From Patescibacteria group bacterium (lineage in GTDB: Bacteria > Patescibacteriota > Minisyncoccia > Phycocordibacterales > PALSA-1337): a stretch of DNA of 64,000 bases. Under the pieces are notes generated by a model. It did no database searches. It saw nothing but the letters and a program-made list of their open reading frames with translations, and had not been told where the DNA came from. Positions within the stretch are counted from its first letter, which is position 1; each line of letters starts with the position of its first letter. The stretch lies in the NCBI GenBank assembly GCA_028865095.1, contig JAGWLA010000002.1, positions 49,319 to 113,318 of the forward strand. Direction: 5' to 3'. Both the position numbers and the translations under genes were made by a program. Shown one piece after another: positions 1 through 64,000 of this stretch.

Positions 1-187
1 CGCAATCAAGCGACAGGGAAGGTCCCTATAGAGATAGACCATATCGACGGCGATTCGGAGAACAGTAGCGAGAAGAATCTGAGGTTGATATGTCCGAATT
101 GCCATTCTCTGACACTGAATTTCAGGGGCTTGAATATGGGATATGGAAGAAAATGGAGAAAATGACAGCTCTGATCAAGAATGATCT

Positions 188-874
188 CTATTTTCCTGAG
201 CTGTTGCCCGTGCTCGTCGCAGCCGTGCTCGAGGCCATGGTCGCCAGCTCCGGCATAAGCTTCTCCACGTCAGCGAGCGGCTTCAGGCCGTAGACGGGCT
301 TGTTGTGGACGACCAGGGCCGGCAGCCGGTCCTTCACGCCGTATATGCTCTCCAGCGTCTTGACCGCCGAGACGCTCCCGTTATAGTCGAACGAATAGAC
401 GCGCACCTCCGGGTAGTCCTGGCGCAGGGCGGTCAGCACGGCCCCCATGTCGGAGCAGTCGGGGCAGTCGCCGGCGTTCGAATAGAAATAGAGCACGAAG
501 ACGGGCTTCAGGCCGCATTTCTCGGTCATGTTCTGCATCAGGATGAAGTCCTTGATCTCGAGCAGGGCGTATTCCTGCTTGAGGGATATGACCTGGGCGT
601 CGCCGGAGCCGCGGGCGCTCTCGAGGTACGAGACCTGCTCGCCGAGGGTGTCGAGCTCCTGGGAGAGGGAGGAATTGCCGAGGTCGTCGCACGGCGTCTC
701 TTTGAGCAGGTCGAACTGCGTCTCCGACGACAGGATGTTCATGGATATGCTGTCCTGGATGGAGCGGATCTCGCTCACCCGCTGGTTGTCGAAGTAATTG
801 CTGACCAGGGTGATGCCGACGAATATGAGGGCGGTGATGACGAATGCCCAGAGGTATTTGCGGTAAGGGGACAT
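188..874 (-). CDS. membrane-anchored thioredoxin-fold protein with CxxC (CPDC) motif
   Basis: N-terminal single TM helix (LWAFVITALIFVGITLV). C-terminal region carries CPDC in a thioredoxin-like context (FVLYFYSNAGDCPDCSDMG...VYSFDYNGS). No closer family assignment possible by eye. Confidence 0.5.
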   Translation of the reverse strand: MSPYRKYLWAFVITALIFVGITLVSNYFDNQRVSEIRSIQDSISMNILSSETQFDLLKETPCDDLGNSSLSQELDTLGEQVSYLESARGSGDAQVISLKQEYALLEIKDFILMQNMTEKCGLKPVFVLYFYSNAGDCPDCSDMGAVLTALRQDYPEVRVYSFDYNGSVSAVKTLESIYGVKDRLPALVVHNKPVYGLKPLADVEKLMPELATMASSTAATSTGNSSGK

Positions 875-900
875 GAAGAGACACTAGCACATCGTCTCGG

Positions 901-2196
901 TCACCTCCAGCTGCCCACGTTCCGCGTCAATGCGCGGCCCCAGGAGATGGCCACCCAGACGGGGGCGATGAAGCCGTAGAAAATGGTGTAATACGCCATG
1001 TCCCGGGACGGCTTCCATGAGCCGGTGGCCATGCGCTTGCCGAAGAAGAGGAACGCCAGGGCCAGGACGACCAGCGCGAAGGTCAGCAGCCGGACGACCG
1101 TGGTGTCGATGAAGAACGGCTGGAACGACGGCCACTGCCAATGCCACTGCCAGCCCACCAGATACCAGCGGGAAAGGCTGTCCGCCGTGGTGGTGGCCGC
1201 GTCGACCGCGGCATAGCCGGCGAAGAAAAGGACGGTCACCAGCGATATGACGCCCGCCGGCAAGGTGAACGTGCCGATCTGGCCGTGCTTCCGGCTGAAG
1301 AACAGGCGGCGGTAGTCGCGGACGTTGAGCAGGAAGCCCGTCGTCCAGCGCACCCGCTGCTTGACCAGGGCACGCACCGTGGCGGGCGGGGTCGTATAGA
1401 CGTAGGCGTGCTCGGCGTTCTCGATGACGCAGTTGTGGCTGTGGAGGCGCAGAGCCATCTCCAGGTCCTCGGTGTTGTAGGCGCTCTTGAACGGCCCCAC
1501 CTGCTCGAAGACCGACCGGCGGAAGAGCGAGAACGGACCCGGGGTGACGTGGATGGCGTTGAAGACGCTGTACATCTTGCGCAGGAATATGCCGATGTTG
1601 TATTCGGCGTATTGGATATGCTCGAGGACGGTCTGCGGGGCCCGCACCTTGATGGCCGGGGTCACGGCCATGACGCGCGGGTCGGCGAAGAGGGGCGCCA
1701 TGCGGCTCAAAGCTTCGGCGTGGACGAACGAGTCGGCGTCGAGGCAGCCGATGATGTCGCTCCGGCTCTCGGCGATGCCGAGGTTCATGGCCGTATGCTT
1801 GCCGCCGTTCTCCTTGCGGAATATCCTGACCTGCGGGTCGGCCGCGTAGCGCTCGAGATACGACCAGGTGTCGTCGGTCGACCCGTCGTCGACCGCCAGG
1901 ATGGACAGCTTGTCGGCCGGGTAGCGGAGCCGCTTCAAGGACTCGATGGTGCCGACGACCGTGGCCTGCTCGTTGAAGCAGGGCACGATGATGGAGACCG
2001 TGGGCACGCTCTCGGCCTCCTTTCTCCCTTCTCCTATCTCCTTGCTCCTTCCTCCTTGCTCCTTCCTCCTTGCTCCCTTCTCCTTGCTCCTAAAAAGCGC
2101 CTCCCGGTGCTCGAAAAGGGTGATGATCAGGAAGACCTGTATGTAGAGGGAGACGAAGAGGAACGCCTCCATCACGATCGAGAAGACGGGGTTCAC
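901..2196 (-). CDS. family 2 glycosyltransferase, polytopic membrane (processive GT2-like)
   Basis: GT2 motifs: VSIIVPCFNEQ, ILAVDDGSTDDT, DADSF, QRVRWTTG-like QxxRW. TM helices flank the catalytic domain. N-terminus has a Lys/Glu/Gly-rich low-complexity stretch encoded by a DNA tandem repeat at 2030-2095. True start may be the internal Met at 2172. Confidence 0.7.
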   Translation of the reverse strand: MNPVFSIVMEAFLFVSLYIQVFLIITLFEHREALFRSKEKGARRKEQGGRSKEIGEGRKEAESVPTVSIIVPCFNEQATVVGTIESLKRLRYPADKLSILAVDDGSTDDTWSYLERYAADPQVRIFRKENGGKHTAMNLGIAESRSDIIGCLDADSFVHAEALSRMAPLFADPRVMAVTPAIKVRAPQTVLEHIQYAEYNIGIFLRKMYSVFNAIHVTPGPFSLFRRSVFEQVGPFKSAYNTEDLEMALRLHSHNCVIENAEHAYVYTTPPATVRALVKQRVRWTTGFLLNVRDYRRLFFSRKHGQIGTFTLPAGVISLVTVLFFAGYAAVDAATTTADSLSRWYLVGWQWHWQWPSFQPFFIDTTVVRLLTFALVVLALAFLFFGKRMATGSWKPSRDMAYYTIFYGFIAPVWVAISWGRALTRNVGSWR

Positions 2197-2252
2197 CGGC
2201 TCAGTATATGATTTTTCGCCGTTTTTTGCTAGAGTGGGGGCATCGCACCGCC

Positions 2253-3395
2253 ATGGGCAGGAAGATAACCATCACCGATACGACCGAGAAAGAGATGCTG
2301 GCTCTCCTCGAGACGAGGGCCGATTTCAAGAGCCTGCGCATGAAGCGCCTCTTGGCTTTGCCCGACCTGACCAAGAAGGAGCATTCGCCGGTCAAGATCC
2401 TCTTCGACGCCGTCATGCGCCTGCCGCGCTTCAAGGACTTCGACATCGTGGATTTCCCGCGCATCGTCACCGTGGAGCAGGATTTCGACCTCCTGAACAC
2501 GCCCAAGGACCACCCGAGCCGCCGGGAGACCGACACCTATTACGTCACCGACCGGTACGTCCTGCGCACCCAGATGACCGCCTTCTGGTCCTTCTATCTC
2601 AAGGACCCCGAAGTCCTGAAGCGCCTCGAGGCCGAAGGGCAGGTGGCCGCCCTCGCTCCCGGCATCGTCTACCGCAAGGACGAGATCGACCGGCACCACT
2701 TCCCGGCCTTCCATCAGATCGACGGCCTGCTCATATGCAAGAGATCAAAGAGAGCCATCACCCAGGACGACCTCAAAGAGGTCCAGGCCGACCTGGCCAA
2801 GGGCATATTCGGCCCTGACATCCAGTACAAGTTCCTGGATGACGACTTCCCGTACACGGTCCAGAGCCTGGAGATGGACATCATGTTCAACGGCGGCTGG
2901 ATGGAGGTGAACGGCGCCGGCCTGGTCAACCCGGTCGTCCTTCGCAACTTCGGCCTCGACCCGGAGATCTATAACGGCTGGGCCTTCGGCTTCGGCGAGC
3001 GCCTGGCCATGATCAAGATGGGCATCCCCGACATCCGCATCCTCTGGTCCGACGACCCGCGCATCACCAGCCAGTTCAAAGACATCGATTCGAAGTTCAA
3101 GGAGGTCAGCCGGTATCCGGCCATCGTCCGCGACATCTCCTTCGTGGTGGACGCGAGCATGGCCCTCAACAACTATTTCGAGATCGTCCGCGAATGCGCC
3201 GGCGACCTCATCGAGGAAGTGAAGCTGGTCGACGAGTATGAGAACGCCGCGAAGTTCGGCGCAGGGAAGAAGAGCTACACTTTCCGCATCACCTACCGCT
3301 CATTCGAGCGCACTCTGACCAACGAGGAGGTCAACGCCATCCACGAGAAGATCCGGGAGAAGACGGCGAGCGAGCTGAAGGCCGCCGTCCGCTAA
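2253..3395 (+). CDS. pheS: phenylalanine--tRNA ligase, monomeric (mitochondrial-like) architecture: PheS-type class II catalytic domain fused to a C-terminal FDX-ACB anticodon-binding domain
   Basis: PheS motif 1 (DHPSRRETDTYYV), motif 2 region (FHQIDGL) and motif 3 (GWAFGFGERLAMIKMGIPDIRILWSDD). The C-terminal 95 aa (RDISFVVDAS...KKSYTFRITYRSFERTLTNEEVNAIHEKIRE...ELKAAVR) matches the ferredoxin-fold anticodon-binding domain normally found at the C-terminus of PheT. Start chosen at MGRKITIT because the listed ORF start at 2208 would leave only 11 bp to the divergent GT2 gene. Confidence 0.7.
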   Translation: MGRKITITDTTEKEMLALLETRADFKSLRMKRLLALPDLTKKEHSPVKILFDAVMRLPRFKDFDIVDFPRIVTVEQDFDLLNTPKDHPSRRETDTYYVTDRYVLRTQMTAFWSFYLKDPEVLKRLEAEGQVAALAPGIVYRKDEIDRHHFPAFHQIDGLLICKRSKRAITQDDLKEVQADLAKGIFGPDIQYKFLDDDFPYTVQSLEMDIMFNGGWMEVNGAGLVNPVVLRNFGLDPEIYNGWAFGFGERLAMIKMGIPDIRILWSDDPRITSQFKDIDSKFKEVSRYPAIVRDISFVVDASMALNNYFEIVRECAGDLIEEVKLVDEYENAAKFGAGKKSYTFRITYRSFERTLTNEEVNAIHEKIREKTASELKAAVR

Positions 3396-3409
3396 GCCAT
3401 CGCATATAT

Positions 3410-4249
3410 ATGGAACCCCACGCACATCATCGAGAGACGGCGCCGGATGCGGCCCCGAAGGAAGCCGGCCGGCCGATCGACCTCGCGGCCCTCAAGCGCC
3501 AAGCCTGGCAGGACACGGTCCATGAGCTCCGGGACCTGGTCTTCTCCAAAGACGCGGCGTACGAAGCCGACGCGGCCGTCAGCCGGAAGATCGACGAGAA
3601 CAGCCGGTTCACGCCGGGCTTCCTGGCCCTTCTGGCAGGCGCGTCGGTGGTCTGCACCCTCGGCCTCCTCATGAACTCGTCCGCCGTCATCATCGGCGGC
3701 ATGATCATATCGCCCATCATGTGGCCGCTCATCAAAGCGGCGTTCGGCGTGTCCTTCGAGAACCTGTCGTACATATGGCGGGCGGCGGCCATCCTCGCCT
3801 TCAGCGTCATCTTGGCCGTGCTGGCGTCGGCGGCGATCACCCTTCTGTCGCCGATCCATGCCCTCGACGCCGAGATACTGGCGCGGACCCACCCGACCTT
3901 CCTCGACATCGTCGTCGCCCTGGTGGCCGGCTTCGTGGCGGCCCTCGGCATGATCAAGCCCCGCATATCGGAGAATCTCGCCGGGGTGGCCATCGCCGTC
4001 TCCCTCATGCCGCCCCTCTGCGTGGCCGGCATCGGCATCGCTTTGGTCAACGGCGCCGTGTCGCTGGCCGGCCTCTATCTGTTCCTGGAGAACGCCGTGG
4101 CCATCATATTCGTCGCCACGCTGGTCTTCGCCTATTATTCGCGGGTCACTAAGCGCATGAGCGTCTGGCGCCGCCGCTCCATCATCGCTTTGGCGATCGT
4201 CCTGGCCATCGTCTCGATCCCCGGCATCGTGTCTCTGTATCACGGGTAG
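3410..4249 (+). CDS. DUF389-family integral membrane protein
   Basis: Soluble N-terminal 60 aa followed by several hydrophobic helices (GFLALLAGASVVCTLGLLMNSSAVIIGGMIISPIMWPLIKAAFG...), typical of DUF389/TIGR00341 proteins. Confidence 0.45.
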   Translation: MEPHAHHRETAPDAAPKEAGRPIDLAALKRQAWQDTVHELRDLVFSKDAAYEADAAVSRKIDENSRFTPGFLALLAGASVVCTLGLLMNSSAVIIGGMIISPIMWPLIKAAFGVSFENLSYIWRAAAILAFSVILAVLASAAITLLSPIHALDAEILARTHPTFLDIVVALVAGFVAALGMIKPRISENLAGVAIAVSLMPPLCVAGIGIALVNGAVSLAGLYLFLENAVAIIFVATLVFAYYSRVTKRMSVWRRRSIIALAIVLAIVSIPGIVSLYHG

Positions 4250-4345
4250 GCGCGGAAGCGCATCGCCTGCGGCCTCGTCCGATAGGGGATGGAAAATAAA
4301 ACACCCGTCCAGATCTCTCTGAACGGGCTCGGGTGACGAAGGGCT

Positions 4346-6205
4346 TTACTTTTGAGGGGCTGCAGGCGTCGTATCGGTATCCATGCCTGGTCCCGTCGCG
4401 CGATCGGCAGTCTGCTTGAGAAGCATATTAGCCAGAAGGACATCGACGATCGTGCCGCCGCCTTGGCCATCCCTGGAACCGCTTCCCACTGTGATGCTCG
4501 GTACGATTGGAACCCTGCTGTTGCTCAAAGATTGAGCGACTTGAACGGCGGCATAGTTGCCGGCTTCCATGGATCTGATCTTCAGCTGGATGACGTCCGC
4601 TTCGGCAGTGCCGACAGCTTTGGTCTTCGCCGCCTCAGCTTCGCCGACGGTCTTGACGACCATCGCGTCGGCGGCTGCCTGGACCTTTTTTGCTTCGGCT
4701 AGGCCGCCGGCCTGCTTTATCGCGGCTTGAGCCTGGAAGTCGGCGATCGAGACGCTGCGCTCGGCGTTGACGACAGTGGCCTGCGTCTCTGCCATAGCAG
4801 TGGCTTGTTGGAGATCCTTGCGGGTCTCTTGGGCCAGTCTTTGCGTCTCGAACGTGACTTTCTCCTGTTCAGCCAGCTTCCGGTCCGTCAAGGTCTTCAT
4901 GAGCGATTCCGGCGGGACGATGTCCCCGATCAGGGTATCGACTGCGCCGACGTTGTATTCTTGAAGGGCTGACGAAATGGCGGTCTTCGCTTCTTTTTGG
5001 CGTTCCTGCCGTTTTTTAAGGAAGTCGATGACATCGGAATTCTGAGCCGCATTGCGGAAGTAATTTCCGATTGTCGGCTCCAATACTTGGCTGACCAGAT
5101 TCTCCACGCTGCCGAAGCGGGCGATGACCCTAGGGGCATCGTTCCGCGGTATGTGGATGATCTGGCTCACGTCCAAGTTGAAGGTGAACCCATCCGACGA
5201 ACGGACCTTGATGGTGCACAGATTCGCATCGAGCTTATGTGCCTCGCTCTTGCCGTCTGCCCAATTAAGGACGACGTTAGCCGTCGGCACGCTGACCACG
5301 TTGTGAGTGTAAGGGTTTATCGGATATTTGCCGGGGTCTAAGACCTCGACCCAAACGCCCTTTTGGCCTTTGCTCACCAAGTTCCCATGTTTGAAGCCGT
5401 CGCCGGTCGTGTCGATGCCGGTGGCTCCTACATAAGCGATGACGACGCCTACGTGGGCTATCGGCACCTCGGTCATCGGCTTGATCTCGATCGTGGCGAA
5501 TCGCGGATTGATGTAATACTGGCCGGCCACAAGCACCTGTTCTTGCAGGCCTTTGTAGCCGCCATGCTCGATGAAGGATTCCCCGTCCTGGAATGTATTA
5601 TGCTCGGGGACTTCCTTGCCGGCGATCTCGCCGGTGGGCAGCGGCTTGCCGTCCTGGGTGGTGACGATGCCGATGGCATTGTCACTGATCTGGGTGGTCA
5701 ACGCCGCGCTGACCTCGAAGAATGCGGTATTGATGCGGTAGGTCCCTGGCGGGATGATGGCGATCTGGGGCCCGCGCTCCCCGCCGCCTTCGAGGAACAT
5801 TCGCACGTTTTGGAACGAGTCGCATTTGACCGTCTTGGCCAAGATGCGGCCATTTGCGAGCGGCTTGCCGCCGCGCGCCTCGACCACGCCTATGTGGCCT
5901 TGTTCGATCGAGATGAATTGCTGGAGCTGGATGCTGAATTGCCACGGCCAGAACCAGAAATGCACGCCGGGAGGCAGCGTATCTGCTTGGATGCCCGCTT
6001 CGCCCTTCAAGGCGATGATCTCACCGTCCGGGAGTGTCCGGTTCGCTCCGAATAGGGCGAATTTCTTATTGACGATGCCGATGGCGTTCTTCGGGATGAA
6101 GATGACGCCGAAGATCCGAAGAAGGATCTTGTAACAGAGGATCGCAATGACGATCGCTGCGACCGGGATGCCGATGGCTATAAGACTGCTCAATGATGCT
6201 GTCAT
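4346..6205 (-). CDS. SPFH/band-7 flotillin-like membrane protein
   Basis: N-terminal TM anchor (MTASLSSLIAIGIPVAAIVIAILCYKILL), SPFH-like core, long Ala/Gln/Glu-rich C-terminal coiled-coil region (flotillin-like). Start placed at the internal Met (6205) preceded by AGGAAA. The longer listed ORF (to 6343) runs into the promoter region of the divergent gene. Confidence 0.6.
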   Translation of the reverse strand: MTASLSSLIAIGIPVAAIVIAILCYKILLRIFGVIFIPKNAIGIVNKKFALFGANRTLPDGEIIALKGEAGIQADTLPPGVHFWFWPWQFSIQLQQFISIEQGHIGVVEARGGKPLANGRILAKTVKCDSFQNVRMFLEGGGERGPQIAIIPPGTYRINTAFFEVSAALTTQISDNAIGIVTTQDGKPLPTGEIAGKEVPEHNTFQDGESFIEHGGYKGLQEQVLVAGQYYINPRFATIEIKPMTEVPIAHVGVVIAYVGATGIDTTGDGFKHGNLVSKGQKGVWVEVLDPGKYPINPYTHNVVSVPTANVVLNWADGKSEAHKLDANLCTIKVRSSDGFTFNLDVSQIIHIPRNDAPRVIARFGSVENLVSQVLEPTIGNYFRNAAQNSDVIDFLKKRQERQKEAKTAISSALQEYNVGAVDTLIGDIVPPESLMKTLTDRKLAEQEKVTFETQRLAQETRKDLQQATAMAETQATVVNAERSVSIADFQAQAAIKQAGGLAEAKKVQAAADAMVVKTVGEAEAAKTKAVGTAEADVIQLKIRSMEAGNYAAVQVAQSLSNSRVPIVPSITVGSGSRDGQGGGTIVDVLLANMLLKQTADRATGPGMDTDTTPAAPQK

Positions 6206-6336
6206 AGACTGATTTCCTGCGCTTTCTAGTTTTGTTGTTGTCAAGGAACCTGGCTCGAGGCGTCTGCCTCGAAGATGACCTGTTTCCTTGCCTGAATTAA
6301 GAATAACACGATTATTTATCAAGGTCAATATATGTA

Positions 6337-6365
6337 TTGACAATGCTCATACCGCGTGCTAATTT
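6337..6365 (+). promoter_or_regulatory. sigma70-like promoter (TTGACA-17 nt-TAATTT) upstream of CDS 6416
   Basis: TTGACA at 6337-6342, 17-nt spacer, TAATTT at 6360-6365. A GAAAGGAA Shine-Dalgarno sits about 8 nt before the ATG at 6416. Confidence 0.45.
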
Positions 6366-6415
6366 CACATCCAGGTCAGTCAAACAGCAAATGAACATTA
6401 CGAAAGGAATATGCT

Positions 6416-7291
6416 ATGAAAAAACTCTTTAGCTCGCTCTTCTCCGGCTTTAACGATCCGGTCAAAAGCGGCAAGGTCGCCACGGGCGAGCGCCCAGCGA
6501 CGCTCTCGTGCCTCAAAAACCCACCGCCCGCTCACGCCGAGCATCCTCGTCAACGGGACGAAAACCGTGAAGTCCGACCGGAGCCACCCGTCGCTATCCC
6601 GGCTGTGCCGGCGACTGAGAGCCCTTACGAGAAGGGTCTCGACGATTGGTGGGACATACTCGAGAACGAGTCTGCTAGCCATATCGATCACGCCAAGGCG
6701 TTCGAAGAGGTCTTGAAGAGCTCGAATGATCTTGGTGACTTCGGCAGGCTCTATGACGCCGTGGGCTCAAGGGATCCCTTACTCCCAGCGCTGATGAGCA
6801 AGCTCGGCGCTTTCAAAGCTAGCTTCAGCGAATGGGCAGATGCTTACGAGGGCAGAGACCACAGAGATGATTACTCGGATCTTCTTCTCGAACGGTCCAT
6901 GAGCTTGGCGAAGTCTCCTGGTGAATGGCTCTCTCTTTGGGAGAAAGCCGAGAATTCACATGATGAGGACCTTGGGAAGGTCACAGAGGCGCTTGATAAG
7001 CTCGAGTGGACCAAAGAGCAGTGGGGCGAGCTCCGCAGCAGCTCCGACGCGGATTCCGAGCCGGAGACGCTTGCCACCCGCAAGCTGGTGCAATTCTGCG
7101 AGACGGCCCCCGATGTTGTCTCTTTCTACCTCGAATATGTCGAAAATTGGAATGAGAGCAACGAAGCCGACGAAGCGATCTTCAAAAGGCTGTTCTCGCT
7201 CGCGACGCGCCAAGAAGCCCGTATCATCTCCGCGCTTGCTGACGACAATGACGCCTTGCGCGAAGCCGCTGATGAGTTCCTCAAGTCTTGA
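6416..7291 (+). CDS. hypothetical acidic protein (no recognisable domain)
   Basis: Clean ORF with promoter and SD upstream and an intrinsic terminator downstream. Asp/Glu-rich, Trp-containing repeats (WWDILENE, WADAYEG, EWLSLWEKAE). Confidence 0.4.
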   Translation: MKKLFSSLFSGFNDPVKSGKVATGERPATLSCLKNPPPAHAEHPRQRDENREVRPEPPVAIPAVPATESPYEKGLDDWWDILENESASHIDHAKAFEEVLKSSNDLGDFGRLYDAVGSRDPLLPALMSKLGAFKASFSEWADAYEGRDHRDDYSDLLLERSMSLAKSPGEWLSLWEKAENSHDEDLGKVTEALDKLEWTKEQWGELRSSSDADSEPETLATRKLVQFCETAPDVVSFYLEYVENWNESNEADEAIFKRLFSLATRQEARIISALADDNDALREAADEFLKS

Positions 7292-7314
7292 TTCCATCCC
7301 AAAAATCTCTCAAA

Positions 7315-7343
7315 CCCCGTGCAAAAGCGCGGGGTGTTTTTTA
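7315..7343 (+). terminator. rho-independent terminator
   Basis: CCCCGTGC-AAAA-GCGCGGGG hairpin followed by TGTTTTTT immediately after the stop of CDS 6416-7291. Confidence 0.6.
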
Positions 7344-7410
7344 TCCGGCAGCCGTCTTATAGAAAGATTCGCTGACACAGATGCGATGAGAACTTCCCAA
7401 CGAGCCTCAA

Positions 7411-8988
7411 ATGCCGTACTGTGTAGCATCCATGGCCAATACCCAGAAATCAGCCAGGCCGGACTTCTCCGGCGACACCATCATCCGTTTCGAGGACGTC
7501 TCATACGAATGGGGCCACAACAAGCCTATCCTCGACGAGGCGTCCTTCAGCGTGCGCCGCGGCACCAAGATCACTCTCATGGGCCAGAACGGCGCGGGCA
7601 AGAGCACGATCTTCGGGCTCATCCTGGGCGAGAATCGGCCCGAGAGCGGCGAGGTCCACGTCACGAAGGGCGCGACCATCGCCACGGCCCGCCAGGTCAT
7701 ACCCCGCGGCCAGATGGAGCTGCCCGTCCGCGAATTCTTCGCCGCATGCTTCAAGGAGAAAGTCTATGACCTGGATCCACGGATCGATTCTGTCCTGGAG
7801 GTGGTGAATCTGCATGCGCATAAGACCGCAGAAGACATAAAAGACAGGGCCCTCAAGAGCTTCTCCGGCGGCCAGCAGGCGCGCCTGCTCCTGGCGAGCG
7901 CCCTCATCCAGGATCCGGACATCCTGCTTCTGGACGAGCCGACGAACAACCTCGACGCCGCCGGCATCGAGCACCTGACGCGCTTCCTGGTCGAGTACCG
8001 GAAGACCTGCCTGGTCATCTCTCACGACGCGGACTTCCTGAACGCCTTCACCCACGGCGTCTTGTATCTGGACGTCCACACCCGCAAAGTCGAGCAATAT
8101 GTGGGCGACTACAAGGACGTGGTGGACCAGATCTCGGCCCGCATCGAGAAGGAGAACATGGCCAACGCCCGCCTGCAGAAGGAGATCGACGCCAAGAAGT
8201 ACCAGGCCGGCGTCTTCGCCCAGAAAGGCGGCGGCATGCGCCTGGTGGCCAAGCGGATGCGCGAGAAAGCAGAGGAGCTGGAGGAGGATATCGTCGAGGT
8301 GAGGAAGGAGGACAAGACGATCAAGGACTTCCGCATCCCGGCCCAGCCGGAGCTGGTCGGCGAGGTGATATCGATCTCGTCATACAGCATGATCAGCCCG
8401 AAGACGCACAAGCCGGTGAATCATGCCTGCCACATCAAGCTGCGCAAGAAGCAGCACCTGCTCATCTCGGGGCCGAACGGCATAGGGAAGTCGACGCTTT
8501 TGGAGCACATTGTGACAGAAGGAGAAAGGAGCGAGGAGAAAGGAGATGCGATGTCCCATGCTCCTTCCTCCATCCTCCTTTCTCCTTCCGTTCGCGTGGG
8601 CTATTACCGCCAGGACTTCTCGATGATGGATTTCAACGACACGGTCTATGAGTCGTTGGACAAGATCGCCAAGGCGAGCCGGATGCCGGTCTCGGAGACG
8701 GAGCTGCGCGCCACGTCGGCGAGCTTCCTGATCGGCGCCGACGCCATCCATACCCGCATCGGCTCGCTGTCGGAAGGGCAGAAGGGCCTCGTCGCCTTCG
8801 CCCGCCTGGTCTTGCAGAAGCCCGGCCTCCTCATCCTCGACGAGCCCACCAACCACATCAATTTCCGCCACCTGCCCGTCATCGCCCGCGCCCTCGACGC
8901 CTATGAAGGCGCCATGATCCTGGTCTCCCACGTGCCCGAGTTCGTGAAGCAGATTCGCATAGATGAGGTGCTGGAGATGGGGAAATAA
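7411..8988 (+). CDS. ABC-F family ATPase (tandem ABC domains, EttA/Uup-like)
   Basis: Two Walker A motifs (GQNGAGKST, GPNGIGKST), two ABC signatures (SGGQQARLLLA, SEGQKGLVAFA), two Walker B motifs (LLLDEPTNNLD, LILDEPTNHIN). Charged inter-domain linker and no TM domain. A low-complexity insertion lies inside domain 2. Confidence 0.8.
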   Translation: MPYCVASMANTQKSARPDFSGDTIIRFEDVSYEWGHNKPILDEASFSVRRGTKITLMGQNGAGKSTIFGLILGENRPESGEVHVTKGATIATARQVIPRGQMELPVREFFAACFKEKVYDLDPRIDSVLEVVNLHAHKTAEDIKDRALKSFSGGQQARLLLASALIQDPDILLLDEPTNNLDAAGIEHLTRFLVEYRKTCLVISHDADFLNAFTHGVLYLDVHTRKVEQYVGDYKDVVDQISARIEKENMANARLQKEIDAKKYQAGVFAQKGGGMRLVAKRMREKAEELEEDIVEVRKEDKTIKDFRIPAQPELVGEVISISSYSMISPKTHKPVNHACHIKLRKKQHLLISGPNGIGKSTLLEHIVTEGERSEEKGDAMSHAPSSILLSPSVRVGYYRQDFSMMDFNDTVYESLDKIAKASRMPVSETELRATSASFLIGADAIHTRIGSLSEGQKGLVAFARLVLQKPGLLILDEPTNHINFRHLPVIARALDAYEGAMILVSHVPEFVKQIRIDEVLEMGK

Positions 8989-9016
8989 AAAAGCGGCCCG
9001 CATTGCGAGCCGCTAT
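8989..9016. terminator. putative bidirectional terminator hairpin between convergent genes
   Basis: AAAAAAGCGGCCCGCATTGCGAGCCGCTATAGTT between the ABC-F stop (8988) and the GNAT stop (9020). Confidence 0.3.
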
Positions 9017-9019
9017 AGT

Positions 9020-9592
9020 TCACCCTTTCCGCCACTTCTCCCAACACTTCAGCCAGTCGCTCCGGAATAGCCCCAGAATGATCTCGTCCCAATACCGGCC
9101 GCCGACGAAATGCTGGCGCCGCAGCCGGCCCTCGACCTTGTAGCCGCAATGCAGGCTGTAGGCCAGGCTGCGGGCATTGAAGGCGATGACCCTGGACATG
9201 ATCTTGCGCAGGTTGAGGGTATTGAAGGCATAGTCGAGGAGGGCCATCTTGGCATCAGTGCCATAGCCCTTGCCCCAATACTGCTTCTCGCCGATCAAGG
9301 CCCCGGTGGTGGCGGTGCGGTCCTTCCAATCGATGCCGTGGATGCCCATACTGCCTATTGGGCGGCCTTTGACCTCTATGATGAGGATGATGTCTTTGTC
9401 GTTCTTCTTGCTTCTGCTCTCCAGCCACTCCCGCTCGGCGCCCATGGTCATGGGGAATATGTTCTTGATGAACACCCTGACCTCCGGATCGTTGATCCAC
9501 TTCTGACAGAGAGGCAGGTCGCTCTCGGAGAGGGGGCGGAGAATGGTCTTCCGACCGCGCAGGAATACGGGCGTTTCAGTTTTCTTTTTCAT
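9020..9592 (-). CDS. GNAT family N-acetyltransferase (RimJ/RimL-like)
   Basis: Acetyl-CoA-binding motif region (IGSMGIHGIDWKDRTATTGALIGEKQYWGKGYGTDA) and typical length (190 aa). Confidence 0.7.
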   Translation of the reverse strand: MKKKTETPVFLRGRKTILRPLSESDLPLCQKWINDPEVRVFIKNIFPMTMGAEREWLESRSKKNDKDIILIIEVKGRPIGSMGIHGIDWKDRTATTGALIGEKQYWGKGYGTDAKMALLDYAFNTLNLRKIMSRVIAFNARSLAYSLHCGYKVEGRLRRQHFVGGRYWDEIILGLFRSDWLKCWEKWRKG

Positions 9593-9956
9593 ATGTTTTC
9601 AATGTTCTATTGTTGTTATCTATCCACTGGATGCGGGACAAAAAATCCCGGCTTTCGTCCAGTCGGGATGTTTCGGGGAAGCGTAAGGAGGTTGAGCTCT
9701 ATAGCATATGAGAAACATCGCGACTGTCCGCAAGCGCGCCCTTGTAGGCGAGCACGAAGTTGGAACCGCGCTCGAAGTGCGGCATCCAAGCGGTCATGAT
9801 GTTGTTCTTATGCTCTCGTTGCATAACGATAATACGGTACTACGAGAGGGGAGGTGGTGTCAAGGAGAATGGCGCGAATACTTGACTTGATAATCGGAAT
9901 CCATGGTAAAATATAGGTAAGTCAAACCGACCCCAATCCAAAAATCTTGTCTGAGG

Positions 9957-9990
9957 ACGCGGTCGGTGTGGCCGCGTCCTTTTTTGGACG
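9957..9990 (+). terminator. rho-independent terminator of a possible short transcript
   Basis: GGACGCGG-TCGGTGTG-GCCGCGTCC hairpin followed by TTTTTTGG. An extended -10 TGGTAAAAT with an upstream TTGACT lies about 60 nt before it (see finding). Confidence 0.4.
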
Positions 9991-10450
9991 CAAGGTCGAT
10001 TAATAGTCGCTAAAATTCTTTAACCATCCCAATGCCAGACAGATCAAGAGATAGGAATGGCAGGCTTCGCGAGAAGCGTGCTGACACCAAAGTCGAGACT
10101 CTGAAGGAGACCTACCCTGAATTCGAAGGTATAAATGGAAACATGCATCTCGGTACCCTCAAGGAAGCTTTCGGAACGGAATCGCTGGATGGAGTTCGTC
10201 GCGCTCTTCGCGGTGCATAGAACTTCATACAACCTAATACCCTGAAAACAGTCGAGACAAGCGGCTGTTTTTGTATGCCAAGTTTAAACTATTGCAAAAA
10301 TGAAAACAGGAGTATAATTGTCGCACTTGCACGCATGGTCAGGTCGTCCGTTGCGATCATGCGAATCTAGAAGTCCAGAAAACGCTCTTGAAGCGCCGTT
10401 TTCTGATCGGTTTTGTCAATGTTTTATTAATAGTTAACTTAGTATAGACT

Positions 10451-11314
10451 ATGTACACGACACAACTTTTACCTGTCATGATTAGCAAAAAGATATTATC
10501 GAATGTCGAATCGAAGCCGTATTTCCAAAAAGGCGATTTTGTTCTTTATCATGGGGATTCTTTGAATGTTCTGGCTCAGTTGCCGGAGAATTCTATAGAT
10601 ATGATATTTGCAGATCCGCCATACAACCTTTCAAACGGGGGTTTTAGCGTCCATGCAGGCAAAATGGTTAGTGTGAACAAAGGTGACTGGGACAAGAGTA
10701 AAGGATTCAAGGATGATTATGATTTTCATTATCGCTGGCTGGAGGCTTGTAAGCGCATACTGAAGCCAAATGGAACACTTTGGGTTAGTGGAACGTATCA
10801 TTCCATATATCAATGTGGCCATGCGCTTCAGGCGCTTGGTTATCATATCCTGAATGATATTTCTTGGTTTAAGCCGAATGCTTCACCGAACCTAAGTTGC
10901 AGATTTTTCACTGCAAGCCACGAGACGATCATTTGGGCTAGGAAGGACAAGAAGGGGAAACACACTTTTAACTATGAATGGATGAAGAATAAGGAATGGC
11001 CAAGCGACTTTTTTAAGAATCCTAATAAACAGATGAGGAGTGTTTGGCATATACCAGACGTAGAGGATGTTTGGACTGTCGGTACTCCCAAAAGGGAAGA
11101 GAAAACGTTTGGAAAACATCCTACACAGAAGCCGCTGGAACTTCTCCGTAGGATCGTGCTTGCAAGCACAAATAGGGGTAATATAGTCCTTGACCCATTC
11201 ACTGGCAGTTCGACTACGGGAATAGCCTCGATCATGAATGGTCGAAAGTTTGTCGGTATAGATACTACGAAGGATTTTCTTGAGCTTTCAAAGAAGCGAT
11301 TACTAGAATTATAG
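10451..11314 (+). CDS. type II DNA methyltransferase, beta-class amino-MTase (N6-adenine or N4-cytosine)
   Basis: Motif IV DPPY (IFADPPYNLS) precedes motif I (IVLDPFTGSSTTGIA) in a beta-class permutation. The gene sits in a low-GC (about 40%) segment. Confidence 0.8.
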   Translation: MYTTQLLPVMISKKILSNVESKPYFQKGDFVLYHGDSLNVLAQLPENSIDMIFADPPYNLSNGGFSVHAGKMVSVNKGDWDKSKGFKDDYDFHYRWLEACKRILKPNGTLWVSGTYHSIYQCGHALQALGYHILNDISWFKPNASPNLSCRFFTASHETIIWARKDKKGKHTFNYEWMKNKEWPSDFFKNPNKQMRSVWHIPDVEDVWTVGTPKREEKTFGKHPTQKPLELLRRIVLASTNRGNIVLDPFTGSSTTGIASIMNGRKFVGIDTTKDFLELSKKRLLEL

Positions 11315-11321
11315 AAACAAC

Positions 11322-11843
11322 ATGATCAAAAAAGGAGTTGGAGGAGGAAATACAATAACTGGTCTTCGCTTCGAAAAGAGAGCAAGCATCTTAAAGCTTC
11401 TTAGTAGTCATGAAGGCTATAAAGTAAAAGGTCACATTATCTATTACCAAGGTAATGAAGTAGCGCAAAGTTATAGAAAAAATGGACTATATAAATACCT
11501 CGAATCAAAGGGTGTAGACTACGAAAAATATATATCCAAGAAATTACTTCCCGACGAGGCTATTTATGTGATCAGAAATAACACTCTATTTGTCATAGAG
11601 ATTAAATTCCAGAGTGTTGCAGGCTCGGTCGATGAAAAGCTTCAGACTTGTGACTTCAAGAAAAAGCAATACAAGAAGCTTGTGGCACCACTTAATATCG
11701 ATGCAGAATATATCTATATTCTGAATGATTGGTTTAGGAGACCAGAATATAAAGATGTTCTGGACTATATTATTTCGGTTGGATGCCAGTATTATTTCCA
11801 ATACTTACCATTGGAGAAGATCGGGCTACCAGTCCCAGCCTAA
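11322..11843 (+). CDS. putative type II restriction endonuclease (PD-(D/E)xK fold)
   Basis: Starts 8 nt after the methyltransferase stop, with the same low GC. Candidate PD...ExK motif (LLPDEAIYVIRNNTLFVIEIKFQ). No database check possible. Confidence 0.45.
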   Translation: MIKKGVGGGNTITGLRFEKRASILKLLSSHEGYKVKGHIIYYQGNEVAQSYRKNGLYKYLESKGVDYEKYISKKLLPDEAIYVIRNNTLFVIEIKFQSVAGSVDEKLQTCDFKKKQYKKLVAPLNIDAEYIYILNDWFRRPEYKDVLDYIISVGCQYYFQYLPLEKIGLPVPA

Positions 11844-11862
11844 AGATAATTGTAATAATTTT

Positions 11863-13386
11863 ATGGCTACAAGTTGGAAGGAATGGGAAAATAAAATAGG
11901 AAGAATCTTTAAGAATATTGGTTATACAAAGGTAGATAATATTGATAATTCAATTAATCTACAACCAAGAGAATTCTGTTTAGAGAAGCTGAATCATGAT
12001 ATGCAGGTAGATGTATTTGTCTGTGTTGATAAATCTCAGTGGGTACATATAGAGTGCCGAGATCGGAGGAATCGGACCATAAATGGGTGGCTTCACGAGA
12101 TTAAAGGACGTACTAGCCAACGTCTGACAAAACTAAAGAAAGGATTAAAAATAAAAAATATCAAGGTATTTGGTGTAGCTGCCACATCGCTAAGAGACCT
12201 TGATGGTAAGACCCAGAATGTTGCGGATGATACTGGTGTTGCGCTTTGGCATCACGGAGTAGTGGATTATTTACTTGCTATAACTAAAGGTGCTGGTGGT
12301 CAAGCAGAAGAGCTAGTCTTGAATAGGTGTGGAATTAGGAGAAGTAAGTACTTACCAATAAACATACAAGTTCAACCATGGCCAGGTATATCTGAGTCCT
12401 GGTTTATTGGATACGTATCTCCGCTTCAGATAGCTCACGCGACATTTGTTTATCAACGTGGTAATGGATTTGGAGAATCTGCATATCAGAGATTTCTAAA
12501 ACCACAACGCATTACTGAGATAGCAGACTTTGTTAGAAGTGGTAAATCATTTCCTAATTCAATAGTGATGGCCTTGCCGAAGGGGACCAAGTTGCCAGGC
12601 AGTACCGTAATTAGAGCAAATAATCTAATTACGATTTCGATTCCTGGTGATCCGGAGGGGATCAAGATAATTGATGGTCAGCATAGATTTTTTGGAGCGT
12701 TAGCTTCTGGAATGAACCCGAAGCTTTTGTGCACATTTGTTCAATCTGAAGATCTAGATCAAGCGATCATGTTCGCGAAGATTAACGGTAAACAGGTTAG
12801 TGTTAGTAAGAGCCAATTGATCTCACTATTTTCAATTCCGAATTTTGCAGCAAAGATAGCAGCAGGATACTCAGAAAGAGATCATTTGAAGATTGAACGG
12901 GAGGACACGGTATATAGGGCACTCCAAAGAATGAACCAGAAAGGATTATTTGCTCACAAATTTAATTTTATCTCAGGTAGGCCTTCCAAGGACACGATAC
13001 CGTTTAAATTTATATTTGACACTCTTATGTCACTATGGAATGTTGAGCCGTCCGGACTTGTCACTCTATCAGGGACTACGCAGGAAAAAGGAAAAGTCTT
13101 AGGGGACCGCTTAACATCCTTTTTGTCTGCTTGGGGAAAAGTACTTGGAAAGGAACGCCTTATGGATAGTCAGATATGGTTGCAGCCAACCATGCTAAGT
13201 GCACTAATTAAGACGTATCCAGACTGTAGATGGAATGCTGGGAAAAAGGATGTTGATTCTTGGCTTAAGCGGAGAGGGAAAATATCGTGGATACCTAAAC
13301 CAGAATCTTATCGCGGTGGTTCAGGGGCCTCGACTTTATCAAAGCTGCTATGTAGGAAAATAGGTATCAAGTCACAGTATATTTAG
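11863..13386 (+). CDS. DGQHR-domain (DndB/DpdB-like, ParB/Srx-fold) protein with a ~240-aa N-terminal extension
   Basis: IIDGQHRFFGA motif, preceded by FPNSIVMALPKG, which is typical of the start of the DGQHR/DndB domain. The N-terminal domain (WENKIGRIFKNIGY...DVFVCVDKSQWVHIECRD) looks like an Mrr/restriction-endonuclease-type fold. Start is 19 nt after the putative endonuclease gene, so the three genes probably form one operon. Confidence 0.55.
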   Translation: MATSWKEWENKIGRIFKNIGYTKVDNIDNSINLQPREFCLEKLNHDMQVDVFVCVDKSQWVHIECRDRRNRTINGWLHEIKGRTSQRLTKLKKGLKIKNIKVFGVAATSLRDLDGKTQNVADDTGVALWHHGVVDYLLAITKGAGGQAEELVLNRCGIRRSKYLPINIQVQPWPGISESWFIGYVSPLQIAHATFVYQRGNGFGESAYQRFLKPQRITEIADFVRSGKSFPNSIVMALPKGTKLPGSTVIRANNLITISIPGDPEGIKIIDGQHRFFGALASGMNPKLLCTFVQSEDLDQAIMFAKINGKQVSVSKSQLISLFSIPNFAAKIAAGYSERDHLKIEREDTVYRALQRMNQKGLFAHKFNFISGRPSKDTIPFKFIFDTLMSLWNVEPSGLVTLSGTTQEKGKVLGDRLTSFLSAWGKVLGKERLMDSQIWLQPTMLSALIKTYPDCRWNAGKKDVDSWLKRRGKISWIPKPESYRGGSGASTLSKLLCRKIGIKSQYI

Positions 13387-13395
13387 TATCCACAG

Positions 13396-13893
13396 TTGAA
13401 ATACATGTCCACCGCCAAATCGACACGCTACAGCCCGGAGAGCTTCTTGAAGGGGAAGATAGGGGAATTCGTCTTCGAGGAGATGTTCCGCAGGGCGGGG
13501 AGATTCACGGTCCTGCCATTCGGCTATGAGAAGACCCTGCCGGAGGTGGCTCAAAGGGTCGACCACGTGAGGTACAAGCATATCCTCGAGAATATAAGGA
13601 GCGCGCCGGATTTCGTCATCATCTCCCATGACGCCGCTAACGTCTATATGGTCGAAGTCAAATACCGCACCACCAAGACGGCCGAGGAGATGCTCGAGAT
13701 CGCCAAGGGCATCCAGAAGCGCTGGACCGCCATATGGGTATTCCTGGCCACGCCCGACGGATTCTATTTCGACTCTTGCACCGATATCGTCAAGAATGGG
13801 GGAGCCATGGCGCGGCTCAATACCGGCTGGGTCGATGAGGAGACGCAGAGGGAGTTCGGGGAGTTGCTGAGGAAGTTTGTGCCGGGAAAGTAG
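13396..13893 (+). CDS. PD-(D/E)xK nuclease-fold protein (Hjc/restriction-endonuclease-like)
   Basis: GEFVFEEMFRRAGRFTVLPFGYEK...APDFVIISHDAANVYMVEVKYR resembles the Hjc/NucS-type G...PD...(E)VK core. Confidence 0.4.
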   Translation: MKYMSTAKSTRYSPESFLKGKIGEFVFEEMFRRAGRFTVLPFGYEKTLPEVAQRVDHVRYKHILENIRSAPDFVIISHDAANVYMVEVKYRTTKTAEEMLEIAKGIQKRWTAIWVFLATPDGFYFDSCTDIVKNGGAMARLNTGWVDEETQREFGELLRKFVPGK

Positions 13894-13918
13894 ATCTGCT
13901 CTGTGTTATTCTTTTGTA

Positions 13919-14422
13919 ATGACCCTGATTTCCACCTGGAAAGATCCCGACGGACACATGGTGCGCTTCGAATATGAGGATGCGGATGATTTCAGCATGC
14001 TGGACAAGAGCAAATGCCGCCAAGTGTATGGCGTCTGCTTCTGTGATGGCAAACTGGTCATAGGCCGCGGCGGGCGCAAGGGGGATTGGGGCCTCATAGG
14101 CGGGACCATAGAGCCTGGAGAGACATTCGAGGAGACTCTGAAGCGCGAGGTTCAAGAAGAGTCCAATATGGAGGTCCTTACCGCCAAACCAATCGGATAT
14201 CAGAAGGCTGTCGATACCCGTGACGGTTCATGGGTATACCAACTCCGTTATGTTTGTCGAGTGCAGCCGTATGGTCCGTTCACCGGCGATCCTGATGGTG
14301 GCAGTATACAGGAGATCAAGCTCATAGATCCCGCCGACTATCGCACATACTTCGATTGGGGAGAGACCGGTGAACGGATGATACATAGATCGATCGAGTC
14401 GATTGAAAGATTATCAAAATAA
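13919..14422 (+). CDS. NUDIX hydrolase
   Basis: Nudix box GGTIEPGETFEETLKREVQEESNMEV (Gx5Ex7REUxEExGU). Start placed at MTLISTW. Confidence 0.7.
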   Translation: MTLISTWKDPDGHMVRFEYEDADDFSMLDKSKCRQVYGVCFCDGKLVIGRGGRKGDWGLIGGTIEPGETFEETLKREVQEESNMEVLTAKPIGYQKAVDTRDGSWVYQLRYVCRVQPYGPFTGDPDGGSIQEIKLIDPADYRTYFDWGETGERMIHRSIESIERLSK

Positions 14423-14432
14423 GCAGTCAAAC

Positions 14433-14885
14433 ATGCCCACCCCACGCTCTCAGCGGAGCTACTGGCTCATCAAATCCGAAGGGGATTGCTACTCGATCGA
14501 CGACTTGCGGCGCGACCGGCGCACGGCGTGGACGGGCATACGCAATTATCAGGCCAGGAACTACATGCGAGACATGAAGCCGGGCGACCTCCTGCTCTTC
14601 TACCATTCCATGGCCGACCCCACCGGCATATACGGCATCGCCAAGGTCGCGAGCGCGCCGTATGCCGACCCGACCGCTCTCGACCCGAAGGACGAGCATT
14701 ATGACCCGAAGCGCCCGTGGGTATGCGTGGACGTGGCCTTCGTCAAGAAGCTCGCCGCTCCGGTCTCGCTTGCAGAGATCAAGGCCGATCCTGCGCTCCG
14801 GCATATGCTCGTCGCCCGGCGCGGCCAGCGCCTGTCCGTCATGCCCGTCGAGGAGGCGCATTTCAAGAAGGTGGAGGCTATGTGA
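14433..14885 (+). CDS. EVE domain (PUA-like) protein
   Basis: YWLIKSEG...WTGIRNYQARNYMRDMKPGDLLLFYHS...GIYGIAKV matches the EVE/Thy28-like PUA fold that binds modified bases. Confidence 0.6.
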   Translation: MPTPRSQRSYWLIKSEGDCYSIDDLRRDRRTAWTGIRNYQARNYMRDMKPGDLLLFYHSMADPTGIYGIAKVASAPYADPTALDPKDEHYDPKRPWVCVDVAFVKKLAAPVSLAEIKADPALRHMLVARRGQRLSVMPVEEAHFKKVEAM

Positions 14886-15001
14886 TCTTCGGCATTGACA
14901 CGCATGCTATAATAAAGCCTCCGAAGTATTCATCCTATCGTTGTTCCGAGCGTCTATCAGCAGGAATGCCCTCATCAGGGTGTTTTTTAATCCAAAAAGC
15001 C

Positions 15002-15409
15002 ATGGCAAAAGCTTTCGATATCTGGAATTCCGTCAAGAAAAGGCTCGATGACAAGGTCATCGGTCGCGACTTCTATTTCAATGAGCGCGAGATATGGTGG
15101 TGCTCGCTCGGGCTCAATGTCGGAGTGGAGTCTGACGGAAAGAGCGACACGTTCGAACGGCCTGTCCTTATCATAAAGAAATTCAATGGGGACATGGTAT
15201 GGATCGTGCCGCTCACCGGTATGCCGCATGACGATAGGTATCACAGAAAGATAGCGCACGGGCGCAACGAATCGTGGGCGTGCCTGACTCAGATACGCAC
15301 GATCAGCACCAAAAGGCTATTGAGGAAGGTCGGAACGCTCGAGGAAGCATATTATCAAAGCGTAGTGGAGGGAGTCGCAGCCAATATAAAAACGAAACCC
15401 TCGCTGTAA
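15002..15409 (+). CDS. MazF/PemK-family toxin-like endoribonuclease
   Basis: REIWWCSLGLNVGVESDGKSDTFERPVLIIKK...VWIVPLTG matches the MazF/EndoA core (Exx-W-xxL-xx-GxE...RPVLhh...V..hPhT). No antitoxin-like ORF is evident upstream. The start is uncertain: in-frame ATGs at 14966 and 15002, with a TGCTATAAT -10 at 14907. Confidence 0.45.
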   Translation: MAKAFDIWNSVKKRLDDKVIGRDFYFNEREIWWCSLGLNVGVESDGKSDTFERPVLIIKKFNGDMVWIVPLTGMPHDDRYHRKIAHGRNESWACLTQIRTISTKRLLRKVGTLEEAYYQSVVEGVAANIKTKPSL

Positions 15410-15470
15410 AGCGAGGGAATCTCGGAGGCCGAAGCCGCTAATACAACAAGTGTAGGCGAATCGAAGCCGG

Positions 15471-15905
15471 GTGTCAATATCTTCTTTGTACATCTGCTAT
15501 CATGTCCCGATGATATCCTCGCGCATCCGCATCCGCCTTCGGGTCCCGCTCTGGCAGACCAGGAGCCGCAAGCTGTACATGGCCAACAGGGAAGCCGCCA
15601 GGAGCCTGGTCCATGAGCGGATCGGGCACTTCATGGCGCATTATGGGCCCCGGCATGGCATCGTCCCAGGCCGCGTCGCCATACGCAATCAGAGGAGCCG
15701 ATGGGGCTCGTGCTCCAGGAAGGGCAACCTCAATTTCAATTACAAGATCCTCTTCCTGCCCGCGGCGGCGCGCGACTATGTCATCGTGCATGAGCTGTGC
15801 CATTTGAAGGAGTTCAACCACGGCAGGCGCTTCTGGGACCTGGTGGCCGAGACCGTGCCGGACTATAAGGCGATCAAAAAGGGGATGAGGGAGCGGGTGG
15901 GGTGA
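15471..15905 (+). CDS. DUF45/YgjP-like metal-dependent hydrolase (M48-like HExxH), apparently N-terminally truncated
   Basis: RWGSCSRKGNLNFNYKILFLPAAARDYVIVHELCHLKEFNHGRRFWDLVAETVPDYK matches the WGSC...HELxHL core of DUF45. About 60-70 aa of the usual N-terminus seem to be missing. Confidence 0.55.
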   Translation: MSISSLYICYHVPMISSRIRIRLRVPLWQTRSRKLYMANREAARSLVHERIGHFMAHYGPRHGIVPGRVAIRNQRSRWGSCSRKGNLNFNYKILFLPAAARDYVIVHELCHLKEFNHGRRFWDLVAETVPDYKAIKKGMRERVG

Positions 15906-15975
15906 GGCGCGATTATAATAGGAAAAGGAAATAAAAGCACGTGATCCATGAGGACCACGTGCCGGTCGATCTCGT

Positions 15976-16317
15976 TCAGTTCTTGCTGCGATCGGAGGTG
16001 ACAGGGAAGAGAGGCTCTTTGATCCACTTGCCAGTGGAGAGCAGCTCTAAGTCCTTGAGCGGCCTGGCGATGAATTCGATCTTCATATCGCGGCCATCAA
16101 AGTCGAACTCTGCTTTGAAGACAAATCCGCCGACGGTCCCCATCATCCCGTATGCGTAATCGGTCTGCATCCATCCCTTGACGGCATGGTCCTGCTTGTT
16201 CAGGCGCATCTTCCGTTTCCTTCCGTCTATCATTTCCTGGGCTGCGAGGAATAGGGAGTTTCGGGCTTCGTCATTCAACGAGCCCCCATCGATTATCAGG
16301 CAATATAGCTTGTCCAT
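15976..16317 (-). CDS. hypothetical protein
   Basis: 113-aa ORF with no recognisable motifs. Coding call rests on length and codon usage only. Confidence 0.3.
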   Translation of the reverse strand: MDKLYCLIIDGGSLNDEARNSLFLAAQEMIDGRKRKMRLNKQDHAVKGWMQTDYAYGMMGTVGGFVFKAEFDFDGRDMKIEFIARPLKDLELLSTGKWIKEPLFPVTSDRSKN

Positions 16318-16492
16318 TCAATGTCCTATCGTTCGCACTAAGTTAACACATGATAATCCTCATGTCAAATTCTACGATATCTGCACCATAATGGCATCTC
16401 GCCTCGTATCCCTAGTGTAAGAAGGATTGATCTTTGACAGGGAACAGGTTGGAGACAGGCAGGTGTATGTGTCGGCTTATCCATGACTTTAA

Positions 16493-18844
<2,352 letters not shown>

Positions 18845-18862
18845 CCCCGTCTTTCCTGCCGT

Positions 18863-19180
18863 TCAGCCCTCCTCGGCGCGCCTGACGGTCTTGTTGAGCT
18901 TGGCCCATTCTTTTTCTAGGCTGGTCAATGCGTGGCGGCCCTTCTCTGTGAGGAAGCAGCATCGGCGCGGTTCGCCCGCGTCTATCTCGTCGATGCTGTG
19001 CTCGACTAAGCCGTCATGGACGAGGTCGTGGATCAGGGCATACAAGGTGCCGATCGGCGCTTTGTAGCCGAGGGCATTCATCCGTTTGTGGATATGGTTC
19101 GCCGGCTCGGGAACGCGGCGGATGAGCTTCATGACAAGCAGTTCGAGGAACGATCTGGATGAAAATGTAGGTTTTGACAT
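18863..19180 (-). CDS. PadR family transcriptional regulator
   Basis: Winged-helix PadR core (PIGTLYALIHDLVHDGLVEHSIDEIDAGEPRRCCFLTEKGRHALTSLEKEW). Confidence 0.7.
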   Translation of the reverse strand: MSKPTFSSRSFLELLVMKLIRRVPEPANHIHKRMNALGYKAPIGTLYALIHDLVHDGLVEHSIDEIDAGEPRRCCFLTEKGRHALTSLEKEWAKLNKTVRRAEEG

Positions 19181-19200
19181 AAGATAACGACGATAATGCC

Positions 19201-19345
19201 GGCGAATGGTATTCGCCTATAGGGTGCCATTTTAAATCCTTGGATTTCCAAAGATGCTCTCAAAATGACTCGATAAAATACCCGAATACAGGGATATTCT
19301 GGCAGCGCGATTCATTCACTTCGTAAACCCAAGGATTTTAAAACC
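19201..19345. promoter_or_regulatory. divergent PadR/Hsp20 control region with palindromic and repeated motifs
   Basis: GGCGAAT-GGT-ATTCGCC perfect inverted repeat at 19201-19217. AAATCCTTGGATTT at 19233-19246 and its relative CCCAAGGATTTTAAAA at 19328-19343. Confidence 0.3.
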
Positions 19346-19387
19346 CCTTGTGGTGGCAGACACGTTGTCGCGGCGAATCGCCGCCTT

Positions 19388-19885
19388 CTACGCCGTCTTG
19401 ACCTTGAGCTTCGACTGCCTCTTCTTATCCAGCTTCGGCAGCTTCAAGATGAGCAGGCCATGCTTCTCGACCGCTTCGGCGCCGTCGACGTCGATCTCTT
19501 CAGGGAGCGACACGGTGCGCGAGAACGCGCCCCAGTAGAGCTCCTGGACCAGATAATCCCCGTCGCCCGTGACCCGCTCCTCTTCGCGCCTGCCGCGGAT
19601 GGTGACGGCGTCGCGGGTGATGGAGACGTCGAGGTCGTCGGGGCGCACCCCGGCGATCATGCTCTTGACCACGATCATGTCCGGCGTCTGATAGACGTCG
19701 ATGGTGAGCTCCGCTTCTTTGTCGGTCTCCTCGTCGATCCACGACGCGAGCTCGGCCGCCTTCGCCGCCGACGGGCGGGCTGCGAACGAGCCGGCCGCTT
19801 CCGGGCGCACCGCCGGCGCTTCGTCGCCGTCGTCCATCTTGACCGCTCCCGTCAGCCTCTCGAAGAAAGATCTTTTTGTTGCCAT
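19388..19885 (-). CDS. Hsp20/alpha-crystallin family small heat-shock protein
   Basis: Alpha-crystallin domain (IDVYQTPDMIVVKSMIAGVRPDDLDVSITRDAVTIRGRR...GAFSRTVSLPEEIDVDGAEAVEKHGLLILKLPK). Confidence 0.8.
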   Translation of the reverse strand: MATKRSFFERLTGAVKMDDGDEAPAVRPEAAGSFAARPSAAKAAELASWIDEETDKEAELTIDVYQTPDMIVVKSMIAGVRPDDLDVSITRDAVTIRGRREEERVTGDGDYLVQELYWGAFSRTVSLPEEIDVDGAEAVEKHGLLILKLPKLDKKRQSKLKVKTA

Positions 19886-19906
19886 GGCGCTATTATACCA
19901 CCCCTC

Positions 19907-20620
19907 TCATATGCGTGAAGTGTTGATGGCCGGGGCATCCGCGGGCCTGACCGCTTTGACCTCCTCGAACAGGACGATCAGGATGACGATGGCCGCCCAG
20001 ACCCAGGCGAAGACCTTCAAAGCGTCGCCGGATGCCACGCTGACGATGCCGATATTGAAAGCGGCGTGGGCGGCGATGGCCGCCGCGAGCGCTGCGACGA
20101 CCGCGCCGATCCGGGCCAGCCAGCCCCGGTAGAACGTCATTCCCAGGGCGAAGCCGACGAGGGCCGACGAGAAGACGTGCACCAGCGTCGCCCCGAAATA
20201 GCGCATGTTGCCGTCGACCAGACCCGACGCCAGCCCGCTGTCGGAGAGGGTCCCCATGATGAACAGGGTGTTCTCGAGGGCCGCGAAGCCGAGCGAGACG
20301 GCGACGAAGTAGATCATGGCGTCGATCGGCTCGTCGTACCATCTGCTGCGGAGGGCGATCAGGGCGACGGCCGCGAACTTCAAGGCCTCTTCGATGGCGG
20401 CCCAGAAGATATAAAGGGTGGCCTGGTCGGTGGCGAGGCCGGCCACCGCTTTCTCGGCGGGGATGGCCACGGCCACCGCCGCCATGCCTCCGAGGAAGCA
20501 GGCGGCGAGAAGGGCGCGCGGCTCGGGCTGGCGCTCGTCCTCCCTCGTCCAGAAGAACAGCCAGACGAGCGACGGGACGATGCCGGCCATGAGGGCGTAC
20601 GCGAAAGTCGTGGCGTCCAT
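19907..20620 (-). CDS. PrsW-family intramembrane protease-like protein
   Basis: Only the 3-prime 714 nt of the 823-aa listed ORF is credible. It encodes a polytopic membrane protein with EExxK (AAIEEALKFAA), FxxxxENxxF and HAAFN-type motifs typical of PrsW. The upstream extension is antisense to PBP2. Confidence 0.55.
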   Translation of the reverse strand: MDATTFAYALMAGIVPSLVWLFFWTREDERQPEPRALLAACFLGGMAAVAVAIPAEKAVAGLATDQATLYIFWAAIEEALKFAAVALIALRSRWYDEPIDAMIYFVAVSLGFAALENTLFIMGTLSDSGLASGLVDGNMRYFGATLVHVFSSALVGFALGMTFYRGWLARIGAVVAALAAAIAAHAAFNIGIVSVASGDALKVFAWVWAAIVILIVLFEEVKAVRPADAPAINTSRI

Positions 20621-20662
20621 GCCACTAGTATACACCAGGGCGCTCTGTGATATCATCCATCC

Positions 20663-22399
20663 ATGGATGCCATCGGCAGCATAAAGGCCTATTTCCGCCG
20701 CGCCCGGCGCCGCAAGAGCCGCCGGAACAGCGAGATATACCCCGACGAGGTGCTCGTCGATTCGAGCAACATCCCCGGCTATGACGAGGACCGCTTCGAA
20801 GGCCGGCTCGAGAAGCCCATCCGCAAGAGCGTCCTCTATTCGCTCGGCATCGTCTTCGCCCTGCTGGCGGCGGTCTTCATCTTCCAGGCGGGCAACCTCG
20901 AGCTGGCGAACGGCGCGAGCTATCGCCAGCAGAGCGTGGACAATGCCCTGCGGCCGGTGCCGATATTCGCCAGCAGGGGAGCGATCTTCGACCGGAACGG
21001 GGTGCCGCTCGCCTGGAACGCCCCGTCGCAGGGGATGGCCACCGGCACCGGCGAGGACGCCGTGGCCGAGCGCGAATACGCCACCACCACCGGCCTGGCC
21101 CACGTCATCGGCTACGTCCAGTATCCGTCGAAGGACTCGAACGGCTTCTATTACCGCGACGACTTCGAAGGGGTGAGCGGCGCCGAGAAGTATCTGAACA
21201 GCGTCCTGACGGGGCAGAACGGCTCGCGGCTCGTCGAAGTCGACGCCCGCGGCAAAGTCGTCTCCGAGAGCGTGGTCGAGCCGCCCGTGTCGGGCCAGAC
21301 CGTCGACCTTTCCATCGATAGCGCCGTGCAGTCCGAGCTCTTCAGCAACATCAAGGACATCGCCACCACCTACGGCTTCAGCGGCGGCAGCGGCATCATC
21401 ATGGACGTCCATACCGGCGAGATCATCGCCCTCACCAGCTATCCCGAATACAGCCCCCAGGTCATGTCCGACAAGACCGACGCGGCCGCGGTCAAAGCGG
21501 AGCTGAACGACCCGAACCTGCCGTTCCTCGACCGGGCGGTCGACGGGCTTTATACGCCCGGGTCCATCGTCAAGCCGTACGTGGCCATGGGCGGGCTGAC
21601 CGACGGCGTCATCGATCCCGCCAAGACCATCGACGACACCGGCCTGATCTCCATCCCCAACCCGTACGACCCGTCGCACCCGAGCATATTCCGCGGCTGG
21701 AAGCCCGGAGGCCTCGGCCCCCTCGACGTCCGCCACGCCATCGCTATGTCTTCCGACATCTATTTCTATGCAGTCGGCGGCGGCTACGGCGACCAGAAGG
21801 GCATGGGCATCGACGCCATCGACAAATACCTCGAGCTCTTCGGCCTCGGCGAGGCCATCCCCGATTCCTTCGTGAGCGGGCCGTCCGGCCTCGTTTCGAC
21901 GCCCGCGTGGAAGAAAGCCACGTTCAACGAGCCGTGGTATCTCGGCGACACCTACCACACCGTCATCGGCCAATACGGCACCCAGGTCACGCCCGCCCAG
22001 ATAGTCAGGGCGGTGGCCACGATCGCCAACGGCGGCTCGCTCCTCGTGCCGACGATCGTCAAAGGGGCCGCTCCCACGGTCGAGCGGACCATCGGCCTCC
22101 CGCAGCAGGACTATCAGATCGTCCGCGAAGGCATGCGCCTCGGCGTGGAGGTCGGCACCAGCATCGCCCTGAAAGTCCCGTACACCGACGTGGCCGGCAA
22201 ATCCGGCACCGCCGAGCTCGGCGCGTCCAAGGCGAACGTCAATTCCTGGATCACCGGGTTCTGGCCCTACGAGAGCCCGAAGTACGCTTTCGCGGTGGTC
22301 ATGGAGCACGGAGCGACCAGCAACCTGATCGGCGCCGCCGCCGCCATGCGCCGCACCCTCGACTGGATGTCCGTCCACGCCCCGAGCTATTTCCAGTGA
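20663..22399 (+). CDS. mrdA: penicillin-binding protein 2 (peptidoglycan D,D-transpeptidase, MrdA-like)
   Basis: N-terminal TM anchor, dimerisation domain, transpeptidase motifs SIVKP (SxxK), SSD (SxN), KSGTA (KTG). Confidence 0.75.
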   Translation: MDAIGSIKAYFRRARRRKSRRNSEIYPDEVLVDSSNIPGYDEDRFEGRLEKPIRKSVLYSLGIVFALLAAVFIFQAGNLELANGASYRQQSVDNALRPVPIFASRGAIFDRNGVPLAWNAPSQGMATGTGEDAVAEREYATTTGLAHVIGYVQYPSKDSNGFYYRDDFEGVSGAEKYLNSVLTGQNGSRLVEVDARGKVVSESVVEPPVSGQTVDLSIDSAVQSELFSNIKDIATTYGFSGGSGIIMDVHTGEIIALTSYPEYSPQVMSDKTDAAAVKAELNDPNLPFLDRAVDGLYTPGSIVKPYVAMGGLTDGVIDPAKTIDDTGLISIPNPYDPSHPSIFRGWKPGGLGPLDVRHAIAMSSDIYFYAVGGGYGDQKGMGIDAIDKYLELFGLGEAIPDSFVSGPSGLVSTPAWKKATFNEPWYLGDTYHTVIGQYGTQVTPAQIVRAVATIANGGSLLVPTIVKGAAPTVERTIGLPQQDYQIVREGMRLGVEVGTSIALKVPYTDVAGKSGTAELGASKANVNSWITGFWPYESPKYAFAVVMEHGATSNLIGAAAAMRRTLDWMSVHAPSYFQ

Positions 22400-22506
22400 G
22401 GCGGCCGCCGGGAGCCGGAAGCCGCCCGGCCGTCTTGTCTCTGCGGGAGGCCCCGTGATATGATTAAGCTCCGCATTATTCCTCCGATAATGTCCCTTTC
22501 TTTTTT

Positions 22507-22974
22507 ATGTCCCACGACATCCAGTATCTGACGAAAGAGAAGTTCGCCGACCTCGAGCGAGAGCTCGCGCATCTCCGGACCGACCGCCGCAAAGAAGTGG
22601 CGGAGCACCTCGAGTACGCCAAGAAGCTCGGCGACCTTTCCGAGAACGCCGAATATCACCAGGCCCGCGAAGAGCAGGCCGAGGTCGAAGACCGCATCCG
22701 CAGGCTCGAAGAGCTCCTCAAGCAGGCCGTCATCACCGGCCAGGGAGGGGGCGACGCCGTGACCGTCGGGTCGACGGTCAGGGTCGAGAAGGACGGCGAC
22801 AACAAGTCGGTCGTCTTCACCATCGTCGGGTCGGAGGAAGCCGACACGGCCAGCGGCAAAGTCTCCAACGTCTCTCCCATGGGAGCCGCGCTCCTCGGCC
22901 ACAAGGTCGGCGACGTCATCTCGGTCGCCACCCCCAAAGGCTTCACCGAGTACAAGATCGCCGCGATCAAATAA
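22507..22974 (+). CDS. greA: transcription elongation factor GreA
   Basis: N-terminal coiled coil carrying the conserved acidic residues (GDLSENAEY) and a C-terminal FKBP-like domain. 155 aa. Confidence 0.85.
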   Translation: MSHDIQYLTKEKFADLERELAHLRTDRRKEVAEHLEYAKKLGDLSENAEYHQAREEQAEVEDRIRRLEELLKQAVITGQGGGDAVTVGSTVRVEKDGDNKSVVFTIVGSEEADTASGKVSNVSPMGAALLGHKVGDVISVATPKGFTEYKIAAIK

Positions 22975-22977
22975 GCG

Positions 22978-24573
22978 ATGTTCTGGGCCGACAGCACCGT
23001 TCAGGATATCGAGAAGCGCTTCTCGGAGAAGGCCGCCTCGGGCGCGCCGATCGTCGTTCGCGACGAGAAGACCGCGTCAGGCCGCGTCCATGTCGGCTCA
23101 TTGAGAGGCGTGGCCATCCACGGCATCATCGCCGAGATCCTCGCCGGCAAGGGCATCGCCGCGAAGTATCTCTTCGAGATCAACGATTTCGACCCCATGG
23201 ACGGCATCCCCGCCTATCTCGACCAAGAGAAGTACGCTCCGTATCTGGGGAAGCCGCTCTGCGATATCCCGTCGCCCGACGGGGCAGCCGCCAATTTCGC
23301 GGAATATTACGCCCAGGAATTCATCGGCGTCATCAAGGAGATCGGCTTCGACCCCGAATTCTACCGCTCGAGCGAAGTCTACCGGTCCGGCCGCTACAAC
23401 GGCTGCATCAAGGCCGCTCTCGAGAGCGCCGGCGCCATCCGCGAGATATACAAGCGGGTGTCCGGGTCGGTGCGCGACGATTCCTGGCTGCCGGTGCAGA
23501 TGATCTGCGAGAAGTGCGGGAAAGTCAGCACTACCAAGGCCCTCTCGTTCGACGGGTCGATGGTGGCCTATGTCTGCTCCGACCTCGAATGGACGAAAGG
23601 CTGCGGCTACAAAGGCGCGGGGTCGCCGTTCGACGGCCATGCCAAGCTTCCGTGGAAAGTCGAATGGGCCGCTAAATTCAAGGTCATCGGCGTCGACGTC
23701 GAAGGGGCCGGCAAGGACCACTCGACTAAAGGCGGCTCCCGCGACGTGGCGGAAGCCATCGCCCGGGAAGTCTTCGCCACCGAGCCGCCGTTCAACATCC
23801 CGTACGAGTTCTTCCACGTGAACGGCCGGAAGATGTCCTCGTCCAAGGGCGCCGGCTCGTCGTCCCGCGAGATGGCCGACCTGCTCCCGCCCCAGATCCT
23901 GCGCCTCCTCCTGCTCCAGAAAGTGCCGCAGCGCGTCATCGATTTCGTCCCCGACGGCGACACCGTGCCGATACTGTACGATGGGTATGACAAGCTCGCC
24001 AAGAGCTATTTCGCCCATGCCCCCGGCGACGACAGCCGTGTCTTCTCGCTGGTGCATTTTCCCGCCATCGCAAGCCTTCTCGCCGAGCGGTTCCTGCCCC
24101 GGTTCTCCGAGGTCGCCTATCTCGTCCAGATGCCGCACATCGACGTCGTCGCCGAGGTCGAGAAGCAGAAAGGGTCCGCGCTCACCGAGGGCGACAAGGC
24201 GGAGATTGCCCTTCGCCGGTCGTATGCGAAGCGCTGGCTCGACGCGTACGCGCCCGAAGACTACAAGTTCGACATCCAGGCGGCTCTCCCTGCGCAGGCC
24301 GCCTCGCTCTCCGCGATCCAAAAGGAGGCGCTGGGGAAGGTGCTCGGCTATGTCAGGTCCCAGAGCGCCCTCGACGGCCAGGGCCTCCATACCGCTCTCC
24401 ATGACATACGGAAATCGATGGGCATCGAGCCAAAAGATTATTTCGAGGCGATATACCTGTCGTTCTTGGGCAAGCCGAGCGGCCCCAAAGCCGGCTGGTT
24501 CTTGAGCGTCCTCGACAAAGCCTTCGTCGAGCAGCGCCTCTCCGAAGCGTCTGCGATCGCAAGACCGAGCTAA
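22978..24573 (+). CDS. lysK: lysine--tRNA ligase, class I (archaeal-type LysRS)
   Basis: Class I HIGH-type motif variant (GRVHVGSLRG) and KMSKS variant (KMSSSKG). Zn-binding Cys cluster (CEKCGK...C) typical of LysRS-I. About 530 aa. Confidence 0.75.
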   Translation: MFWADSTVQDIEKRFSEKAASGAPIVVRDEKTASGRVHVGSLRGVAIHGIIAEILAGKGIAAKYLFEINDFDPMDGIPAYLDQEKYAPYLGKPLCDIPSPDGAAANFAEYYAQEFIGVIKEIGFDPEFYRSSEVYRSGRYNGCIKAALESAGAIREIYKRVSGSVRDDSWLPVQMICEKCGKVSTTKALSFDGSMVAYVCSDLEWTKGCGYKGAGSPFDGHAKLPWKVEWAAKFKVIGVDVEGAGKDHSTKGGSRDVAEAIAREVFATEPPFNIPYEFFHVNGRKMSSSKGAGSSSREMADLLPPQILRLLLLQKVPQRVIDFVPDGDTVPILYDGYDKLAKSYFAHAPGDDSRVFSLVHFPAIASLLAERFLPRFSEVAYLVQMPHIDVVAEVEKQKGSALTEGDKAEIALRRSYAKRWLDAYAPEDYKFDIQAALPAQAASLSAIQKEALGKVLGYVRSQSALDGQGLHTALHDIRKSMGIEPKDYFEAIYLSFLGKPSGPKAGWFLSVLDKAFVEQRLSEASAIARPS

Positions 24574-24626
24574 GGCCTTACCGTACAGCTGAATATTTTG
24601 CTCGTACTATCCACAGCTTATCCACT

Positions 24627-24689
24627 GTGGTATTTTTGCGTATTTTGGGGGAAGTGGGGTAAAATACCCATCAAGTGGGATGAAGTGGT
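24627..24689 (+). promoter_or_regulatory. mraZ promoter/operator with GTGG[GT] direct repeats (MraZ boxes)
   Basis: GTGGT at 24627, GTGGG at 24654, GTGGG at 24675, GTGGT at 24685 (the last two 10 bp apart), around GGTAAAATA. The element lies directly upstream of mraZ. Confidence 0.4.
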
Positions 24690-24704
24690 ATATCCCACAA
24701 ACCT

Positions 24705-25145
24705 ATGATCATCGGCACTCACTTCCACACTATCGACGACAAGAATCGCCTCTCCCTCCCGGCGAGATTCCGCAAGGAAATGGGCAGGGCAGTGGTGATA
24801 ACGCCCGGTCTCGACGACTGCCTCTTCGTCTTCACGGCGAAAGAGTGGGAGAAGATATCGGGCCGCTTGTCGGAAGGCGAGTCCTCGATGCTCAAGGCGG
24901 ACAACCGGAGCTTCAACCGCTACCTTCTGGGGATGGCGGTCGAAGTCGAGGTTGACGCGGCAGGGAGGATGCTCATCCCCGAGCATCTTCGTAGCCGCGC
25001 CAAGCTCCAGTCCAAGGTCGTCCTGATCGGCGTCAGGGACCGCGTGGAGATCTGGGACGAGAGCTCCTGGAAAGCCTATGCGGCCGGCGTCGAGAGCAAA
25101 GCCGACGCTTTGGCCGAGAAGCTCGGCGAGGCAGGGATGCTCTAG
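24705..25145 (+). CDS. mraZ: transcriptional regulator MraZ
   Basis: Duplicated MraZ/SpoVT-AbrB-like halves with DxxxR motifs (IDDKNRLSLP, VDAAGRMLIP). 146 aa, heads the dcw cluster. Confidence 0.85.
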   Translation: MIIGTHFHTIDDKNRLSLPARFRKEMGRAVVITPGLDDCLFVFTAKEWEKISGRLSEGESSMLKADNRSFNRYLLGMAVEVEVDAAGRMLIPEHLRSRAKLQSKVVLIGVRDRVEIWDESSWKAYAAGVESKADALAEKLGEAGML

Positions 25146-25151
25146 CCGCAC

Positions 25152-26090
25152 ATGGAAAGCGTACACGAACCGGTTCTTTTACATGAGACAGTCGAGGCAT
25201 TGGTCCGCGGGCGCGGCGAGAGCCGCCCGAACGCGGCGCCATGGTATCTCGACGGCACCCTCGGCGGGGCGGGGCATGCCTTGGCCGTGGCCGAAGCCCT
25301 GAAGGGCAAGCTCGGCATCGTCGGCCTGGACAGGGACCCTGACGCCATCGCCCGGGCAAAGGCCAAGCTCGCCGGAGCGGCTGAAGAGGTCATCCTCGAG
25401 AATGCCAGCTTCCGCAGCCTCGGCGCCGTCCTGGACAAGCACGGCATCGCGGCGGTCGACATGGTCCTCTTCGACCTCGGCATATCGTCCGACCAGCTCG
25501 ACCGCTCGGGGAGAGGCTTCTCCTTCCAGCGCGACGAGGCCCTGCATATGACCATGGGCGACCCGGCCAGCCACCCCTTCACCGCCAAGGACATCGTCAA
25601 CGGGTGGGAGGAGGCGAGCATCGCCGACGCCATATATGCCTACGGGGAGGAGCGCTTCGCCCGGCGGATCGCCCGCGCCATCGTCTCGTACCGGGCCAAG
25701 AAGCCCATCGAGACGTCGGCGGAGCTGGCCGAGGTCGTCAAAGGAGCGGTGCCCGCGCTCCGGAGGCACGGCCCCGGCGCCCGGCGGATCCATCCGGCGA
25801 CGCGCACCTTCCAGGCCCTGCGCATCGCGGTCAACGACGAGCTCGCCGCCCTCAAGGACGGGCTGGCCGCGGGGTACGAGCGCCTGGCTCCCGGCGGGCG
25901 CATGGCGGTCATCTCCTTCCATAGCCTCGAAGACCGCATCGTCAAGGAGTTCTTCAGGGCTAAGGCGGCCGAAGGGGCCGAGCTCGCCTCCAAGAAGCCC
26001 GTCGCGCCGTCCGACGAAGAGATCGAGCGGAACCCGCGCTCCCGGAGCGCCAAGCTGAGGGCCATCGCGAAGCCGGCCGCGAACATTTAA
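25152..26090 (+). CDS. rsmH: 16S rRNA (cytosine1402-N4)-methyltransferase RsmH
   Basis: HEPVLLHETVEAL, DGTLGGAGHA, FDLGISSDQLD, GGRMAVISFHSLEDRIVK. Conserved position after mraZ. Confidence 0.85.
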   Translation: MESVHEPVLLHETVEALVRGRGESRPNAAPWYLDGTLGGAGHALAVAEALKGKLGIVGLDRDPDAIARAKAKLAGAAEEVILENASFRSLGAVLDKHGIAAVDMVLFDLGISSDQLDRSGRGFSFQRDEALHMTMGDPASHPFTAKDIVNGWEEASIADAIYAYGEERFARRIARAIVSYRAKKPIETSAELAEVVKGAVPALRRHGPGARRIHPATRTFQALRIAVNDELAALKDGLAAGYERLAPGGRMAVISFHSLEDRIVKEFFRAKAAEGAELASKKPVAPSDEEIERNPRSRSAKLRAIAKPAANI

Positions 26091-26143
26091 CCATACACAG
26101 CATCCATAACCGACGCGCTCCGCGCATCATCATCACCACGAAT

Positions 26144-26488
26144 ATGACGAAAACGATCGCACGCACATACGACACCGCATTCGAGAACAGGTCGCGCATC
26201 ACGGCGATCCTCCTTTCCGCGTGCCTCTTCATGGCGCTTTTCTACGCCTATGACGTCTATTCGGTGGTCTCCAAGACCGTGGCTCTCGAGAAGGTCAGCC
26301 GGCAGACGACGGCCGTGAGCGGCGCTATCAGCGCCCTCGACGGGAGCTATATCGCTCTCCTCGGCTCGGTGACCCCCGACGCCCTCGGCGCGTACGGCCT
26401 GGAGGCGGGCCAAGTGGCGGCGTACATCCCGCTCTCCGCTCCGACGGCCTCGCTCGGCGGCTTGGCGTCGGCCGGCCATGAACTCTAA
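26144..26488 (+). CDS. ftsL: FtsL-like small bitopic cell-division protein
   Basis: 114 aa with a single TM helix (ITAILLSACLFMALFYAY) followed by a coiled-coil-like segment. Located between rsmH and ftsI and overlaps the ftsI start. Confidence 0.4.
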   Translation: MTKTIARTYDTAFENRSRITAILLSACLFMALFYAYDVYSVVSKTVALEKVSRQTTAVSGAISALDGSYIALLGSVTPDALGAYGLEAGQVAAYIPLSAPTASLGGLASAGHEL

Positions 26489-28199
26489 GCAGCGCTTCCG
26501 CACGCGCCTCATGCTCGCCTGCGTCATCGCGGCGGGCTGCGTCTTGGCCGCCAAGCTGTACGACACCGACATCATCAACGGAGGGGCATATGCCGCCCGG
26601 GCAGCCGCCCAGTATTCGAAGCCGTCATCCGCCCTCTTCGACCGGGGCACCATATTCTTCACCAGCAAGGACGGGACCGAGACCGCTGCCGCCGCGGTGG
26701 AGAACGGCTACCTCGTCTATATGAACCCCATGCAGGTCACCGACCCGCAAGGGGATTATCAGGCATTGTCCACTCTCTTGCCGCTCGACAAAGCGTCCTT
26801 CATCGCCCATGCGACCAAGCCCGGCGACCCTTATGAGGAGATCGCCCACAAGGTCGACGCCAGCACCTCGGCCGCCATCCAGGGCCTCGACCTCACGGGC
26901 ATCAGGACGGCTCCCGAGACGTGGCGCTCGTACCCCGGCGGGACGCTCGCGGCCCACATCCTCGGGGTGATCGGCGAAGACGGGACTTCGACGGCCGTCT
27001 CCGGGCGGTACGGGCTCGAGAAATATTACGACAGCGTACTTTCCAAGCCGGGCGTCGGGCCGAGCATCGACGCTTTCGCTTCTCTCTTCTCGGGGATCAA
27101 GGACTCGGTGTTCGGCGGGAGCGCCCAGCGCTCGGGTGACGTGGTCACCACCATCGACCCTGCCGTGCAGGCCTATCTCGAGCAAGTGCTCTCCCAGACC
27201 GAGAGCACCTGGCATCCCGACCAGATCGGGGGCATCGTCATCGACCCGAATACCGGCGCCATCGTGGCCATGGCCTCCCACCCGACGTTCGACCCTAACG
27301 ACCTCTCGTCCGTGAAGTCGAACGCCGTCCTTTCCGACCCCCTGGTCGAGAGCGTCTACGAGATGGGCTCGATCATGAAGCCGCTCACCATGGCCGCCGC
27401 CCTGGATTCCGGGGCGGTCGGGCCCGATTCGACCTATGACGACACCGGCTGCATGACCGTCAGCGGCCGGAAGATCTGCAATTACGACTTGCGCGCCCGC
27501 GGGCCGGCCACGCCCATGCAGCAGATATTGAGCCAGTCGCTGAACGTCGGCGCGGCCACCATCGCCTTGAAGATGGGCGCGGACGAGTACCGGAAATATT
27601 TCTATTCATACGGGCTCGGCGAGAAGAGCGGCATCGACCTTCCCGACGAGGCCGCCCCGCTCTCCGGCAACCTGACGATCGGCGCGGACGTCGACATCGC
27701 CACGGCTTCCTTCGGGCAAGGGGTCGCCGTCACGCCGGTCGGCATGGCCAGGGCGCTGTCGGTCATCGCCAACGGGGGATATGTGGTGACCCCGCATGTG
27801 GTCAAAGAGATCGACTATGACGACGGCTCGGTCGTGAAAGTGGACCCGCCCCGCGCCGGCCCCGTCCTGTCCCCGAAGACCGTCGAAGAGGTCAAGAACA
27901 TGCTGGTCACCGTAGTGGACAAGGCCTTCAGGCCCGGCACGATCGCCCGGACCCATTACAGCCAGGGAGCCAAGACCGGCACGGCCCAGATCGCCGATCC
28001 CGTCCATGGCGGCTACTATGCCGACCGCTATCTGCACTCCTTCTTCGGCTTCTTCCCGGCGTATTCGCCGCGCTTCCTGGTCTTCTTCTACCAGGTCTAC
28101 CCCAAAGGGGCCGAATACGCGTCGGAGACCCTGACCGCCGCCTATAACGATATGGCCGGTTTTCTGATAAACTACTATGACATACCGCCCGACCGGTAG
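26478..28199 (+). CDS. ftsI: penicillin-binding protein FtsI (PBP3-type transpeptidase)
   Basis: N-terminal TM anchor, transpeptidase motifs SIMKP (SxxK), SQSLN (SxN), KTGTA (KTG). dcw-cluster position. Confidence 0.8.
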   Translation: MNSKQRFRTRLMLACVIAAGCVLAAKLYDTDIINGGAYAARAAAQYSKPSSALFDRGTIFFTSKDGTETAAAAVENGYLVYMNPMQVTDPQGDYQALSTLLPLDKASFIAHATKPGDPYEEIAHKVDASTSAAIQGLDLTGIRTAPETWRSYPGGTLAAHILGVIGEDGTSTAVSGRYGLEKYYDSVLSKPGVGPSIDAFASLFSGIKDSVFGGSAQRSGDVVTTIDPAVQAYLEQVLSQTESTWHPDQIGGIVIDPNTGAIVAMASHPTFDPNDLSSVKSNAVLSDPLVESVYEMGSIMKPLTMAAALDSGAVGPDSTYDDTGCMTVSGRKICNYDLRARGPATPMQQILSQSLNVGAATIALKMGADEYRKYFYSYGLGEKSGIDLPDEAAPLSGNLTIGADVDIATASFGQGVAVTPVGMARALSVIANGGYVVTPHVVKEIDYDDGSVVKVDPPRAGPVLSPKTVEEVKNMLVTVVDKAFRPGTIARTHYSQGAKTGTAQIADPVHGGYYADRYLHSFFGFFPAYSPRFLVFFYQVYPKGAEYASETLTAAYNDMAGFLINYYDIPPDR

Positions 28200-28204
28200 A
28201 TCAT

Positions 28205-29587
28205 ATGGCAATCGCAAAGAAGCTCATCGTATGGATCCTGACCCTGGAATCCCGCGTCATCCTGCGCCGGCAGAAGCCGTTCGTGGTGGCCGTGACCGGC
28301 AGCGTCGGCAAGACCGCCGCTAAGGACGCCATATACGACGTCCTCAAGGGTCGCAGCCGCTGCGTCCGGAAGAGCGAGAAGAGCCTGAACAGCGAGATCG
28401 GCCTCCCGCTCACCGTCATCGGCGCGCCCACCGCCTGGCGGAGCCTCGCAGGCTGGTCGCGCAACCTCATCGTCGGCCTGCGCACGGCTCTCGCCCGGCG
28501 GGGGAGCTACCCCGACCGCCTCGTCCTCGAAGTCGGGGCCGACCATCCCGGAGACATCGAGCGCGTCACGCGCTGGCTCAAGCCCGACATCGCCGTCATC
28601 GCCCGGATCAGCCGCACGCCGGTCCACGTCGAATTCTTCAGATCGCCGGAGCAGGTCTTCAAAGAGAAGGCTTTCCTCGCCGCCGCGGTCAAGCCTGGCG
28701 GCTCGCTGGTCCTTTATGCCGACGACCCCAAGATCGCGTCGCTCGGCGACGGGGCATCCGCCAAGGGCGTGAAGTCCCTGACGTACGGCCTGTCCGAGAG
28801 CGCGTCCGTCCGGGCCGCCGGCCTCGAAGCGCTCTATGACGGGGAAGAGAACCGCGTCTGGAAGGTCGAGGGCGGCCTCGGCGCCGTCTCCAACGGCTTC
28901 GCTTTCTCGCCCGCGTCCCGCCGCTCGCCGATAGGGATGTCGTTCAGCCTTCGGATCGGGACGGAGAGCGCCCCCGTCGAGATCCGCGGCGGCCTCGGCA
29001 TCGGCTACGTCTATTCGTATCTCGCCGCCGCGGCCGTCGGCGCGGCCACGGGCGTCGGCATCGCCGACATCGCCGCCGCCCTCTCGGCTTCCCGCCCGCC
29101 GCGGGGCCGCATGAACATCATCCCCGGCCTGAACGGCTCGACCCTCGTCGACGACACCTATAATTCCTCGCCCGACGCCGCCGAAGCGGCCCTGGAAGCC
29201 GTCAAAGGCCTCGAATGCGCCGGCGCCCGGATCGCCGTCCTCGGCGATATGATGGAGCTCGGGTCCTATGCCGCCGAAGAGCACCGCCGCATCGGCGCTC
29301 TGGCGGCCAAAGCCGTCCAGCGCCTCTATACCGTCGGCCCCCGCTCGCGCTTGACCGCCGACGAAGCCTTGAAGGCCGGCATGCCCGCAGACATGGTGCG
29401 TTCGTTCGATACCGCCGACGAGGCCGCCGCCCATGTCGCCAAGGAAGCGGCCGCCGGCGACGTCATCCTGGTCAAGGGCTCCCAGTCCGTGCGCATGGAG
29501 CGCGTCTCCAAAGCCCTGCTCGCCGAGCCTTCCCGCGCGGCCGAGCTCCTGGTGCGGCAGGAGAGGGAATGGCTTGAGAAGAAGTGA
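28205..29587 (+). CDS. murF: UDP-N-acetylmuramoyl-tripeptide--D-alanyl-D-alanine ligase
   Basis: Mur ligase P-loop VAVTGSVGKTAAKD, DDTYNSSPDAAEAAL, Mur ligase C-terminal domain (VILVKGSQSVRME). Confidence 0.85.
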   Translation: MAIAKKLIVWILTLESRVILRRQKPFVVAVTGSVGKTAAKDAIYDVLKGRSRCVRKSEKSLNSEIGLPLTVIGAPTAWRSLAGWSRNLIVGLRTALARRGSYPDRLVLEVGADHPGDIERVTRWLKPDIAVIARISRTPVHVEFFRSPEQVFKEKAFLAAAVKPGGSLVLYADDPKIASLGDGASAKGVKSLTYGLSESASVRAAGLEALYDGEENRVWKVEGGLGAVSNGFAFSPASRRSPIGMSFSLRIGTESAPVEIRGGLGIGYVYSYLAAAAVGAATGVGIADIAAALSASRPPRGRMNIIPGLNGSTLVDDTYNSSPDAAEAALEAVKGLECAGARIAVLGDMMELGSYAAEEHRRIGALAAKAVQRLYTVGPRSRLTADEALKAGMPADMVRSFDTADEAAAHVAKEAAAGDVILVKGSQSVRMERVSKALLAEPSRAAELLVRQEREWLEKK

Positions 29588-29629
29588 GAAGTGTGTTATT
29601 TTTCTCTGGCGCCTGCCCGCCATCCACCA

Positions 29630-29702
29630 GGCCCTATCGTCTAACGGCTAGGACGGAGGCTTCTCAAGCCTCAAATCAGGGTTCGATTCCCTGTAGGGTC
29701 AC
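29630..29702 (+). tRNA. tRNA-Glu (anticodon CUC)
   Basis: Cloverleaf: acceptor GGCCCTA/TAGGGTC, D-arm GTCT-AACGGCTA-GGAC, anticodon stem GAGGC/GCCTC with loop TTCTCAA (anticodon CTC), T-arm CAGGG-TTCGATT-CCCTG. No encoded CCA. Confidence 0.7.
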
Positions 29703-29708
29703 AAGATA

Positions 29709-29737
29709 TTGATTTTGTTGTATTAGTATGTTATAAT
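29709..29737 (+). promoter_or_regulatory. sigma70-like promoter TTGATT-17 nt-TATAAT
   Basis: Consensus-like -35 and -10 with a 17-nt spacer, 50 nt upstream of CDS 29788, followed by an AAAGG Shine-Dalgarno. Confidence 0.45.
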
Positions 29738-29787
29738 TTAGGTGTGGCTCTTTACAGGGAAGTTTAACTGCAAACGAAAGGCAATGT

Positions 29788-30309
29788 ATGACAAAGCAGA
29801 AAGGCGGCGCGATCGTCGACCTGGGCAATGTCATCATTGCCCATTGGTTGAGTAACATCACTCCGGAAAACTTCCATACGGTCGATTACAACTCGATCCC
29901 GGAAGTTCCCGGAGCCTTCGATGGTCTCAAATGGCTCAATGAAAAATTCGGCGGCAACGTCACTGTGGTCTACAAAGCCACCGACATCGCTACCGAAAAG
30001 ATCATCGCCTGGCTCGCGCATCATCGGTTTGCGGAGCGTACAGGCATCCCACTTGAACGGGTCGACCGCACGAAAGGCGGTCGAGACAAAACCCTTCACA
30101 TGGACCAGTCAAGTCTGACCTATCACGGCACAACCGTGGTGGTCGATGACCGACTAGAGGTCATGAGCTATTTCGTTGGAAAGGCCCCTCATCTGTTCCT
30201 GTTTCGCCCTCAACAACAGGAGGTCGAACAGTTCAACGGCACAGGAGCTCTTTCCCACGTCCACATCGTTCAGTCGTGGCAAGAGATTGAAGACATCCTC
30301 AACATGTAG
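29788..30309 (+). CDS. hypothetical protein, paralog A of a tandem pair (possible degenerate HAD-like fold)
   Basis: Shares DLGNVII, HHRF-ERTGIP and VVDDRLEV-like motifs with the next gene. Pattern resembles HAD motifs I/III/IV, but motif I is D-x-G-N-V rather than DxDGT. Lower GC than the flanks. Confidence 0.35.
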   Translation: MTKQKGGAIVDLGNVIIAHWLSNITPENFHTVDYNSIPEVPGAFDGLKWLNEKFGGNVTVVYKATDIATEKIIAWLAHHRFAERTGIPLERVDRTKGGRDKTLHMDQSSLTYHGTTVVVDDRLEVMSYFVGKAPHLFLFRPQQQEVEQFNGTGALSHVHIVQSWQEIEDILNM

Positions 30310-30373
30310 CCCGCGCGATCCGCTTCGCACGGGCTGCTTTTTATATCCAAAATCTCATGGTACGATTACTGCA

Positions 30374-30892
30374 ATGCAAAATAAAATAGCTCTTGGAGTC
30401 GACATCGGCAATGTCATCATCGACAATCGCTCGGTCGATCCGGAAGCAAAAAAAGTCGATGAAGCGACCTATGCGTCATTCCCTCCGACCAGGGGCGTAT
30501 TTGAGGCGCTAAAATCTCTCAACAGCTACTTCCAAGGCGATGTCTATCTCATCTCGAAATGCACCGAATGGGCGCAGGAGCAGATCTTGCTCTGGCTCAA
30601 GGATCACGATTTCTATGCCAGGACAGGCATCAAACCGGAGAACGTCTTCTTTGTCCGGCAGCGCCACGAAAAAGACGGCGTGTGCCGTAAGCTAGGATTG
30701 ACGCATTTCATCGACGATCGCCTTGAAGTGCTCGGCCACATGGTCGGCTCGACTCCGAACCTGATATTATTCCAGCCCGACGACGAAGAAGTCCGGGAGT
30801 TCGAACGGTTCTTGCCCAAGGTCTCTGTCGCCCGAGATTGGGATGAAGCCATGAGAAAGATCGAGAAAGAACATGATATCATATCTCCATGA
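30374..30892 (+). CDS. hypothetical protein, paralog B of the tandem pair
   Basis: VDIGNVII, HDFYARTGIKPENV, RHEKDGVCRKLG, FIDDRLEV. About 30% identical by eye to paralog A. Confidence 0.35.
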   Translation: MQNKIALGVDIGNVIIDNRSVDPEAKKVDEATYASFPPTRGVFEALKSLNSYFQGDVYLISKCTEWAQEQILLWLKDHDFYARTGIKPENVFFVRQRHEKDGVCRKLGLTHFIDDRLEVLGHMVGSTPNLILFQPDDEEVREFERFLPKVSVARDWDEAMRKIEKEHDIISP

Positions 30893-31959
30893 AAGACCTC
30901 TTCACCAGGTCGGCGGCGAACCCGATCATCACGCCGGATAGCTCCGGCTGGTGGAAGATCTATAACCCCGGCGCGGCGCTCGACGGACAGGGCGCTGTCC
31001 ACCTCTTCCCGCGCGCGGTCAAGAAAGAGGCCGATTGGCATTCGCGGATCCTTCATGCCGTCTCCCGCGACGGAGTGCGTTTCGAGCTGGACAAAGAGCC
31101 TGTCTTCGAAAGGATAGGGGAGAGCGAGCTCCGCGGGCTGGAGGATCCTCGGGTGACCTTCCTCGACGGCATCTACCACATCGTCTTCGCCGCATATGAC
31201 GGGGCGAGGGTCTTGCTCCATAGCGCGACCGCGCCGGCGCTCGAAGGCCCGTGGCAGCGCCGCGGCGCGATGCTCCCCGATTTCGATTTCTTCAAGAACG
31301 GCGGCAAGATGGTGGAATGGAAGGACGGCAAGCCCGTTGCCAAGACCCATACCAAGAGTGGCTCGGTCTGGAACAAATCAGGAGCGCTTTTCCCGGAGAA
31401 GATCGGCGGCAAGCCCACGCTCATCTTCGGCGAATATCATATGTGGCTCGCCGGCTCCGACGATGGCTTCCGCTATGAAGCCGATCCGACGCCGATCTTG
31501 ACGCCCCGCACCGGGACGCGTTATTTCGACAATACTTTCATCGAGATGGGGCCGCCGCCGATGCTGACCGACAAGGGGTGGCTGGTCTTGTATCATGGGA
31601 TCGACGAGGCGTTCCGCTATCAGCTCGGCTTCGTCATCCTCGACAGGCATGACGTACGGAAAGTCTTATATAGGACCGACGAGCCTATTTTCGGCCCGAA
31701 AGAGCCGTATGAGATGGGGGATGCCCTGATCGACGTCATCAAGGGCGGTATAACGGCCATGAGCGCGATGGACGACGAGCAGCTTAAGGAGTTCTATAAA
31801 ACGGCCAGGAATGAGAACGTCATGCCCCAAGTGACGTTCTGTCCCGGGGCAGTGGTCAAAGACGAGATGCTCTGGCTTTACTATGGCGCCGGCGACACAT
31901 CGATCTGCATGGCTCACGCGCCGCTCCAGAAGCTACTGGACATGGTCCCCGCCGTCTAG
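30889..31959 (+). CDS. glycoside hydrolase family 130 (beta-mannoside phosphorylase-like, DUF377)
   Basis: GH130-type beta-propeller motifs (NPIITPD, NPGA, EDPRV, YHIVFAAYDG, WLVLYHG, YQLGFVILD, YYGAGDT). Confidence 0.7.
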   Translation: MKDLFTRSAANPIITPDSSGWWKIYNPGAALDGQGAVHLFPRAVKKEADWHSRILHAVSRDGVRFELDKEPVFERIGESELRGLEDPRVTFLDGIYHIVFAAYDGARVLLHSATAPALEGPWQRRGAMLPDFDFFKNGGKMVEWKDGKPVAKTHTKSGSVWNKSGALFPEKIGGKPTLIFGEYHMWLAGSDDGFRYEADPTPILTPRTGTRYFDNTFIEMGPPPMLTDKGWLVLYHGIDEAFRYQLGFVILDRHDVRKVLYRTDEPIFGPKEPYEMGDALIDVIKGGITAMSAMDDEQLKEFYKTARNENVMPQVTFCPGAVVKDEMLWLYYGAGDTSICMAHAPLQKLLDMVPAV

Positions 31960-31987
31960 TACACTCTCACCACAACGACATCCGTCT

Positions 31988-32422
31988 ATGCACCGCCTCC
32001 GCATCACCCGACAATTCATCCGCCGCGCCTTCGGAGTGGCCGTCGCCGCCGTCATCGCCAACGTCATCGTCCTCGGCCTCGCCCGAGCCGCTTTTCCGGC
32101 GCCGGCGGCCTTCAGCCCGTATTTCTACAGCTCCGTCATCGAGCTGACCGCCGCCGGGGTCGTGGCTGCGGCCGCCGTCTATGTGGTCATGGGCCTCATC
32201 TTCAGGAAGCGCGACAGGAACAAGGATTTCGTCTGGGTGTCCTTCGTCGCTCTGGTCCTGTCGTTCGTCCCCGACATCCTCCTGCCGTTCTCGTCCGACG
32301 CGGATAACCAGGGCGCCACCTGGCCCATCGTAGGCGTGCTCATGCTCCTTCACGTCATCCCGGCGGTCATGGTCATATGGGGCTTCACCAGCGGGGTCAA
32401 GGACGTCTCTTCCCATGGATAA
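31988..32422 (+). CDS. hypothetical small integral membrane protein (about 4 TM helices)
   Basis: Start placed at MHRLRITRQ. Hydrophobic helices (VAVAAVIANVIVLGL, VVAAAAVYVVMGLIF, VWVSFVALVLSFV, IVGVLMLLHVIPAVMVIW). Confidence 0.4.
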   Translation: MHRLRITRQFIRRAFGVAVAAVIANVIVLGLARAAFPAPAAFSPYFYSSVIELTAAGVVAAAAVYVVMGLIFRKRDRNKDFVWVSFVALVLSFVPDILLPFSSDADNQGATWPIVGVLMLLHVIPAVMVIWGFTSGVKDVSSHG

Positions 32423-34436
32423 AGGCACGCCGCCTGTCCGGCCTGCGGCGACCGTCATAGGCGCCATATCGGTCACCACCAAGGGGGCCGGCTATGTCGA
32501 CTATGAGGACCCGAAGAAGGACTCGATATATCTCGAGCCGGGCACTCTGAACACCGCCCTCAACCGCGATACCGTCGAAGTGGCGGTCGCCCGGAAGATG
32601 GTCCGCGGGTCCATGCAGGACGTCGGCACCGTCCTGCGGGTCGTCTCGCGCGCCAAAGAGGCCTTCGTCGGCTCCGTATCCTTCGAAGGAGGGGCCTGCC
32701 TGGTCGTTCCCGACGACACCCGCTTCTATACCAAGATCATGATGCCTCCCGCCGAGGCGACCAAGCTCTCGGCCGGGGTCAAAGCGTACGTCAAGCTCCG
32801 CCCCTGGACCGACCCGGCGAAGCTCCCCGAAGGGGAAGTCATCAAGGTCATCGGCCGCAAAGGCGAGAACGACGCCGAGATGGAGTCCATCGTCCTCGAC
32901 AAAGGCTTCGAGATCGGCTTCCCGGCCGCCGTCGAGCGGGAAGCCGCGGAGATCGAGCGGAACAAGGCCATCACGGCCGAAGAGATCGCCGCCCGCCGGG
33001 ACATGCGCTCGACCGAGACCTATACCATCGACCCGTTCGACGCCAAGGATTTCGACGACGCCATCTCCTTCAAGGAGCTGCCCGGCGGCCTCTACGAGGT
33101 CGGCGTCCATATCGCCGACGTCTCCCATTACGTCAGGCCCGGCACGGCCCTCGACGCGGAAGCGGTCAAGCGCGGCTGCTCTGTCTACCTGGTCGACCGG
33201 ACCATCCCCATGCTGCCGGAAGCCCTGTCCAACGACGTCTGCAGCCTCAATCCCCACGAGGACAAGCTGTCGTTCTCGGCCATATTCGTCATGGACGATC
33301 AGGCGCGGGTGCGCGAGCGCTGGTTCGGCAAGACCGTCATGAATTCCTGCCACCGCTTCACGTACGAGACCGCCCAGGCCGCCATCGACGGCGCTCCCGA
33401 GAACGCCGTGAAGTATTCGAACGGCATCCAGACCGCCGCCTCGGCCGAAGCCGGCATGGGATACCGCTCCCAGCTCCAGACCCTGAACCGCCTGGCCAAG
33501 CTCCTCCAGAAGGAGAAGTTCTCCAACGGCGCCATCGAGTTCGAGCAGGACGAGGTCAAGTTCCGCCTCGACGAGAAAGGCAGGCCGGTCGGCGTCTACG
33601 TCAAGGAGCGCATGGACGCGCACAAGCTCGTCGAAGAATACATGCTCCTCGCCAACCGGGAGGTGGCCAAGTTCATATACGACCGGATGAAGGCCAAGGG
33701 CGGCAAGGACACCGGGGCCATATACCGCATCCACGACGTGCCCGACAAGGACCGGATCAAGGATCTGGCCCTGTTCGTCAAAGCCCTCGGCTATGACCTG
33801 AAGACGAAGGACGGCGCCGTCACCGCCCGCGACCTCAACCATCTCCTCGACCAGATCGAGGGCACGCCGCACGAGTCGCTCATCCGCACCGCCACCATCC
33901 GCTCCATGCAGAAAGCGGTCTATTCGACCAAGAACATCGGCCACTTCGGCCTGGCCTTCGAGTTCTACACCCACTTCACGTCGCCGATCCGCCGCTATCC
34001 CGACCTGCTCGTCCACCGCATCCTGGCCAAGCATCTCCACGACGAGCCGTTCGGCGACCGCGACGCCGCCGCCCTCCAGAAGGTCGCCGAGAGCTCGACC
34101 GACCGCGAGATCGGCGCCGCCGAAGCGGAGCGCGCTTCCCGCAAGCTCAAGCAGGTGGAATACATGTCCGAGCGCGTGGGCAAGTCCTTCGCCGGCACCA
34201 TATCGGGCGTGGCCAAATGGGGCCTCTATGTCGAGGAAGACGAGAGCCGCTCGGAGGGCCTGATCCCCATCCGCGAGCTCGGCAACGACTATTATATATT
34301 CGACGAGAAGACGTACAGCATCAAAGGCGAGCGGACAGGGAAGAAGTTCACCCTGGGCGACAAGGTGCGCTTCAAGGTGCTCGCCGCCGACCTCGACAAG
34401 AGGACGCTCGATTATCGTCTGGACGGTGCGCGCTAA
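32415..34436 (+). CDS. rnr: ribonuclease R (RNB family 3-prime-to-5-prime exoribonuclease)
   Basis: N-terminal cold-shock/OB domains, RNB catalytic domain (YTIDPFDAKDFDDAIS, CSLNPHEDKLSFS), C-terminal S1 domain (GTISGVAKWGLYVEE). Confidence 0.85.
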   Translation: MDKGTPPVRPAATVIGAISVTTKGAGYVDYEDPKKDSIYLEPGTLNTALNRDTVEVAVARKMVRGSMQDVGTVLRVVSRAKEAFVGSVSFEGGACLVVPDDTRFYTKIMMPPAEATKLSAGVKAYVKLRPWTDPAKLPEGEVIKVIGRKGENDAEMESIVLDKGFEIGFPAAVEREAAEIERNKAITAEEIAARRDMRSTETYTIDPFDAKDFDDAISFKELPGGLYEVGVHIADVSHYVRPGTALDAEAVKRGCSVYLVDRTIPMLPEALSNDVCSLNPHEDKLSFSAIFVMDDQARVRERWFGKTVMNSCHRFTYETAQAAIDGAPENAVKYSNGIQTAASAEAGMGYRSQLQTLNRLAKLLQKEKFSNGAIEFEQDEVKFRLDEKGRPVGVYVKERMDAHKLVEEYMLLANREVAKFIYDRMKAKGGKDTGAIYRIHDVPDKDRIKDLALFVKALGYDLKTKDGAVTARDLNHLLDQIEGTPHESLIRTATIRSMQKAVYSTKNIGHFGLAFEFYTHFTSPIRRYPDLLVHRILAKHLHDEPFGDRDAAALQKVAESSTDREIGAAEAERASRKLKQVEYMSERVGKSFAGTISGVAKWGLYVEEDESRSEGLIPIRELGNDYYIFDEKTYSIKGERTGKKFTLGDKVRFKVLAADLDKRTLDYRLDGAR

Positions 34437-34499
34437 GGGATTCGAACCCCTGGCCTACCCCACGTCAAGGGGTCGCTCTACCAACTGAGCTAAGCGCGC
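34427..34499 (-). tRNA. tRNA-Val (anticodon GAC)
   Basis: Reverse complement reads GCGCGCT-TA-GCTC-AGTTGGTA-GAGC-G-ACCCC-TTGACGT-GGGGT-AGGCC-AGGGG-TTCGAAT-CCCTT-AGCGCGC-A. The 3-prime end overlaps the rnr stop codon. Confidence 0.75.
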
Positions 34500-34540
34500 G
34501 ATGTACGGACCACTATACCAGACTGGCCGGAAAAATCCAC

Positions 34541-34615
34541 TGGTGACCCTACCGGGAATCGAACCCGGATTTAAGGCTTGAAAAGCCTCCGTCCTAACCG
34601 TTAGACGATAGGGCC
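34541..34615 (-). tRNA. tRNA-Glu (anticodon UUC), CCA encoded
   Basis: Reverse complement GGCCCTATCGTCTAACGGTTAGGACGGAGGCTTTTCAAGCCTTAAATCCGGGTTCGATTCCCGGTAGGGTCACCA. Near-identical to the Glu-CUC gene at 29630 apart from the anticodon and a few stem positions. Confidence 0.8.
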
Positions 34616-34716
34616 GAACGCTAGCAGCGTATCATTTTTTTGTATTTTCGGCAAAAAATTGCTATGGTAGAGCGTATTCGGCGGGCGCCGCCCGGTCCGG
34701 AAAAAGGAGAAATAAA

Positions 34717-34806
34717 GGAGAGATGGCTGAGTGGTCGAAGGCACCGCACTCGAAATGCGGCAGGGGCGCAAGCCCCTCGAGGGTTCGAATCCCTCTCTCT
34801 CCGCCA
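34717..34806 (+). tRNA. tRNA-Ser (anticodon CGA), long variable arm, CCA encoded
   Basis: GGAGAGA-TG-GCTGAGTGGTCGAAGGC...CCGCA-CTCGAAA-TGCGG-(long V-arm CAGGGGCGCAAGCCCCTC)-GAGGG-TTCGAAT-CCCTC-TCTCTCC-G-CCA. Confidence 0.8.
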
Positions 34807-34856
34807 GGACAATCAAGCATCGGTATGACCCGAGCAGTCCGATTCAAACAATTGAA

Positions 34857-35519
34857 ATGATCCCCGGAAAGAGAGAAACAAGAAAAGTGGTCTATTTTGT
34901 TCGACACGGACAAAGCGTGGCGAACGTGACCCCGGTCTTCCAGAGCGAAGACTCGCCGCTATCGGCGACAGGAAAGAAGCAAGCCCAGCTCATAGCCGGC
35001 CGGATATCCCAGATCGACTTTGATGCTTTGATATCGAGCCCCTCGATGCGCACCAAGGAGACGGCGGAATTCATATCTCATAAGACGGGCAAACCAATCG
35101 TCTTCTCGGATCTTTTTGTCGAACGGATAAAGCCGTCTTCGGTATCGGGCAAGCCGCATGACGACAAGGAAGCCAGCAAGAGATTCCATGATTGGGAAAC
35201 TAGCCTGCATGTTCCCAACATGAGAGTCGAGGATGGCGAGAATTTCGATGATATCACAGCTCGCGCCGCACAAGCTCTCTCGTTTCTATACAATCGCCCC
35301 GAAAAGAGGATCGTCGTAGTGACGCACGGATTCTTCTTGAGAGCCTTGCTGGCGAAGGTGCTGAATGGGGATTCCCTTACTTCGAAGAATTTCAGATCAT
35401 TCCTTTTGCATTCAATAATGGATAATACAGGTCTCTCTGCCATCAAATATATAGAAAGCGAGAAGGGGTCCGCTTGGAACTTGTGGATCCATAACGATCA
35501 TGCCCACTTGGCTGAATAA
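34857..35519 (+). CDS. histidine phosphatase family protein (phosphoglycerate-mutase-like)
   Basis: RHG catalytic motif (VYFVRHGQSVAN), conserved Arg (SSPSMRTKETAEF), C-terminal His motif (VVVTHGFFLRALLA). The listed ORF start lies inside tRNA-Ser, so start moved to MIPGKRE. Confidence 0.65.
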   Translation: MIPGKRETRKVVYFVRHGQSVANVTPVFQSEDSPLSATGKKQAQLIAGRISQIDFDALISSPSMRTKETAEFISHKTGKPIVFSDLFVERIKPSSVSGKPHDDKEASKRFHDWETSLHVPNMRVEDGENFDDITARAAQALSFLYNRPEKRIVVVTHGFFLRALLAKVLNGDSLTSKNFRSFLLHSIMDNTGLSAIKYIESEKGSAWNLWIHNDHAHLAE

Positions 35520-35587
35520 TCTCTGCGTTAATCCGAGCACCTAAATTCCGTGCAGAGAGAGTGCGGAAGGAGTATCATAGGAAGCGC

Positions 35588-35812
35588 ATGAGCAAGACAG
35601 GAAAGATTATCATCGGAGCGATCATCGCGGCTGCCGCCGTCGGGGCCGGCTACGTCTTCATGAAGAGCCGGAACAATGGCGCGGCGAGCCAGAACGCAGG
35701 CGGCAGCGCGAGCCAAAGCATCATAATGGGAACGGGCGATCCGTATGACCAGCAGCATCTCCAGCGCACCCTGAATTCAGGGGGAACGCCGGGAGATGGC
35801 GGAGGGGGATGA
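35588..35812 (+). CDS. hypothetical small membrane-anchored protein
   Basis: MSKTGKIIIGAIIAAAAVGAGYVFM TM anchor followed by a Gly/Ser/Gln-rich tail. Weak call. Confidence 0.25.
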   Translation: MSKTGKIIIGAIIAAAAVGAGYVFMKSRNNGAASQNAGGSASQSIIMGTGDPYDQQHLQRTLNSGGTPGDGGGG

Positions 35813-35859
35813 GGGGCGATCTGCTTCATATTTGACCCCAAAGATGATAGATTCTCTGC

Positions 35860-36810
35860 ATGGAACTCGTAAGGGGCTTCAGTCAGCTTACGAAATCCGA
35901 CTCTGACATAGCCGGCGGGAAAGGTGCGTCTCTGGGCGAGATGACCGCCGCCGGGATACCCGTGCCGCCCGGCTTCGTCGTGCTGTCGGCCTCATTCGAG
36001 CGGTTCATCGAAGAGACCGGTCTGACGCAGGAGATCGACGCGGCATTGCATGCGGTCGACCACAAGGAGATCCATACCGTCGAGAACGCTTCCGAGAGGA
36101 TCCAGGCCCTGATCCTCGCGGCCGAGATGCCGAAGGACATAGCCTCCGAGATCGAGAAGGCATTCAAGGGATTGGGCGCGCCCTATGTGGCGGTCCGCTC
36201 GTCCGCGACCGCCGAAGACTCTTCCATGGCCGCGTGGGCCGGGCAGCTTGACAGCTATCTGAATACGACGGAAAAGGACCTGCTCGAGAAAGTGAAGCGC
36301 TGCTGGGCATCGCTGTTCACGCCGCGCGCCATCTTCTATCGCTTCGAGAAAGGTCTGCACGCGGCCAAGATCTCCGTGGCCGTCGTCGTCCAGAAGATGG
36401 TCGCCTCGGAGAAGTCCGGCATCGCCTTCTCTGTCCATCCGGTGACAGAAGACCACAACCAGCTCATCATCGAAGCGGGCTTCGGCCTCGGTGAAGCTAT
36501 CGTCTCCGGCCAGATAACGCCGGATAGCTATGTGGTGGAGAAAAAGCCGAGAAGGATCGTGGATATCAGCGTCTCCGAGCAGACGAAAGGGCTCTTCAGG
36601 CGGGACGGCGGCGGGAACGAATGGAAGGGGCTGGGCAAGCTCGGCGCCTCGCAAGTCTTGGATGAGGCCGCGATCCTGGATCTAGCGGAGCTCGTGGTGA
36701 AGATAGAGAGGCATTACGGCTTTCCCTGCGACATCGAATGGGCATACGAGGACGGGAGATTCTACATCGTCCAGAGCAGGCCGATCACGACGCTGCAAAA
36801 GAAACAATGA
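35860..36810 (+). CDS. PEP-synthase/PPDK-type N-terminal ATP-grasp (nucleotide-binding) domain protein, stand-alone
   Basis: PPDK_N-like start (DIAGGKGASLGEMTAAGIPVPPGFVV), AVRSSATAEDSSMAAWAGQ, ATP-grasp body to the C-terminus (DIEWAYEDGRFYIVQSRPIT). No swivel His domain in this ORF. Stop overlaps the next start (ATGA). Confidence 0.7.
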   Translation: MELVRGFSQLTKSDSDIAGGKGASLGEMTAAGIPVPPGFVVLSASFERFIEETGLTQEIDAALHAVDHKEIHTVENASERIQALILAAEMPKDIASEIEKAFKGLGAPYVAVRSSATAEDSSMAAWAGQLDSYLNTTEKDLLEKVKRCWASLFTPRAIFYRFEKGLHAAKISVAVVVQKMVASEKSGIAFSVHPVTEDHNQLIIEAGFGLGEAIVSGQITPDSYVVEKKPRRIVDISVSEQTKGLFRRDGGGNEWKGLGKLGASQVLDEAAILDLAELVVKIERHYGFPCDIEWAYEDGRFYIVQSRPITTLQKKQ

Positions 36811-37835
36811 GGCTTCTTCTGACCAAATCTTTCTCCCGGGAGCACTCGCTCTTCTACTGCTACGTCTGGAACGATAGCGACATGATTGGACTTCCGAAAT
36901 ACGCCGACATGAGCCCGAACTCGCTCTTCCAAGGCGAGGGCAGAGGGAAGAGATTATCGGTCTGGTACAACCAGGCGGAATTGGATATGTTGTTCGGAAA
37001 TATCGAGAAGAAGATAAGCGCTGATCCTCGATATTTTGCGAATGCTAAAAGCGAATTCTACAAATGGTGGGATCTGCTCCTTCCTTACATAAAGAAAGAG
37101 AAGAAGATCGGATCGATAGACTGTATTGAAGATTTTTATGACATATTTGTGAAATGGTGGTCGCCCATGGCCTCGATCATATATATCCCTGATATGAAGG
37201 ACGCACCGGAGGATATCAAAAAGGAAGCTTTCAAGATCCGCGACGAGACCCAGCATTATTCAGATGATGGCGATAGGCTCTTCATTGAATTCTTCCTTGC
37301 ACATTACCCGGAATATACGGACATCGCTTATGTGATATCTCCAACAGAGGTATTTTCGCTCAAGGATGGGCCTTTGAGCCAGCAAGCTCTAGCCGAGATC
37401 AGAAAAAGGCTAGACGGATACATCGTGCACAAAGGGAAGCTGTACCTTGCAAGCGAACTGGACAAAGTCCTTGAAGCCAATAAGCTCGAATTAGAGAAGC
37501 CTAAAACCGAGGATTTGAAAGAGATAAAAGGCGTGCCGGCTAGCAAAGGCAAAGCGAAAGGACCCATCAAGCTCGTCCTTTACAAAGAGCAGATAAAGAC
37601 AGTGAAAGAAGGCGATATACTCGTCACAGAGATGACGTCTCCGGATTTTGTGCCTGCCATGAAGAGATCGGCAGCCATCATTACCGACGAAGGCGGGATA
37701 ACTTGTCATGCTGCTATTGCCTCAAGGGAACTTGGAAAACCATGCATCATAGGTACCAAAATCGCTACGCAGGTCTTCAAGGACGGCGACCTGGTCGAAG
37801 TGGATGCGGACAGAGGGCTGGTAAGGAAGATTTAA
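36807..37835 (+). CDS. phosphotransferase subunit: unknown about 240-aa substrate-type domain plus C-terminal PEP-utilising-enzyme mobile (phospho-His swivel) domain
   Basis: C-terminal motif LVTEMTSPDFVPAMKRSAAIITDEGGITCHAAIASRELGKPCIIG matches the GGxTSHAAI[IV]ARE swivel-His domain with the catalytic His retained. The N-terminal domain (REHSLFYCYVWNDSD...WYNQAELD...) is unassigned. Lower GC than the flanks. Confidence 0.65.
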   Translation: MRLLLTKSFSREHSLFYCYVWNDSDMIGLPKYADMSPNSLFQGEGRGKRLSVWYNQAELDMLFGNIEKKISADPRYFANAKSEFYKWWDLLLPYIKKEKKIGSIDCIEDFYDIFVKWWSPMASIIYIPDMKDAPEDIKKEAFKIRDETQHYSDDGDRLFIEFFLAHYPEYTDIAYVISPTEVFSLKDGPLSQQALAEIRKRLDGYIVHKGKLYLASELDKVLEANKLELEKPKTEDLKEIKGVPASKGKAKGPIKLVLYKEQIKTVKEGDILVTEMTSPDFVPAMKRSAAIITDEGGITCHAAIASRELGKPCIIGTKIATQVFKDGDLVEVDADRGLVRKI

Positions 37836-37863
37836 AGCGGCCCATTAGGGTATAATCTATCCA

Positions 37864-38910
37864 ATGCGCAGGAAGAGGAATCTAGAGAAAGCCTATACGC
37901 GGGAGCACTCGCTCTTCTATTGCATGGCCTGGAGCGAATCCGACAGGTTCTCGAAGGGGTGGGGAGACGCCGGTTCGCTGTCATTGTTCATCGGGGAAGG
38001 CGCATCGAAGAAGATATCGGTGTGGTATGACCAGCGGGAGCTCGACGAGTATTACGAAGCTTTTGCCAAGAGGTTCCGGGACGAGCCGGGCCGCTTCTCT
38101 TCGATGAGAGAAGATTTCCGCGCCTATTGGGCCGAATGGCTCGATCTCATCCGTGGCACGAAGAGGATCGAGACCGTGGACGATCTCGAGCATATGTATC
38201 ATCTGTATATAAGATGGTGGACGATCACCTCAGATTTCTATTGCGTGCCCGAATTGCCTGGCGCGCCGGCTTCTTCGAAGAGAGACGCGATGAAGATACG
38301 GGAAGAGACCCAGGAATATACGGAATTCGGGGACGACGCCTTCCGTTCCTTCATCGCCTCCAAGTTCCCGGAATATTCCCGGCTGGCGTACGTCATGGCC
38401 CCGCAAGAGGCTTTCTTGCTCAAATACAGGAGATTGCGTCCGCGGGAAGTGTCCGAGATCGAGAGCAGGCTCGGCGGCTATGCGATCATCGACAGCCAGA
38501 TCTATCCCAAAGCCGGCCTGAAGCGGCTGGCGCGCGAATATGATTTCGAGCTGAAGCCTGTCACGGCGGCCCGGAAAGGCGCGATCAAAGGCAGTCCGGC
38601 GTCCAAAGGCCGCGCGACCGGCAGGGTAAGGCTGCTCCTCTTCAAGGACCAGCTCCCGCGGTTCAAGGAAGGGGAAGTCCTCGTGACCGAGATGACCTCC
38701 CCCGACTTCGTCCCGGCCATGAAGAAGGCGGCGGCCATCGTCACCGACGAAGGCGGGATAACCTGTCATGCCGCCATCGCTTCCCGCGAGCTCGGCAAGC
38801 CCTGCGTCATCGGCACAAAAACGGCTACGCAGATCCTGAAGGACGGCGACCTGGTCGAAGTGGATGCGGATGGGGGAGTGGTGAGGGTCATGAGCTGGAC
38901 GAGTCTTTAG
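37864..38910 (+). CDS. paralogous phosphotransferase subunit (unknown N-terminal domain plus PEP-utilising His swivel domain)
   Basis: Same architecture and colinear motifs as 36807-37835 (REHSLFYCMAWSESD, WYDQRELDEYY, VTEMTSPDFVPAMKKAAAIVTDEGGITCHAAIASRELGKPCVIG) but high GC. Confidence 0.65.
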   Translation: MRRKRNLEKAYTREHSLFYCMAWSESDRFSKGWGDAGSLSLFIGEGASKKISVWYDQRELDEYYEAFAKRFRDEPGRFSSMREDFRAYWAEWLDLIRGTKRIETVDDLEHMYHLYIRWWTITSDFYCVPELPGAPASSKRDAMKIREETQEYTEFGDDAFRSFIASKFPEYSRLAYVMAPQEAFLLKYRRLRPREVSEIESRLGGYAIIDSQIYPKAGLKRLAREYDFELKPVTAARKGAIKGSPASKGRATGRVRLLLFKDQLPRFKEGEVLVTEMTSPDFVPAMKKAAAIVTDEGGITCHAAIASRELGKPCVIGTKTATQILKDGDLVEVDADGGVVRVMSWTSL

Positions 38911-38975
38911 GGGCCCTATAGACAGAAAAGCCGCCGACGTGTGCGTCAGCGGCTCGTGATTTTTCGGTCGATCCA

Positions 38976-39746
38976 TCAGTTCGATTGGCGCTCGAGCCAC
39001 ACGACCTCTTCGGGCGTGAGGGCTCGGGAGCACCCGTACGGCACCGGGTTCTGCAGGCGGTGCAGGCATTTGTTGACCCAACTTTGAGGGTCGATGGCCT
39101 TGAAGCCCATGGGATCGTCTTCCGCGGCGCGGAATGCCGGTCCGAGGCCTTTCTTGCGGTCGTGCTTCTTCACGAAGCCGAACCAGCAAGCGGCTTCGAA
39201 CAGCGAGCGTGCCTCTTCCCGGGCCATATATGCCCCCTCATAGAGCTCTCCTTTTTCGAGAAGGAGAGTCATGCGCGCCAGGTCCTCTATGAGCCAGAGG
39301 AATAGGCGCTTCAGGCCTGCCTCGTCGGCGGGGAACTGCCCTTTCGTCATGGGGTGCGATAACAGCAGGCGATACATCGCTCCCTGGAAACGCCCGATGA
39401 ACCGGTCGTAGAGACGACCGAGCGATCCGATGGCGATAAAACAAGCTATCGCATCGAGACCTCCCAGTACCGAATCCACCCGCTCCTCCGTCGGGGAAGA
39501 GACTTTTCCTGTGAGCGCTGCGACCAGGCTCATGATGCCTAACAGCATCATTGCGAGGAGGCCTACCCGGATGTCCCCGAGGGAGCCCCTCTTCTCGAGC
39601 CATTTATGCCCCCACACCGGGTCGAACCAGTTTGCTTTCTTCCAGGCGTCGCGGACATAGCGAGGAAACACCCCCGCCTCCGCCAGCTTGAACATGTCAG
39701 ATTCGCCGCCGTGAGGGCCGATAGGCCCGCTTTCGTTCGTTTTCAT
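38976..39746 (-). CDS. hypothetical membrane-associated protein
   Basis: 256-aa ORF with one or two hydrophobic segments (VGLLAMMLLGIMSLVAALTG, VLGGLDAIACFIAIGSL). No recognisable family. Confidence 0.35.
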   Translation of the reverse strand: MKTNESGPIGPHGGESDMFKLAEAGVFPRYVRDAWKKANWFDPVWGHKWLEKRGSLGDIRVGLLAMMLLGIMSLVAALTGKVSSPTEERVDSVLGGLDAIACFIAIGSLGRLYDRFIGRFQGAMYRLLLSHPMTKGQFPADEAGLKRLFLWLIEDLARMTLLLEKGELYEGAYMAREEARSLFEAACWFGFVKKHDRKKGLGPAFRAAEDDPMGFKAIDPQSWVNKCLHRLQNPVPYGCSRALTPEEVVWLERQSN

Positions 39747-39939
39747 TTTTTACTCTCTTTCAATGTGCTTTGTTTGTAGCAGAGGTAAGGGATCTTCCGA
39801 TCCGCCGTTCCGGGATTCCAGCCCCGGAGGGCTTTGTGCTTGTCTGCGAATCGAATGCACTCTCCGATTCCTCCATATTATAACACTTTAAGCATTCAAC
39901 GTCAAATAGCGCCAGGATGGCCCAGGATGGTGCTATACT

Positions 39940-40119
39940 ATGGCCATGATCAAAGTCATCAATCACGGCGCTTTGGGCGGGGGATTGTGGTTCGGCGGGT
40001 GGCTCTTCACGCTGGGCTACTTGCACCTCTCGTTCTGGAGCGGCGTACTGGCCATCGTCATATGGCCGTACGACATAGGCGTCCATGTGAGCGCTTTGGC
40101 GGCCGGGGCGCTCTAGCCG
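39940..40119 (+). CDS. possible 59-aa two-TM small protein (not in the supplied ORF track)
   Basis: ATGGCCATGATCAAAGTC... translates to MAMIKVINHGALGGGLWFGGWLFTLGYLHLSFWSGVLAIVIWPYDIGVHVSALAAGAL. Immediately preceded by TGCTATACT, suggesting a leaderless transcript. Confidence 0.25.
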
Positions 40120-40131
40120 GGCGCAGCGGCT

Positions 40132-41673
40132 TTAAGCGAAGCCCGGGAAGAAGTCGGTCTTGATGCGCCGGCGCGGCACCCCCATGTCCGTCAAGAGATG
40201 CTCGCAGGACGTGACGAAGGATTGGGGCCCCGATATGTAGAAGATGCGCTCGCGGTAGTCGGGGATCTCTTCCTCGATGGTCTCCGGGCCGATATAGCCC
40301 GTGCGGCCCCTCCAGCCCGCCGGGACGCGGGCGGCGTCGGTCAGGGTGCAGACGGTCTTCATGCCGAGCTTCTCGTATGCTTCTTCGAGGACGTCGGCGT
40401 AAGCGATCTCTTCCATGCGCTTGTTGGAATAGACGAGGACCATGTCGCGCTTCTCGCCCGCGTCGAGGGCGTGCTTGATCATGCTCCGGAAGGGCGTGAT
40501 GCCGATGCCGCCGGCCAGGAAGGCCACTTTGGCGCGGCGGTCGCGGGGAAGGGTGAAGTCGCCCGCCAGCTGGCCCGCCATGATGGTGGCGCCGTCGTCG
40601 AGCTCGGCCAGGGCTTTCTTGAAGGAGCTGGGCTTGTCGTAGAATTTTATGCCCAGGAGCAGGTGCTTCTCGGTGGGCGAGTTGGCGAGGGTGAAATAGC
40701 GCCGGTTGCCGCGGCTGTCGGCTTTGCGGTGGGCCAGGGTCCATTCCATGTACTGGCCGGGCTTGAACGAGACCGGGCGGTCGGCTTCGAAGGCGAATTC
40801 GCCCGTGTCGGCGGCGGCTTTCTCGGCTTTGACCAGGCGCAGGACGTACTTGCCTTTGGGGCTCAAGGCGTATGAAAGGAGGTTGCCGATGCAGAGGGCC
40901 AGCTCGGGGGTCGAATAGATCGCGCCGATATGCACCGCCGGCGCATAGAGGGCGCCCACGAAAGCGCCGTAAGCGATGCGGCGGGCGCGGGTCGGCGGCG
41001 TGGTGAGGGGCTCCGTCAGCATGACGGTCGCGAAGAAGACGAACGGCGAGTCGATGAAGACCTCTTTGAGGGCGCCGGACAGGCCCATGCCGGAGACGGC
41101 CGTGAAGAGGATGGCGGCCAGGGCGATGGCGGCGAAGGATATGACGAGGTCGAAGCGGTGGATCTTCCTGACGATGAGCAGGCCTCCGATGGCCACGAAC
41201 GGCAGCATGAAGAGGGTGCCGACCCACCAGCTGGCGGAAGCTCCGATGAAGAGGCCGGTGAGGGCGACGGCGATGGCGGCGGGATTGAAAAGGTGCTTCT
41301 TGCCGATGGCCAGGATGAACTTGGAGGACATGGCCAGGATCGGCGCCCAGACGAGCAGGGGGAGGTCGGAGAGGTATTCCGATGCGGCGTGCGGCGGGCT
41401 GATGATGAGGGCCAGGATGAGGGCGGTGATATAGACGGATTCGACGTTCTCGTGCGTCTCGAAGACGACGGCGAAGAGCCTGTTCGCGAGCCAGGACAGC
41501 GCCAGGATGACGGCGGTGGAATAGAGGAGGGCCAGGGGCGAGAACGGCATGCGCCCGCCGGCGGCCAGGAGGGCCGCGATGGCCAGCCAGCCGATCAGGC
41601 AGTACATGACCAGCTTGTACATGGTCACTCTGTTCAGGACGCGGTCGATGGGGTCTATGAAGGCGCGGATCAT
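40132..41673 (-). CDS. polytopic membrane domain fused to FNR-like FAD/NAD(P)-binding oxidoreductase domain (transmembrane NAD(P)H-dependent reductase)
   Basis: N-terminal about 230 aa with 6-8 TM helices including an HLFNPAAIAVAL segment reminiscent of RnfD/NqrB-type proteins. C-terminal FAD_binding_6 (RRYFTLANSP, RxYS-type) and NAD_binding_1 (GGIGITPFRSM, YISGPQSF) domains. Confidence 0.6.
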   Translation of the reverse strand: MIRAFIDPIDRVLNRVTMYKLVMYCLIGWLAIAALLAAGGRMPFSPLALLYSTAVILALSWLANRLFAVVFETHENVESVYITALILALIISPPHAASEYLSDLPLLVWAPILAMSSKFILAIGKKHLFNPAAIAVALTGLFIGASASWWVGTLFMLPFVAIGGLLIVRKIHRFDLVISFAAIALAAILFTAVSGMGLSGALKEVFIDSPFVFFATVMLTEPLTTPPTRARRIAYGAFVGALYAPAVHIGAIYSTPELALCIGNLLSYALSPKGKYVLRLVKAEKAAADTGEFAFEADRPVSFKPGQYMEWTLAHRKADSRGNRRYFTLANSPTEKHLLLGIKFYDKPSSFKKALAELDDGATIMAGQLAGDFTLPRDRRAKVAFLAGGIGITPFRSMIKHALDAGEKRDMVLVYSNKRMEEIAYADVLEEAYEKLGMKTVCTLTDAARVPAGWRGRTGYIGPETIEEEIPDYRERIFYISGPQSFVTSCEHLLTDMGVPRRRIKTDFFPGFA

Positions 41674-42425
41674 GATGTATAGCGGAAGAAGCCGGCGGTC
41701 ATGGCGGCGATGCCGTCCGAGCCGATCTGGTAGCCTTCCAGGCCCGGCAGGCCGCCTATGAAGGATATGCCGTCGGCTCCCATGGCGAAGGCCGCGGTGG
41801 CGAAGCGGTCGGCGTCATATATGTCGGGGCCGACGACGGTCAGGCTGGCGACGTCCGTCAAAGGCCTGTCCTTGTCGAGCGGGTCGTATATGTGCTGGCC
41901 GCGGACGTAGGTGCCGGAGGTGGCGATGGCGGCGCCGGAAAGGCGGACGGTCTTGACGATCGCGCTCTGGTCGAACGGGCTGCGGATGCCGATCTCCCAC
42001 GGCTCGCCGCGCTCGTTCGTGCCGGACGCCTGGATGTCGCCGCCGGCGTCGACGAGGGAATCCGGGAACCCGGCGTCGGAGATCATCCGGGCGGCGCGGG
42101 CGATGGCCCAGCCTTTGACGAGGCCGGACGGGTCGAAGGAGCCCGAGCGGTCGACGATGTCGAAGCGCCCGCCCGTCTCCCGCTTGGTGCGCTCGGCTTC
42201 GGCCATGACCTCCTTCATGTCGGCGCTCCACTCCGCTTCAAGGATCTCCCCGCGGTTGATGCGGCTGATCTCGCTGCCGTCCTTGTAGGTGCTGAAGCGC
42301 TCGTCGACGGAGACGAAATAGGCGAACGCCGCTTCTGCGGCCGCGACGGCCGCCGCGCGCTTCCCGGCGGGCGCGACGATGCGGATGGTGACGGGCATTC
42401 CCATGATGATGCGGGTCTCATTCAT
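41670..42425 (-). CDS. apbE: FAD:protein FMN transferase (ApbE family)
   Basis: ApbE motifs MGMPVTIRI, FDPSGLVKGWA, DAGGDIQASG, AIATSGTY. Stop and start overlap the flanking genes, forming an operon. Confidence 0.75.
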   Translation of the reverse strand: MNETRIIMGMPVTIRIVAPAGKRAAAVAAAEAAFAYFVSVDERFSTYKDGSEISRINRGEILEAEWSADMKEVMAEAERTKRETGGRFDIVDRSGSFDPSGLVKGWAIARAARMISDAGFPDSLVDAGGDIQASGTNERGEPWEIGIRSPFDQSAIVKTVRLSGAAIATSGTYVRGQHIYDPLDKDRPLTDVASLTVVGPDIYDADRFATAAFAMGADGISFIGGLPGLEGYQIGSDGIAAMTAGFFRYTS

Positions 42426-42426
42426 G

Positions 42427-43008
42427 TCAGTTGGCGGCCTTGGACAGGGCGGAGGCCAAGGACTGGACGAAAGCCTGGCTCGTCTGGGTGGCGCCGGAGA
42501 CGGCGTCGACGTGGGCGCTCTGGGCTGTGACGGCTTCGCGGACGAGGGTCGGCAAGGAAGTCTGGCTGATGTACTTCGACGTGCCGCGGTCGCCCGGAGA
42601 CTGCAGGATCGATACGTCGGCGAGCGCGCCGCCCTTGATGACGGCCGCCACTTGGACGTTGCCGAAATAGGCGTCGGCGACCGTGCCGTCGTATGTGCCG
42701 TCTTTGAACGCGCCGCTCGAAGCGGCGGCAGGGGCCGGCGCAGGAGCCGGGGCCCGCGAGGGCGCGGGCGCAGGAGAGGGCTTCGCGGCCGCCGGCGCGG
42801 CCTTCGCGGGCGGAACGGCCGCTCTCGAGGGCGTCGACCCAGAGGACGGCCCTGAAGAGGCGGCAGGCGCCTTCGACGGAGGGATCGTCGCTACGGCGAT
42901 CGGCGCTCCGGACGGCGCGGCGCCTTCGGCTGAGCTCCCGAGGAATGCATATGCGGCGAATGCGACGACCACGGCTGCCGATAGGGCGAATCTTTTCATG
43001 TCTGGCAT
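42427..43008 (-). CDS. extracytoplasmic FMN-binding domain protein (flavinylation target, SGAT motif)
   Basis: Signal anchor (MKRFALSAAVVVAFAAYAFLG), Pro/Ala/Ser-rich linker, FMN_bind domain (DGTYDGTVADAYFGNVQVAAVIKGG...SILQSP) with the flavinylation motif DAVSGATQTS. Confidence 0.7.
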   Translation of the reverse strand: MPDMKRFALSAAVVVAFAAYAFLGSSAEGAAPSGAPIAVATIPPSKAPAASSGPSSGSTPSRAAVPPAKAAPAAAKPSPAPAPSRAPAPAPAPAAASSGAFKDGTYDGTVADAYFGNVQVAAVIKGGALADVSILQSPGDRGTSKYISQTSLPTLVREAVTAQSAHVDAVSGATQTSQAFVQSLASALSKAAN

Positions 43009-43103
43009 ATACGAGGGGCTCTCGGCTTCTGGTGCATCGCTCCGGTCTGGTATACTGTCCGGCGTCGGAAGGGGCCGCGCGGTCTGCCGTATAACGCGCG
43101 TAT

Positions 43104-43637
43104 ATGAAGAAAGCTCTCATGCTGGCCGCGTCGGGCGGCCTGTTCGTGGCGCTCGCTGCTGCCTGCTGGCTCTGGCTGGCATATGGCAGATCGGCTGCGG
43201 AACGCGAAGTCCCGATAGATCCGGATGCGGATTATCGGGTCTCGCGGGTCGTCGACGGCGACACCTTCAAGGCGGAGGTCGAAGGCCGCGAGATCACGGT
43301 GCGCCTGCTCGGCGTCAACACCCCGGAGACCGTCGACCCTCGCAAAGCGGTGGAGTGCTATGGCCCCGAAGCGTCTGCGGAGACGAAGGCGCTCTTGAGC
43401 GGCCGCTCCGTCCGGCTGGCATTCAGCCCGGAGAAGGAGCACCGCGACAGATACGGGAGGTATCTCCTGTATGCCTACCGAGACGACGGCCTCCTGATCA
43501 ACCGGTCGCTCATCGAAGAAGGATATGCCAGGGAATACACGGTCGGGAAGGCGTATTCGCTGCACGCGGCGTTCAGGGACGCAGAAGCGGCGGCCAAAGC
43601 CGCCGGCAAGGGATTGTGGGGCGCGTGCGAGAAGTAG
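43104..43637 (+). CDS. thermonuclease (staphylococcal-nuclease-like, SNase) family, membrane-anchored or secreted
   Basis: Signal anchor, then SNase motifs VVDGDTF, VRLLGVNTPE, DRYGRYLLYAY, GYAREY. Confidence 0.75.
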   Translation: MKKALMLAASGGLFVALAAACWLWLAYGRSAAEREVPIDPDADYRVSRVVDGDTFKAEVEGREITVRLLGVNTPETVDPRKAVECYGPEASAETKALLSGRSVRLAFSPEKEHRDRYGRYLLYAYRDDGLLINRSLIEEGYAREYTVGKAYSLHAAFRDAEAAAKAAGKGLWGACEK

Positions 43638-43684
43638 CAGGGAGGGGAGCAGGAAGGCGGGACTTGCTGCTCCCCTCCCCGACC

Positions 43685-44608
43685 TTACTTCTTGTTGTGC
43701 AGCCAGATATAGATGTCCTCGATGGCCTTCACCGCGTCTCCTGCGGCGATGTTGTTCTGGTGATAGAGGCCGTCGGTGACGTCTCCTGCCGCCCATATGC
43801 CCTCTACGGAAGCCCGCTGATTGCGAGGGTCGGCGACGATATGGCCGAACGCATCAGTCGCCGCGATGCCTTTGGCGAAGCCGCTATTGGGGACCGAGCC
43901 GACCTCCGCGAATATGCCGGTGACGGGGATCTCCGTGTCCGTGCTGCTCTTCGTCTCGGTATAGACGAGGGAGGAGACGAACTTGCCCCCCTTGATCTCC
44001 TTGGGGACCGCGAATTCGATGGCCTTCATCTTAGGGTCTTTGAGGGCGGCTTGGACCGTGCCCGGATCGGCTTTGAACCCGCTGCGCGACAGGAGAGTGA
44101 CGCTCGTGCAATAGGCGAGGAGCTGGGCCGCGGCTTCGAAGCCGGCGTTGCCGCCTCCGATCACGGCCACGGCCTGGCCTTTGTAGAGAGGGCCGTCGCA
44201 GGTGGCGCAGTAGGTGACCCCTTTGTTCTCGTACTCGGCCGCACCGGGCACCTCCAGCTTGCGGCGGCTTGAGCCGCTGGCGATGAGGACGGCGCGCGCC
44301 TCATACGAGCCTTTGTCGGTCGCGACCGCGAACCCGTCGCCGCTCTTGGACAGGGCAGCGCAGGCTTCGCCATCCTTGAAATCGATGACGCCGGCCCCGT
44401 ACGCCTTGGCGTGCTTCTCGAGGGCCTGCGACAGCTCCAGGCCGGAAAGGGCGACCGTCCCGACCCAGTTCTCGATCTTCTCCGAGACGTTGGACTGGCC
44501 GAGCCAGTCCTTGGCGATGACGACGGTGCGGATCTGCTTGCGGGCGGCATAGACCGCGGCCGCCGCTCCGGCAGGCCCGCCTCCGATGATTGCTAGATCG
44601 TAAGTCAT
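43685..44608 (-). CDS. trxB: thioredoxin-disulfide reductase
   Basis: FAD motif IIGGGPAGAAAAVYAAR, redox-active CATCDG, NADPH motif VIGGGNAGFEAA, C-terminal GDVTDG. Confidence 0.85.
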   Translation of the reverse strand: MTYDLAIIGGGPAGAAAAVYAARKQIRTVVIAKDWLGQSNVSEKIENWVGTVALSGLELSQALEKHAKAYGAGVIDFKDGEACAALSKSGDGFAVATDKGSYEARAVLIASGSSRRKLEVPGAAEYENKGVTYCATCDGPLYKGQAVAVIGGGNAGFEAAAQLLAYCTSVTLLSRSGFKADPGTVQAALKDPKMKAIEFAVPKEIKGGKFVSSLVYTETKSSTDTEIPVTGIFAEVGSVPNSGFAKGIAATDAFGHIVADPRNQRASVEGIWAAGDVTDGLYHQNNIAAGDAVKAIEDIYIWLHNKK

Positions 44609-44730
44609 GTATGTTGGCGTTTACGTCCTTATAAGGATGAGCCTATTATAGCACGCGCCGCCATATACATTCAAATCATTGTTTGAATGTGTGGAGTCCC
44701 GCCGCCGGCCGGCGGGGAGGCGTCCCCGGA

Positions 44731-45993
44731 TTATTTCAGCCGCGAGCGGCGCAGGAATGCCGGTACGGCGCCCCAGTCGTCATCGTCGTCCTTGGCGGCG
44801 TCTTTGGCATCCTTCTTGAGGTCCACCATCTTGGCTGCGACAGCGGCCGCGGGGGCGGCGTCGCGGTCCTTCTTGGCGTCTCCGCCGCCGACCAGAGAAT
44901 TGAATATCTTGCCGCGGTCAGGGCGTTCGGCGCGCTCGGCCCTGTCGGCCGCGGCCTTGAGGATCGACGCGGCGGCGGATTCGCCGTTCGCGGCGGACGC
45001 CCCGGCCGGAGCGCGGTTGGGGATGGCGGCAGGATGGCCTTCGGGGAAGCCTGTGGCGATGACGGTGACCTTGACCTCGTTCTTCTTGAGCTTGTCGTCG
45101 CGGACCGTCCCGAATATGATCTTGGCTTCGGGGTCGATGGACTCGGTGATGACCTTGGCGGCGTCCTGGATCTCGAACATGGTCAAGTCCTCGCCGCCGG
45201 CGATGGAGAAGAGCACGCCCTTGGCGCCGGTGATGGAGACGTCGAGGAGCGGGCTGTTGATGGCGGCTTTGGCCGCTTCGATGGCGCGGTTCTCGCCCGT
45301 GGCCCGGCCGATGCCCATGAGGGCCGATCCGGCGTTCTCCATGACGGTGCGGATGTCGGCGAAGTCGATGTTGATGAGGCCGGGAGTGGTGATGAGGTCG
45401 GCGATCCCTTCGACGGCGTGGCGGAGGATGTCGTCGCACATGGAGAAAGCGCTCTTGACGGTGGTCTCCTTGTCGACGGCCGCGAGCAGACGGTCGTTCG
45501 GGATGACGATGATGGCGTCGACTTCCTTGCGCAGGTCTTCAAGGCCGGCGTCGGCGATGCGGGTGCGCTGGCGGCCTTCGAAGAAGAAAGGCTTGGTGGC
45601 GACGCCGACGGTCAGGCAGCCGAGCTCCTTGGCGATGCGGGCCACGACCGAGCTGGCTCCCGTGAAGGTGCCGCCGCCGAGGCCGCCGGTGACGAAGACC
45701 ATGTCCGCCCCTTTGACGGTCTCCTGGATCTCGTCGCGGGTCTCTTCGGCGGCGCGCTTGCCGAGCTCCGGGTTCATGCCGGTGCCGAGGCCGCGAGTGA
45801 TGTTCTTGCCGATATGGATGCGCTTCTTGGCCAGGGAGCCGTGGAGGTCCTGGGCGTCGGTGTTGACGACCATGAAATCGACGCCCTTGACCTTGCTCGC
45901 GATCATGTGGTTGATGGCGTTCTTTCCGGATCCGCCGATGCCGATGACTTTGATGCGGGCGAATGCTTCGATTTCAGGCTTTATGTTGGGCAT
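44731..45993 (-). CDS. ftsZ: cell-division GTPase FtsZ
   Basis: IKVIGIGGSGKNAINHM, tubulin signature GGGTGTGA-type (TGGLGGGTFTGAS), T7 loop (NIDFADIRTVM). Disordered Ala/Asp-rich C-terminal linker. Confidence 0.9.
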   Translation of the reverse strand: MPNIKPEIEAFARIKVIGIGGSGKNAINHMIASKVKGVDFMVVNTDAQDLHGSLAKKRIHIGKNITRGLGTGMNPELGKRAAEETRDEIQETVKGADMVFVTGGLGGGTFTGASSVVARIAKELGCLTVGVATKPFFFEGRQRTRIADAGLEDLRKEVDAIIVIPNDRLLAAVDKETTVKSAFSMCDDILRHAVEGIADLITTPGLINIDFADIRTVMENAGSALMGIGRATGENRAIEAAKAAINSPLLDVSITGAKGVLFSIAGGEDLTMFEIQDAAKVITESIDPEAKIIFGTVRDDKLKKNEVKVTVIATGFPEGHPAAIPNRAPAGASAANGESAAASILKAAADRAERAERPDRGKIFNSLVGGGDAKKDRDAAPAAAVAAKMVDLKKDAKDAAKDDDDDWGAVPAFLRRSRLK

Positions 45994-46096
45994 GATGGGA
46001 TATTACCGCGGGTAGTTTTGGTACGCTGTATATTAGCAGATGAGACGCGGAGCGCAAGGCCGGCGCGGCCGCGGAGGAGGCGCCCGGGCTCGGCCG

Positions 46097-46645
46097 TCAG
46101 GCGCAGAGGACGGCGATGGCGGCGGCCGTCACGGCGATCTCCGCATAGAAAGTGACCCTGCCGAGGTGGCGGCGGTCGGCGATGTATCTCCAATAGTAGG
46201 TAAGCGACCCTTTCACCCCGTCGATCTGCGCTTCGGGGACTTCGCGCAGGCAGAACCTCTTGTCCGAGAAAGGCCAAAGCCACCGGATGCCGTATTCGAT
46301 GGAATCGAGGATGAAGTGGCTCCAGGTGCCGGCGAGGACGATCCAGCCGATGAATGCGACGAAGCTCGACCCCGCGGCATAGCCGGCCGCGGCGATAACG
46401 AGCGAGACGGCGAGCCAGAACGCCGGCGCATGGGTGATATGGTCGCGGTGGCTGTCCTTCGTGCCGTCCTTGCGGATCACATGGGCGACATAGAAGAAGG
46501 CGAGGTCGATGTCCGGCAGCTCGCCCGCGAGGGTGCCGATGGCCAGGAGCGCGGCCGTCTGGGAAGGCGTGAAGGAAGCGTGCGCTGCGGCGAGCAGGGC
46601 TTTGGCAGCGAGATATCCACCGGCGAGATGTCCTGGGAGCACCAT
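46097..46645 (-). CDS. DUF457/YdjM-like membrane-bound metal-dependent hydrolase
   Basis: Polytopic protein with His-rich motifs (HRDHITHAP, WSHFILD) typical of LexA-regulated YdjM/DUF457. Inserted between ftsA and ftsZ. Confidence 0.45.
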   Translation of the reverse strand: MVLPGHLAGGYLAAKALLAAAHASFTPSQTAALLAIGTLAGELPDIDLAFFYVAHVIRKDGTKDSHRDHITHAPAFWLAVSLVIAAAGYAAGSSFVAFIGWIVLAGTWSHFILDSIEYGIRWLWPFSDKRFCLREVPEAQIDGVKGSLTYYWRYIADRRHLGRVTFYAEIAVTAAAIAVLCA

Positions 46646-46655
46646 GGCTTGGCCG

Positions 46656-47837
46656 TTAAGGAAGGAAGCGCTTCACCCAGCGGAAGGCGGCTTTCCAGGA
46701 TTGCTTCAGGAACATGGACGCGGGATCGATATCGGGCCCTTCGTCGGCGTGGATGCCGGCGATGCAGAGCCCGTAGGCCACCGCCCAGGTGGCGTCCTTG
46801 AAGGACGATTTGCCGTCGATGGCGCCGATCGAGCCGATGCGGGAAGGGAGCTTCAAGGCGGCTTTGGCCAGAGCGTCGATGGAGTTCAGGCCCGACCCGC
46901 CGCCGGTGATGACGATGCCGGCGGGCAGGAGGCCGTTCCTGCCGATCTTGCGCAGGTGGGAGTCGATGAGCTCGAATATGTCGGACAGCCGTGCGGCCAC
47001 GATCTCCTCGAGCTTCTTGCGCGGGAACGACGAGCCGGTGATGGCGCCGATCTTGATCTGCTCCGCTTCCTCGAGAGGCACTTTGAGCCCGAGGGCGATG
47101 TCGTTGGTGATGTCGGTCGACCCGATGGGGAAGACTTCGAGCGACGAGGGGACGTTGTTCTCGAAGACCACGATGGAGACGGTCTCGGCGCCGATGTTGG
47201 CGAGGACGCAGCCGGCCACTTTCTGGGCTTTGGACAAGGTCACGAAGCCCGCCGCGATCGGCGACGCCATGACGTCCTCTACTTCGATGCCGGCTTCGTT
47301 GACGGCCTGGATGAGGTCGGTGACGTGATGGTCGAGGCAGGTGACGAACAGCGACTTGAGCTCGAGCTTGTTGCCGGTGAGGCCGATCGGGTCGCCGAGG
47401 ACCGCTTCGCCGTCGATCCGGTACTGGAGGGGGATGTCATATATGATGCGGCGGTTGGCGATGGACGTCTTGGGGATGTCCTTCTCGCACTGCTCATGGA
47501 GCTTGGCGATGTCGATATGGGTGATCTCGGCGTCCGCCCGCGAGGTCATGACGGTGCCGGTGACGGCGGCGCTGCCGAGGCCGATGCCGCCCATCCCGAC
47601 GAAGGCGCGCTTGATCGAGCGGCCGGCTTTCTCCTCGGCGATGGCGACGGCCCGCTTGACGCTCTCGGCCACGTCGCGGACGTTGGTCACATAGCCGTGG
47701 CGGAGGCCGCGCGACTCGGCCATGCCCGCTCCGATGACCCGGGGCAACCCTTTCTCGTTCTTCTCGCCGGGGTCGACGACGACGACCTTGACCAGATTGG
47801 TCCCCACGTCTATTCCAGTGACTATGTTTCTTGCCAT
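46656..47837 (-). CDS. ftsA: cell-division protein FtsA (actin-like ATPase)
   Basis: Actin-fold phosphate-1 motif (VTGIDVGTNLVKVVV), adenosine motif (VITGGGSGLNSI). Start chosen at MARNIVTGIDVG. Confidence 0.85.
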   Translation of the reverse strand: MARNIVTGIDVGTNLVKVVVVDPGEKNEKGLPRVIGAGMAESRGLRHGYVTNVRDVAESVKRAVAIAEEKAGRSIKRAFVGMGGIGLGSAAVTGTVMTSRADAEITHIDIAKLHEQCEKDIPKTSIANRRIIYDIPLQYRIDGEAVLGDPIGLTGNKLELKSLFVTCLDHHVTDLIQAVNEAGIEVEDVMASPIAAGFVTLSKAQKVAGCVLANIGAETVSIVVFENNVPSSLEVFPIGSTDITNDIALGLKVPLEEAEQIKIGAITGSSFPRKKLEEIVAARLSDIFELIDSHLRKIGRNGLLPAGIVITGGGSGLNSIDALAKAALKLPSRIGSIGAIDGKSSFKDATWAVAYGLCIAGIHADEGPDIDPASMFLKQSWKAAFRWVKRFLP

Positions 47838-47844
47838 CGATGTA

Positions 47845-48234
47845 TTAGATCTTGAATCGCCGCCGGAACGAGGCTTCGATGCGCTCCATTGTACTCCCAT
47901 GATCGTATCCTTTCAAATGCGCGCACCCGTGGATGAAGAGGAAAGCGATGAAATTCGGGTACGTCCGGCCGAACTCCTTCGCCTGCTTCCGCGCTTCCGA
48001 CGGGGATATGTATATCTCGCCCTCGCCGTCTGCCAGAGGGAAGCTCAAGATGTCGGTCGGCTCGTCCTTGTCGCGGTATATGGCGTTGAGCTTCTTCATC
48101 CGGGAGGGAGAGACGAAGACCAGGCTCAGCCGATAGCGCGGGCCGAGCATGGCCCGGGCGATGGCCGAAAAAGGCGCGCGCGGGATGGCCGCGCGCGTCT
48201 CATTGGCGATGGCTATGCCCGTCGCTGACGGCAT
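47845..48234 (-). CDS. ybeY: rRNA maturation endoribonuclease YbeY
   Basis: Conserved HGxLHLxGYDH-type motif (FIHGCAHLKGYDH) and typical length (129 aa). Confidence 0.8.
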   Translation of the reverse strand: MPSATGIAIANETRAAIPRAPFSAIARAMLGPRYRLSLVFVSPSRMKKLNAIYRDKDEPTDILSFPLADGEGEIYISPSEARKQAKEFGRTYPNFIAFLFIHGCAHLKGYDHGSTMERIEASFRRRFKI

Positions 48235-48236
48235 GC

Positions 48237-48488
48237 CTATGACCGGTGGCCCCTGCGGGTCGGGGCCGCCTGGATCTTGCCGAGCTTGATGAGCTCCTCG
48301 GTCTCCTTGCGGCGGGCGATGGCCTTGAGGGCCCTCTGCTTGACCTTGAACGGGGACTGGGTGCGCCCGCTGAAGCGGATGCTCCTCACGCGGGGGATGA
48401 CCCCGGAGCTCTGGACCTTGCGGCTGAAGCGGCGGAGGGTGCTCAAGGCTCCCTCGCCGGCCGCGCGCGTTATCTCTACGTTTATCAT
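48237..48488 (-). CDS. rpsU: putative 30S ribosomal protein S21
   Basis: MINVEITRAAGEGALSTLRRFSRKVQSSGVIPRVRSIRF...SPFKVKQRALKAIARRK follows the S21 pattern (ALRRFKR...G...E.R.R..YEKPS..RKR). Adjacent to ybeY. Start placed at the internal Met. Moderate confidence. Confidence 0.45.
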   Translation of the reverse strand: MINVEITRAAGEGALSTLRRFSRKVQSSGVIPRVRSIRFSGRTQSPFKVKQRALKAIARRKETEELIKLGKIQAAPTRRGHRS

Positions 48489-48541
48489 GGGGTGAAGATT
48501 AGCACGGATATCGGGAACGCGCAAATGGCGCTTGGGGCCGG

Positions 48542-49834
48542 TCAGCGCCCCCAATGCTTCCTCTCGACGCGCTTCATGTAGTCGGGGAGGTCGTCGATCG
48601 GCACCGTCTCCTGGGAATAGGTGTCGACGCGGCGGACGATGGCGGAGCGCTCGACCGCCTCTTTCTTGCCGATGACGATGACGTACGGGGTATGGTAGCG
48701 CTCGACCGTCGAGACCTGGGCTCCGAGCCGGTCCTTGGCCAGGGAGAGATAGAGCGGGATCTTGGCTTTGCGGAGCCGCTCGATGACGTCGAGGGACATG
48801 AGCTTCGATTCGATGCCGAGCTGGACGAACGAGGCGATCGGGCGCTTGATGCGCTTGACCGCGCCGCGGAGGCCGCGGCCGCTCTCCTTGATGAGGAGGG
48901 AGAGGCCGACTCCCTGGATGTCCTTCTTCATGCCGAGCCTCTTGGCCAGGCCGTTGTAGCGCACGCCGATGCCGAGCACGCGCTGGCCTTTCGCGCCCTT
49001 GGCGCCGTCGCCGTCAGCGGCGACGATGGAGAATATCGTCTCGGTGCCGTACGAGCGGTTCCCGATGAGGCCGTTGTTGATCGAATACGGGACGCCCAGG
49101 GATTCGAGGTATTCGAGCACTTCCTCGAGATGGCGGCGGCTCGCTTCCGACAGGAAGTTCATGGCGCGCGGCGCTTTGTCGTTGATCTCCGCGCAGGCGG
49201 AGTCGTGCGACGACAGGAGCTCGAACGGCCCTTTCTTGAAGAGCTGGCGGCACTCGGGCGTCATGTCGTTGATGCATTTGCGGTAATAGGCGGTCAGCTC
49301 GCGGCTGAAGCGGGCGAGGGAATCGCGGTCGCCGACGCTGTTCACTTCCACCCGGGTGTCCGCGTAGCCTTCTTCGGCGAGCATGGCGCGGCCGGCCTGG
49401 ACGAGGGTGGCCTCGGCGATCGGCCCCGAAGCGCCGATGATCTCCAAGTCGGCGTAGCGGTGGTGCGGGCTCTTCTTGGCGCCGGCGGAGCCGATGCCCC
49501 TGCACGGGTCTTTGAGGTACAGGCATACCGGCTGGGTCAGGGAGGCCCAGTCCTCTTCATGATAGGTGCGGATGAGGGCGATCTTCTCTTCGACGCGGAG
49601 CGGCATCTTGCCATGGCTCTCCGTCTCGTCGTCGATATAGTCGCCGTCGGTGATCCCTTTGGCGGCGTCGAGGTCGGCTTTCGATATGGCAGGGCTCTTG
49701 ATGGGAGAGAAGCCGTAATACATCGCCACTTCGCCGATCTTGTCCAGATGGTCGATGGGCACGAACCGCGAGGCTCCTTTCGAGCTCCGCTGCTCGCCCT
49801 CCGTCCCCGGCTTGTGGTCAGTTCGCTGGTTCAT
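48542..49834 (-). CDS. hisS: histidine--tRNA ligase (class IIa), divergent
   Basis: Class II core with a HisRS-type GIGVRYNGLAKRLG (GGRYDGL-like) motif and a C-terminal anticodon-binding domain (PYVIVIGKKEAVERSAIVRRVDT). N-terminal start uncertain. Confidence 0.55.
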   Translation of the reverse strand: MNQRTDHKPGTEGEQRSSKGASRFVPIDHLDKIGEVAMYYGFSPIKSPAISKADLDAAKGITDGDYIDDETESHGKMPLRVEEKIALIRTYHEEDWASLTQPVCLYLKDPCRGIGSAGAKKSPHHRYADLEIIGASGPIAEATLVQAGRAMLAEEGYADTRVEVNSVGDRDSLARFSRELTAYYRKCINDMTPECRQLFKKGPFELLSSHDSACAEINDKAPRAMNFLSEASRRHLEEVLEYLESLGVPYSINNGLIGNRSYGTETIFSIVAADGDGAKGAKGQRVLGIGVRYNGLAKRLGMKKDIQGVGLSLLIKESGRGLRGAVKRIKRPIASFVQLGIESKLMSLDVIERLRKAKIPLYLSLAKDRLGAQVSTVERYHTPYVIVIGKKEAVERSAIVRRVDTYSQETVPIDDLPDYMKRVERKHWGR

Positions 49835-50441
49835 GGTAGGAGCCGGGCAGGAACGATATCTGGCTCAAAGGGGTGAGCCGCACGATCGGCCTGCCGATGA
49901 TGAGGGAAGCGTCGAGAGGCCCCCACGCCCGGGAATCGGAGCTCTGGGCGCGGTTGTCGCCCATGACGAAGTATTGGCTGGGGCCGAGCGGATATACGCC
50001 GTCGTCATGCGACGCATGGCTCGGCGATACGTAGGGCTGCGGCACCGCGACCGTGGTGGTCGCGCCGGGCTCCCTGACGCCGACCTCGCCGTCCTTCACG
50101 ACCACGATCTCGCCGGGGAGGCCGATGATGCGCTTGATATAGTATATGCTCGGGTCGTCGGGGAAGCGGAAGACGATCACGTCTCCCCGCTGGGGCTTCT
50201 CGAAATCATACGTCAGCCTATCGACGATCAGGAACTGCCCGGTGGAGAAGGTCGGGTCCATCGAAGCGCCGTTCACCACGAACGGCTCGGCGATGAAGAG
50301 GCGGATCGGGATCGCCACCGCCAGGGCGATGACGATCACTTTCGCCCATTCCCAGACGGTGCGCCTGAACGAGGTGTTGGGTTGGCCCGCTTCAGGTGGC
50401 ATGATGGCGTGTATTGTATTCCTCATCGGGGTTCGGCGCAA
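49818..50441 (-). CDS. lepB: signal peptidase I
   Basis: TM anchor, catalytic Ser box (FVVNGASMDPTF), Lys box (YIKRIIGLPGE), GDNRAQSSDSRAWG. Confidence 0.8.
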   Translation of the reverse strand: MRRTPMRNTIHAIMPPEAGQPNTSFRRTVWEWAKVIVIALAVAIPIRLFIAEPFVVNGASMDPTFSTGQFLIVDRLTYDFEKPQRGDVIVFRFPDDPSIYYIKRIIGLPGEIVVVKDGEVGVREPGATTTVAVPQPYVSPSHASHDDGVYPLGPSQYFVMGDNRAQSSDSRAWGPLDASLIIGRPIVRLTPLSQISFLPGSYHEPAN

Positions 50442-50494
50442 GCTCCCCGCCGCCGGGCTCTTGATGCCGCGTCCCTCTCTGATATACTTCCGCC

Positions 50495-51112
50495 ATGCCC
50501 TATATCATCGCCGGCCTCGGGAATCCCGGGGAAGAGTACGAAGGCACCCGCCACAATGCGGGCCGCATGGTCCTCGAAGCCATCAGGAAGGGATATGCCG
50601 CTTCCGCCTTCGAGCACGACAAGAAGCTGAACGCCCTCACAGCCGAAGCCACGATCGGCGGCGCCAAGGCCCTGCTCGTCGCCCCCGACGGCTTCATGAA
50701 CAATTCAGGGAAGTCTCTCGCACCCATCGTCACAGCCAAGAAGGACGCGGCGCTCAAGCGGAACGCCGCCAACGGCCTGCTAGTCATATATGACGACTTC
50801 CAGCTGCCGATCGGCAGGATGAAGCTGTCTTACGATAAGAGCTCGGGCGGCCATAACGGCCTCGAGTCGGTCATCAAGGCCGTGAAGACGCAGGCTTTCC
50901 CGCGCCTGCGCATCGGCACCGCTCCCGCCGACGCCAAAGGCAACGCCAAAGTCCCCCACGGCGACGAGAAGATCGAGAAGTTCATCCTCGGGCCCTTCAA
51001 GCCCGAAGAGCTGAAAGCCCTAAAGAAAGCGGCGGCCAAAGCCGTCAAAGTCGCGGAGATATGGGTCAAAGAGGGGAGAGAGAAGGCCACGAACGTGGCC
51101 AACACGGACTAG
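50495..51112 (+). CDS. pth: peptidyl-tRNA hydrolase
   Basis: YIIAGLGNPGEEYEGTRHNAGRMVLE, GHNGLES motif. 205 aa. Confidence 0.85.
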   Translation: MPYIIAGLGNPGEEYEGTRHNAGRMVLEAIRKGYAASAFEHDKKLNALTAEATIGGAKALLVAPDGFMNNSGKSLAPIVTAKKDAALKRNAANGLLVIYDDFQLPIGRMKLSYDKSSGGHNGLESVIKAVKTQAFPRLRIGTAPADAKGNAKVPHGDEKIEKFILGPFKPEELKALKKAAAKAVKVAEIWVKEGREKATNVANTD

Positions 51113-51122
51113 CGCTCCGTGT

Positions 51123-51422
51123 CTATCTCGTCCCGGGCACGACCTGCACCTCCGAATATGTCAGCTTCTTGGGCCCCGCGATGATGGACCACAGGTCGCT
51201 CGCCAAGGCTCCCGCCCCGGCGACCATCGATTGGGCGGGAGAGCCGGCCCGGTCGACGGCGGAAGCCACTGCGGCCCCGCTCTTGATGTCTATGCCCGTG
51301 ATCGATCCTACCCAGAAGACGGCCATGATCGCCGTGGCGCCGAACGCCCACCAGAACGCCGCGCGGCGCTTGTCCTTCTCGGGCTTCGAACGGACGTTCT
51401 CGATGTATGATCTGATGCTCAT
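51123..51422 (-). CDS. hypothetical small membrane protein
   Basis: 99 aa with one TM helix (AAFWWAFGATAIMAVFWVGSI). Weak call. Confidence 0.3.
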   Translation of the reverse strand: MSIRSYIENVRSKPEKDKRRAAFWWAFGATAIMAVFWVGSITGIDIKSGAAVASAVDRAGSPAQSMVAGAGALASDLWSIIAGPKKLTYSEVQVVPGTR

Positions 51423-51478
51423 GTCGGCTTAAGCATACCACCGCCGCATGCGGGCGCAAGGCTGCGCGAGCGGCCCGG

Positions 51479-52114
51479 TCAGCACTCCGCTTCCAGGACC
51501 ATGACCTCGGCCTCTTTCCCTTCCAGGTCCTTCTTCTTGAGAGTGAGCTTCGCTTCGGGCTTCGGGCTCTCGCCGGCTTCCTTCAAGAAGGCTTTCAGGG
51601 CGTCTTTGCCGCCGATGTCCCCGAAATGGATGGGGATGATCAGCTTCGGGCCCATGGATACCGCCAGCTTATAGGCGCGGGCGGGGTCGAGCACCCCGTC
51701 GCCGCCTATCGGCACGAAGAGGATGTCCACGCCGTCGATGGCCTCGTCGGCCTCCTTCGGCAGCTCGCTCTGGTCGAGCGCGCCGAGATAGCAGATGTTC
51801 ATGCCCTCGAGCGTCACCGAATATATGGTGTTGATCCGCTTCTCTCCGCCGTATCCGGAATCGGAAGCGAAGCCTTTGATGAAGACGCCCTTGGCCTCGT
51901 ATTCGCCGGGGCCGGTGATGGCGAACGGCTTCTTGTCGCCGAACGTCACCTGGTCGATGCCGTTCATGTCCTCGTGGTTGAGCGACGAGAGCACGATGTC
52001 GGCGCCGTACTTGGCCGGCTTGAGCTTCGAGTCCTTGGAAACCGGATTGAACGCCAGGACCGTGTCGCCGAACTGGGCTTTGACGGATTCTCCGCCGAGG
52101 AAGGTGATGATCAT
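51479..52114 (-). CDS. MBL-fold metallo-hydrolase-like protein
   Basis: MIITFLGGESV..., ADIVLSSLNHEDM, ILFVPIGGDG, IIPIHFGD. Resembles beta-lactamase-fold Zn-hydrolases of the UlaG/YtnP type. Confidence 0.5.
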   Translation of the reverse strand: MIITFLGGESVKAQFGDTVLAFNPVSKDSKLKPAKYGADIVLSSLNHEDMNGIDQVTFGDKKPFAITGPGEYEAKGVFIKGFASDSGYGGEKRINTIYSVTLEGMNICYLGALDQSELPKEADEAIDGVDILFVPIGGDGVLDPARAYKLAVSMGPKLIIPIHFGDIGGKDALKAFLKEAGESPKPEAKLTLKKKDLEGKEAEVMVLEAEC

Positions 52115-52259
52115 ATGGCTGGTAATCTAGCATAGAAGCTGCTATAGTTCCACCGAACGGCGCATGCCGTTTTACGTTCGCAGTTAACAGCCCGCGTCAT
52201 CCCGCCTTTATTATCATAAGCCCGGCAACGGGCGAACTGGCGGCTCGCGGGACATATCA

Positions 52260-53471
52260 ATGTTCAAAAAGCTCAAAGAGACCCTCGTCGGCGCCCCTGC
52301 CGGCGAACCGGCCCGGGCGGCCGCCGCAGATCCTGCTTCCTCCGATAAGGACGGAGCCGCCCCCGCCAAGAAGAAAGAAGCGGAGATGGTCCTGACCGAC
52401 GCCCAGAAAGCGAGCGCCATGGCGCCTTTCGTCGCGTCCATGAAGAACCCTCCGGTCATCGGCGACCTCGTCGAAGGGCCGGTCATCGCCCTCGATAAGG
52501 CGGCCGTCTACGTCGACCTCGCCCCGTTCGGCACCGGCATCATATACGGCCGCGAATTCATCGTGGCCCGCGACGTCATCAAGAAGATCAACGTCGGCGA
52601 CGTCATCGCCGCCAAGATCGTGGACGATGCGCACAAGGAAGGCTATCTCGAGCTCTCCCTGAAGGAGGCCCGCCAAGCGCTCATCTGGAGCGAGGCCGAA
52701 GCCGCCATCAAGGAGAAGAAGTCTCTCGACCTTCCCGTCAAGGAAGCCAACAAGGGCGGCCTCCTCATCGAATGGCAGGGCATCGTCGGCTTCCTGCCGG
52801 CGTCCCAGCTCAAGGCCGACCATTATCCCCGCGTCTCCGACGGCGACAAGGACAAGATCCTCGACGAGCTCAAGAAGCTCGTCGGCACCCGCCTCGAAGT
52901 GTCGATCATCACCGCCGACCCGAAGGAAGGCAAGCTCATCTTCTCGGAGAAGGGCTCCGAGCACAAAGAGAAGGAGAAGATCGTCAGCAAATACGAGATC
53001 GGCGACGAGGTCGAAGGCCTGGTCACCGGCGTGGTGGACTTCGGCGTCTTCGTCAAGCTGGAGGAAGGCCTCGAAGGCCTGGTCCATATCTCCGAGATCG
53101 ACTGGGGCCTGGTGGACGACCCTCGCAACTTCGTGAAGACCGGCCAGAAGATCAAGGCCAAGATCATCGAGATCAAGGACGGCAAGATCTCCTTGTCCAT
53201 GAAGCAGCTCCGCCCCAATCCGTGGCTGGAAGCCTCCAAGAAGTACAAGAAGGACATGCCCGTCACCGGCGTCATCATCAAATTCAACAAGCACGGCGCC
53301 CTCGCCTCCATCGAGGAGGGAGTGGCCGGCCTGGTCCATGTCTCCGAGTTCGGCTCCGAGGAGAAGCTCCGCAAAGCCCTCGAGCTCGGCAAGACCTATC
53401 CGTTCAAGATCGCCCTCTTCGACCCGAAAGACCAGAAGATGGCCCTCTCGTTCGCGGGGGACAAGAAATAA
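52260..53471 (+). CDS. rpsA: 30S ribosomal protein S1 (four S1 domains)
   Basis: Repeated S1 OB-fold units (GDLVEGPVIALDKAAVYVDL, GLLIEWQGIVGFLPASQ, DEVEGLVTGVVDFGVFVKL, MPVTGVIIKFNKHGALASI). Low-complexity N-terminal leader. Confidence 0.8.
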   Translation: MFKKLKETLVGAPAGEPARAAAADPASSDKDGAAPAKKKEAEMVLTDAQKASAMAPFVASMKNPPVIGDLVEGPVIALDKAAVYVDLAPFGTGIIYGREFIVARDVIKKINVGDVIAAKIVDDAHKEGYLELSLKEARQALIWSEAEAAIKEKKSLDLPVKEANKGGLLIEWQGIVGFLPASQLKADHYPRVSDGDKDKILDELKKLVGTRLEVSIITADPKEGKLIFSEKGSEHKEKEKIVSKYEIGDEVEGLVTGVVDFGVFVKLEEGLEGLVHISEIDWGLVDDPRNFVKTGQKIKAKIIEIKDGKISLSMKQLRPNPWLEASKKYKKDMPVTGVIIKFNKHGALASIEEGVAGLVHVSEFGSEEKLRKALELGKTYPFKIALFDPKDQKMALSFAGDKK

Positions 53472-53492
53472 GCCCGCTCCGCGGCGCGCTGA

Positions 53493-53518
53493 AAAGGCCC
53501 TTCAAGGGCCTTTTCTTA
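53493..53518 (+). terminator. rho-independent terminator after rpsA
   Basis: AAGGCCC-TTCA-AGGGCCTT hairpin followed by TTTCTTAT. Confidence 0.55.
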
Positions 53519-53530
53519 TGGGCCGTTTTT

Positions 53531-53539
53531 TGCTATAAT
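53531..53539 (+). promoter_or_regulatory. extended -10 element TGCTATAAT for gyrA
   Basis: TTTTTTGCTATAATGGGGAGACCTATG places the -10 only about 10 nt before the gyrA ATG at 53550 (GGAG in between), suggesting a very short leader. Confidence 0.4.
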
Positions 53540-53549
53540 GGGGAGACCT

Positions 53550-56018
53550 ATGGCCAAGAAACCGGAGGAGAAGATGCCTGACGAGCGCCCGGCCCAGACC
53601 GGCGTCGTCGCGCGCTCGATCACGACCGAGATGCGCGAGTCATACCTCGACTATGCCATGTCCGTCATCACGGCGCGCGCCCTTCCGGACGTGCGCGACG
53701 GCCTCAAGCCCGTCCATCGCCGCATCCTTTACGCCATGCACGAGAAAGGCCTGACCGCTTCCGCCAAGTTCCGCAAATCGGCCGTGGTGGTCGGCGACGT
53801 GCTCGGCAATTATCACCCGCACGGCGACGTGGCCGTCTACGACACCCTCGTCGGCATGGCCCAGGATTTCCGCATGCGCTACCCGCTCGTCCAGGGGCAG
53901 GGCAACTTCGGCAACATCGACGGCGACCCGGCCGCCGCCATGCGCTACACCGAGGCCCGCATGTCCCGGCCGGCCGCGGAATTGCTGCGCGACATCGACA
54001 AGGACACCGTCGACTTCAGGCCTAACTACGACGGCACGCGCACGGAGCCCGTCGTCCTCCCCACGGCCGTGCCGAACATGCTCCTGAACGGCACGCTCGG
54101 CATCGCCGTCGGCATGGCCACGAACATCGCCCCCCACAACCTGGGCGAAGTCGTCGATGCGACGGCCCACCTCATCGAGAACAAGGACGCCACCACCGAA
54201 GACCTCCTCGGCTTCATCAAGGGCCCCGATTTCCCGACCGGCGCCGTCATGTACGGCGAGAAGGACATCCATCACGCCTATACCACCGGCCGCGGCCCCA
54301 TCGTGGTGCGCGGCGAGGCCGAGATCATCGAAGACAAGAAAGGCCAATACCAGATCGTCATCACTTCCATCCCGTACCGCGTCAACAAGGCCGAGCTCAT
54401 CATGAAGATCGCCGACCTCGTCCGCGACAAGGTCATCGAGGGAGTCCGCGCCCTTCGCGACGAGTCCGACAAGGACCTGCGCATCGTCATCGAGCTCAAG
54501 CAGGGCTCGTTCCCCGAGAAGACCCTCAACCTCCTCTATAAGCACACCCAGCTCGAGGACAGCTTCCACGTCAACATGGTGGCTCTGGTTAACGGCGTGC
54601 CCCAGACCCTCGGCCTCAAGTCCATCCTCCAGGAATTCGTCGCCCACCGCATCGAGGTCATCCGCCGCCGGACCAAGTTCGACCTCGACGCCGCCCAGGC
54701 CCGCGAGCACATCCTCCTCGGCCTGAAGAAGGCCCTCGACCACATCGACGAGATCATCAGCCTCATCCGGGCCTCGAAGGACGTCGCCGACGCCAAGGCC
54801 GGCCTGATGAAGAAGTTCAAGTTCAGCGACCTCCAGGCCCAGGCCATCCTCGACATGCGCCTCCAGAAGCTCGCTGGCCTCGAGCGCAAGAAAGTCCTCG
54901 ACGAGCTCGCCGAGGTCCAGGCCCTCATCGAGGAGCTCAAAGGCATCCTCGGCTCGGAGAAGAAGGTCCGCGGCATCATCACCAAGGAGCTCGCCGAGAT
55001 CAAGGCCAAGTACGGCGACGACCGCCGGACCAAGCTGGTCAAGCACGGCGTCAAGGAATTCAAGGCAGAGGACCTCATCGCCGACGAGGAATCCGTGCTC
55101 GTCCTCACCAAGGGCGGCTACGTCAAGCGCACCGACCCCGCCGAATACCGCAAGCAGAAGCGCGGCGGCGTCGGCGTCGTCGACCTCGACACCAAGGAGG
55201 AGGATTTCATATCGCATCTCGTCTTCGCCAGCACCCATAACGACCTCCTTTTCTTCACCGACAAGGGCAAAGCCTATCAGATCAAGATGTTCGAGATCCC
55301 CGAAGGCAAGCGCGCCACCAAGGGCAAGTCCGTCATGAACTTCTTGTCGCTCGCGGAAGGGGAGCGGGTCACGTCCATCCTGCCCATGCCCAAGAACAAG
55401 AAGGAGGCCGAAGGCCTCTCGCTCATGCTCGTCACCCGCGATGGCACCGGCAAGAAGACGTCCGCCGCCCATTTCAAGGACGTCCGCCGCTCCGGCCTCA
55501 TCGCCATCACTCTCGACGCCGGGGACGAGCTCATCTCCGCAAGCTTCGCCTCGAAGGGCGACGAGGTCATGATCGCCACCAAGGACGGGCAGTCCATCCA
55601 TTTCAAAGAGTCGGATATCCGCGAGATGGGCCGCAACGCCGCCGGCGTGCGGGCCATCAAGCTCGACAAGGGCGACGCCGTCATCTCCGCCGACGTCGTC
55701 TCGAAGGGCGCCAAGAACCCCTGCCTGTTCGTTATGGGGGCCAACGGCTACGGCAAGAAGACCGAGCTGTCCGAATACAAGGTCCAGGGCAGGGGAGGCT
55801 CCGGCATTCTCACCATGAACGTCACTTCCAAGACCGGCCCGCTCATCGCCGCCAAAGTGGTGACCGACGACGACGCCGAAGTCGTGGCCATGTCCAAGAA
55901 GTCGCAGGTCATCCGGACCGACCTCAAGGAGATACCGACCCTCTCGCGCGCCACCCAGGGCGTCCGCGTCATGAAGCTCCGCGAAGGGGATTCGCTCGCC
56001 TCGCTCATCTGCCTGTAG
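53550..56018 (+). CDS. gyrA: DNA gyrase subunit A
   Basis: Active-site region ([29 protein letters not shown]), the catalytic Tyr context, QRR loop-like region, and C-terminal beta-pinwheel repeats. Start at MAKKPEE (53550) rather than the listed 53538, which overlaps the -10 box. Confidence 0.9.
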
Positions 56019-56021
56019 CCT

Positions 56022-56145
56022 CAGAGGAAGAAATGCCCTCTCAGAATCAGAACAGCCCCTGCAGGGGCTGTTCTTCGTCCTCGACGATTCCCTGCTGGAA
56101 ATCGTCTGCGGATGTTCTTCAAGGGCGTTTCTTCCTCTGAGGCTG
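56022..56145 (+). repeat. 16-bp perfect inverted repeat (GCCTCAGAGGAAGAAA / TTTCTTCCTCTGAGGC) enclosing a GC-rich palindromic hairpin
   Basis: Outer arms at 56022-56037 and 56130-56145. Inner hairpin AACAGCCCCTG/CAGGGGCTGTT at about 56055-56076. Located between gyrA and the methyltransferase gene. Confidence 0.35.
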
Positions 56146-56201
56146 CGCAGCTGTCCCCAGGCGTATTCCTCGAGCATCCGTTTTCGCTGTATAATTGCAG
56201 C

Positions 56202-56720
56202 ATGTTCTCCGATCCTGCCGCGAATATCGCCAAGCTCGGCCTCGCCGAAGGCATGAAAGTGGCCGATCTCGGAGCCGGCTCCGGCTTCTATGCCATCGAG
56301 GCGGCCAAGAAAGTCGGGGCGAGCGGCCGGGTCTATGCCGTCGACGTCCAGAAGGACCTGCTCGAGCGCCTGCGCTCCGCCGCCCAGGCGGCAGGCCTCC
56401 ACAACGTCGAAGTCGTCTGGGGCAACGCCGAGAAGATCGGCGGCACCAAGCTGCGCGAAGGGGCGGCCGACCGGGCCATCGTCTCCAACGTGCTCTTCCA
56501 GGTCGCGGCGCCCGACGACTTCGCCCTCGAAGCCAAGCGCATCCTGAAGCCCGGCGGCAAAGCGCTGGTCGTCGACTGGAGCGAAGCGAGCCCGCTCGGC
56601 CCGAAGACCGTCTTCCCGTCCATGAAGGCCCAAGCCCTCTTCGAGAAGAGCGGCTTCGCGCTCGAGCAGTCGTTCAAGGCGGGCGACCATCATTACGGCC
56701 TCGTATTCACCCGCACATGA
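56202..56720 (+). CDS. class I SAM-dependent methyltransferase
   Basis: SAM-binding motif I (VADLGAGSGFYAIEAA), motif II/III (RVYAVDVQ, IVSNVLFQV). A TGTATAAT -10 element ends 7 nt before the ATG (leaderless-like). Confidence 0.7.
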   Translation: MFSDPAANIAKLGLAEGMKVADLGAGSGFYAIEAAKKVGASGRVYAVDVQKDLLERLRSAAQAAGLHNVEVVWGNAEKIGGTKLREGAADRAIVSNVLFQVAAPDDFALEAKRILKPGGKALVVDWSEASPLGPKTVFPSMKAQALFEKSGFALEQSFKAGDHHYGLVFTRT

Positions 56721-58018
56721 AGATATCCAAGTTCCAGCTCATCGTCCTCATCGCGTTCGTCGCGTTCCTCGTCGTCGGCGTGATCCTCTTCTCGACCTTC
56801 AAGAACAATTCGACGTCGTCGCAGCTCCCCGCCATCACCATCTGGGGCACGTTCCCGAAGGCGACGTTCGACCAATATGTGGCGACCATCGATACGACTT
56901 CGTCCCAGAGGCTGACGGTCGACTATGTCCAGAAGCAGCCGGCGGCCTTCACCGGCGACTTCATCGCCGCTCTCGCCCGGGGGGCCGGGCCTGACGCTAT
57001 CCTGATCGGCGTCGACCAGCTCCTCTCGAACGAGGACAAGCTGACGCCCATACCGTATTCCGCTTTGCCGCAGCGCACGTTCCTCGATACCTACATCCAG
57101 GAGGGCGACCTCTATCTCGGCCCGAACGGGGCGCTCGGCATACCGTTCGTCGTCGACCCCCTGGTCATGTATTGGAATCGCGACCTCTTCAATTCCGCCG
57201 GCGTGGCGACGCCGCCCGCCACTTGGAACGCTTTCGACCCCTTGATCAAGGCTCTGACCGTCAAAGACTCCAGTGGCACGATATCCCGCAGCGCCGTCGC
57301 CATGGGCGATTTCACCAACGTGGACAATGCCCGAGAGCTCTTCGGGACCCTGCTCATGCAGTCGGGCGACCCGGTGACGTCCGTCGGCTCCGACGGCTCC
57401 ATCAAGAGCGGCCTTTCATCGAGCGCCCGGAGCAGCCCGATCCCCGCCCTCCAGTTCTTCGCCAAGTTCGTCGACCCGTCGAACGCCGACTATTCCTGGA
57501 ACAGGAGCTGGCCCGACTCGAAGACCGCCTTCCTGGCCGGCAATCTCGCGACGTATTTCGGCTTCGCATCCGAGCTCTCCGACATCAAAGCCAAGAACCC
57601 CAATCTCGGCTTCGACGTGGCGGCGCTCCCGCAAGCGAGCTCCGGCGGCGTGGCTGCGACGTATGGCAAGATGTACGGCTTCTCGCTGGTCAAGGCGTCG
57701 AGCAACACGTCCGCCGCGTACCAGGTCATCGCCACTTTGGCGTCGCCGCAGTATCTGTCGTCCCTCGAGAAGCAGCTCTATCTGCCTTCCGTCCTTCGGA
57801 CGAACATCGCCGCCGGGTCGAGCGATCCCTATGTCTCCATCTTCGACAAATCCGCCCTCATCGCCGACGCGTGGCTCGATGCCGACCCCGCCCAGTCCTC
57901 GCAGATATTCGGCGCCATGGTCCAGGCCGTGACGAGCGGCCAGAAGACCGCCGAACAGGCGGTCCGCGACGCGGGAGGCCAGTATGACGCCCTCTTGCAG
58001 AGAGCGCTCCAACAATGA
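56717..58018 (+). CDS. membrane-anchored extracellular solute-binding-protein-like protein
   Basis: N-terminal TM anchor (FQLIVLIAFVAFLVVGVILF) followed by about 400 aa resembling ABC sugar-type substrate-binding proteins (ITIWGTF, PFVVDPLVMYWNRDLF, W-rich). No permease or ATPase genes adjacent. The listed ORF 56195-58018 is a frame chimera. Confidence 0.45.
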   Translation: MKISKFQLIVLIAFVAFLVVGVILFSTFKNNSTSSQLPAITIWGTFPKATFDQYVATIDTTSSQRLTVDYVQKQPAAFTGDFIAALARGAGPDAILIGVDQLLSNEDKLTPIPYSALPQRTFLDTYIQEGDLYLGPNGALGIPFVVDPLVMYWNRDLFNSAGVATPPATWNAFDPLIKALTVKDSSGTISRSAVAMGDFTNVDNARELFGTLLMQSGDPVTSVGSDGSIKSGLSSSARSSPIPALQFFAKFVDPSNADYSWNRSWPDSKTAFLAGNLATYFGFASELSDIKAKNPNLGFDVAALPQASSGGVAATYGKMYGFSLVKASSNTSAAYQVIATLASPQYLSSLEKQLYLPSVLRTNIAAGSSDPYVSIFDKSALIADAWLDADPAQSSQIFGAMVQAVTSGQKTAEQAVRDAGGQYDALLQRALQQ

Positions 58019-58023
58019 CCTTA

Positions 58024-58541
58024 TGAAGAAGACCCGACGGCAAATGCTCGCGTACGCTCTCGCCGCCCTCCTCGCGGCGGGCGCTCCGGCCGCCGCCGCG
58101 CTGGCCCAGAGCTCGACGGTCGGTTCGGGGCAGGTCCAGATCAATCAGGCGCCGACCAATGGCCCGTTCGGGGCTTTCCAGATCGTCCAGTGCGATGGGC
58201 CGACCTTGCCGGGGGACGCCTCTTCGCTGGCTTATCTGGCTTCTTTCAAAGCCCAGACCGGGCGCGACTATGTGCCGTGCGACTTCAAGGGCTTCATGGG
58301 ACAGGTCCAATTCCTGATGAACGTCATGATCGTCCTCGGCGTCCTGGCCGGCATCGGGGTGTCCGCCTATGCCGGCTATCTCTATATCACCGGCACCGAG
58401 AAGAACATATCGAAGGCCAAGGAGATATTCCCAAAACTGGCGTGGGGCTTTATACTTATGCTGACCGCTTGGTTCATCGTCTATCAGATCCTGGTGTGGC
58501 TGACGGGCAGCGGCGGGTATCTGGCCGGCGGCGGGTCGTAA
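58024..58541 (+). CDS. TrbC/VirB2-like secreted pilin-type protein (paralog 1)
   Basis: Sec signal peptide with AxA site (AAALAQ/SS), mature domain with two hydrophobic helices (FLMNVMIVLGVLAGIGVSAYAGYLYI and WGFILMLTAWFIVYQILVWL), Gly-rich tail. Confidence 0.5.
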
Positions 58542-58542
58542 C

Positions 58543-59124
58543 ATGCATCGTATGGATAGCCGATATATCATGACCATAAAGAATACTATGAGAGACAACG
58601 AATCAGGGGCGAACACGCGCCTGGCCCTCTGTCTCGCGTTCGTCGCTGTCTTCGCTCTCAACATGTCGGCGGTCGCTCGCGCCGATACTGCGAACACCGG
58701 GGGACAGCAATCGCCCGCCCCCTCGACGGGCGGGCAACAATCTCCTCCTCCGCCGACCACGGGCCAGCAATCGCAAACGCCTCCGTCGAGCTCGCAAGGT
58801 TCCTTCTACCTCCAGAATCCCTTGAGTAGCCAGTTCAACACCGTCGGCGGCTTGGTGGACGGGTTCATGCAGATCTTCTCGTATCTGGCCGTGCTCTTCG
58901 CGGTCTTCATGCTCATCTGGGTCGGCTTCCAGTTCGTCCTCGCCCAAGGGAAGCCCGACCGCATGAAGGAGCTCAAGAATTGGCTCCTGTATATCGTCAT
59001 CGGGGTGGCGGTCGTCATCGGCGCCCGGATCATCGTGAGCGTGGTCATCAACACCCTTCAGGCCACGGGGACGGTGAACCAAGGGGTCATCACCAACGCC
59101 AACAACGCCCTTAACGGCAATTAA
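58543..59124 (+). CDS. TrbC/VirB2-like pilin-type protein (paralog 2)
   Basis: Signal peptide (LALCLAFVAVFALNMSAVARA/DT), Pro/Gln/Ser-rich spacer with GGQQSP repeats, two TM helices (IFSYLAVLFAVFMLIWVGF and LLYIVIGVAVVIGARIIV). Confidence 0.5.
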   Translation: MHRMDSRYIMTIKNTMRDNESGANTRLALCLAFVAVFALNMSAVARADTANTGGQQSPAPSTGGQQSPPPPTTGQQSQTPPSSSQGSFYLQNPLSSQFNTVGGLVDGFMQIFSYLAVLFAVFMLIWVGFQFVLAQGKPDRMKELKNWLLYIVIGVAVVIGARIIVSVVINTLQATGTVNQGVITNANNALNGN

Positions 59125-59138
59125 CATAGAATAATCAC

Positions 59139-59555
59139 ATGACCATGCCAAAAAAGCCTTTTGCCTTCGCCCTCTCGACGCTCGCGGCGCTGCTGCCGCT
59201 CGCATCGTACGCCCAGACGACCATCCCGCTCGGAGTGACCGTCGCCCCCAGCAACACCAATCCGCAGACGCTCGCCGACGTCATCGGCGTGGTCATCTAC
59301 TATCTGAACGCCGCGCTCGGGCTGATGATGGCCTTCGCCGTGGTCATGTTCGTCTGGTACGTCATCCAGTATTTCATCAAGGCCGACGCCGACCGGAAGG
59401 CGGCGGGGACATACGTCCTCTTCAGCGTCATCGGCTTCTTCGTCATCCTCTCCATCTGGGGCCTCGTCAACATCCTCGGCGGCACCTTCGGCTTGAGCAA
59501 CCAGAGCAATTCGTATCAGACCTGGCAGAGCTTCGGCGGCCTCTTCCCGCGGTGA
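59139..59555 (+). CDS. TrbC/VirB2-like pilin-type protein (paralog 3)
   Basis: Signal peptide (ALLPLASYAQ/TT), two TM helices (VVIYYLNAALGLMMAFAVVMFVWYVI and VLFSVIGFFVILSIWGLVNIL). Confidence 0.5.
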   Translation: MTMPKKPFAFALSTLAALLPLASYAQTTIPLGVTVAPSNTNPQTLADVIGVVIYYLNAALGLMMAFAVVMFVWYVIQYFIKADADRKAAGTYVLFSVIGFFVILSIWGLVNILGGTFGLSNQSNSYQTWQSFGGLFPR

Positions 59556-59668
59556 CGCGCCCGGCGGTAATCCACAGCCGGCCCGGGTAGGGCGCCCCCG
59601 CTCTGGTATAATGGCGGGAGCTCAACGAAGCAGCAACCCTTAGCAGATAACAATAACCATAACTACCA

Positions 59669-60028
59669 ATGAAGAAAGCAATCGCAGCGATCGCCCTCCT
59701 CGCCCCTTCGGCGGCGTTCGCGCAGACCCCTATCAATAACGTCAGCTCGCTCACGGTCACGCTGACCAACATCGGCACGACCGTCATCAGCGTGCTCATC
59801 GCCCTTGGCGTCATCTGGATCGTCTGGAACGCCGTCCAGTTCATCATGAACGCCGACAACGAAGAGAAGCGCAAAGAGAAGGGCCTCGCCATGCTCTGGG
59901 GCATCGTCGGCCTGTTCGTCATCCTCTCCATCTGGGGCCTCGTGGCCATCCTGACCGGCACGTTCACCACGACCGGCAATAATGCTCCGACCGGCCAGTT
60001 CCCGCAGGTCAAGACGTTCGTCCAATAA
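59669..60028 (+). CDS. TrbC/VirB2-like pilin-type protein (paralog 4)
   Basis: Signal peptide (ALLAPSAAFAQ/TP), two TM helices, shares the ILSIWGLV motif with paralog 3. Has its own TGGTATAAT promoter at 59604-59612. Confidence 0.5.
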   Translation: MKKAIAAIALLAPSAAFAQTPINNVSSLTVTLTNIGTTVISVLIALGVIWIVWNAVQFIMNADNEEKRKEKGLAMLWGIVGLFVILSIWGLVAILTGTFTTTGNNAPTGQFPQVKTFVQ

Positions 60029-60039
60029 TCGGAATCGGC

Positions 60040-60318
60040 ATGATCGTTTACGCCGCTTCTTCCATCGATCCCGTCGCTTTCGGGAAGGTCGTCGACCCGA
60101 TCATCGCCAACATCGTCGACCCGATCATCGAGCTCATCTTCGCCGTCGCCCTGATCGCCTTCATATACGGCATCTTGCAGATGGTCACCCACGGGACGGA
60201 TTCCGACGCCCACCAGCGGGGCAGGATGAGCATGCTCTCCGGCGTCATCGGCATGTTCATCATGATGTCGGCCTGGGGCATCATCAATATCGTCGCCGGC
60301 ACGGTTGGGCAGTTCTAA
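60040..60318 (+). CDS. pilin-core-like small membrane protein (paralog 5, no signal peptide)
   Basis: Two hydrophobic helices (IIELIFAVALIAFIYGILQMV and SGVIGMFIMMSAWGIINIVAG) matching the mature-domain pattern of the four preceding genes. Confidence 0.4.
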   Translation: MIVYAASSIDPVAFGKVVDPIIANIVDPIIELIFAVALIAFIYGILQMVTHGTDSDAHQRGRMSMLSGVIGMFIMMSAWGIINIVAGTVGQF

Positions 60319-60330
60319 GGGGCGCGGATC

Positions 60331-60370
60331 GATATAAAAACAAGCCGCGGGAGTTATGCTCCTGCGGCTT
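60331..60370. terminator. 12-bp-stem hairpin between convergent genes (terminator for the minus-strand gene, possibly bidirectional)
   Basis: AAGCCGCGGGAG-TTATG-CTCCTGCGGCTT. On the minus strand it is followed by GTTTTTAT. Confidence 0.45.
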
Positions 60371-60401
60371 GGTGCGTGCGATCTTCGCCATTGCTCGATA
60401 G

Positions 60402-60854
60402 TCAGTAGTGATACACTTCGTACTCGAGAATGACCGGCCCTTTGATCACGATGCCGGATGTCCTCCAGCGGAACCCGCCGAGACGATGTCCGCTCGTGTC
60501 GATAGTCTGGCCTTGGTTGAAACCATAGGCTCTATCTGGTTCGCCCGGATCCTGTACCTGGTAGGCATAATCGCTCTTGTCAGAGCCGATAGGCGCTACC
60601 ATCCCCGAAACGATCTTGTATCGTATGCCTTGGCCTTTATTCAGGTCGACCGCTACGGCCTTGGACCATTCATGGCTCAAGGTGATATAGCCGGATTCGA
60701 CCAGAATGCAGGTCGGCTCGGCGCTCGCCGGCGCTTTCATCCTGCCGTGCAATGCGCCCGAGAAGGCGTTCCCGACCGCTTCCCAATCACCGGCGACGAA
60801 TATGCAGACGGCTACGACGAGGGTGATGAGCATTATCTTCACTAAGGTTTTCAT
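60402..60854 (-). CDS. hypothetical exported protein
   Basis: Signal anchor MKTLVKIMLITLVVAVCIFVAG, then a soluble about 125-aa domain. No family recognised. Confidence 0.35.
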   Translation of the reverse strand: MKTLVKIMLITLVVAVCIFVAGDWEAVGNAFSGALHGRMKAPASAEPTCILVESGYITLSHEWSKAVAVDLNKGQGIRYKIVSGMVAPIGSDKSDYAYQVQDPGEPDRAYGFNQGQTIDTSGHRLGGFRWRTSGIVIKGPVILEYEVYHY

Positions 60855-60855
60855 T

Positions 60856-62100
60856 CTATCCTCTCTTTGTTCTGTTGGGATCGACTTGTGTGACGTTGAT
60901 GCCCTGGCCTGTTATGACCTGTTCCACCTTCCCGTCCTCCTCGAGATTCTCTTGGAAGGATTGGTTGCGGAGGTCGGTGACCGTAGGCTTCGGGCCGGTC
61001 TGGTCAGCAGGAACGATGATGTTCCCGTGAGCGTCCCTGACGCCGTTCCAATACAGGTCCGCCCGCAGGGCGATCTGCTGGTTCAGCGTTTCGGTGTTGA
61101 TGACTTCGGAGCGGCGCTTTGCCAAGCGGACCATGACCTCTGTCCTTGCTTTGACGAGCTCGGGCGGAGGTATGGGTATGACCTGGAACTTCCTGAAGGC
61201 GATCCCCGTGCCGCGCGTATCGTCGAGCTCGCTGTTCCGGATCTCCCCATTTGCGCCTTTCCGTCCGATGATGAGAGGGAACAGCGTATTTGCGATCTCG
61301 GGTCCGCCTCTTTCCAATTGATCACCGGTCATCCCGTTGGCGATCCGCTGTACCCACGTGGTGAGGATGCCGTCGAGCTGTTTGATGACTCCCGGCATGC
61401 GCCCGACGTTGGCGAAGTCTCTCAGCTTCTGTCCCCCGGACTTCCAATCTGGAGTGCCGGGGAGATCGTCATTCGCATCCGGTATGATGCTTGTGTTGAA
61501 TATGACGTTAGGGAAGTAGACATCGTCTACTGTCCTTATCGGCTTCTGCATGTTGAAGTCGTGGTCGATCTTCTCGAGCACGATCTCCCGGTATCCGATG
61601 ATCCGCAGCCCCGGGATCCAGTCGAATAGCAGCGTCACGCTGCTCACTTTCGTGGCTGTCATCTGGCCGAAGAAGGTTATCAGCCACACTCTCGTGGGCT
61701 CTTCTTCTTTCGGCCACTTGATGCCGCGCAACATGATGATGCCTGCCATGAGGGGGAATAAGCCCCACCACTCGAGGTGGTAGAGCGAATACCCGCCCCA
61801 TCCGATGCCTCCTATCACGATGGCCAGCAGCGTCCCGCTATACGGGTTCAGCATGCTGGGCCATGGATTGAGCCTGTGCGACCAATATGTCGCAAAGGCC
61901 AGGACCTGCTGTGCGGCTTGGTGCCATCTCCGCAGCTCCTCGCTGATCTGTCGTGCGGCTTCGTGCCACTCCGACAGCTCGTCTCTGATCTGCTGCATGG
62001 CGCAACGCCACTTCAGCAGCTCCTCTCGTATCTTGTTCATACCGTCCTCAATTGTTGTAGCCCCCTGAAAGGGAAGCGATTGTTGTGTCGTTGATGTCAA
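60856..62100 (-). CDS. membrane protein with N-terminal heptad repeats and SPFH/band-7-like C-terminal region
   Basis: N-terminal repeated ELLKWR/ELSEWH/ELRRWH units encoded by DNA repeats at about 61880-62040. Two TM helices (LLAIVIGGIGWGGYSLY and LFPLMAGIIML). SPFH-like segment (VDDVYFPNVIFNTSIIPD...ARTEVMVRLAKRRSEV). Confidence 0.4.
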   Translation of the reverse strand: MTSTTQQSLPFQGATTIEDGMNKIREELLKWRCAMQQIRDELSEWHEAARQISEELRRWHQAAQQVLAFATYWSHRLNPWPSMLNPYSGTLLAIVIGGIGWGGYSLYHLEWWGLFPLMAGIIMLRGIKWPKEEEPTRVWLITFFGQMTATKVSSVTLLFDWIPGLRIIGYREIVLEKIDHDFNMQKPIRTVDDVYFPNVIFNTSIIPDANDDLPGTPDWKSGGQKLRDFANVGRMPGVIKQLDGILTTWVQRIANGMTGDQLERGGPEIANTLFPLIIGRKGANGEIRNSELDDTRGTGIAFRKFQVIPIPPPELVKARTEVMVRLAKRRSEVINTETLNQQIALRADLYWNGVRDAHGNIIVPADQTGPKPTVTDLRNQSFQENLEEDGKVEQVITGQGINVTQVDPNRTKRG

Positions 62101-62195
62101 CGAGCGTTCTTTTTACCCGCCAAGCGCTAGTCTAGCATAATTTTGCATATATGTCAATATTATTTATGCGTCAGTTTGGCCTCAGAACCAGACGA

Positions 62196-62230
62196 ACAAA
62201 ACCCCGCTTCTGCGAACAGAAGCGGGGTTG
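62196..62230 (-). terminator. rho-independent terminator for CDS 62246-63241
   Basis: On the minus strand: CCCCGCTTCTG-TTCG-CAGAAGCGGGG followed by TTTTGTTCG. Confidence 0.55.
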
Positions 62231-62245
62231 AAGGTAAGGCGCTCA

Positions 62246-63241
62246 TCACTTGAGAAGGATCTGGTTCTTCTCTGCAGGGATAGCGTTTGTGATGTCGTGC
62301 AGGCTGCCGGGAGGGGCCTCGGGGATCTCGTAGCGATTGATCACCATTGGCCCATAGACATTGACGTTCGTGGATCCTGTGATCGTCACGTCGCCCATGT
62401 TCATATTGCTCCCGATCATCATGGCTTTGACAGAGTTGTGATTCGTAAGCGAGCCCATCGTCATGTCCCAATTCGTCGAGACAAGCGGTGCTTTTGGCAC
62501 GGCCTGGGTCTGAACCGCTTTGGGATCGCTGACAGGCTGCTTTCCGACGATGCGGCCGCTGAAGGCGTGCCAGATCGCAAAGCATCCAGTCAAGAACACT
62601 AATACGATGACAGCCACGATGACCGCGATCCGTATCCAGCCCCCTTTCGGAGACTGCGACTGGACCGTTGTCGGCGCATGAGGCGGCGCCGCTGCCGGCG
62701 GGGCTCCTGTCGGAGCTGCCGGTTGCGCTGCTGCCGGTGGCGGTGGCGCTGTCGGCGCCCCCGTGCCGGTAGCTGCCGGTCCCGTTGAAGGGGCTGGCGG
62801 CGTCGCGGCCGGCGGAGGCGTAGCCGAAGGCGCTGTCGCAGCAGGCGGCGTTTGGGGCGCCGCTGGCGCTGTCACAACAGGCGTTGCGACAGGCGCTGAA
62901 GGCTGTGCCGCAGGCGCGGGGGACGGGGGAATAGGAGGAGTATAAGGCACGACCGAGAATTTGGTCATACCCGACTTGCCGACAGTAAATGATGCTTGCA
63001 CTGGCGGACCATCGTTTTTGTCGTCGCTGGCCGTTACGGTCAGCTTGTAGTCGCCTGGGTGATCCTTAAGGTCTCCAAGGTCGACACTGCAGCTCTCCGT
63101 ATTTCCCCGGCCCATCTCGTTGTTCTGGCTATCAACGACGATGAACTCGAAGTTCTTTGCCGCCGGGTTCTTTTTCCACGTCACGCTGCATTTGTTGCTG
63201 GAGCATTTAAGCCCCTCGATCATGAGGTCATTCTTTTTCAT
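62246..63241 (-). CDS. hypothetical bitopic protein with Ig-like N-terminal domain and Pro/Ala/Thr-rich linker
   Basis: N-terminal beta-rich domain, about 90-aa PAPT low-complexity spacer, single TM helix (IRIAVIVAVIVLVFLTGCFAIW), C-terminal domain. Lower GC than the genome. Confidence 0.4.
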   Translation of the reverse strand: MKKNDLMIEGLKCSSNKCSVTWKKNPAAKNFEFIVVDSQNNEMGRGNTESCSVDLGDLKDHPGDYKLTVTASDDKNDGPPVQASFTVGKSGMTKFSVVPYTPPIPPSPAPAAQPSAPVATPVVTAPAAPQTPPAATAPSATPPPAATPPAPSTGPAATGTGAPTAPPPPAAAQPAAPTGAPPAAAPPHAPTTVQSQSPKGGWIRIAVIVAVIVLVFLTGCFAIWHAFSGRIVGKQPVSDPKAVQTQAVPKAPLVSTNWDMTMGSLTNHNSVKAMMIGSNMNMGDVTITGSTNVNVYGPMVINRYEIPEAPPGSLHDITNAIPAEKNQILLK

Positions 63242-63344
63242 ACACTGCTGTCTTTCCTTGTGTTGTGCTCAAGGCCCAAGGGCTGAGCGTTTTTTGATTT
63301 TTCAACCAGTTTGTCGGTCGTTTCGCTATATTATATACTATATA

Positions 63345-63384
63345 TAATAAAAAGTCAACCCCATCACGTTTTATGATGGGGTTG
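63345..63384 (-). terminator. rho-independent terminator for CDS ending at 63408
   Basis: On the minus strand: CAACCCCATCA-TAAAACG-TGATGGGGTTG followed by ACTTTTTATTAT. Confidence 0.45.
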
Positions 63385-63407
63385 GTGCTGAATAGCAGAC
63401 GAGACAG

Positions 63408-64000
63408 TCAAGGCTGGCCCTTTTCACCATTGATATGAAGCTTTGCAGCCGCTTGTAAGCCCTCTGCCTCTTGAGGGAGGACGATCTTGAAGCCCCCATC
63501 CTTATGAGTATGCTCTTCGATCTCTTCCCTTGTGACTTCTGGCACGCTATGCCTGTGCTGTCGGCGTAACGTCCCTCCTTTGTTTTGACGGGAGACACCG
63601 AATATTTCATGCGCTTTGTCAACGCGCCGCCGGTAATCTTCTCTGCCTTTGACCCGGTCAGCCATGCGGTCCTTTATCCTGTCGAGGCACTCGCCCCAAC
63701 TGATGCCGCCCTTTCCTTTCCTGCGCAGACCAAGCGTTTTCGACGCAACTACGAGAGGGCTGCCCTTGCAGATCTCGTCCCTGGAGTTGAAGACACACCC
63801 GGACACGGGAATGATCTTTCCTCCCTGGATCTTGTTGTCCTGGAAAAACGCTCCGCCGTAGTACAGGCGCACCTCGGCAAGCGGCGTACCGTCTCGAAGG
63901 GATTGCTCGATTTCTTGCGGTACGAATGGAGCGTAGCGCACCGGCTGGAATTGGATGTTGTCGATGGCGCACATCTCCAGATCTCCATCCTGTTGGACGA
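63408..64000 (-). CDS. hypothetical protein, probably 5-prime-partial at the window edge
   Basis: The reading frame stays open upstream of the listed Met at 63974 to the end of the window. Lys/Arg-rich, no family recognised. Low-GC region. Confidence 0.3.
   Translation of the reverse strand, partial: VQQDGDLEMCAIDNIQFQPVRYAPFVPQEIEQSLRDGTPLAEVRLYYGGAFFQDNKIQGGKIIPVSGCVFNSRDEICKGSPLVVASKTLGLRRKGKGGISWGECLDRIKDRMADRVKGREDYRRRVDKAHEIFGVSRQNKGGTLRRQHRHSVPEVTREEIEEHTHKDGGFKIVLPQEAEGLQAAAKLHINGEKGQP

Follow-up and report, generated by a model that had tools for sequence, protein, structure and literature searches.

A single-chain phenylalanyl-tRNA synthetase family of the Parcubacteria, probably in place of PheS and PheT

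The gene at 2253-3395 of the window (the whole 64-kb stretch of DNA that was analysed) belongs to a Parcubacteria-wide family of single-chain phenylalanyl-tRNA synthetases (PheRS), a bacterial variant in which a PheS-type catalytic core and a PheT-type FDX-ACB anticodon-binding domain are carried by one polypeptide. It is probably the housekeeping PheRS of the cell, working without PheT and without editing, in a family that displaced the canonical pheS-pheT genes. The case is broader than was supposed in the initial annotation, which had singled out one gene of mitochondrial architecture. Bacteria are generally assumed to have the (alpha-beta)2 PheRS without exception, and its two genes serve as universal markers; a full-text literature search found no published description of a single-chain PheRS from Parcubacteria. 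From homology and genomic context we infer activity on Phe and tRNA-Phe, a monomeric state, a lack of editing and the absence of pheT from this genome.

The open reading frame spans 2208-3395 on the forward strand, and its start was assigned to the internal ATG at 2253 because homologues begin at the equivalent position; the best 120 homologues listed are of about 380 aa, have the N-terminus M(G)RKI.I and match with a query coverage of 96-100%. Read from 2253, the protein matches NCBI MAG protein KGI69_01605 ('Patescibacteria group bacterium') at 100% identity. A short G run upstream of this ATG is a possible, weak ribosome-binding site, and the alternative ATG at 2208 is without a run of this type. 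Neither a frameshift nor an internal stop interrupts 2253-3395, and the strings RTLTNEEVNAIHEKIRE and ELKAAVR are both found in its translation. The features of the gene are collected in Table 1.

Table 1. Features of the single-chain PheRS-like gene, with positions in the window and residues of the 380-aa protein
Feature	Positions	Strand	Residues	Basis
Possible weak ribosome-binding site, GGGGG run 12 nt 5' of ATG 2253	2236..2240	+		read from sequence
Single-chain PheRS-like CDS, 380 aa + stop	2253..3395	+		ORF list, KGI69_01605 match, two Pfam domains
Class IIc (PheS-type) catalytic core	2373..3077	+	41-275	PF01409 tRNA-synt_2d, E 1.6e-50
Clade-specific insertion FWSFYLKDPEVLKRLEAEG (~19 residues)	2583..2639	+	~111-129	alignment
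Motif 2, VYRKDEIDRHHFPAFHQIDG	2667..2726	+	139-158	alignment; invariant columns
Phe-pocket strand FPYTVQS (E. coli FPFTEPS)	2847..2867	+	199-205	alignment
Motif 3, GWAFGFG-ERLAM	2976..3011	+	242-253	alignment
Inter-domain linker, probable hinge	3021..3110	+	257-286	AlphaFold2 pLDDT <50
FDX-ACB (PheT B8-type) anticodon-binding domain	3108..3392	+	286-380	PF03147, E 3.3e-27

The two Pfam domains of Table 1 bear out the initial reading of a PheS-type core followed by a PheT-type FDX-ACB domain in one 380-aa chain. The core aligns with residues 125-327 of E. coli PheS at 39% identity, and the C-terminal part matches positions 692-798 only of TIGR00472 and residues 696-794 of E. coli PheT at 27% identity. 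Similarity to PheT is confined to this C-terminal region, the beta-subunit domains B1-B7 not being found in the protein. The N-terminal coiled-coil arm of PheS is missing, as the initial annotation had it: the 380-aa protein has no Pfam match to Phe_tRNA-synt_N (PF02912), and its alignment to E. coli and CPR PheS begins near their residue 85-100. A sequence search of the PDB returned human mitochondrial PheRS (mtPheRS; 8p8x and 3cmq) as the best matches (E about 1e-57, best 2e-57), followed by bacterial PheS chains at about 1e-39, with PheT chains matching via their last ~90 residues only. An AlphaFold2 model of the 380-aa protein, built from 32 family sequences (mean pLDDT 76.5), matched the closed form of human mtPheRS over its whole length (3cmq/5mgv; Foldseek E 1e-26, TM 0.65, about 400 columns) and fitted the open, tRNA-bound form 3tup more poorly (TM 0.47). 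The linker between the domains is probably a hinge, and the model is consistent with two rigid modules joined by it. Human mtPheRS is the closest solved relative by sequence as well as by fold, and the architecture is that of FARS2, as first proposed.

The likeness to mitochondrial PheRS (FARS2, yeast MSF1) lies in the layout: a PheS-type core and then a B8-type FDX-ACB domain in a single chain, without coiled-coil arm, B1-B7 or editing domains, and with an inter-domain hinge that is flexible in the mitochondrial enzymes and probably so here. The family nevertheless stands apart from the mitochondrial one. It has an insertion of its own at aa 111-129, HQxD instead of HQxE in motif 2 and a motif 3 that is one residue shorter, and it is without the insertion that follows motif 2 in the mitochondrial enzymes, so that HMMER broke the match into two stretches; the TIGR00469 (pheS_mito) match, also in two stretches, scores 241.6 bits, under the cut-off of 258.35. 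The catalytic domain is about 41% identical to that of the eukaryote/giant-virus clade, and FDX-ACB 35%. The description of the protein as mitochondrial-type thus holds for its class of architecture and fails for the family itself, whose members miss the mitochondrial cut-off and form a separate clade. Single-chain PheRS of giant viruses (Klosneuvirinae, e.g. Yasminevirus) and phage-like contigs have the same fused layout in 330-430 aa and group with eukaryotic mitochondrial sequences, apart from the Parcubacteria clade. With the canonical (alpha-beta)2 enzyme the family shares a homologous core, a C-terminal domain homologous to PheT B8 (27-29%) and, presumably, the substrates, but the canonical enzyme consists of two chains with the Phe_tRNA-synt_N arm and B1-B7, including the B3/B4 editing site, where the family has one chain devoid of all these; the bacterial PheS model TIGR00468 gives 151.8 bits against a cut-off of 237.45.

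The active site was compared in an alignment of the window protein with E. coli PheS, canonical CPR PheS and mitochondrial, giant-virus and SrmL sequences. The motif-2 Arg is retained in VYRKDEIDRHHFPAFHQIDG. In the pocket strand, FP[FY]T..S, the aromatic pair is kept as F/Y together with the equivalent of E. coli T251, and motif 3 keeps both its Arg and the equivalent of E. coli A294 (the Ala of GWAFG); all of these are conserved across every readable family member. The T251 and A294 equivalents are at positions known to set Phe specificity from work on the E. coli and T. thermophilus enzymes. Three further traits distinguish the family. (i), motif 2 reads HQxD, where canonical and mitochondrial enzymes have HQxE: of 83 family genes, 80 have FHQID[GA] (the other three gave no regex match), Asp thus standing in place of the Glu that binds the amino group of the substrate in canonical enzymes. 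(ii), motif 3 is one residue shorter than the canonical one before E/D-R (GFG-[DE]RL) in 75 of 79 readable family genes, whereas the four most divergent members (62-66% identity) retain the canonical spacing. (iii), the insertion FWSFYLKDPEVLKRLEAEG is missing from canonical PheS and from mitochondrial and giant-virus PheRS, and its W112, Y115, L116 and L125 are invariant in the 32-sequence alignment of the family. These three traits are strongly conserved and are no argument against the predicted catalysis. The Asp of motif 2, which is also that of SrmL, and the short motif 3 were both counted against a housekeeping role.

A search of 5.8 billion proteins gave homologues in 4097 clusters at E<=1e-10, the best 120 of which are 75-87% identical, nearly all of about 380 aa, and patescibacterial in origin, with Taylorbacteria, Staskawiczbacteria and Pacebacteria among the sources. 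When one genome per GTDB species was scanned, relatives were encoded in at least 113 species; the 80 loci kept from these have 62-83% identity and are essentially all from Patescibacteria (Taylor-, Staskawicz-, Wildermuth-, Nealson-, Moran- and Ryanbacteria or Paceibacterota), a few automatic MAG labels being implausible. In the 32-sequence sample the mean column identity is 77% and the catalytic motifs are invariant. This conservation, together with the identities among the best 120 clusters, points to strong purifying selection. The neighbours of the fused gene vary (GT2, DUF389 and SPFH genes in the window; rpsB, tsf and gyrB in locus L002; tyrS and valS in Moranbacteria), and since they differ between lineages there is no conserved accessory partner. 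NCBI/PGAP labels the family 'hypothetical', because it scores below the NCBIfam cut-offs for SrmL, pheS_mito and bacterial pheS; JGI calls it 'alpha chain', and a B1-B2 remnant of PheT that accompanies some members (see below) 'beta chain'. Many CPR PheT proteins are reported to be without the B2 domain (PMC5370408).

Such a spread also bears on the reading of the gene as an artefact, be it an assembly chimera, a pheS joined to a pheT remnant by a frameshift (a concern raised with the first reading of this gene) or contamination by a eukaryotic, mitochondrial gene. Nothing was found in its favour, and we regard it, like a pseudogene, as excluded: the frame is intact and the same frame of about 380 aa recurs in thousands of independent assemblies, family members lie on bacterial contigs of 549-876 kb with rpsB, tsf, gyrB, valS and tyrS as neighbours, the family clade is separate from eukaryotes, and a catalytic domain only about 30% identical to the local canonical PheS does not come from a recent local fusion.

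A more serious alternative is that the family is an accessory, SrmL-like ligase, acylating a target other than tRNA-Phe or serving a special pathway beside a canonical PheS/PheT encoded elsewhere. The top NCBIfam model for the window protein is NF051887, the 'PheS-related mystery ligase SrmL', and the two families have in common a similar size, a two-part layout and HQxD in motif 2. That the top model is a ligase of unknown function and that the pheS_mito cut-off is missed as well was counted against the housekeeping reading, as was the position of P0245, the nearest outgroup of the family, in an SrmL-like cassette. The protein reaches 259.8 bits, however, where the SrmL cut-off is 300, and SrmL differs in its pocket strand (HPYTLNG), in GLALG where the family keeps the Phe-specificity residue of motif 3, and in a C-terminal domain that Pfam does not recognise as FDX-ACB. 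On one contig, L070, a family member with 71% identity to the window protein is found 7 kb from a true SrmL that scores 400 bits; their co-existence indicates that the family is not SrmL. The SrmL cassette of this contig (a divergent LysRS-like gene, two dCTP-deaminase-like genes and a methyltransferase) lies about 3 kb from the family gene, and the methyltransferase with the double dCTP-deaminase-like genes also flanks P0245, itself not an SrmL, in L166. This association is our own observation from the present analysis and not a curated criterion for SrmL; a methyltransferase and double dCTP-deaminase-like cassette adjoins no family gene at 82 loci, among which L070 is the only one to contain it, and does not occur in the window. 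The score, the co-existence on L070 and the lack of the cassette rule out that the window family is SrmL, and SrmL-type proteins are accessory paralogues distinct from it. An accessory role for the family itself we consider unlikely, above all because the pheS-pheT slot between tyrS and valS is taken by the fused gene in some relatives, and the canonical genes are gone there.

This evidence from gene order is the main ground for preferring the housekeeping role. We compared 82 fused-gene loci, with 1.27 Mb of flanking sequence, with 80 canonical loci covering 0.9 Mb (about 2.2 Mb in total); the canonical loci were taken from a metagenome scan with the PheS of a Moraniibacteriota contig that carries a normal pheS-pheT pair. 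That contig had itself been reached by a search with the B1-B2 protein described below. No canonical pheS or full pheT is present in the 1.27 Mb around the 82 fused genes, and no gene of the fused family in the 0.9 Mb around the 80 canonical pheST loci. The one apparent match of the fused family in a canonical locus, in L150, proved to be a duplicated C-terminal pheS fragment, 73% identical to canonical PheS and 50% to the fused family. Were pheT placed at random, the chance expectation for the fused flanks would be as low as about 1.8 genes, and the part of this mutual exclusion that does not rest on synteny is for that reason a weak argument.

In canonical CPR loci the gene order is secA-nudix-secD-secF-hyp100-(tyrS)-pheS-pheT-valS, where 44 of 46 informative loci have pheT immediately behind pheS, 21 of 34 have valS next and 14 of 52 have tyrS directly upstream. 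Ten of the 82 fused loci, of Moranbacteria type (L022, L024, L029, L031, L035, L038, L039, L041, L072 and L083), show the order secA-secD-secF-hyp100 ... tyrS-[B1-B2 fragment]-[fused gene]-valS. Their SecA proteins are 72-74% identical to those of canonical-type relatives, and the TyrRS of L029 has 79% identity, the highest value, to its counterpart in L116, a locus where the pheS-pheT pair persists. The B1-B2 gene of these ten loci encodes 130-165 aa, lies 10-30 nt upstream of the fused gene in the same orientation and matches PheT residues 1-155, the stretch that comprises B1-B2 and its tRNA_bind OB fold (TIGR00472, 176 bits; the YtpR model is passed too); B1-B2-like proteins number 1814 at E<=1e-5. 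No relic of pheS or of PheT B3-B7 was found in the ten loci, even at E<=5. With the N-terminus of the local canonical PheT the B1-B2 fragment shares 56-68% identity, whereas the two domains of the fused protein share only about 30% with local PheS and 25-33% with local PheT B8; on these grounds we reject an origin of the fused gene on the spot, out of the resident pair. It is most economical to suppose that a gene fused beforehand came from other Parcubacteria, entered the pheST locus and displaced pheST, and that the tRNA-binding head of PheT alone survived, as a separate gene. This pattern is what the functional replacement of a housekeeping PheRS would look like.

The window agrees with it as far as it reaches. 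A tblastn search with E. coli PheS and PheT, CPR PheS and a partial CPR PheT found no second pheS and, as the initial annotation had stated, no pheT in the 64 kb, although the rest of the source genome could encode a pheT or a PheRS of archaeal type; the contig listed in the record of the protein is already 126 kb long. The suggestion that a bacterium here depends on a single-chain PheRS has strong comparative support: in relatives the pheST slot is taken and the two systems do not co-occur in about 2.2 Mb, and this evidence comes from the relatives, not from the source genome.

The B1-B2 gene kept beside the fused gene in some lineages, which the initial annotation had missed, raises the question of whether the enzyme acts by itself. 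Class II synthetases are usually dimers, and the protein might work as a PheRS that needs a partner, either a second copy of itself or the B1-B2 (tRNA_bind) protein, in which case 'monomeric' would be wrong. The tight spacing of the B1-B2 gene in ten of the 82 loci and its resemblance to the canonical PheT N-terminus speak for such a partner, but most family loci, the window included, have no B1-B2 gene nearby, and human mtPheRS, which is built alike, has been published as active in monomeric form (PDB 3cmq, 3tup). We therefore regard dependence on a partner as quite improbable, and the architecture suggests that the housekeeping enzyme we favour would act as a monomer.

The origin of the fusion is less clear. 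A HMMER search of 1.84 billion representatives yielded 254 proteins at E<=1e-30, from which neighbour-joining (NJ) trees were built with our own distance code, a crude method in which the canonical subunits were sampled from E. coli and CPR only. The fused proteins fall into three clades in these trees. The first is the Parcubacteria family, which includes P0241, P0242 (an 'Oligoflexia' MAG), P0245 and P0247, P0245 being a protein of 456 aa with 42% identity to the window family; the second is SrmL; the third unites the mitochondrial PheRS of Branchiostoma and Vitrella with Yasminevirus, long metagenomic giant-virus contigs and a phage-like contig. A phylogeny of the catalytic domain, which the initial annotation had named as a check on its reading, splits canonical PheS from every fused form in all 100 bootstrap replicates and places the Parcubacteria group (the CPR family with P0245 and P0247) in a clade of its own, with 92% bootstrap, outside the eukaryotic mitochondrial clade. 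For the branching of the three fused clades the bootstraps are divided, 54 against 42 (catalytic domain, NJ). The FDX-ACB domains of the family are closer to those of the mitochondrial/giant-virus proteins (mean 35%, maximum 50% identity) than to PheT B8 (mean 29%, maximum 38%), and in 42 of 50 bootstraps the PheT domains separate as a group of their own. Trees and FDX-ACB identities are compatible with a single ancestral fusion. It is tempting to go further and to speculate that one fusion was ancestral to mtPheRS together with its giant-virus copies, to SrmL and to the Parcubacteria enzyme, that it was a bacterial invention acquired by eukaryotes, and that it left a radiation without PheRS editing; we put this forward tentatively and would not be surprised to see it fail.

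A working scheme may be suggested for the enzyme. The PheS-type class II core would form Phe-AMP and transfer Phe to A76 of tRNA-Phe, and, on the pattern of human mtPheRS, the FDX-ACB module would swing on the predicted hinge to reach the GAA anticodon and bind it. In ordinary bacteria the anticodon role belongs to domain B8 of the separate beta subunit. With no PheT there would be no B3/B4 editing site, as in mitochondrial PheRS, and the synthetic site would for this reason have to discriminate against Tyr unaided. The B1-B2 protein that Moranbacteria have kept may strengthen tRNA binding in trans.

If a large bacterial radiation replaced its PheRS by a 380-aa chain, this would be an unexpected case of synthetase displacement and of genome streamlining, and cells without cis-editing of Tyr-tRNA-Phe would raise questions of translational fidelity in ultra-small symbionts. 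There would be practical consequences as well. TIGR00468 and TIGR00472 are part of the GTDB bac120 set, and PheT B5 of the CheckM CPR marker set; completeness estimates and phylogenomic pipelines based on pheT would be systematically misled for these lineages, as annotation already is. Finally, the family offers a bacterial sister group for mitochondrial PheRS, the origin of which has long been unclear: if the fusion arose in bacteria, mtPheRS would not have been assembled in early eukaryotes.

The motif 3 of the fused phenylalanyl-tRNA synthetase (PheRS) family is one residue short, reading GFG-[DE]RL, in 75 of the 79 members that could be read at this position, and the canonical form, GFG[VIL][DE]RL, is retained in the four deepest-branching members (L073, L076, L077 and L078). 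The one-residue-shorter motif 3 is a clean synapomorphy.

A genome bin labelled Oligoflexia carries a fused-clade member that is 51% identical (locus L167). Its neighbours (MR_MLE, GCS2 and peptidase M20 genes) do not look CPR-like and, therefore, either the family may extend past the Patescibacteria or this contig may have been assigned to the wrong bin. L165, a 31.5-kb contig that resembles phage or viral DNA, encodes a mitochondrial-type PheRS-like protein alongside LAGLIDADG, RNA-ligase, HD and metallophosphatase genes; Pfam made no FDX-ACB call for the C-terminal domain of this PheRS-like protein.

PheS-related ligases are also found beside a recurrent cassette, composed of a gene for a 274-aa methyltransferase and two tandem dCTP-deaminase-like genes. 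The L070 ligase scores 400 bits as a true SrmL (the 'PheS-related mystery ligase' of NCBIfam, NF051887), and a divergent class II ligase of LysRS/EpmA type is present there too. The L166 ligase is P0245 (456 aa), the nearest outgroup of the family, and genes for an S66 peptidase and an ATP-grasp protein come after it. The two cassettes look like an uncharacterised aminoacyl-ligase pathway.

Within the window itself, the GC content falls to 0.40-0.45 between 10001 and 14000 (vs ~0.6 elsewhere). This region encodes a DNA methylase and a weakly DndB-like protein and was probably gained by horizontal transfer as a restriction or defence island.

Coordinates of the features discussed
Feature	Sequence	Position
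Shortened motif 3	window	2976-3011
N6/N4 DNA methylase, low-GC island	window	10451-11314
Weakly DndB-like protein (553 aa), low-GC island	window	11725-13386
Mitochondrial-type PheRS-like gene (338 aa)	L165	8001-9017
Fused-clade member (414 aa)	L167	8001-9245
Cassette with PheS-related ligase	L070	14368-19031
Cassette with PheS-related ligase	L166	8001-14629
pheS and partial second copy	L150	2222-8683
pheS and partial second copy	L152	10001-12170
Stand-alone B1-B2 gene	L035	9490-9987
Stand-alone B1-B2 gene	L029	9540-9977

The canonical CPR pheS-pheT loci show variants of their own. In L150 and L152, a partial second pheS copy (the last 27-74 codons only, 70-73% identical) lies 1-2 kb downstream of pheS, and the pheT of L150 begins a further 3 kb beyond that copy, which suggests an insertion or rearrangement within the pheS-pheT operon. 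The PheT proteins of L126, L127, L129, L135, L153, L158, L160 and L164 match E. coli PheT over its first ~30 residues and then from residue 155 onward, indicating that they lack the B2 OB-fold domain; CPR PheT without B2 was described by Mukai et al. 2017 (PMC5370408).

Finally, a stand-alone gene for the N-terminal part of PheT (B1-B2, tRNA_bind; 130-165 aa) separates tyrS from the fused PheRS gene in L035, L029 and eight other Moranbacteria-type loci. The database holds 1814 such stand-alone proteins (E<=1e-5). JGI labels them 'PheRS beta chain', and this label would mask real pheT loss in KEGG-style inventories.

What the first reader, a model, noticed from the sequence alone, without database searches (positions are those of the whole stretch)
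9600..13390. Low-GC island: methyltransferase - PD-(D/E)xK endonuclease - DGQHR-domain protein, a three-gene module resembling an R-M system with an extra DndB-like partner
A roughly 3.8-kb segment of much lower GC (about 40% versus about 65% in the flanks) carries three tightly spaced same-strand genes with gaps of 8 nt and 19 nt. They are a beta-class DPPY amino-methyltransferase, a 173-aa protein with a PD...ExK motif, and a 508-aa protein whose C-terminal half is a DGQHR (DndB/DpdB-like ParB/Srx-fold) domain. DGQHR proteins are known from the dnd phosphorothioation and dpd 7-deazaguanine DNA-modification systems. Their partner enzymes (DndACDE, DpdA, QueC and others) are absent here. A DGQHR protein coupled to a conventional methyltransferase/endonuclease pair is not an arrangement I recognise from established defence systems, so this may be an undescribed variant. 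The GC contrast and its position between a GNAT gene and core genes argue for horizontal acquisition.
Basis: partly seen in the sequence, partly recalled or inferred. Interest (0 to 1): 0.75.

Follow-up and report, generated by a model that had tools for sequence, protein, structure and literature searches.

The report
Restriction-modification cassette with extra nuclease-DGQHR gene
A horizontally acquired, low-GC island in a Patescibacteria genome carries an ordinary two-gene restriction-modification system plus a rare third gene, a nuclease fused to a DndB-like (DGQHR) DNA-binding/NTPase domain, and relatives of that third gene sit beside a DNA methyltransferase wherever their neighbours could be read, which points to an uncharacterised accessory layer of methylation-based defence.

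Summary
Three same-strand genes lie at 10451-13386, at 39.8% GC in a 60% GC window.

- **Gene 1** is a beta-class DNA methyltransferase (PF01555, E 6e-57). Its closest solved relative is CcrM.
- **Gene 2** (173 aa) belongs to a very large, highly conserved PD-(D/E)xK family with more than 7,300 clusters. In 80 genomes it sits next to this methyltransferase family (65 of 80). In 13 of the other 15 a DPPY-motif ORF lies just upstream, and all five of those tested are Dam-like D12 methyltransferases. None of the 80 has a DGQHR gene. Genes 1 and 2 therefore form an autonomous Type II restriction-modification pair, possibly GATC-specific.

The gene 3 family is tiny: one cluster at 50% identity among 1.84 billion representatives. 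All 10 readable contexts have an adjacent methyltransferase, and 9 have a small PDDEXK_11-like gene. Its larger relatives (nuclease-DGQHR-HEPN proteins and stand-alone DGQHR proteins) also usually sit next to Dam-like methyltransferases.

My best reading (0.42) is that gene 3 is an NTP-gated auxiliary restriction nuclease tied to the methylation mark. That is inference and has not been shown. I rate it a new variant of a known kind, with moderate to high interest.

The parts
9593..10450 (.). Gene-poor stretch of intermediate GC (47%) between the divergent GNAT gene and the methyltransferase. It is the presumed left edge of the island and the promoter region. It contains only a 62-aa ORF (10032-10220) with no family match.
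   Evidence: DNA similarity to the nearest restriction-modification cassette (L010) starts only at 10445. Promoter and terminator scans are at chance level.
10451..11314 (+). Beta-class N6-adenine/N4-cytosine DNA methyltransferase, 287 aa, with DPPY at residues 55-58. It is the modification subunit of a Type II restriction-modification pair.
   Evidence: PF01555 E 5.9e-57. PADLOC MTase_II E 4.8e-98. CcrM structure 6pbd E 2.4e-57. It is 85% identical to the methyltransferase of a Saccharibacteria cassette, L010.
11322..11843 (+). Small PD-(D/E)xK protein, 173 aa, with D78, E93 and K95, followed by Q97 and GSVDEK at 101-106. It is the inferred restriction endonuclease of the pair.
11863..12342 (+). 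N-terminal domain (residues 1-160) of the 507-aa protein, with a restriction-endonuclease (PD-(D/E)xK) fold. E9, D50 and E64-C65-R66 are invariant. The usual catalytic Lys position is Arg.
12454..13212 (+). DGQHR (ParB/Srx-fold, DndB/DpdB-like) domain, residues 198-450. Q209-R210, D271-G-Q-H-R275 (nt 12673-12687) and F304...N308 are invariant.
13213..13386 (+). End of the helical C-terminal region of the 507-aa protein, specific to this family. It replaces the HEPN domain found in the 650-800 aa relatives and has no conserved Rx4-6H motif.

Best explanation
The island is a composite of two modules.

**Module 1** is an autonomous Type II restriction-modification pair. The beta-class methyltransferase marks host adenines, and the 173-aa PD-(D/E)xK enzyme cuts the same site when it is unmethylated. 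The site is probably GATC and alternatively GANTC.

**Module 2** is the 507-aa protein, a restriction-endonuclease-fold domain fused to a DGQHR ParB/Srx-type NTP-binding and DNA-binding domain. I propose it is an auxiliary restriction factor that depends on the neighbouring methyltransferase for self-protection.
- The DGQHR domain loads on or scans DNA in an NTP-controlled way, as DndB, DpdB and ParB do.
- It licenses the fused nuclease domain to nick or cut DNA that lacks the mark.
- The nuclease may act alone or together with the small PD-(D/E)xK protein.
- This gives a second line of attack if the small endonuclease is evaded or inhibited.

**What is shown:** gene content, folds, motifs, the autonomy of module 1, and the strict linkage of module 2 to methyltransferase genes.

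**What is inferred:** every enzymatic activity, the recognition site, NTP dependence, and the dependence of module 2 on methylation.
For: **Module 1 is an autonomous restriction-modification pair.**
- PF01555 and CcrM-like methyltransferase.
- The 173-aa family is adjacent to the homologous methyltransferase in 65 of 80 genome loci. In 13 of the other 15 a DPPY-motif ORF lies directly upstream, and all 5 of these tested are D12 methyltransferases. None of the 80 has a DGQHR homolog.

**Module 2 is a nuclease-DGQHR fusion.**
- TIGR03187 above its cut-off.
- The catalytic-type acidic residues and all DGQHR motifs are invariant.

**Linkage to methyltransferases.**
- All 10 readable contexts of close homologs have a methyltransferase next to the gene.
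- Across these contexts the methyltransferase class changes (N6_N4 or D12), the small nuclease changes (173/179 aa or 132-140 aa PDDEXK_11), and the gene order changes (convergent in L009, divergent in L097).
- The restriction-modification pair and the DGQHR gene have different nearest relatives. L010 similarity covers 10445-11837 and L001 similarity starts at 11862, so adjacency has been re-created, not merely inherited.
- A distant relative (P0032, 575 aa, Q-C-K motif) is followed directly by an N6_N4 methyltransferase with no other nuclease gene, as in a two-gene restriction-modification pair.
- Of 21 loci of more distant DGQHR proteins with at least 1.5 kb on both sides, 16 have a methyltransferase within 2.5 kb.

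**Precedents.**
- DndB-like proteins bind ATP and GTP (bioRxiv 10.1101/2025.10.10.680097).
- ParB-nuclease fusions such as GmrSD/BrxU act as auxiliary restriction factors in BREX loci (PMC12839542).
- ParB-like domains are often fused to nucleases and linked to restriction-modification systems (PMC3632139).
Against: - No activity has been measured.
- The position of the catalytic lysine is an invariant arginine (E64-C-R66), whereas most relatives have E-C-K. The nuclease domain may be weakened, altered or inactive.
- The restriction-modification pair works without the DGQHR gene in essentially all genomes sampled, so the third gene is dispensable for restriction as such.
- The characterised DGQHR proteins, DndB and DpdB, act on the modification side as a regulator and an ATPase helper, not as restriction enzymes.
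- The structural model of the DGQHR half is only of moderate confidence (pLDDT 40-75 in places).
- The sample of contexts is small, at 10.
Confidence: 0.42

Rival explanations
1. The 507-aa protein is a DndB-like regulator or helper on the modification side. It binds DNA in an NTP-modulated way and either tunes expression of the methyltransferase and endonuclease, like a controller protein, or tunes the methyltransferase's access to DNA. Its nuclease-fold domain serves only for DNA binding or oligomerisation.
For: - DndB is an ATP-dependent repressor of the dnd operon, and DpdB is an ATPase that helps DpdA modify DNA.
- The constant partner of DGQHR proteins across all loci is the modification enzyme, not a nuclease. 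Stand-alone DGQHR proteins sit beside Dam-like methyltransferases with no recognisable nuclease.
- The catalytic Lys is replaced by Arg in this family.
Against: - E9, D50 and E64 are invariant, and the domain is retained over 52-69% sequence divergence.
- Relatives keep a canonical D...E-C-K motif and add a HEPN nuclease, which looks like an effector architecture.
- The restriction-modification pair needs no such regulator in 80 of 80 other genomes.
- No operator-like repeat was found upstream.
Confidence: 0.2
2. The 507-aa protein is an independent restriction enzyme that is modification-dependent (Type IV-like) or otherwise self-contained. It merely travels with restriction-modification cassettes in defence islands, as Mrr, McrBC or BrxU do.
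For: - The logic of a ParB-like NTPase plus a nuclease is the same as in GmrSD/BrxU/SspE.
- The N-terminal fold is closest to Mrr-like (AF1548), Can2 and FokI-type cleavage domains.
- Several homolog loci are defence islands, with a NACHT gene in L097, Schlafen/AlbA_2 in L003-5 and a resolvase in L001.
- Module 2 has a separate evolutionary history from module 1.
Against: - Immediate adjacency to a methyltransferase in 10 of 10 contexts is much tighter than loose defence-island co-location. Gaps are 4 to 33 nt where same-strand, and adjacency persists through changes of methyltransferase class and gene order.
- If the methyltransferases make G-m6A-TC, the enzyme cannot be dependent on that mark without killing the host.
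- No DUF262 or DUF1524 match was found.
Confidence: 0.15
3. The 507-aa protein and the small PD-(D/E)xK protein form one heteromeric endonuclease, by analogy with R.BspD6I. The large subunit provides DNA binding and one cleavage domain, and the small subunit cuts the other strand.
For: - In 9 of 10 contexts a small PDDEXK_11-like ORF lies beside the DGQHR gene.
- The Arg-for-Lys change might be compensated by a partner.
Against: - The 173-aa family occurs without any DGQHR gene in 80 of 80 genome loci, so it cannot need the large protein.
- L097 has no such small ORF.
- No interaction prediction could be run.
Confidence: 0.1

Closest known systems
DpnII/MboI-type Type II restriction-modification systems (D12 Dam-like methyltransferase and/or N6_N4 DpnA-like methyltransferase, plus an endonuclease)
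   Same: - A beta-class N6_N4 methyltransferase sits directly upstream of a small endonuclease gene.
- The same endonuclease family is found with either an N6_N4 or a D12 methyltransferase, and sometimes with both.
- The Neisseria homolog of this methyltransferase is called DpnIIB-like (PMC4269198).
   Different: - The 173-aa endonuclease matches no named restriction-enzyme Pfam family and no solved structure by sequence.
- The recognition site is not established. CcrM (GANTC) is the closest solved methyltransferase.
- A third gene is present.
DndB (dnd phosphorothioation) and DpdB (dpd 7-deazaguanine) DGQHR proteins
   Same: - The same ParB/Srx-type DGQHR domain, with the QR pair and the DGQHR and FxxxN motifs.
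- Always encoded beside a DNA-modification enzyme.
   Different: - It scores below the family cut-offs for DndB (PF14072, 25.6 against 29.1), TIGR04172 (51 against 450) and DpdB (18 against 300).
- The partner is a SAM-dependent methyltransferase, not DndCDE or DpdA.
- It carries an N-terminal restriction-endonuclease domain.
- No dnd genes are present in the window.
Uncharacterised 650-800 aa nuclease-DGQHR-HEPN proteins (for example P0018, P0020, P0017)
   Same: - They are homologous over both the nuclease and DGQHR domains, profile positions about 4-320, E 1e-24 to 1e-14.
- They are found next to Dam-like methyltransferases or dnd genes.
   Different: - They keep the canonical E-C-K motif and end in a Swt1-like HEPN domain.
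- The window's family has E-C-R, a different helical tail, and a small PDDEXK_11-like neighbour.
GmrSD / BrxU / SspE (DUF262 ParB-like NTPase fused to a DUF1524 HNH nuclease)
   Same: - A ParB/Srx-fold NTPase with a DGQ(Q/H)R motif is coupled to a nuclease.
- They are embedded in or next to DNA-modification-based defence loci and act as additional restriction factors.
   Different: - The nuclease superfamily differs (PD-(D/E)xK against HNH), and the domain order is reversed.
- There is no DUF262 or DUF1524 match.
- BrxU appears only as a weak Foldseek hit.
R.BspD6I / N.BspD6I heterodimeric restriction enzyme
   Same: - A large protein with a cleavage domain plus a DNA-binding part is encoded next to a small protein of about 180 aa that is only a cleavage domain.
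- Both are among the top structural matches.
   Different: - There is no sequence relationship.
- The small protein here is autonomous elsewhere.
- The DNA-binding part is a ParB/Srx domain.

Membership tests
Type II restriction-modification system | SAM-dependent DNA methyltransferase with catalytic (D/N/S)PP(Y/F) and SAM-binding motifs | tested here: met
   PF01555 E 5.9e-57. DPPY at residues 55-58. PADLOC MTase_II E 4.8e-98. CcrM 6pbd E 2.4e-57.
Type II restriction-modification system | An adjacent cognate endonuclease gene whose pairing with the methyltransferase is conserved | tested here: met
   65 of 80 genome loci have the homologous N6_N4 methyltransferase adjacent. 13 of the other 15 have a DPPY-motif ORF directly upstream, and all 5 tested are D12 methyltransferases. 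One locus is cut by the contig end. The PD..ExK motif is invariant.
Type II restriction-modification system | The endonuclease cleaves the site that the methyltransferase protects | not testable with these tools
   This needs enzymology or methylome data. Site avoidance in the window is uninformative (GATC observed/expected 1.00, GANTC 0.86).
DGQHR domain (TIGR03187) | Score above the curated cut-off, plus the QR pair and the DGQHR and FxxxN motifs | tested here: met
   68.7 bits against 58.85. Q209-R210, D271-R275 and F304/N308 are invariant in 10 family members and in 115 larger relatives.
DndB (PF14072 / dnd system) | Score above the Pfam gathering threshold, with a dndCDE neighbourhood | tested here: not met
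   25.6 bits against 29.1. TIGR04172 scores 51.3 against 450. tblastn with DndC, DndD and DndE finds nothing significant in the window.
DpdB (NF041060 / dpd system) | Equivalog-level score, with a DpdA (TGT-like) neighbour | tested here: not met
   18.1 bits against 300. PADLOC DpdB E 7.4e-6 only. The neighbours scanned (GNAT, NUDIX, EVE) are none of these, and the 165-aa ORF matched no Pfam family. DpdA and QueC were not searched for elsewhere in the window.
PD-(D/E)xK restriction-endonuclease fold (N-terminal domain of the 507-aa protein) | An alpha-beta-beta-beta-alpha-beta core with acidic residues and Lys in a D...(D/E)xK arrangement | tested here: inconclusive
PDDEXK_11 (PF20472), for the 173-aa protein | Score above the Pfam gathering threshold | tested here: not met
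   19.4 bits against 23.7. It does align with bona fide members (L006, L007, L009) through the D...ExK.Q...G(S/T)x(D/E)(E/Q)K core. It is therefore a related but distinct family with an N-terminal extension.
GmrSD / BrxU / SspE Type IV-like enzymes | A DUF262 N-terminal NTPase domain and a DUF1524 HNH C-terminal nuclease | tested here: not met
   No DUF262 or DUF1524 hit at E up to 0.1. The nuclease here is N-terminal and of the PD-(D/E)xK type.

The most novel reading that the evidence does not exclude
DGQHR proteins linked to methyltransferases may form a widespread, unrecognised class of methylation-based immune systems. In this reading a ParB/Srx-type NTPase reads or polices the m6A mark, probably Dam-type G-m6A-TC, and licenses different effectors:
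- a fused restriction-endonuclease domain, as in this window;
- a fused or separate HEPN RNase;
- a small membrane protein, as in the recurrent Dam-like methyltransferase / membrane protein / DGQHR cassette seen in 22 metagenome loci.

The window's three-gene island would be one streamlined member of that class, in which the DGQHR effector has been grafted onto a classical Type II pair.
Probability: 0.3. Interest if true: 0.8.

Novelty: new variant of a known kind. Interest (0 to 1): 0.6.

Why it matters
DGQHR (DndB/DpdB-like) proteins are known experimentally only as helpers or regulators of two exotic DNA modifications, phosphorothioation and 7-deazaguanine.

In this window, and in roughly a hundred related loci, the same domain is tied to ordinary adenine methyltransferases. 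It is often fused to or flanked by nucleases. If the link is functional, it has three consequences.
- It extends the logic of a ParB-like NTPase combined with a modification mark to the commonest DNA modification in bacteria.
- It adds an auxiliary layer to classical Type II restriction-modification systems.
- It gives a small three-gene operon (2.9 kb) in which the role of a DGQHR domain can be tested directly in a heterologous host.

The work also defines a very abundant, highly conserved 173-aa restriction-endonuclease family for which none of the Pfam, NCBIfam, PADLOC or PHROGs libraries has a passing model, and which the sources name only as hypothetical. This family is especially common in Patescibacteria.

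Tried and rejected
- **Sequence searches of the PDB.** Searches with the 173-aa and 507-aa proteins and their profiles gave no meaningful hits. The ribosomal protein S3 hit of profile A1 came from P0012, a chimeric metagenome protein that I had included. It was removed for A4.
- **Fourth component.** I considered the 165-aa ORF at 13396-13893, which has a PD..EVK motif, as a fourth component and rejected it. It has host-like GC (56%), belongs to a conserved Patescibacteria family, and is absent from every related DGQHR locus.
- **Island boundaries.** I looked for flanking direct repeats, a tRNA or a recombinase. None was found.
- **Transcription signals.** Promoter and terminator scans are at chance level and say nothing about operon structure. 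Rfam finds only tRNAs elsewhere in the window.
- **Recognition-site avoidance.** GATC and GANTC counts in the window are uninformative.
- **Annotated collections.** Phage and plasmid collections hold no full-length relative of the 507-aa protein. PADLOC has no model for any partner protein.
- **Literature.** A search for MADS was unproductive, and no paper mentions PF20472.
- **C-terminal HEPN domain.** I considered whether the 507-aa protein ends in a HEPN domain and rejected it. There is no Pfam hit and no conserved Rx4-6H motif.

Full report
**Observation**

The window belongs to a Patescibacteria metagenome-assembled genome (contig of 126 kb). The sources name the 173-aa protein KGI69_01640 and the 507-aa protein a 'DGQHR domain-containing protein'.

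Three co-directional ORFs lie at 10451-11314 (287 aa), 11322-11843 (173 aa) and 11863-13386 (507 aa). They are separated by 7 and 19 nt. Their GC content is 39.8%, against 60% for the window. The flanks are about 60% GC, not 65%.

**Gene 1**

- PF01555 N6_N4_Mtase, E 5.9e-57.
- DPPY precedes the SAM-binding motif, which is the beta-class order.
- PADLOC Type II methyltransferase, E 4.8e-98.
- The closest solved structure is CcrM (E 2.4e-57).

**Gene 2**

The 173-aa protein has a PD(78)...E(93)xK(95) motif and only a sub-threshold PDDEXK_11 hit. It belongs to a very large family:
- 7,324 clusters at E up to 1e-3.
- The best 120 are 72-100% identical.
- Members are named from Patescibacteria, Altiarchaeota and Bacteroidales.

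A scan of one genome per species returned 80 loci from many phyla.
- In 65 of these the homologous N6_N4 methyltransferase is adjacent. It is upstream on the same strand in 55.
- In 13 of the other 15 an ORF with a DPPY motif lies directly upstream. All five that I tested are D12-class (Dam-like) methyltransferases.
- None of the 80 has a homolog of gene 3.

Genes 1 and 2 are therefore an autonomous, widely transferred Type II restriction-modification pair.

One endonuclease family is served by either an N6_N4 or a D12 methyltransferase. Established knowledge of the DpnII and MboI systems describes the same pattern (DpnM plus DpnA, both acting on GATC). A decayed copy of the pair sits right behind drg, the G-m6A-TC-cutting DpnI-like gene of Neisseria gonorrhoeae, where the methyltransferase has been called DpnIIB-like. 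From this I infer GATC as the likeliest site. GANTC, the CcrM site, is the alternative. This is inference only.

**Gene 3**

The C-terminal two-thirds is a DGQHR domain.
- TIGR03187 scores 68.7 bits, above the 58.85 cut-off, over residues 198-450.
- The protein fails the specific DndB, TIGR04172 and DpdB thresholds.

In the 10-member family alignment the following residues are invariant:
- E9, D50 and E64-C65-R66
- Q209-R210
- D271-G-Q-H-R275
- F304 and N308

**How rare is gene 3, and what are its relatives?**

In 5.8 billion clusters there are 14 close homologs at 52-69% identity. Among 1.84 billion representatives at 50% identity the family is a single full-length cluster.

A further 354 proteins match at E up to 1e-10. 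Among the best 150 listed, most are 650-800 aa long and align over both the nuclease and the DGQHR domains. Those I scanned carry DndB plus weak HSDR_N_2 or Hjc N-terminal hits and a C-terminal Swt1-like HEPN domain. In 115 of them the nuclease motif is D...E-C-K, with K in 75, T in 17 and R in 5.

The window's family is therefore a small offshoot that has lost HEPN and carries Arg at the lysine position.

**Is the three-gene linkage conserved?**

Yes. The readable contexts of close homologs are listed below.

| Locus | Arrangement |
|---|---|
| Window; L001/2; L003-5 | N6_N4 methyltransferase, 173/179-aa nuclease, DGQHR |
| L178 | N6_N4 methyltransferase, 137-aa ORF with a weak PDDEXK_11 hit, DGQHR |
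| L006; L007/8 | D12 methyltransferase, 276-277 aa protein, 132-133 aa PDDEXK_11, DGQHR. L006 has two further ORFs (108 and 230 aa) |
| L095; decayed L099 | N6_N4 methyltransferase, 289-aa protein, 133-aa PDDEXK_11, DGQHR |
| L009 | DGQHR gene convergent with a PDDEXK_11 (140 aa) and N6_N4 methyltransferase pair. That methyltransferase is 66% identical to the window's |
| L097 | N6_N4 methyltransferase divergent from the DGQHR gene. No small nuclease recognised |

- All 10 contexts have an adjacent methyltransferase.
- 9 of 10 have a small PDDEXK_11-like ORF. The 173-aa type shares the D...ExK.Q...G(S/T)x(D/E)(E/Q)K core with the true PDDEXK_11 members.

The modules are mosaic. At the DNA level the window's restriction-modification pair is nearest to a Saccharibacteria cassette (L010, 74% identity over 10445-11837). 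The DGQHR gene is nearest to L001, with similarity starting at 11862. Adjacency has therefore been assembled more than once, which argues for selection and against mere inheritance.

**The wider pattern**

- A distant 575-aa relative (P0032, Q-C-K motif) is followed without a gap by an N6_N4 methyltransferase and no other nuclease.
- Another relative (P0017) lies in a dnd cluster.
- Among metagenome loci encoding more distant DGQHR proteins, 16 of 21 with at least 1.5 kb on both sides have a methyltransferase within 2.5 kb.
- 22 loci show the order Dam-like methyltransferase, gap of 430-680 bp, stand-alone DGQHR protein. In 18 of these the gap holds a 168-240 aa ORF with 2-4 hydrophobic segments.
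- PADLOC 2023 has no model for these partners.

**Mechanism**

The shown facts are the folds, the motifs, the autonomy of the restriction-modification pair, and the strict linkage of the DGQHR gene to a methyltransferase.

The precedents are:
- DndB-like proteins bind ATP and GTP, and DndB is an ATP-dependent repressor.
- DpdB is the ATPase that helps DpdA modify DNA.
- ParB-like NTPase and nuclease fusions (GmrSD/BrxU) act as auxiliary restriction factors inside BREX loci.
- Comparative genomics has already noted ParB-like domains fused to HNH, PD-(D/E)xK or HEPN domains and linked to restriction-modification loci.

I therefore favour, at confidence 0.42, an NTP-gated auxiliary restriction nuclease whose self-protection comes from the neighbouring methyltransferase.

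The rivals are:
- A DndB-like regulator or helper of methylation with a non-catalytic nuclease fold (0.20). The Arg-for-Lys change and the effector-less stand-alone DGQHR cassettes speak for it.
- An independent Type IV-like enzyme travelling with restriction-modification cassettes (0.15).
- A BspD6I-like heteromer with the small nuclease (0.10). This is weakened because the small nuclease is autonomous elsewhere.

**Novelty**

I found no paper on this family, on the 173-aa family or on PF20472. The general idea dates from 2013 (PMC3632139). I rate the finding a new variant of a known kind.

**What led nowhere**

- PDB sequence searches.
- Promoter and terminator scans.
- Site avoidance.
- Search for island boundaries.
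- Phage and plasmid collections.
- The 165-aa downstream ORF is a conserved Patescibacteria host gene and is not part of the island.

Noticed in passing
window 13396-13893 (+); NCBI start at 13405, 162 aa: A small ORF lies 9 nt after the island. It has a PD...E-V-K motif and host-like GC (56%). It belongs to a family conserved across Patescibacteria (154 hits, the best 120 listed at 39-61% identity), and JGI names two members 'Holliday junction resolvase-like predicted endonuclease'. It has no Pfam match and is absent from all related DGQHR loci, so it is a host gene.
   Followed up: yes
L100-L174, for example L115 641-3215, L163 1171-3658, L156 1353-3988: A recurrent three-gene cassette appears in metagenome contigs: a D12-class (Dam-like) methyltransferase, then a 168-240 aa ORF with 2-4 hydrophobic segments, then a stand-alone DGQHR protein of about 360-425 aa. 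It is seen in 22 loci, 18 of them with the membrane-like ORF. PADLOC 2023 covers it only through DpdB and generic methyltransferase hits.
   Followed up: partly
L006 5304-5996; L102 6096-6833; L104 6108-6836: A 230-245 aa protein with an R-N-S-L-Q-H (HEPN-like Rx4H) motif accompanies DGQHR genes in three loci. It mirrors the HEPN domain fused to the 650-800 aa nuclease-DGQHR proteins. It has no Pfam hit, only a weak PADLOC PDC-S64 hit.
   Followed up: partly
L007 4761-5591; L006 4066-4899; L095 2138-3007; L099 (decayed): A conserved protein of 276-289 aa and unknown family (46-54% identity between loci; motifs DETTA(I/V)VRFI and EDEIWL) always sits between the methyltransferase and the 132-133 aa PDDEXK_11 gene in the four-gene variant. 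This holds whether the methyltransferase is of the D12 or the N6_N4 class. The 108-aa ORF after the D12 methyltransferase of L006 matches the C-terminal extension of the 425-aa N6_N4 methyltransferase of L095.
   Followed up: partly
L009 4641-5890, compared with window 14403-15905: A second, distantly related contig has its DGQHR and restriction-modification module next to EVE-domain and YgjP-like genes, which are 45-48% identical to the window's. The module has 44% GC against 53-61% in the flanks. The same genomic neighbourhood seems to have received the module in two lineages, with different gene orientation.
   Followed up: partly
L090 (N. gonorrhoeae NZ_CP119140.1, 6933-15467), ORFs at 2197-4456: A frameshifted copy of the methyltransferase and a truncated copy of the 173-aa gene (49% identity) lie directly downstream of drg, the DpnI-like endonuclease that cuts G-m6A-TC, next to leuS. 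An active GATC methyltransferase would be incompatible with Drg. This fits a GATC specificity for this restriction-modification family but does not prove it.
   Followed up: partly
window 9593-10450: An 850-bp stretch has no convincing gene and intermediate GC (47%). It contains a 62-aa ORF (10032-10220) with no family match. It could be a decayed remnant of the incoming element or a regulatory region.
   Followed up: no
P0012 (436 aa): This metagenome protein is a chimera. Its first two-thirds or so belongs to the DGQHR family, and the rest is ribosomal protein S3 (PF00189). It is probably an assembly artefact. It caused a spurious S3 hit when included in a profile.
   Followed up: yes
L001 3625-4254; L097 4309-9100; L003 11548-13398: Homolog loci carry mobility and defence neighbours: a serine resolvase directly upstream of the cassette (L001), a NACHT NTPase of more than 1,597 aa directly downstream (L097), and a Schlafen/AlbA_2 and HATPase protein nearby (L003-5).
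   Followed up: no

Follow-up and report, generated by a model that had tools for sequence, protein, structure and literature searches.

Gene organization of the locus

The window analyzed here, a 64,000-nucleotide stretch of DNA from a Patescibacteria group bacterium, contains a low-GC island with a three-gene cassette at positions 10250..13400, as delimited by composition profiles. All genes and protein features of the cassette lie on the forward strand. The GC contents of the methyltransferase gene (41.9%), the small gene (36.4%), and the fusion gene (40.2%) stand against 61% in the rest of the window. The island was horizontally acquired; a search of its edges found neither a tRNA gene nor flanking repeats, and promoter and terminator motifs were not enriched there.

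The first gene (10451..11314) encodes a 287-aa DNA methyltransferase (MTase) of the beta class (N6/N4 type) with a DPPY motif, which matched Pfam N6_N4_Mtase with an E-value of 5.9e-57. It scored 245 bits with the CcrM-like model of NCBIfam, under the equivalog cut-off, and matched PADLOC MTase_II with an E-value of 4.8e-98. The enzyme is CcrM/HinfI-like and, because of this likeness, probably an m6A MTase. Palindrome avoidance in the window, analyzed as a clue to the MTase target, showed no informative depletion (GANTC, 125 occurrences versus 149 expected).

The second gene (11322..11843) encodes a small PD-(D/E)XK protein of 173 aa, assigned by Pfam and alignment as PDDEXK_11-like with the motif D78...I-E-I-K95-x-Q. 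The match to Pfam PDDEXK_11 was sub-threshold (E 9e-4, 19.4 bits, cut-off 23.7), and the protein was aligned with the PDDEXK_11 proteins of homologous loci. More than 7324 homologues were found at 75-81% identity, and their usual context is a two-gene pair of an MTase and a 176-aa protein, without a DGQHR gene. The 173-aa protein is thus a candidate type II restriction endonuclease and partner of the MTase. A 165-aa ORF downstream of the cassette (13396..13893) was rejected as a member of the system, having host-like GC and lacking conservation in other loci. The only match of this ORF was a weak one to a generic PD-(D/E)XK motif.

The fusion gene and its start codon

The product of the third gene (11863..13386) begins with a PD-(D/E)XK-fold domain, continues with a ParB-like DGQHR domain, and ends in a helical region. 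As first described, translation of the gene is stop-free, with 507 aa followed by the stop codon. A longer reading is possible from an ATG at 11725, but it would share sequence with the 3′ end of the preceding gene; this start was rejected because of the overlap and because homologues begin at the position of 11863. The N-terminus M-[AS]-T-H-W-K-E-W-E is common to all 11 full-length homologues and aligns with the ATG at 11863, which, judged from this agreement, is the correct start codon. Since the 11 homologues share this start, the N-terminal extension that the preliminary description had taken to be translated is so, with no start further downstream. Mis-joining of two genes was also rejected, the ORF being continuous and colinear in the 11 homologues. 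An identical protein is on deposit as 'MAG: DGQHR domain-containing protein [Patescibacteria group bacterium]'. The product is one polypeptide that joins a PD-(D/E)XK restriction-endonuclease-fold domain (residues 1-155) to a DGQHR ParB-like domain (residues ~170-450), so that the proposed fusion of an N-terminal fold to a ParB-like DGQHR module was confirmed.

The N-terminal domain has a PD-(D/E)XK fold

The N-terminal PD-(D/E)XK (restriction-endonuclease-like) domain, residues 1-155 (11863..12327), was assigned from a structure model, Foldseek, and the profile matches of relatives. Residues 1-155 modelled alone gave a pLDDT of 86.1 and a pTM of 0.83, and this confident model contains the alpha-beta-beta-beta-alpha-beta core of the PD-(D/E)XK superfamily. 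The AlphaFold2 elements are helix 4-18, strands 37-44, 48-54, and 59-66, helix 70-95, strand 101-108, helix 115-124, strand 127-129, and helix 131-155. The N-terminal strings quoted in the preliminary description are present, WENKIG... forming helix 1 and MQVDVFV...HIECRD forming strands 2 and 3. Foldseek comparison of the domain model with the PDB gave Cdn1 (E 2.7e-3) and Card1 (E 4.1e-3), and also VC1899, BspD6I, EndoMS, and FokI. All interpretable top matches were nucleases, with modest TM-scores of 0.35-0.51. Structure prediction therefore returned a nuclease-like fold of the Mrr/Hjc/Card1 kind, in agreement with the restriction-endonuclease-like half that had been supposed. Its size was overestimated, however, since AlphaFold2 secondary structure gives a domain of ~155 aa instead of ~240 aa; the extension in front of the DGQHR domain is ~165 aa.

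Sequence searches gave fainter signals. No Pfam family, nuclease or other, was matched by residues 1-185 at E-values up to 10, including the Mrr_cat model, and a distant homologue (P0159) matched Pfam Mrr_cat (PF04471) sub-threshold (E 0.004, 17.7 bits versus 21). PDB sequence searches with the full protein and with a narrower N-domain profile gave no matches. A widened N-domain profile weakly matched Hjc (E 0.03) and Can2 (E 0.066) on the D..ECK motif; the best score in that search, ADP-dependent glucokinase, covers a helical segment only and looks spurious. Card1 was likewise among the weak sequence matches of relatives on this motif. A weak precomputed RE_XamI match on another homologue (P0006) was not reproduced.

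The candidate active site comprises three segments. In helix 1, E9 (11887..11889) is a candidate active-site glutamate, and in strand 2, Q48-V-D50 (12004..12012) provides D50 as a candidate metal-binding Asp. In strand 3, conserved-column comparison places E64-C65-R66-D-R-R-N (12052..12072) at the 'ExK' position, with Arg for Lys. E9, D50, and E64 are invariant in the subfamily, and the Lys position is Arg (R66) in all 11 full-length members. Among 80 relatives of the broader family at ~25% identity, the catalytic columns hold the E of helix 1 in 75, D in 73, the E of strand 3 in 70, C in 79, and K in 61, and the Lys column otherwise holds T (8), R (3), and Q (3). Nuclease activity of the domain is therefore no more than plausible, as the subfamily invariably has Arg (in E64-C65-R66) for the catalytic Lys of D...ExK. 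The exchange may alter the chemistry, so that the domain might nick DNA, cleave it slowly, or only clamp it. In annotation, a PD-(D/E)XK label can now be given to the first ~155 residues of proteins entered as 'DGQHR domain-containing protein' of this type.

The DGQHR domain and the C-terminal region

Residues ~170-450 (12370..13212) form a DGQHR (DndB-type, ParB/Srx-like) domain. The match to NCBIfam TIGR03187, at 68.7 bits, exceeds the curated cut-off (58.85), with residues 198-450 aligning to profile positions 30-270. The match to Pfam DndB (PF14072) reached 25.6 bits, under the gathering threshold of 29.1, and covered profile positions 20-160 of 338 only; distant relatives passed this model with 42-69 bits. 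The signature motifs are Q209-R210 ('QR', 12487..12492), nearly invariant in the full-length alignment of the subfamily; D271-G-Q-H-R275 (12673..12687), equivalent to ParB box II (P motif) and invariant in the subfamily; and F304-A-K-I-N308 ('FxxxN', 12772..12786), with F304 and N308 invariant. As defined previously, QR, DGQ(H/Q)R, and FxxxN motifs are common to DUF262 and DGQHR domains (PMC4619093), and DGQHR is carried by 80/80 broad-family members. The above-cut-off match and the three motifs thus bear out the DGQHR/DndB-type domain first noticed. Its core had been placed from about residue 250, whereas the hhalign register and the alignment of DndB profile position 20 to residue 188 indicate that the domain begins near residue 170. 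The core motifs themselves are present, with FPNSIV at residues 230-235 and DGQHR at 271.

Foldseek with the full-length model gave ParB with CDP (6sdk) as the best, weak match (E 0.086). The DGQHR part of this model has moderate-to-low confidence, with a pLDDT of 40-78 that falls below 50 for residues 296-336. In vitro, the box II arginine of a DndB-like protein mediates binding of ATP and GTP (PMC12704722), and the DGQHR domain is, via the box II residue R275, a candidate NTP-binding switch. The C-terminal helical region (residues ~390-507, 13030..13383) is subfamily-specific and has a pLDDT of 84-95. A HEPN domain was sought in the window protein, and no Pfam match, no Rx4-6H motif, and no second hhalign match was obtained. 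Likewise, the C-terminal region of the subfamily showed no detectable similarity to HEPN domains.

The fusion protein is an offshoot of a larger family

The window subfamily is rare, comprising 14 proteins in 5.8 billion, with 6 N-domain matches in 1.84 billion representatives. Its 11 full-length homologues share 52-69% identity, have intact ORFs, and come from different phyla and habitats. Of the 165 columns of the N-domain alignment, 46 are invariant, as are 66 columns of the full-length alignment, and the positions of start and stop are kept, indicating clear purifying selection. A scan of a genome collection found one close relative only, a Verrucomicrobia MAG whose locus is identical with one already in the set (L006), and in a phage collection neither the fusion nor the small nuclease was matched. 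A homologue search with the widened N-domain profile returned short fragments (85-277 aa) or split genes only and was of no use for family size.

A broad family of ~760-aa proteins with nuclease, DGQHR, and often HEPN domains has at least 328 metagenomic members; column and context counts for it refer to 80 sampled members. Alignment of the subfamily with the broad family by hhalign gave a probability of 99.9% and an E-value of 1.9e-32, with residues 3-386 on 59-441, colinear over both domains. The match stops at residue 386. An E...Q-x-D...E-C-x motif register is common to both groups, and a C-terminal Rx3-5H motif occurs in 60/80 broad-family relatives. The window protein is a truncated, HEPN-less offshoot of this nuclease-DGQHR(-HEPN) family. 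The preliminary description regarded the fusion as unusual, a view that does not hold given these colinear homologues. Moreover, fusions of ParB-like domains with REase and HEPN domains have already been noted in restriction-modification (R-M) contexts by comparative genomics (PMC3632139, PMC3710099), including a ParB-HEPN fusion listed as Saro_3948 (PMC3710099). As far as searches show, the lineage that combines the DGQHR clade with a restriction-endonuclease fold is large and experimentally untouched, and its members are linked mainly to Dam-type methyltransferases.

Genomic context in relatives

In all seven distinct subfamily loci, the fusion gene adjoins an MTase gene of the N6_N4 or D12 class and a gene for a PDDEXK_11-like small protein. 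The MTase gene of the window cassette precedes the fusion by two genes; in another locus (L007), the fusion gene faces the MTase/nuclease pair in convergent orientation and is not co-transcribed with it. The small-nuclease partner switches type (22% identity) while the fusion stays more than 52% identical, and the two show no visible sequence-specific co-adaptation. Adjoining the fusion in one subfamily locus is an additional protein that contains an RNSLQH motif. An extra 241-aa protein of two loci (L006 and L019), tested as a HEPN domain, showed no detectable similarity.

An MTase gene lies within 300 nt on the same strand in 62/80 sampled broad-family loci, and within 300 nt in 33 of the 44 loci with at least 900 nt on both flanks. 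D12 MTases account for 48 of 93 flanking ORFs. Stop and start codons of the MTase and the fusion-family gene often overlap, and in one member (P0032) the overlap is with the start of an N6_N4 MTase gene. The usual setting of broad-family genes is thus an operon of two genes, the other encoding a DNA adenine methyltransferase. Other members adjoin dnd genes or a DGQHR/radical-SAM/ATPase trio, which suggests that one kind of effector is combined with various modification modules. The tight operonic linkage to adenine MTases points to a modification-linked restriction partner, as are DndI and SspE. The analogy to GmrSD and SspE that had been drawn for the fusion is apt in architecture, but the context fits a partner of the DndI or SspE kind better than an enzyme that stands by itself, as GmrSD does. 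Systems of this sort are not represented among the models of PADLOC 2.0.

Proposed function and alternative explanations

Because the window protein is an offshoot of a large family usually found beside a DNA adenine methyltransferase, it is probably a nucleotide-controlled restriction component and no one-off oddity. By analogy with DndI and SspE, we tentatively propose, at a little under an even chance, that it is an NTP-gated restriction effector using the methylation by its neighbor as a self mark. The fusion protein would be the effector arm of a methylation-based restriction system, in which the DGQHR domain, binding and hydrolyzing nucleotide, would function on DNA as a switch, with the m6A mark of the neighboring MTase taken as self. 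On marked DNA, nucleotide turnover would release or silence the fusion protein; incoming DNA that lacks the mark would be cut or nicked by the nuclease-fold domain. The model for this scheme is DndI/SspE, in which a DUF262 ParB-like NTPase joined to an HNH nuclease reads phosphorothioate marks. In the subfamily, the effector would be bolted onto an ordinary, self-sufficient type II-like MTase/endonuclease pair and would share its MTase, giving two restriction arms under one modification. Against this model, the pair of MTase and small nuclease usually occurs without the fusion (more than 7300 homologues of the small protein), and the fusion is therefore dispensable for the pair. The Arg at the Lys position, the low model confidence and weak ParB match of the DGQHR part, the convergent arrangement in L007, the changing small-nuclease partner, and the lack of a PADLOC model likewise count against it.

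Alternatively, the gene could encode a transcriptional regulator of the DndB kind that is modulated by NTP and governs the adjacent R-M genes in a controller-protein role, its nuclease fold being dead through the Lys-to-Arg exchange and serving DNA binding or oligomerization. DndB, the founding DGQHR protein, has been reported to repress the dnd operon in an ATP-modulated manner (PMC4507180), every subfamily member has R66 where the catalytic Lys would be, and the gene is optional, its MTase/nuclease pair being otherwise complete. Nevertheless, E9, D50, and E64, invariant in the subfamily, are 88-94% conserved in the 80 distant relatives, which is unexpected for a purely structural domain. Most of these relatives keep the full ExK motif and a HEPN RNase-type domain, the equipment of an effector, and a search for HTH and promoter repeats found none. 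We consider such a regulator unlikely. Equally improbable in our judgment is a back-up suicide (abortive infection) effector that acts on failure or inhibition of the R-M system by non-specific DNA degradation or nucleotide depletion. This role was proposed by Makarova, Koonin and Aravind for modification-linked ParB-like nuclease fusions (PMC3632139, PMC10853773), and the HEPN (RNase-type toxin) domain of the broad family and the RNSLQH-motif protein of one locus would suit it. However, HEPN is lost in the window subfamily, no sensor or trigger module is identifiable, and the broad family is linked to methyltransferases and not to complete R-M systems (the small nuclease occurs in 0/80 loci), which fits a restriction partner better.

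A free-standing, modification-dependent enzyme of type IV (GmrSD-like), directed against foreign modified DNA and placed beside R-M genes by defense-gene clustering, would agree with the ParB-like NTPase and nuclease architecture of GmrSD and BrxU, the latter being among the weak Foldseek matches. The Mrr catalytic domain comes from a methyl-directed enzyme, the cassette lies within a mobile low-GC island, and the convergent arrangement in L007 is not operonic. Yet an adenine MTase directly adjacent in 7/7 subfamily and 62/80 broad-family contexts is far tighter than defense-island clustering, and an m6A-directed enzyme beside an m6A MTase would be self-destructive; we regard this explanation as quite improbable. 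Finally, the protein is shorter than its ~760-aa relatives, lacks HEPN and the catalytic lysine, and belongs to a rare subfamily, so it might be a decaying, non-functional remnant. The intact homologues from different phyla and habitats and the purifying selection described above largely refute this reading, which we consider very improbable.

More generally, nuclease-DGQHR proteins might be the restriction subunits of an unrecognized, widespread class of NTP-dependent R-M systems, in which the DGQHR switch would read the mark of the partner (usually Dam-type m6A, elsewhere phosphorothioate or a radical-SAM-made mark) and license the PD-(D/E)XK nuclease. We hold this wider proposal to be doubtful, albeit possible. 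If true, the subfamily would show that the effector can be plugged into a type II MTase/endonuclease pair, giving two mechanistically different arms with one MTase. Should the mechanism of the NTP-gated effector hold, an NTP-switch-controlled class would be added to the methylation-based restriction systems, DGQHR proteins would gain a role beyond DndB regulation and DpdB ATPase function, and the Lys-to-Arg subfamily would offer a natural variant for dissecting nuclease gating.

Comparison with known systems

Fusions of ParB-like NTPases to nucleases (GmrSD, BrxU, SspE, and DndI) are an emerging theme in bacterial immunity. To our knowledge, the characterized ones all have the DUF262/HNH pairing. 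Like GmrSD and BrxU, the window protein fuses a ParB-like NTPase domain to a nuclease-fold domain, and BrxU was a marginal Foldseek match of the full model (E 0.9). GmrSD differs in attacking modified (glucosyl-hmC) DNA with an HNH nuclease and in having no methyltransferase coupling. DndI and SspE provide the precedent for a modification-sensed NTPase that gates a nuclease (PMC11662687), and they share with the window protein the combination of both modules in one polypeptide that is genetically coupled to a DNA-modification module. In contrast, they belong to the DUF262 'DGQQR' clade, carry a C-terminal DUF1524 HNH nuclease, and are linked to phosphorothioation, whereas the window protein belongs to the DGQHR clade, carries an N-terminal PD-(D/E)XK fold, and is linked to adenine methylation. 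No match to DUF262, DUF1524, or HNH was obtained for the fusion in Pfam, NCBIfam, or PADLOC. Membership in the GmrSD/SspE/DndI family was rejected because the motif is DGQHR, not DGQQR, and because a PD-(D/E)XK type of nuclease fold stands at the N-terminus.

Canonical DndB and DpdB resemble the window protein in having a DGQHR domain with all three signature motifs and, unlike it, are without the N-terminal nuclease-fold domain. The score with DGQHR_dnd_1 (TIGR04172) was 51.3 bits versus 450, that with the DpdB equivalog NF041060 was 18.1 bits versus 300, and PADLOC DpdB gave 23 bits. No dnd or dpd genes lie near the fusion, and the cassette contains no DpdA-like (TGT-like) gene. Orthology to DndB or DpdB was rejected because the equivalog scores failed and the neighbors are a methyltransferase and a small nuclease.

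The N-terminal domain shares with the Mrr catalytic domain, Hjc, Card1, Can2, and Cdn1 the alpha-beta-beta-beta-alpha-beta core, the Glu in helix 1, the Asp in strand 2, and the E/Q-C-K of strand 3, but with Arg at the Lys position. It is joined to a DGQHR domain, whereas that of Mrr is joined to a winged helix and those of Card1 and Can2 to a CARF domain. Closest in architecture are the uncharacterized 'REase-fold + DGQHR + Swt1-like HEPN' proteins, annotated only as 'DGQHR domain-containing protein', with an example on Novosphingobium aromaticivorans plasmid pNL1. Compared with this broad family, the window protein is shorter (507 aa), has a different C-terminal helical region in place of HEPN, and shows E-C-R for E-C-K; it is also linked to an MTase plus a small PDDEXK_11 nuclease, which was present in 0/80 broad-family loci. 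Both groups have in common the colinear nuclease-fold and DGQHR domains and the tight linkage to a DNA adenine methyltransferase.

The fusion gene, its start codon and its cassette

Translation of the window gave an unbroken open reading frame (ORF) of 507 codons plus stop at 11863..13386 (+), the fusion gene, which is the third and last of three genes on the same strand. It follows a beta-class N6/N4 DNA methyltransferase gene (10451..11314, +; Pfam E 5.9e-57) and a gene (11322..11843, +) whose 173-aa product shows the motif D...I-E-x-K-x-Q and matches PDDEXK_11 below threshold. Gaps of 7 and 19 nt separate the three genes; the coupling of the fusion gene to DNA-modification genes is tight and operonic. 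The cassette island has a GC content of 36-42%, compared with 61% in the remaining window. The database entry for an identical protein reads 'MAG: DGQHR domain-containing protein [Patescibacteria group bacterium]'. In the deposited record the organism is given as a Patescibacteria-group MAG; even so, GC is ~61% across the window outside the island, so that the DGQHR cassette is conspicuous by composition.

The alignment showed that M-[AS]-T-H-W-K-E-W-E opens all 11 full-length homologues at the position of the 11863 ATG, indicating that the start codon chosen in the preliminary description was right and that the N-terminal extension is translated. An alternative ATG at 11725 was rejected, because the longer version would run over the end of the upstream gene in a different frame and the homologues begin at 11863.

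Downstream of the island, a 165-aa ORF (13396-13893, +) begins 10 nt past the fusion's stop and carries a PDF...VEVK motif with a PD-(D/E)XK look. Its GC content (~55%) is host-like, it had no Pfam or NCBIfam match, it was not conserved 3' of the fusion at other loci, and its hhalign match to the PDDEXK_11 alignment was weak (E 5e-4, probability 32%). A run of small genes (13877-15905) comes next, encoding a NUDIX hydrolase (13877-14422, +), an EVE domain protein (14403-14885, +), a protein with a PemK/MazF-like toxin domain (14717-15409, +) and a YgjP-like metallopeptidase (15471-15905, +), followed by gyrB (16652-18844). Because the PemK/MazF-like match covers residues 124-221 only, the true start of that ORF is probably later than called.

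Domain architecture and candidate active site

The C-terminal two thirds of the fusion passed the curated DGQHR model TIGR03187 (residues 198-450; 68.7 bits vs a cut-off of 58.85), and the signature motifs defined previously (PMC4619093) were present as QR (209-210), DGQHR (271-275) and FxxxN (304-308). The Pfam DndB score was slightly below threshold (25.6 bits vs 29.1), and the DpdB and dnd-associated equivalog models were failed by far.

The AlphaFold2 model of the full-length protein, built with a 13-sequence family alignment, was moderate (pLDDT 75.6), and the N-terminal 165 residues modelled alone reached pLDDT 86.1 and pTM 0.83. The predicted order of helix, three strands, long helix, strand, helix, strand and helix is that of a PD-(D/E)XK core. 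An N-domain profile run against 1.84 billion representative proteins found six matches in all, and in two of them (P0158 and P0159) a DGQHR domain comes after the same N-domain; P0159 also matched Pfam Mrr_cat below threshold (E 0.004). A third match, P0157, was a false positive: this 657-aa protein consists of ~10 near-identical 66-aa repeats and matched in 10 stretches at profile positions 30-66 only. Further distant relatives gave weak Hjc, HSDR_N_2, Card1_endonuc and NERD matches in the same region, and in the PDB a widened profile picked up Hjc and Can2 at their D...E-C-K motif. Therefore, the model and the relatives' matches indicate that the N-terminal domain is a restriction-endonuclease-like fold, as had been guessed, with a length of about 155 residues instead of ~240; the DGQHR/DndB-type domain behind it was likewise confirmed, starting near residue 170 and not 250.

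Both the nuclease-type and the box-II-type motifs are conserved. In the subfamily, comprising the fusion and its close homologues, the invariant residues include E9 in helix 1, Q48 and D50 in strand 2 and, in strand 3, E64-C65-R66 with D-R-R-N behind it. When 80 sampled members of the broad family were aligned to the same profile, the equivalent columns held E in 75/80, D in 73/80, E in 70/80 and C in 79/80, and the Lys position was occupied by K 61 times, by T 8 times and by R and Q 3 times each, indicating a canonical E/D/ExK nuclease site. In the window's subfamily, Arg is fixed at the Lys position and every acidic ligand is retained. A dead domain would also lose its acidic residues; this argues that the putative site is still used, with a chemistry that the Arg may alter.

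A large family of nuclease-DGQHR proteins

When the subfamily was compared profile to profile with 17 distant DGQHR proteins (460-800 aa), the match had 99.9% probability (E 1.9e-32), spanned residues 3-386 and was colinear across both domains. The usual addition in these relatives is a C-terminal Swt1-like HEPN domain. A metagenome scan with their alignment confirmed at least 328 relatives, the best 80 of which are all ~760 aa and cover the three regions. Thus, the fusion is not the unusual case that it was first taken for. Comparative genomics had noted this large family earlier: ParB-like (COG1479/DUF262/DGQHR) domains fused to HNH, PD-(D/E)xK and HEPN were linked to restriction-modification systems (PMC3632139), and Swt1-like HEPN was found fused to ParB, e.g. 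in Saro_3948, and HEPN genes were placed in common operons with genes for a ParB nuclease and for a DNA methylase (PMC3710099). Our literature search found no experimental work on any member; a ~770-aa member on Novosphingobium plasmid pNL1 is annotated merely as 'DGQHR domain-containing protein'.

Genomic context of the subfamily and the broad family

Seven distinct subfamily members (the window, L001, L003-5, L006 (the same locus as L019), L007, L008/9 and L024) come from differing samples and lineages, and the gene is horizontally mobile. In 7/7, the fusion has a DNA methyltransferase and a small protein of the PDDEXK_11 type as neighbours. Throughout these loci the fusion is 52-69% identical, the methyltransferase is of the N6_N4 class or, at two loci, D12, the small protein has 132-179 aa with identity down to 22%, and the orientation differs in one locus (L007, convergent). 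The 173-aa protein has >7324 homologues (75-81% identity), and the examined loci hold a two-gene pair with a methyltransferase and without a DGQHR gene. The pair is a putative ordinary, self-sufficient type II-like module to which the fusion is a rare add-on.

At L007 (4641-8913), an island of 43-45% GC in a ~62% GC genome encodes the fusion together with an N6_N4 methyltransferase and a PDDEXK_11 protein of 140 aa, and adjoins EVE (46% identical) and YgjP-like (48% identical) genes as in the window at 10250-15905; gene order, orientation and small-nuclease type are not the same. The common neighbours suggest either that both islands use one integration hot spot or that the island is old and its parts were exchanged. 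In the Verrucomicrobia version of this cassette (L006 3743-5996, the same as L019 1846-4105), additional genes separate the fusion from the D12 methyltransferase; they encode a 108-110-aa protein, a 277-aa protein without family match that also occurs in L008/L009, and a 230-241-aa protein with an R-N-S-L-Q-H motif (Rx4H, HEPN-like), whose HEPN homology was tested and unconfirmed. On the Neisseria gonorrhoeae chromosome (L025 2303-3456; listed as a plasmid in PLSDB), a small-nuclease homologue (49% identical), missing from the gene-table annotation and matched in two pieces, lies directly 3' of a beta-class methyltransferase split in two ORFs; this resembles a decayed version of the methyltransferase/nuclease pair.

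Among the best 80 of at least 328 broad-family loci, D12-class (Dam-type) methyltransferases accounted for 48/93 directly flanking ORFs, and a methyltransferase lay within 300 nt on the same strand at 62/80 loci (33/44 where both flanks were ≥900 nt); the small PDDEXK_11 protein was found at 0/80. One other member lies inside a dnd phosphorothioation cluster, one overlaps an N6_N4 methyltransferase, and some adjoin a short-DGQHR/radical-SAM/ATPase trio. Therefore, the same kind of protein pairs with differing DNA-modification modules.

The distant relative P0017 (654 aa; DGQHR and HEPN; its nuclease motif reads E-C-T) is flanked by a dndB/C/D/E cluster and by a helicase, SMC-like and 'dnd-associated protein 4' block (L015 1-13965), and is thus a second DGQHR protein, besides DndB, within this phosphorothioation locus. 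On Novosphingobium pNL1 (L106 5841-8998) and an Agrobacterium plasmid (L107 5970-9118), the long nuclease-DGQHR-HEPN protein adjoins a conserved trio of short DGQHR, radical SAM and ATP-binding proteins, and this trio may form a DNA-modification module, so far undescribed, that is paired with the same effector. Among the metagenomic neighbours, too, there were matches to Radical_SAM and HATPase_c_3.

Proposed mechanism

We infer that the fusion protein is the effector (restriction) partner of the modification enzyme. The DGQHR switch would read m6A from the neighbouring methyltransferase, the PD-(D/E)XK domain would act on DNA without the mark, and in the window's subfamily the effector would use the methyltransferase in common with the type II-like pair. 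We put this combination forward tentatively, at somewhat less than an even chance.

The fixed Arg could also fit a regulator of the DndB kind whose nuclease fold is disabled; with the acidic ligands retained, we consider this unlikely, and a suicide effector acting as a back-up is similarly improbable. Slightly less probable still is a type IV enzyme unrelated to the cassette in which it travels, as the genomic context points to a methyltransferase-coupled role over a modification-attacking one. Purifying selection speaks against a decaying remnant, which is very improbable.

The preliminary description's fold call and its analogy with GmrSD/SspE hold, and its interpretation, supported in part, needs revision in that the family is large and had been noted before, the catalytic lysine is replaced and the context points to coupling with a methyltransferase. 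The methyltransferase-linked nuclease-DGQHR family, a larger prize than the window's gene, is a candidate for a new class of NTP-dependent restriction systems. For a DndB-like protein, binding of ATP and GTP via the box II arginine has been described (PMC12704722). DndI and SspE join a ParB-like NTPase to a nuclease and sense the host phosphorothioate mark; nucleotide hydrolysis then frees the enzyme from self DNA or else activates it (PMC11662687); these two are the closest worked-out precedents for the mechanism proposed here.
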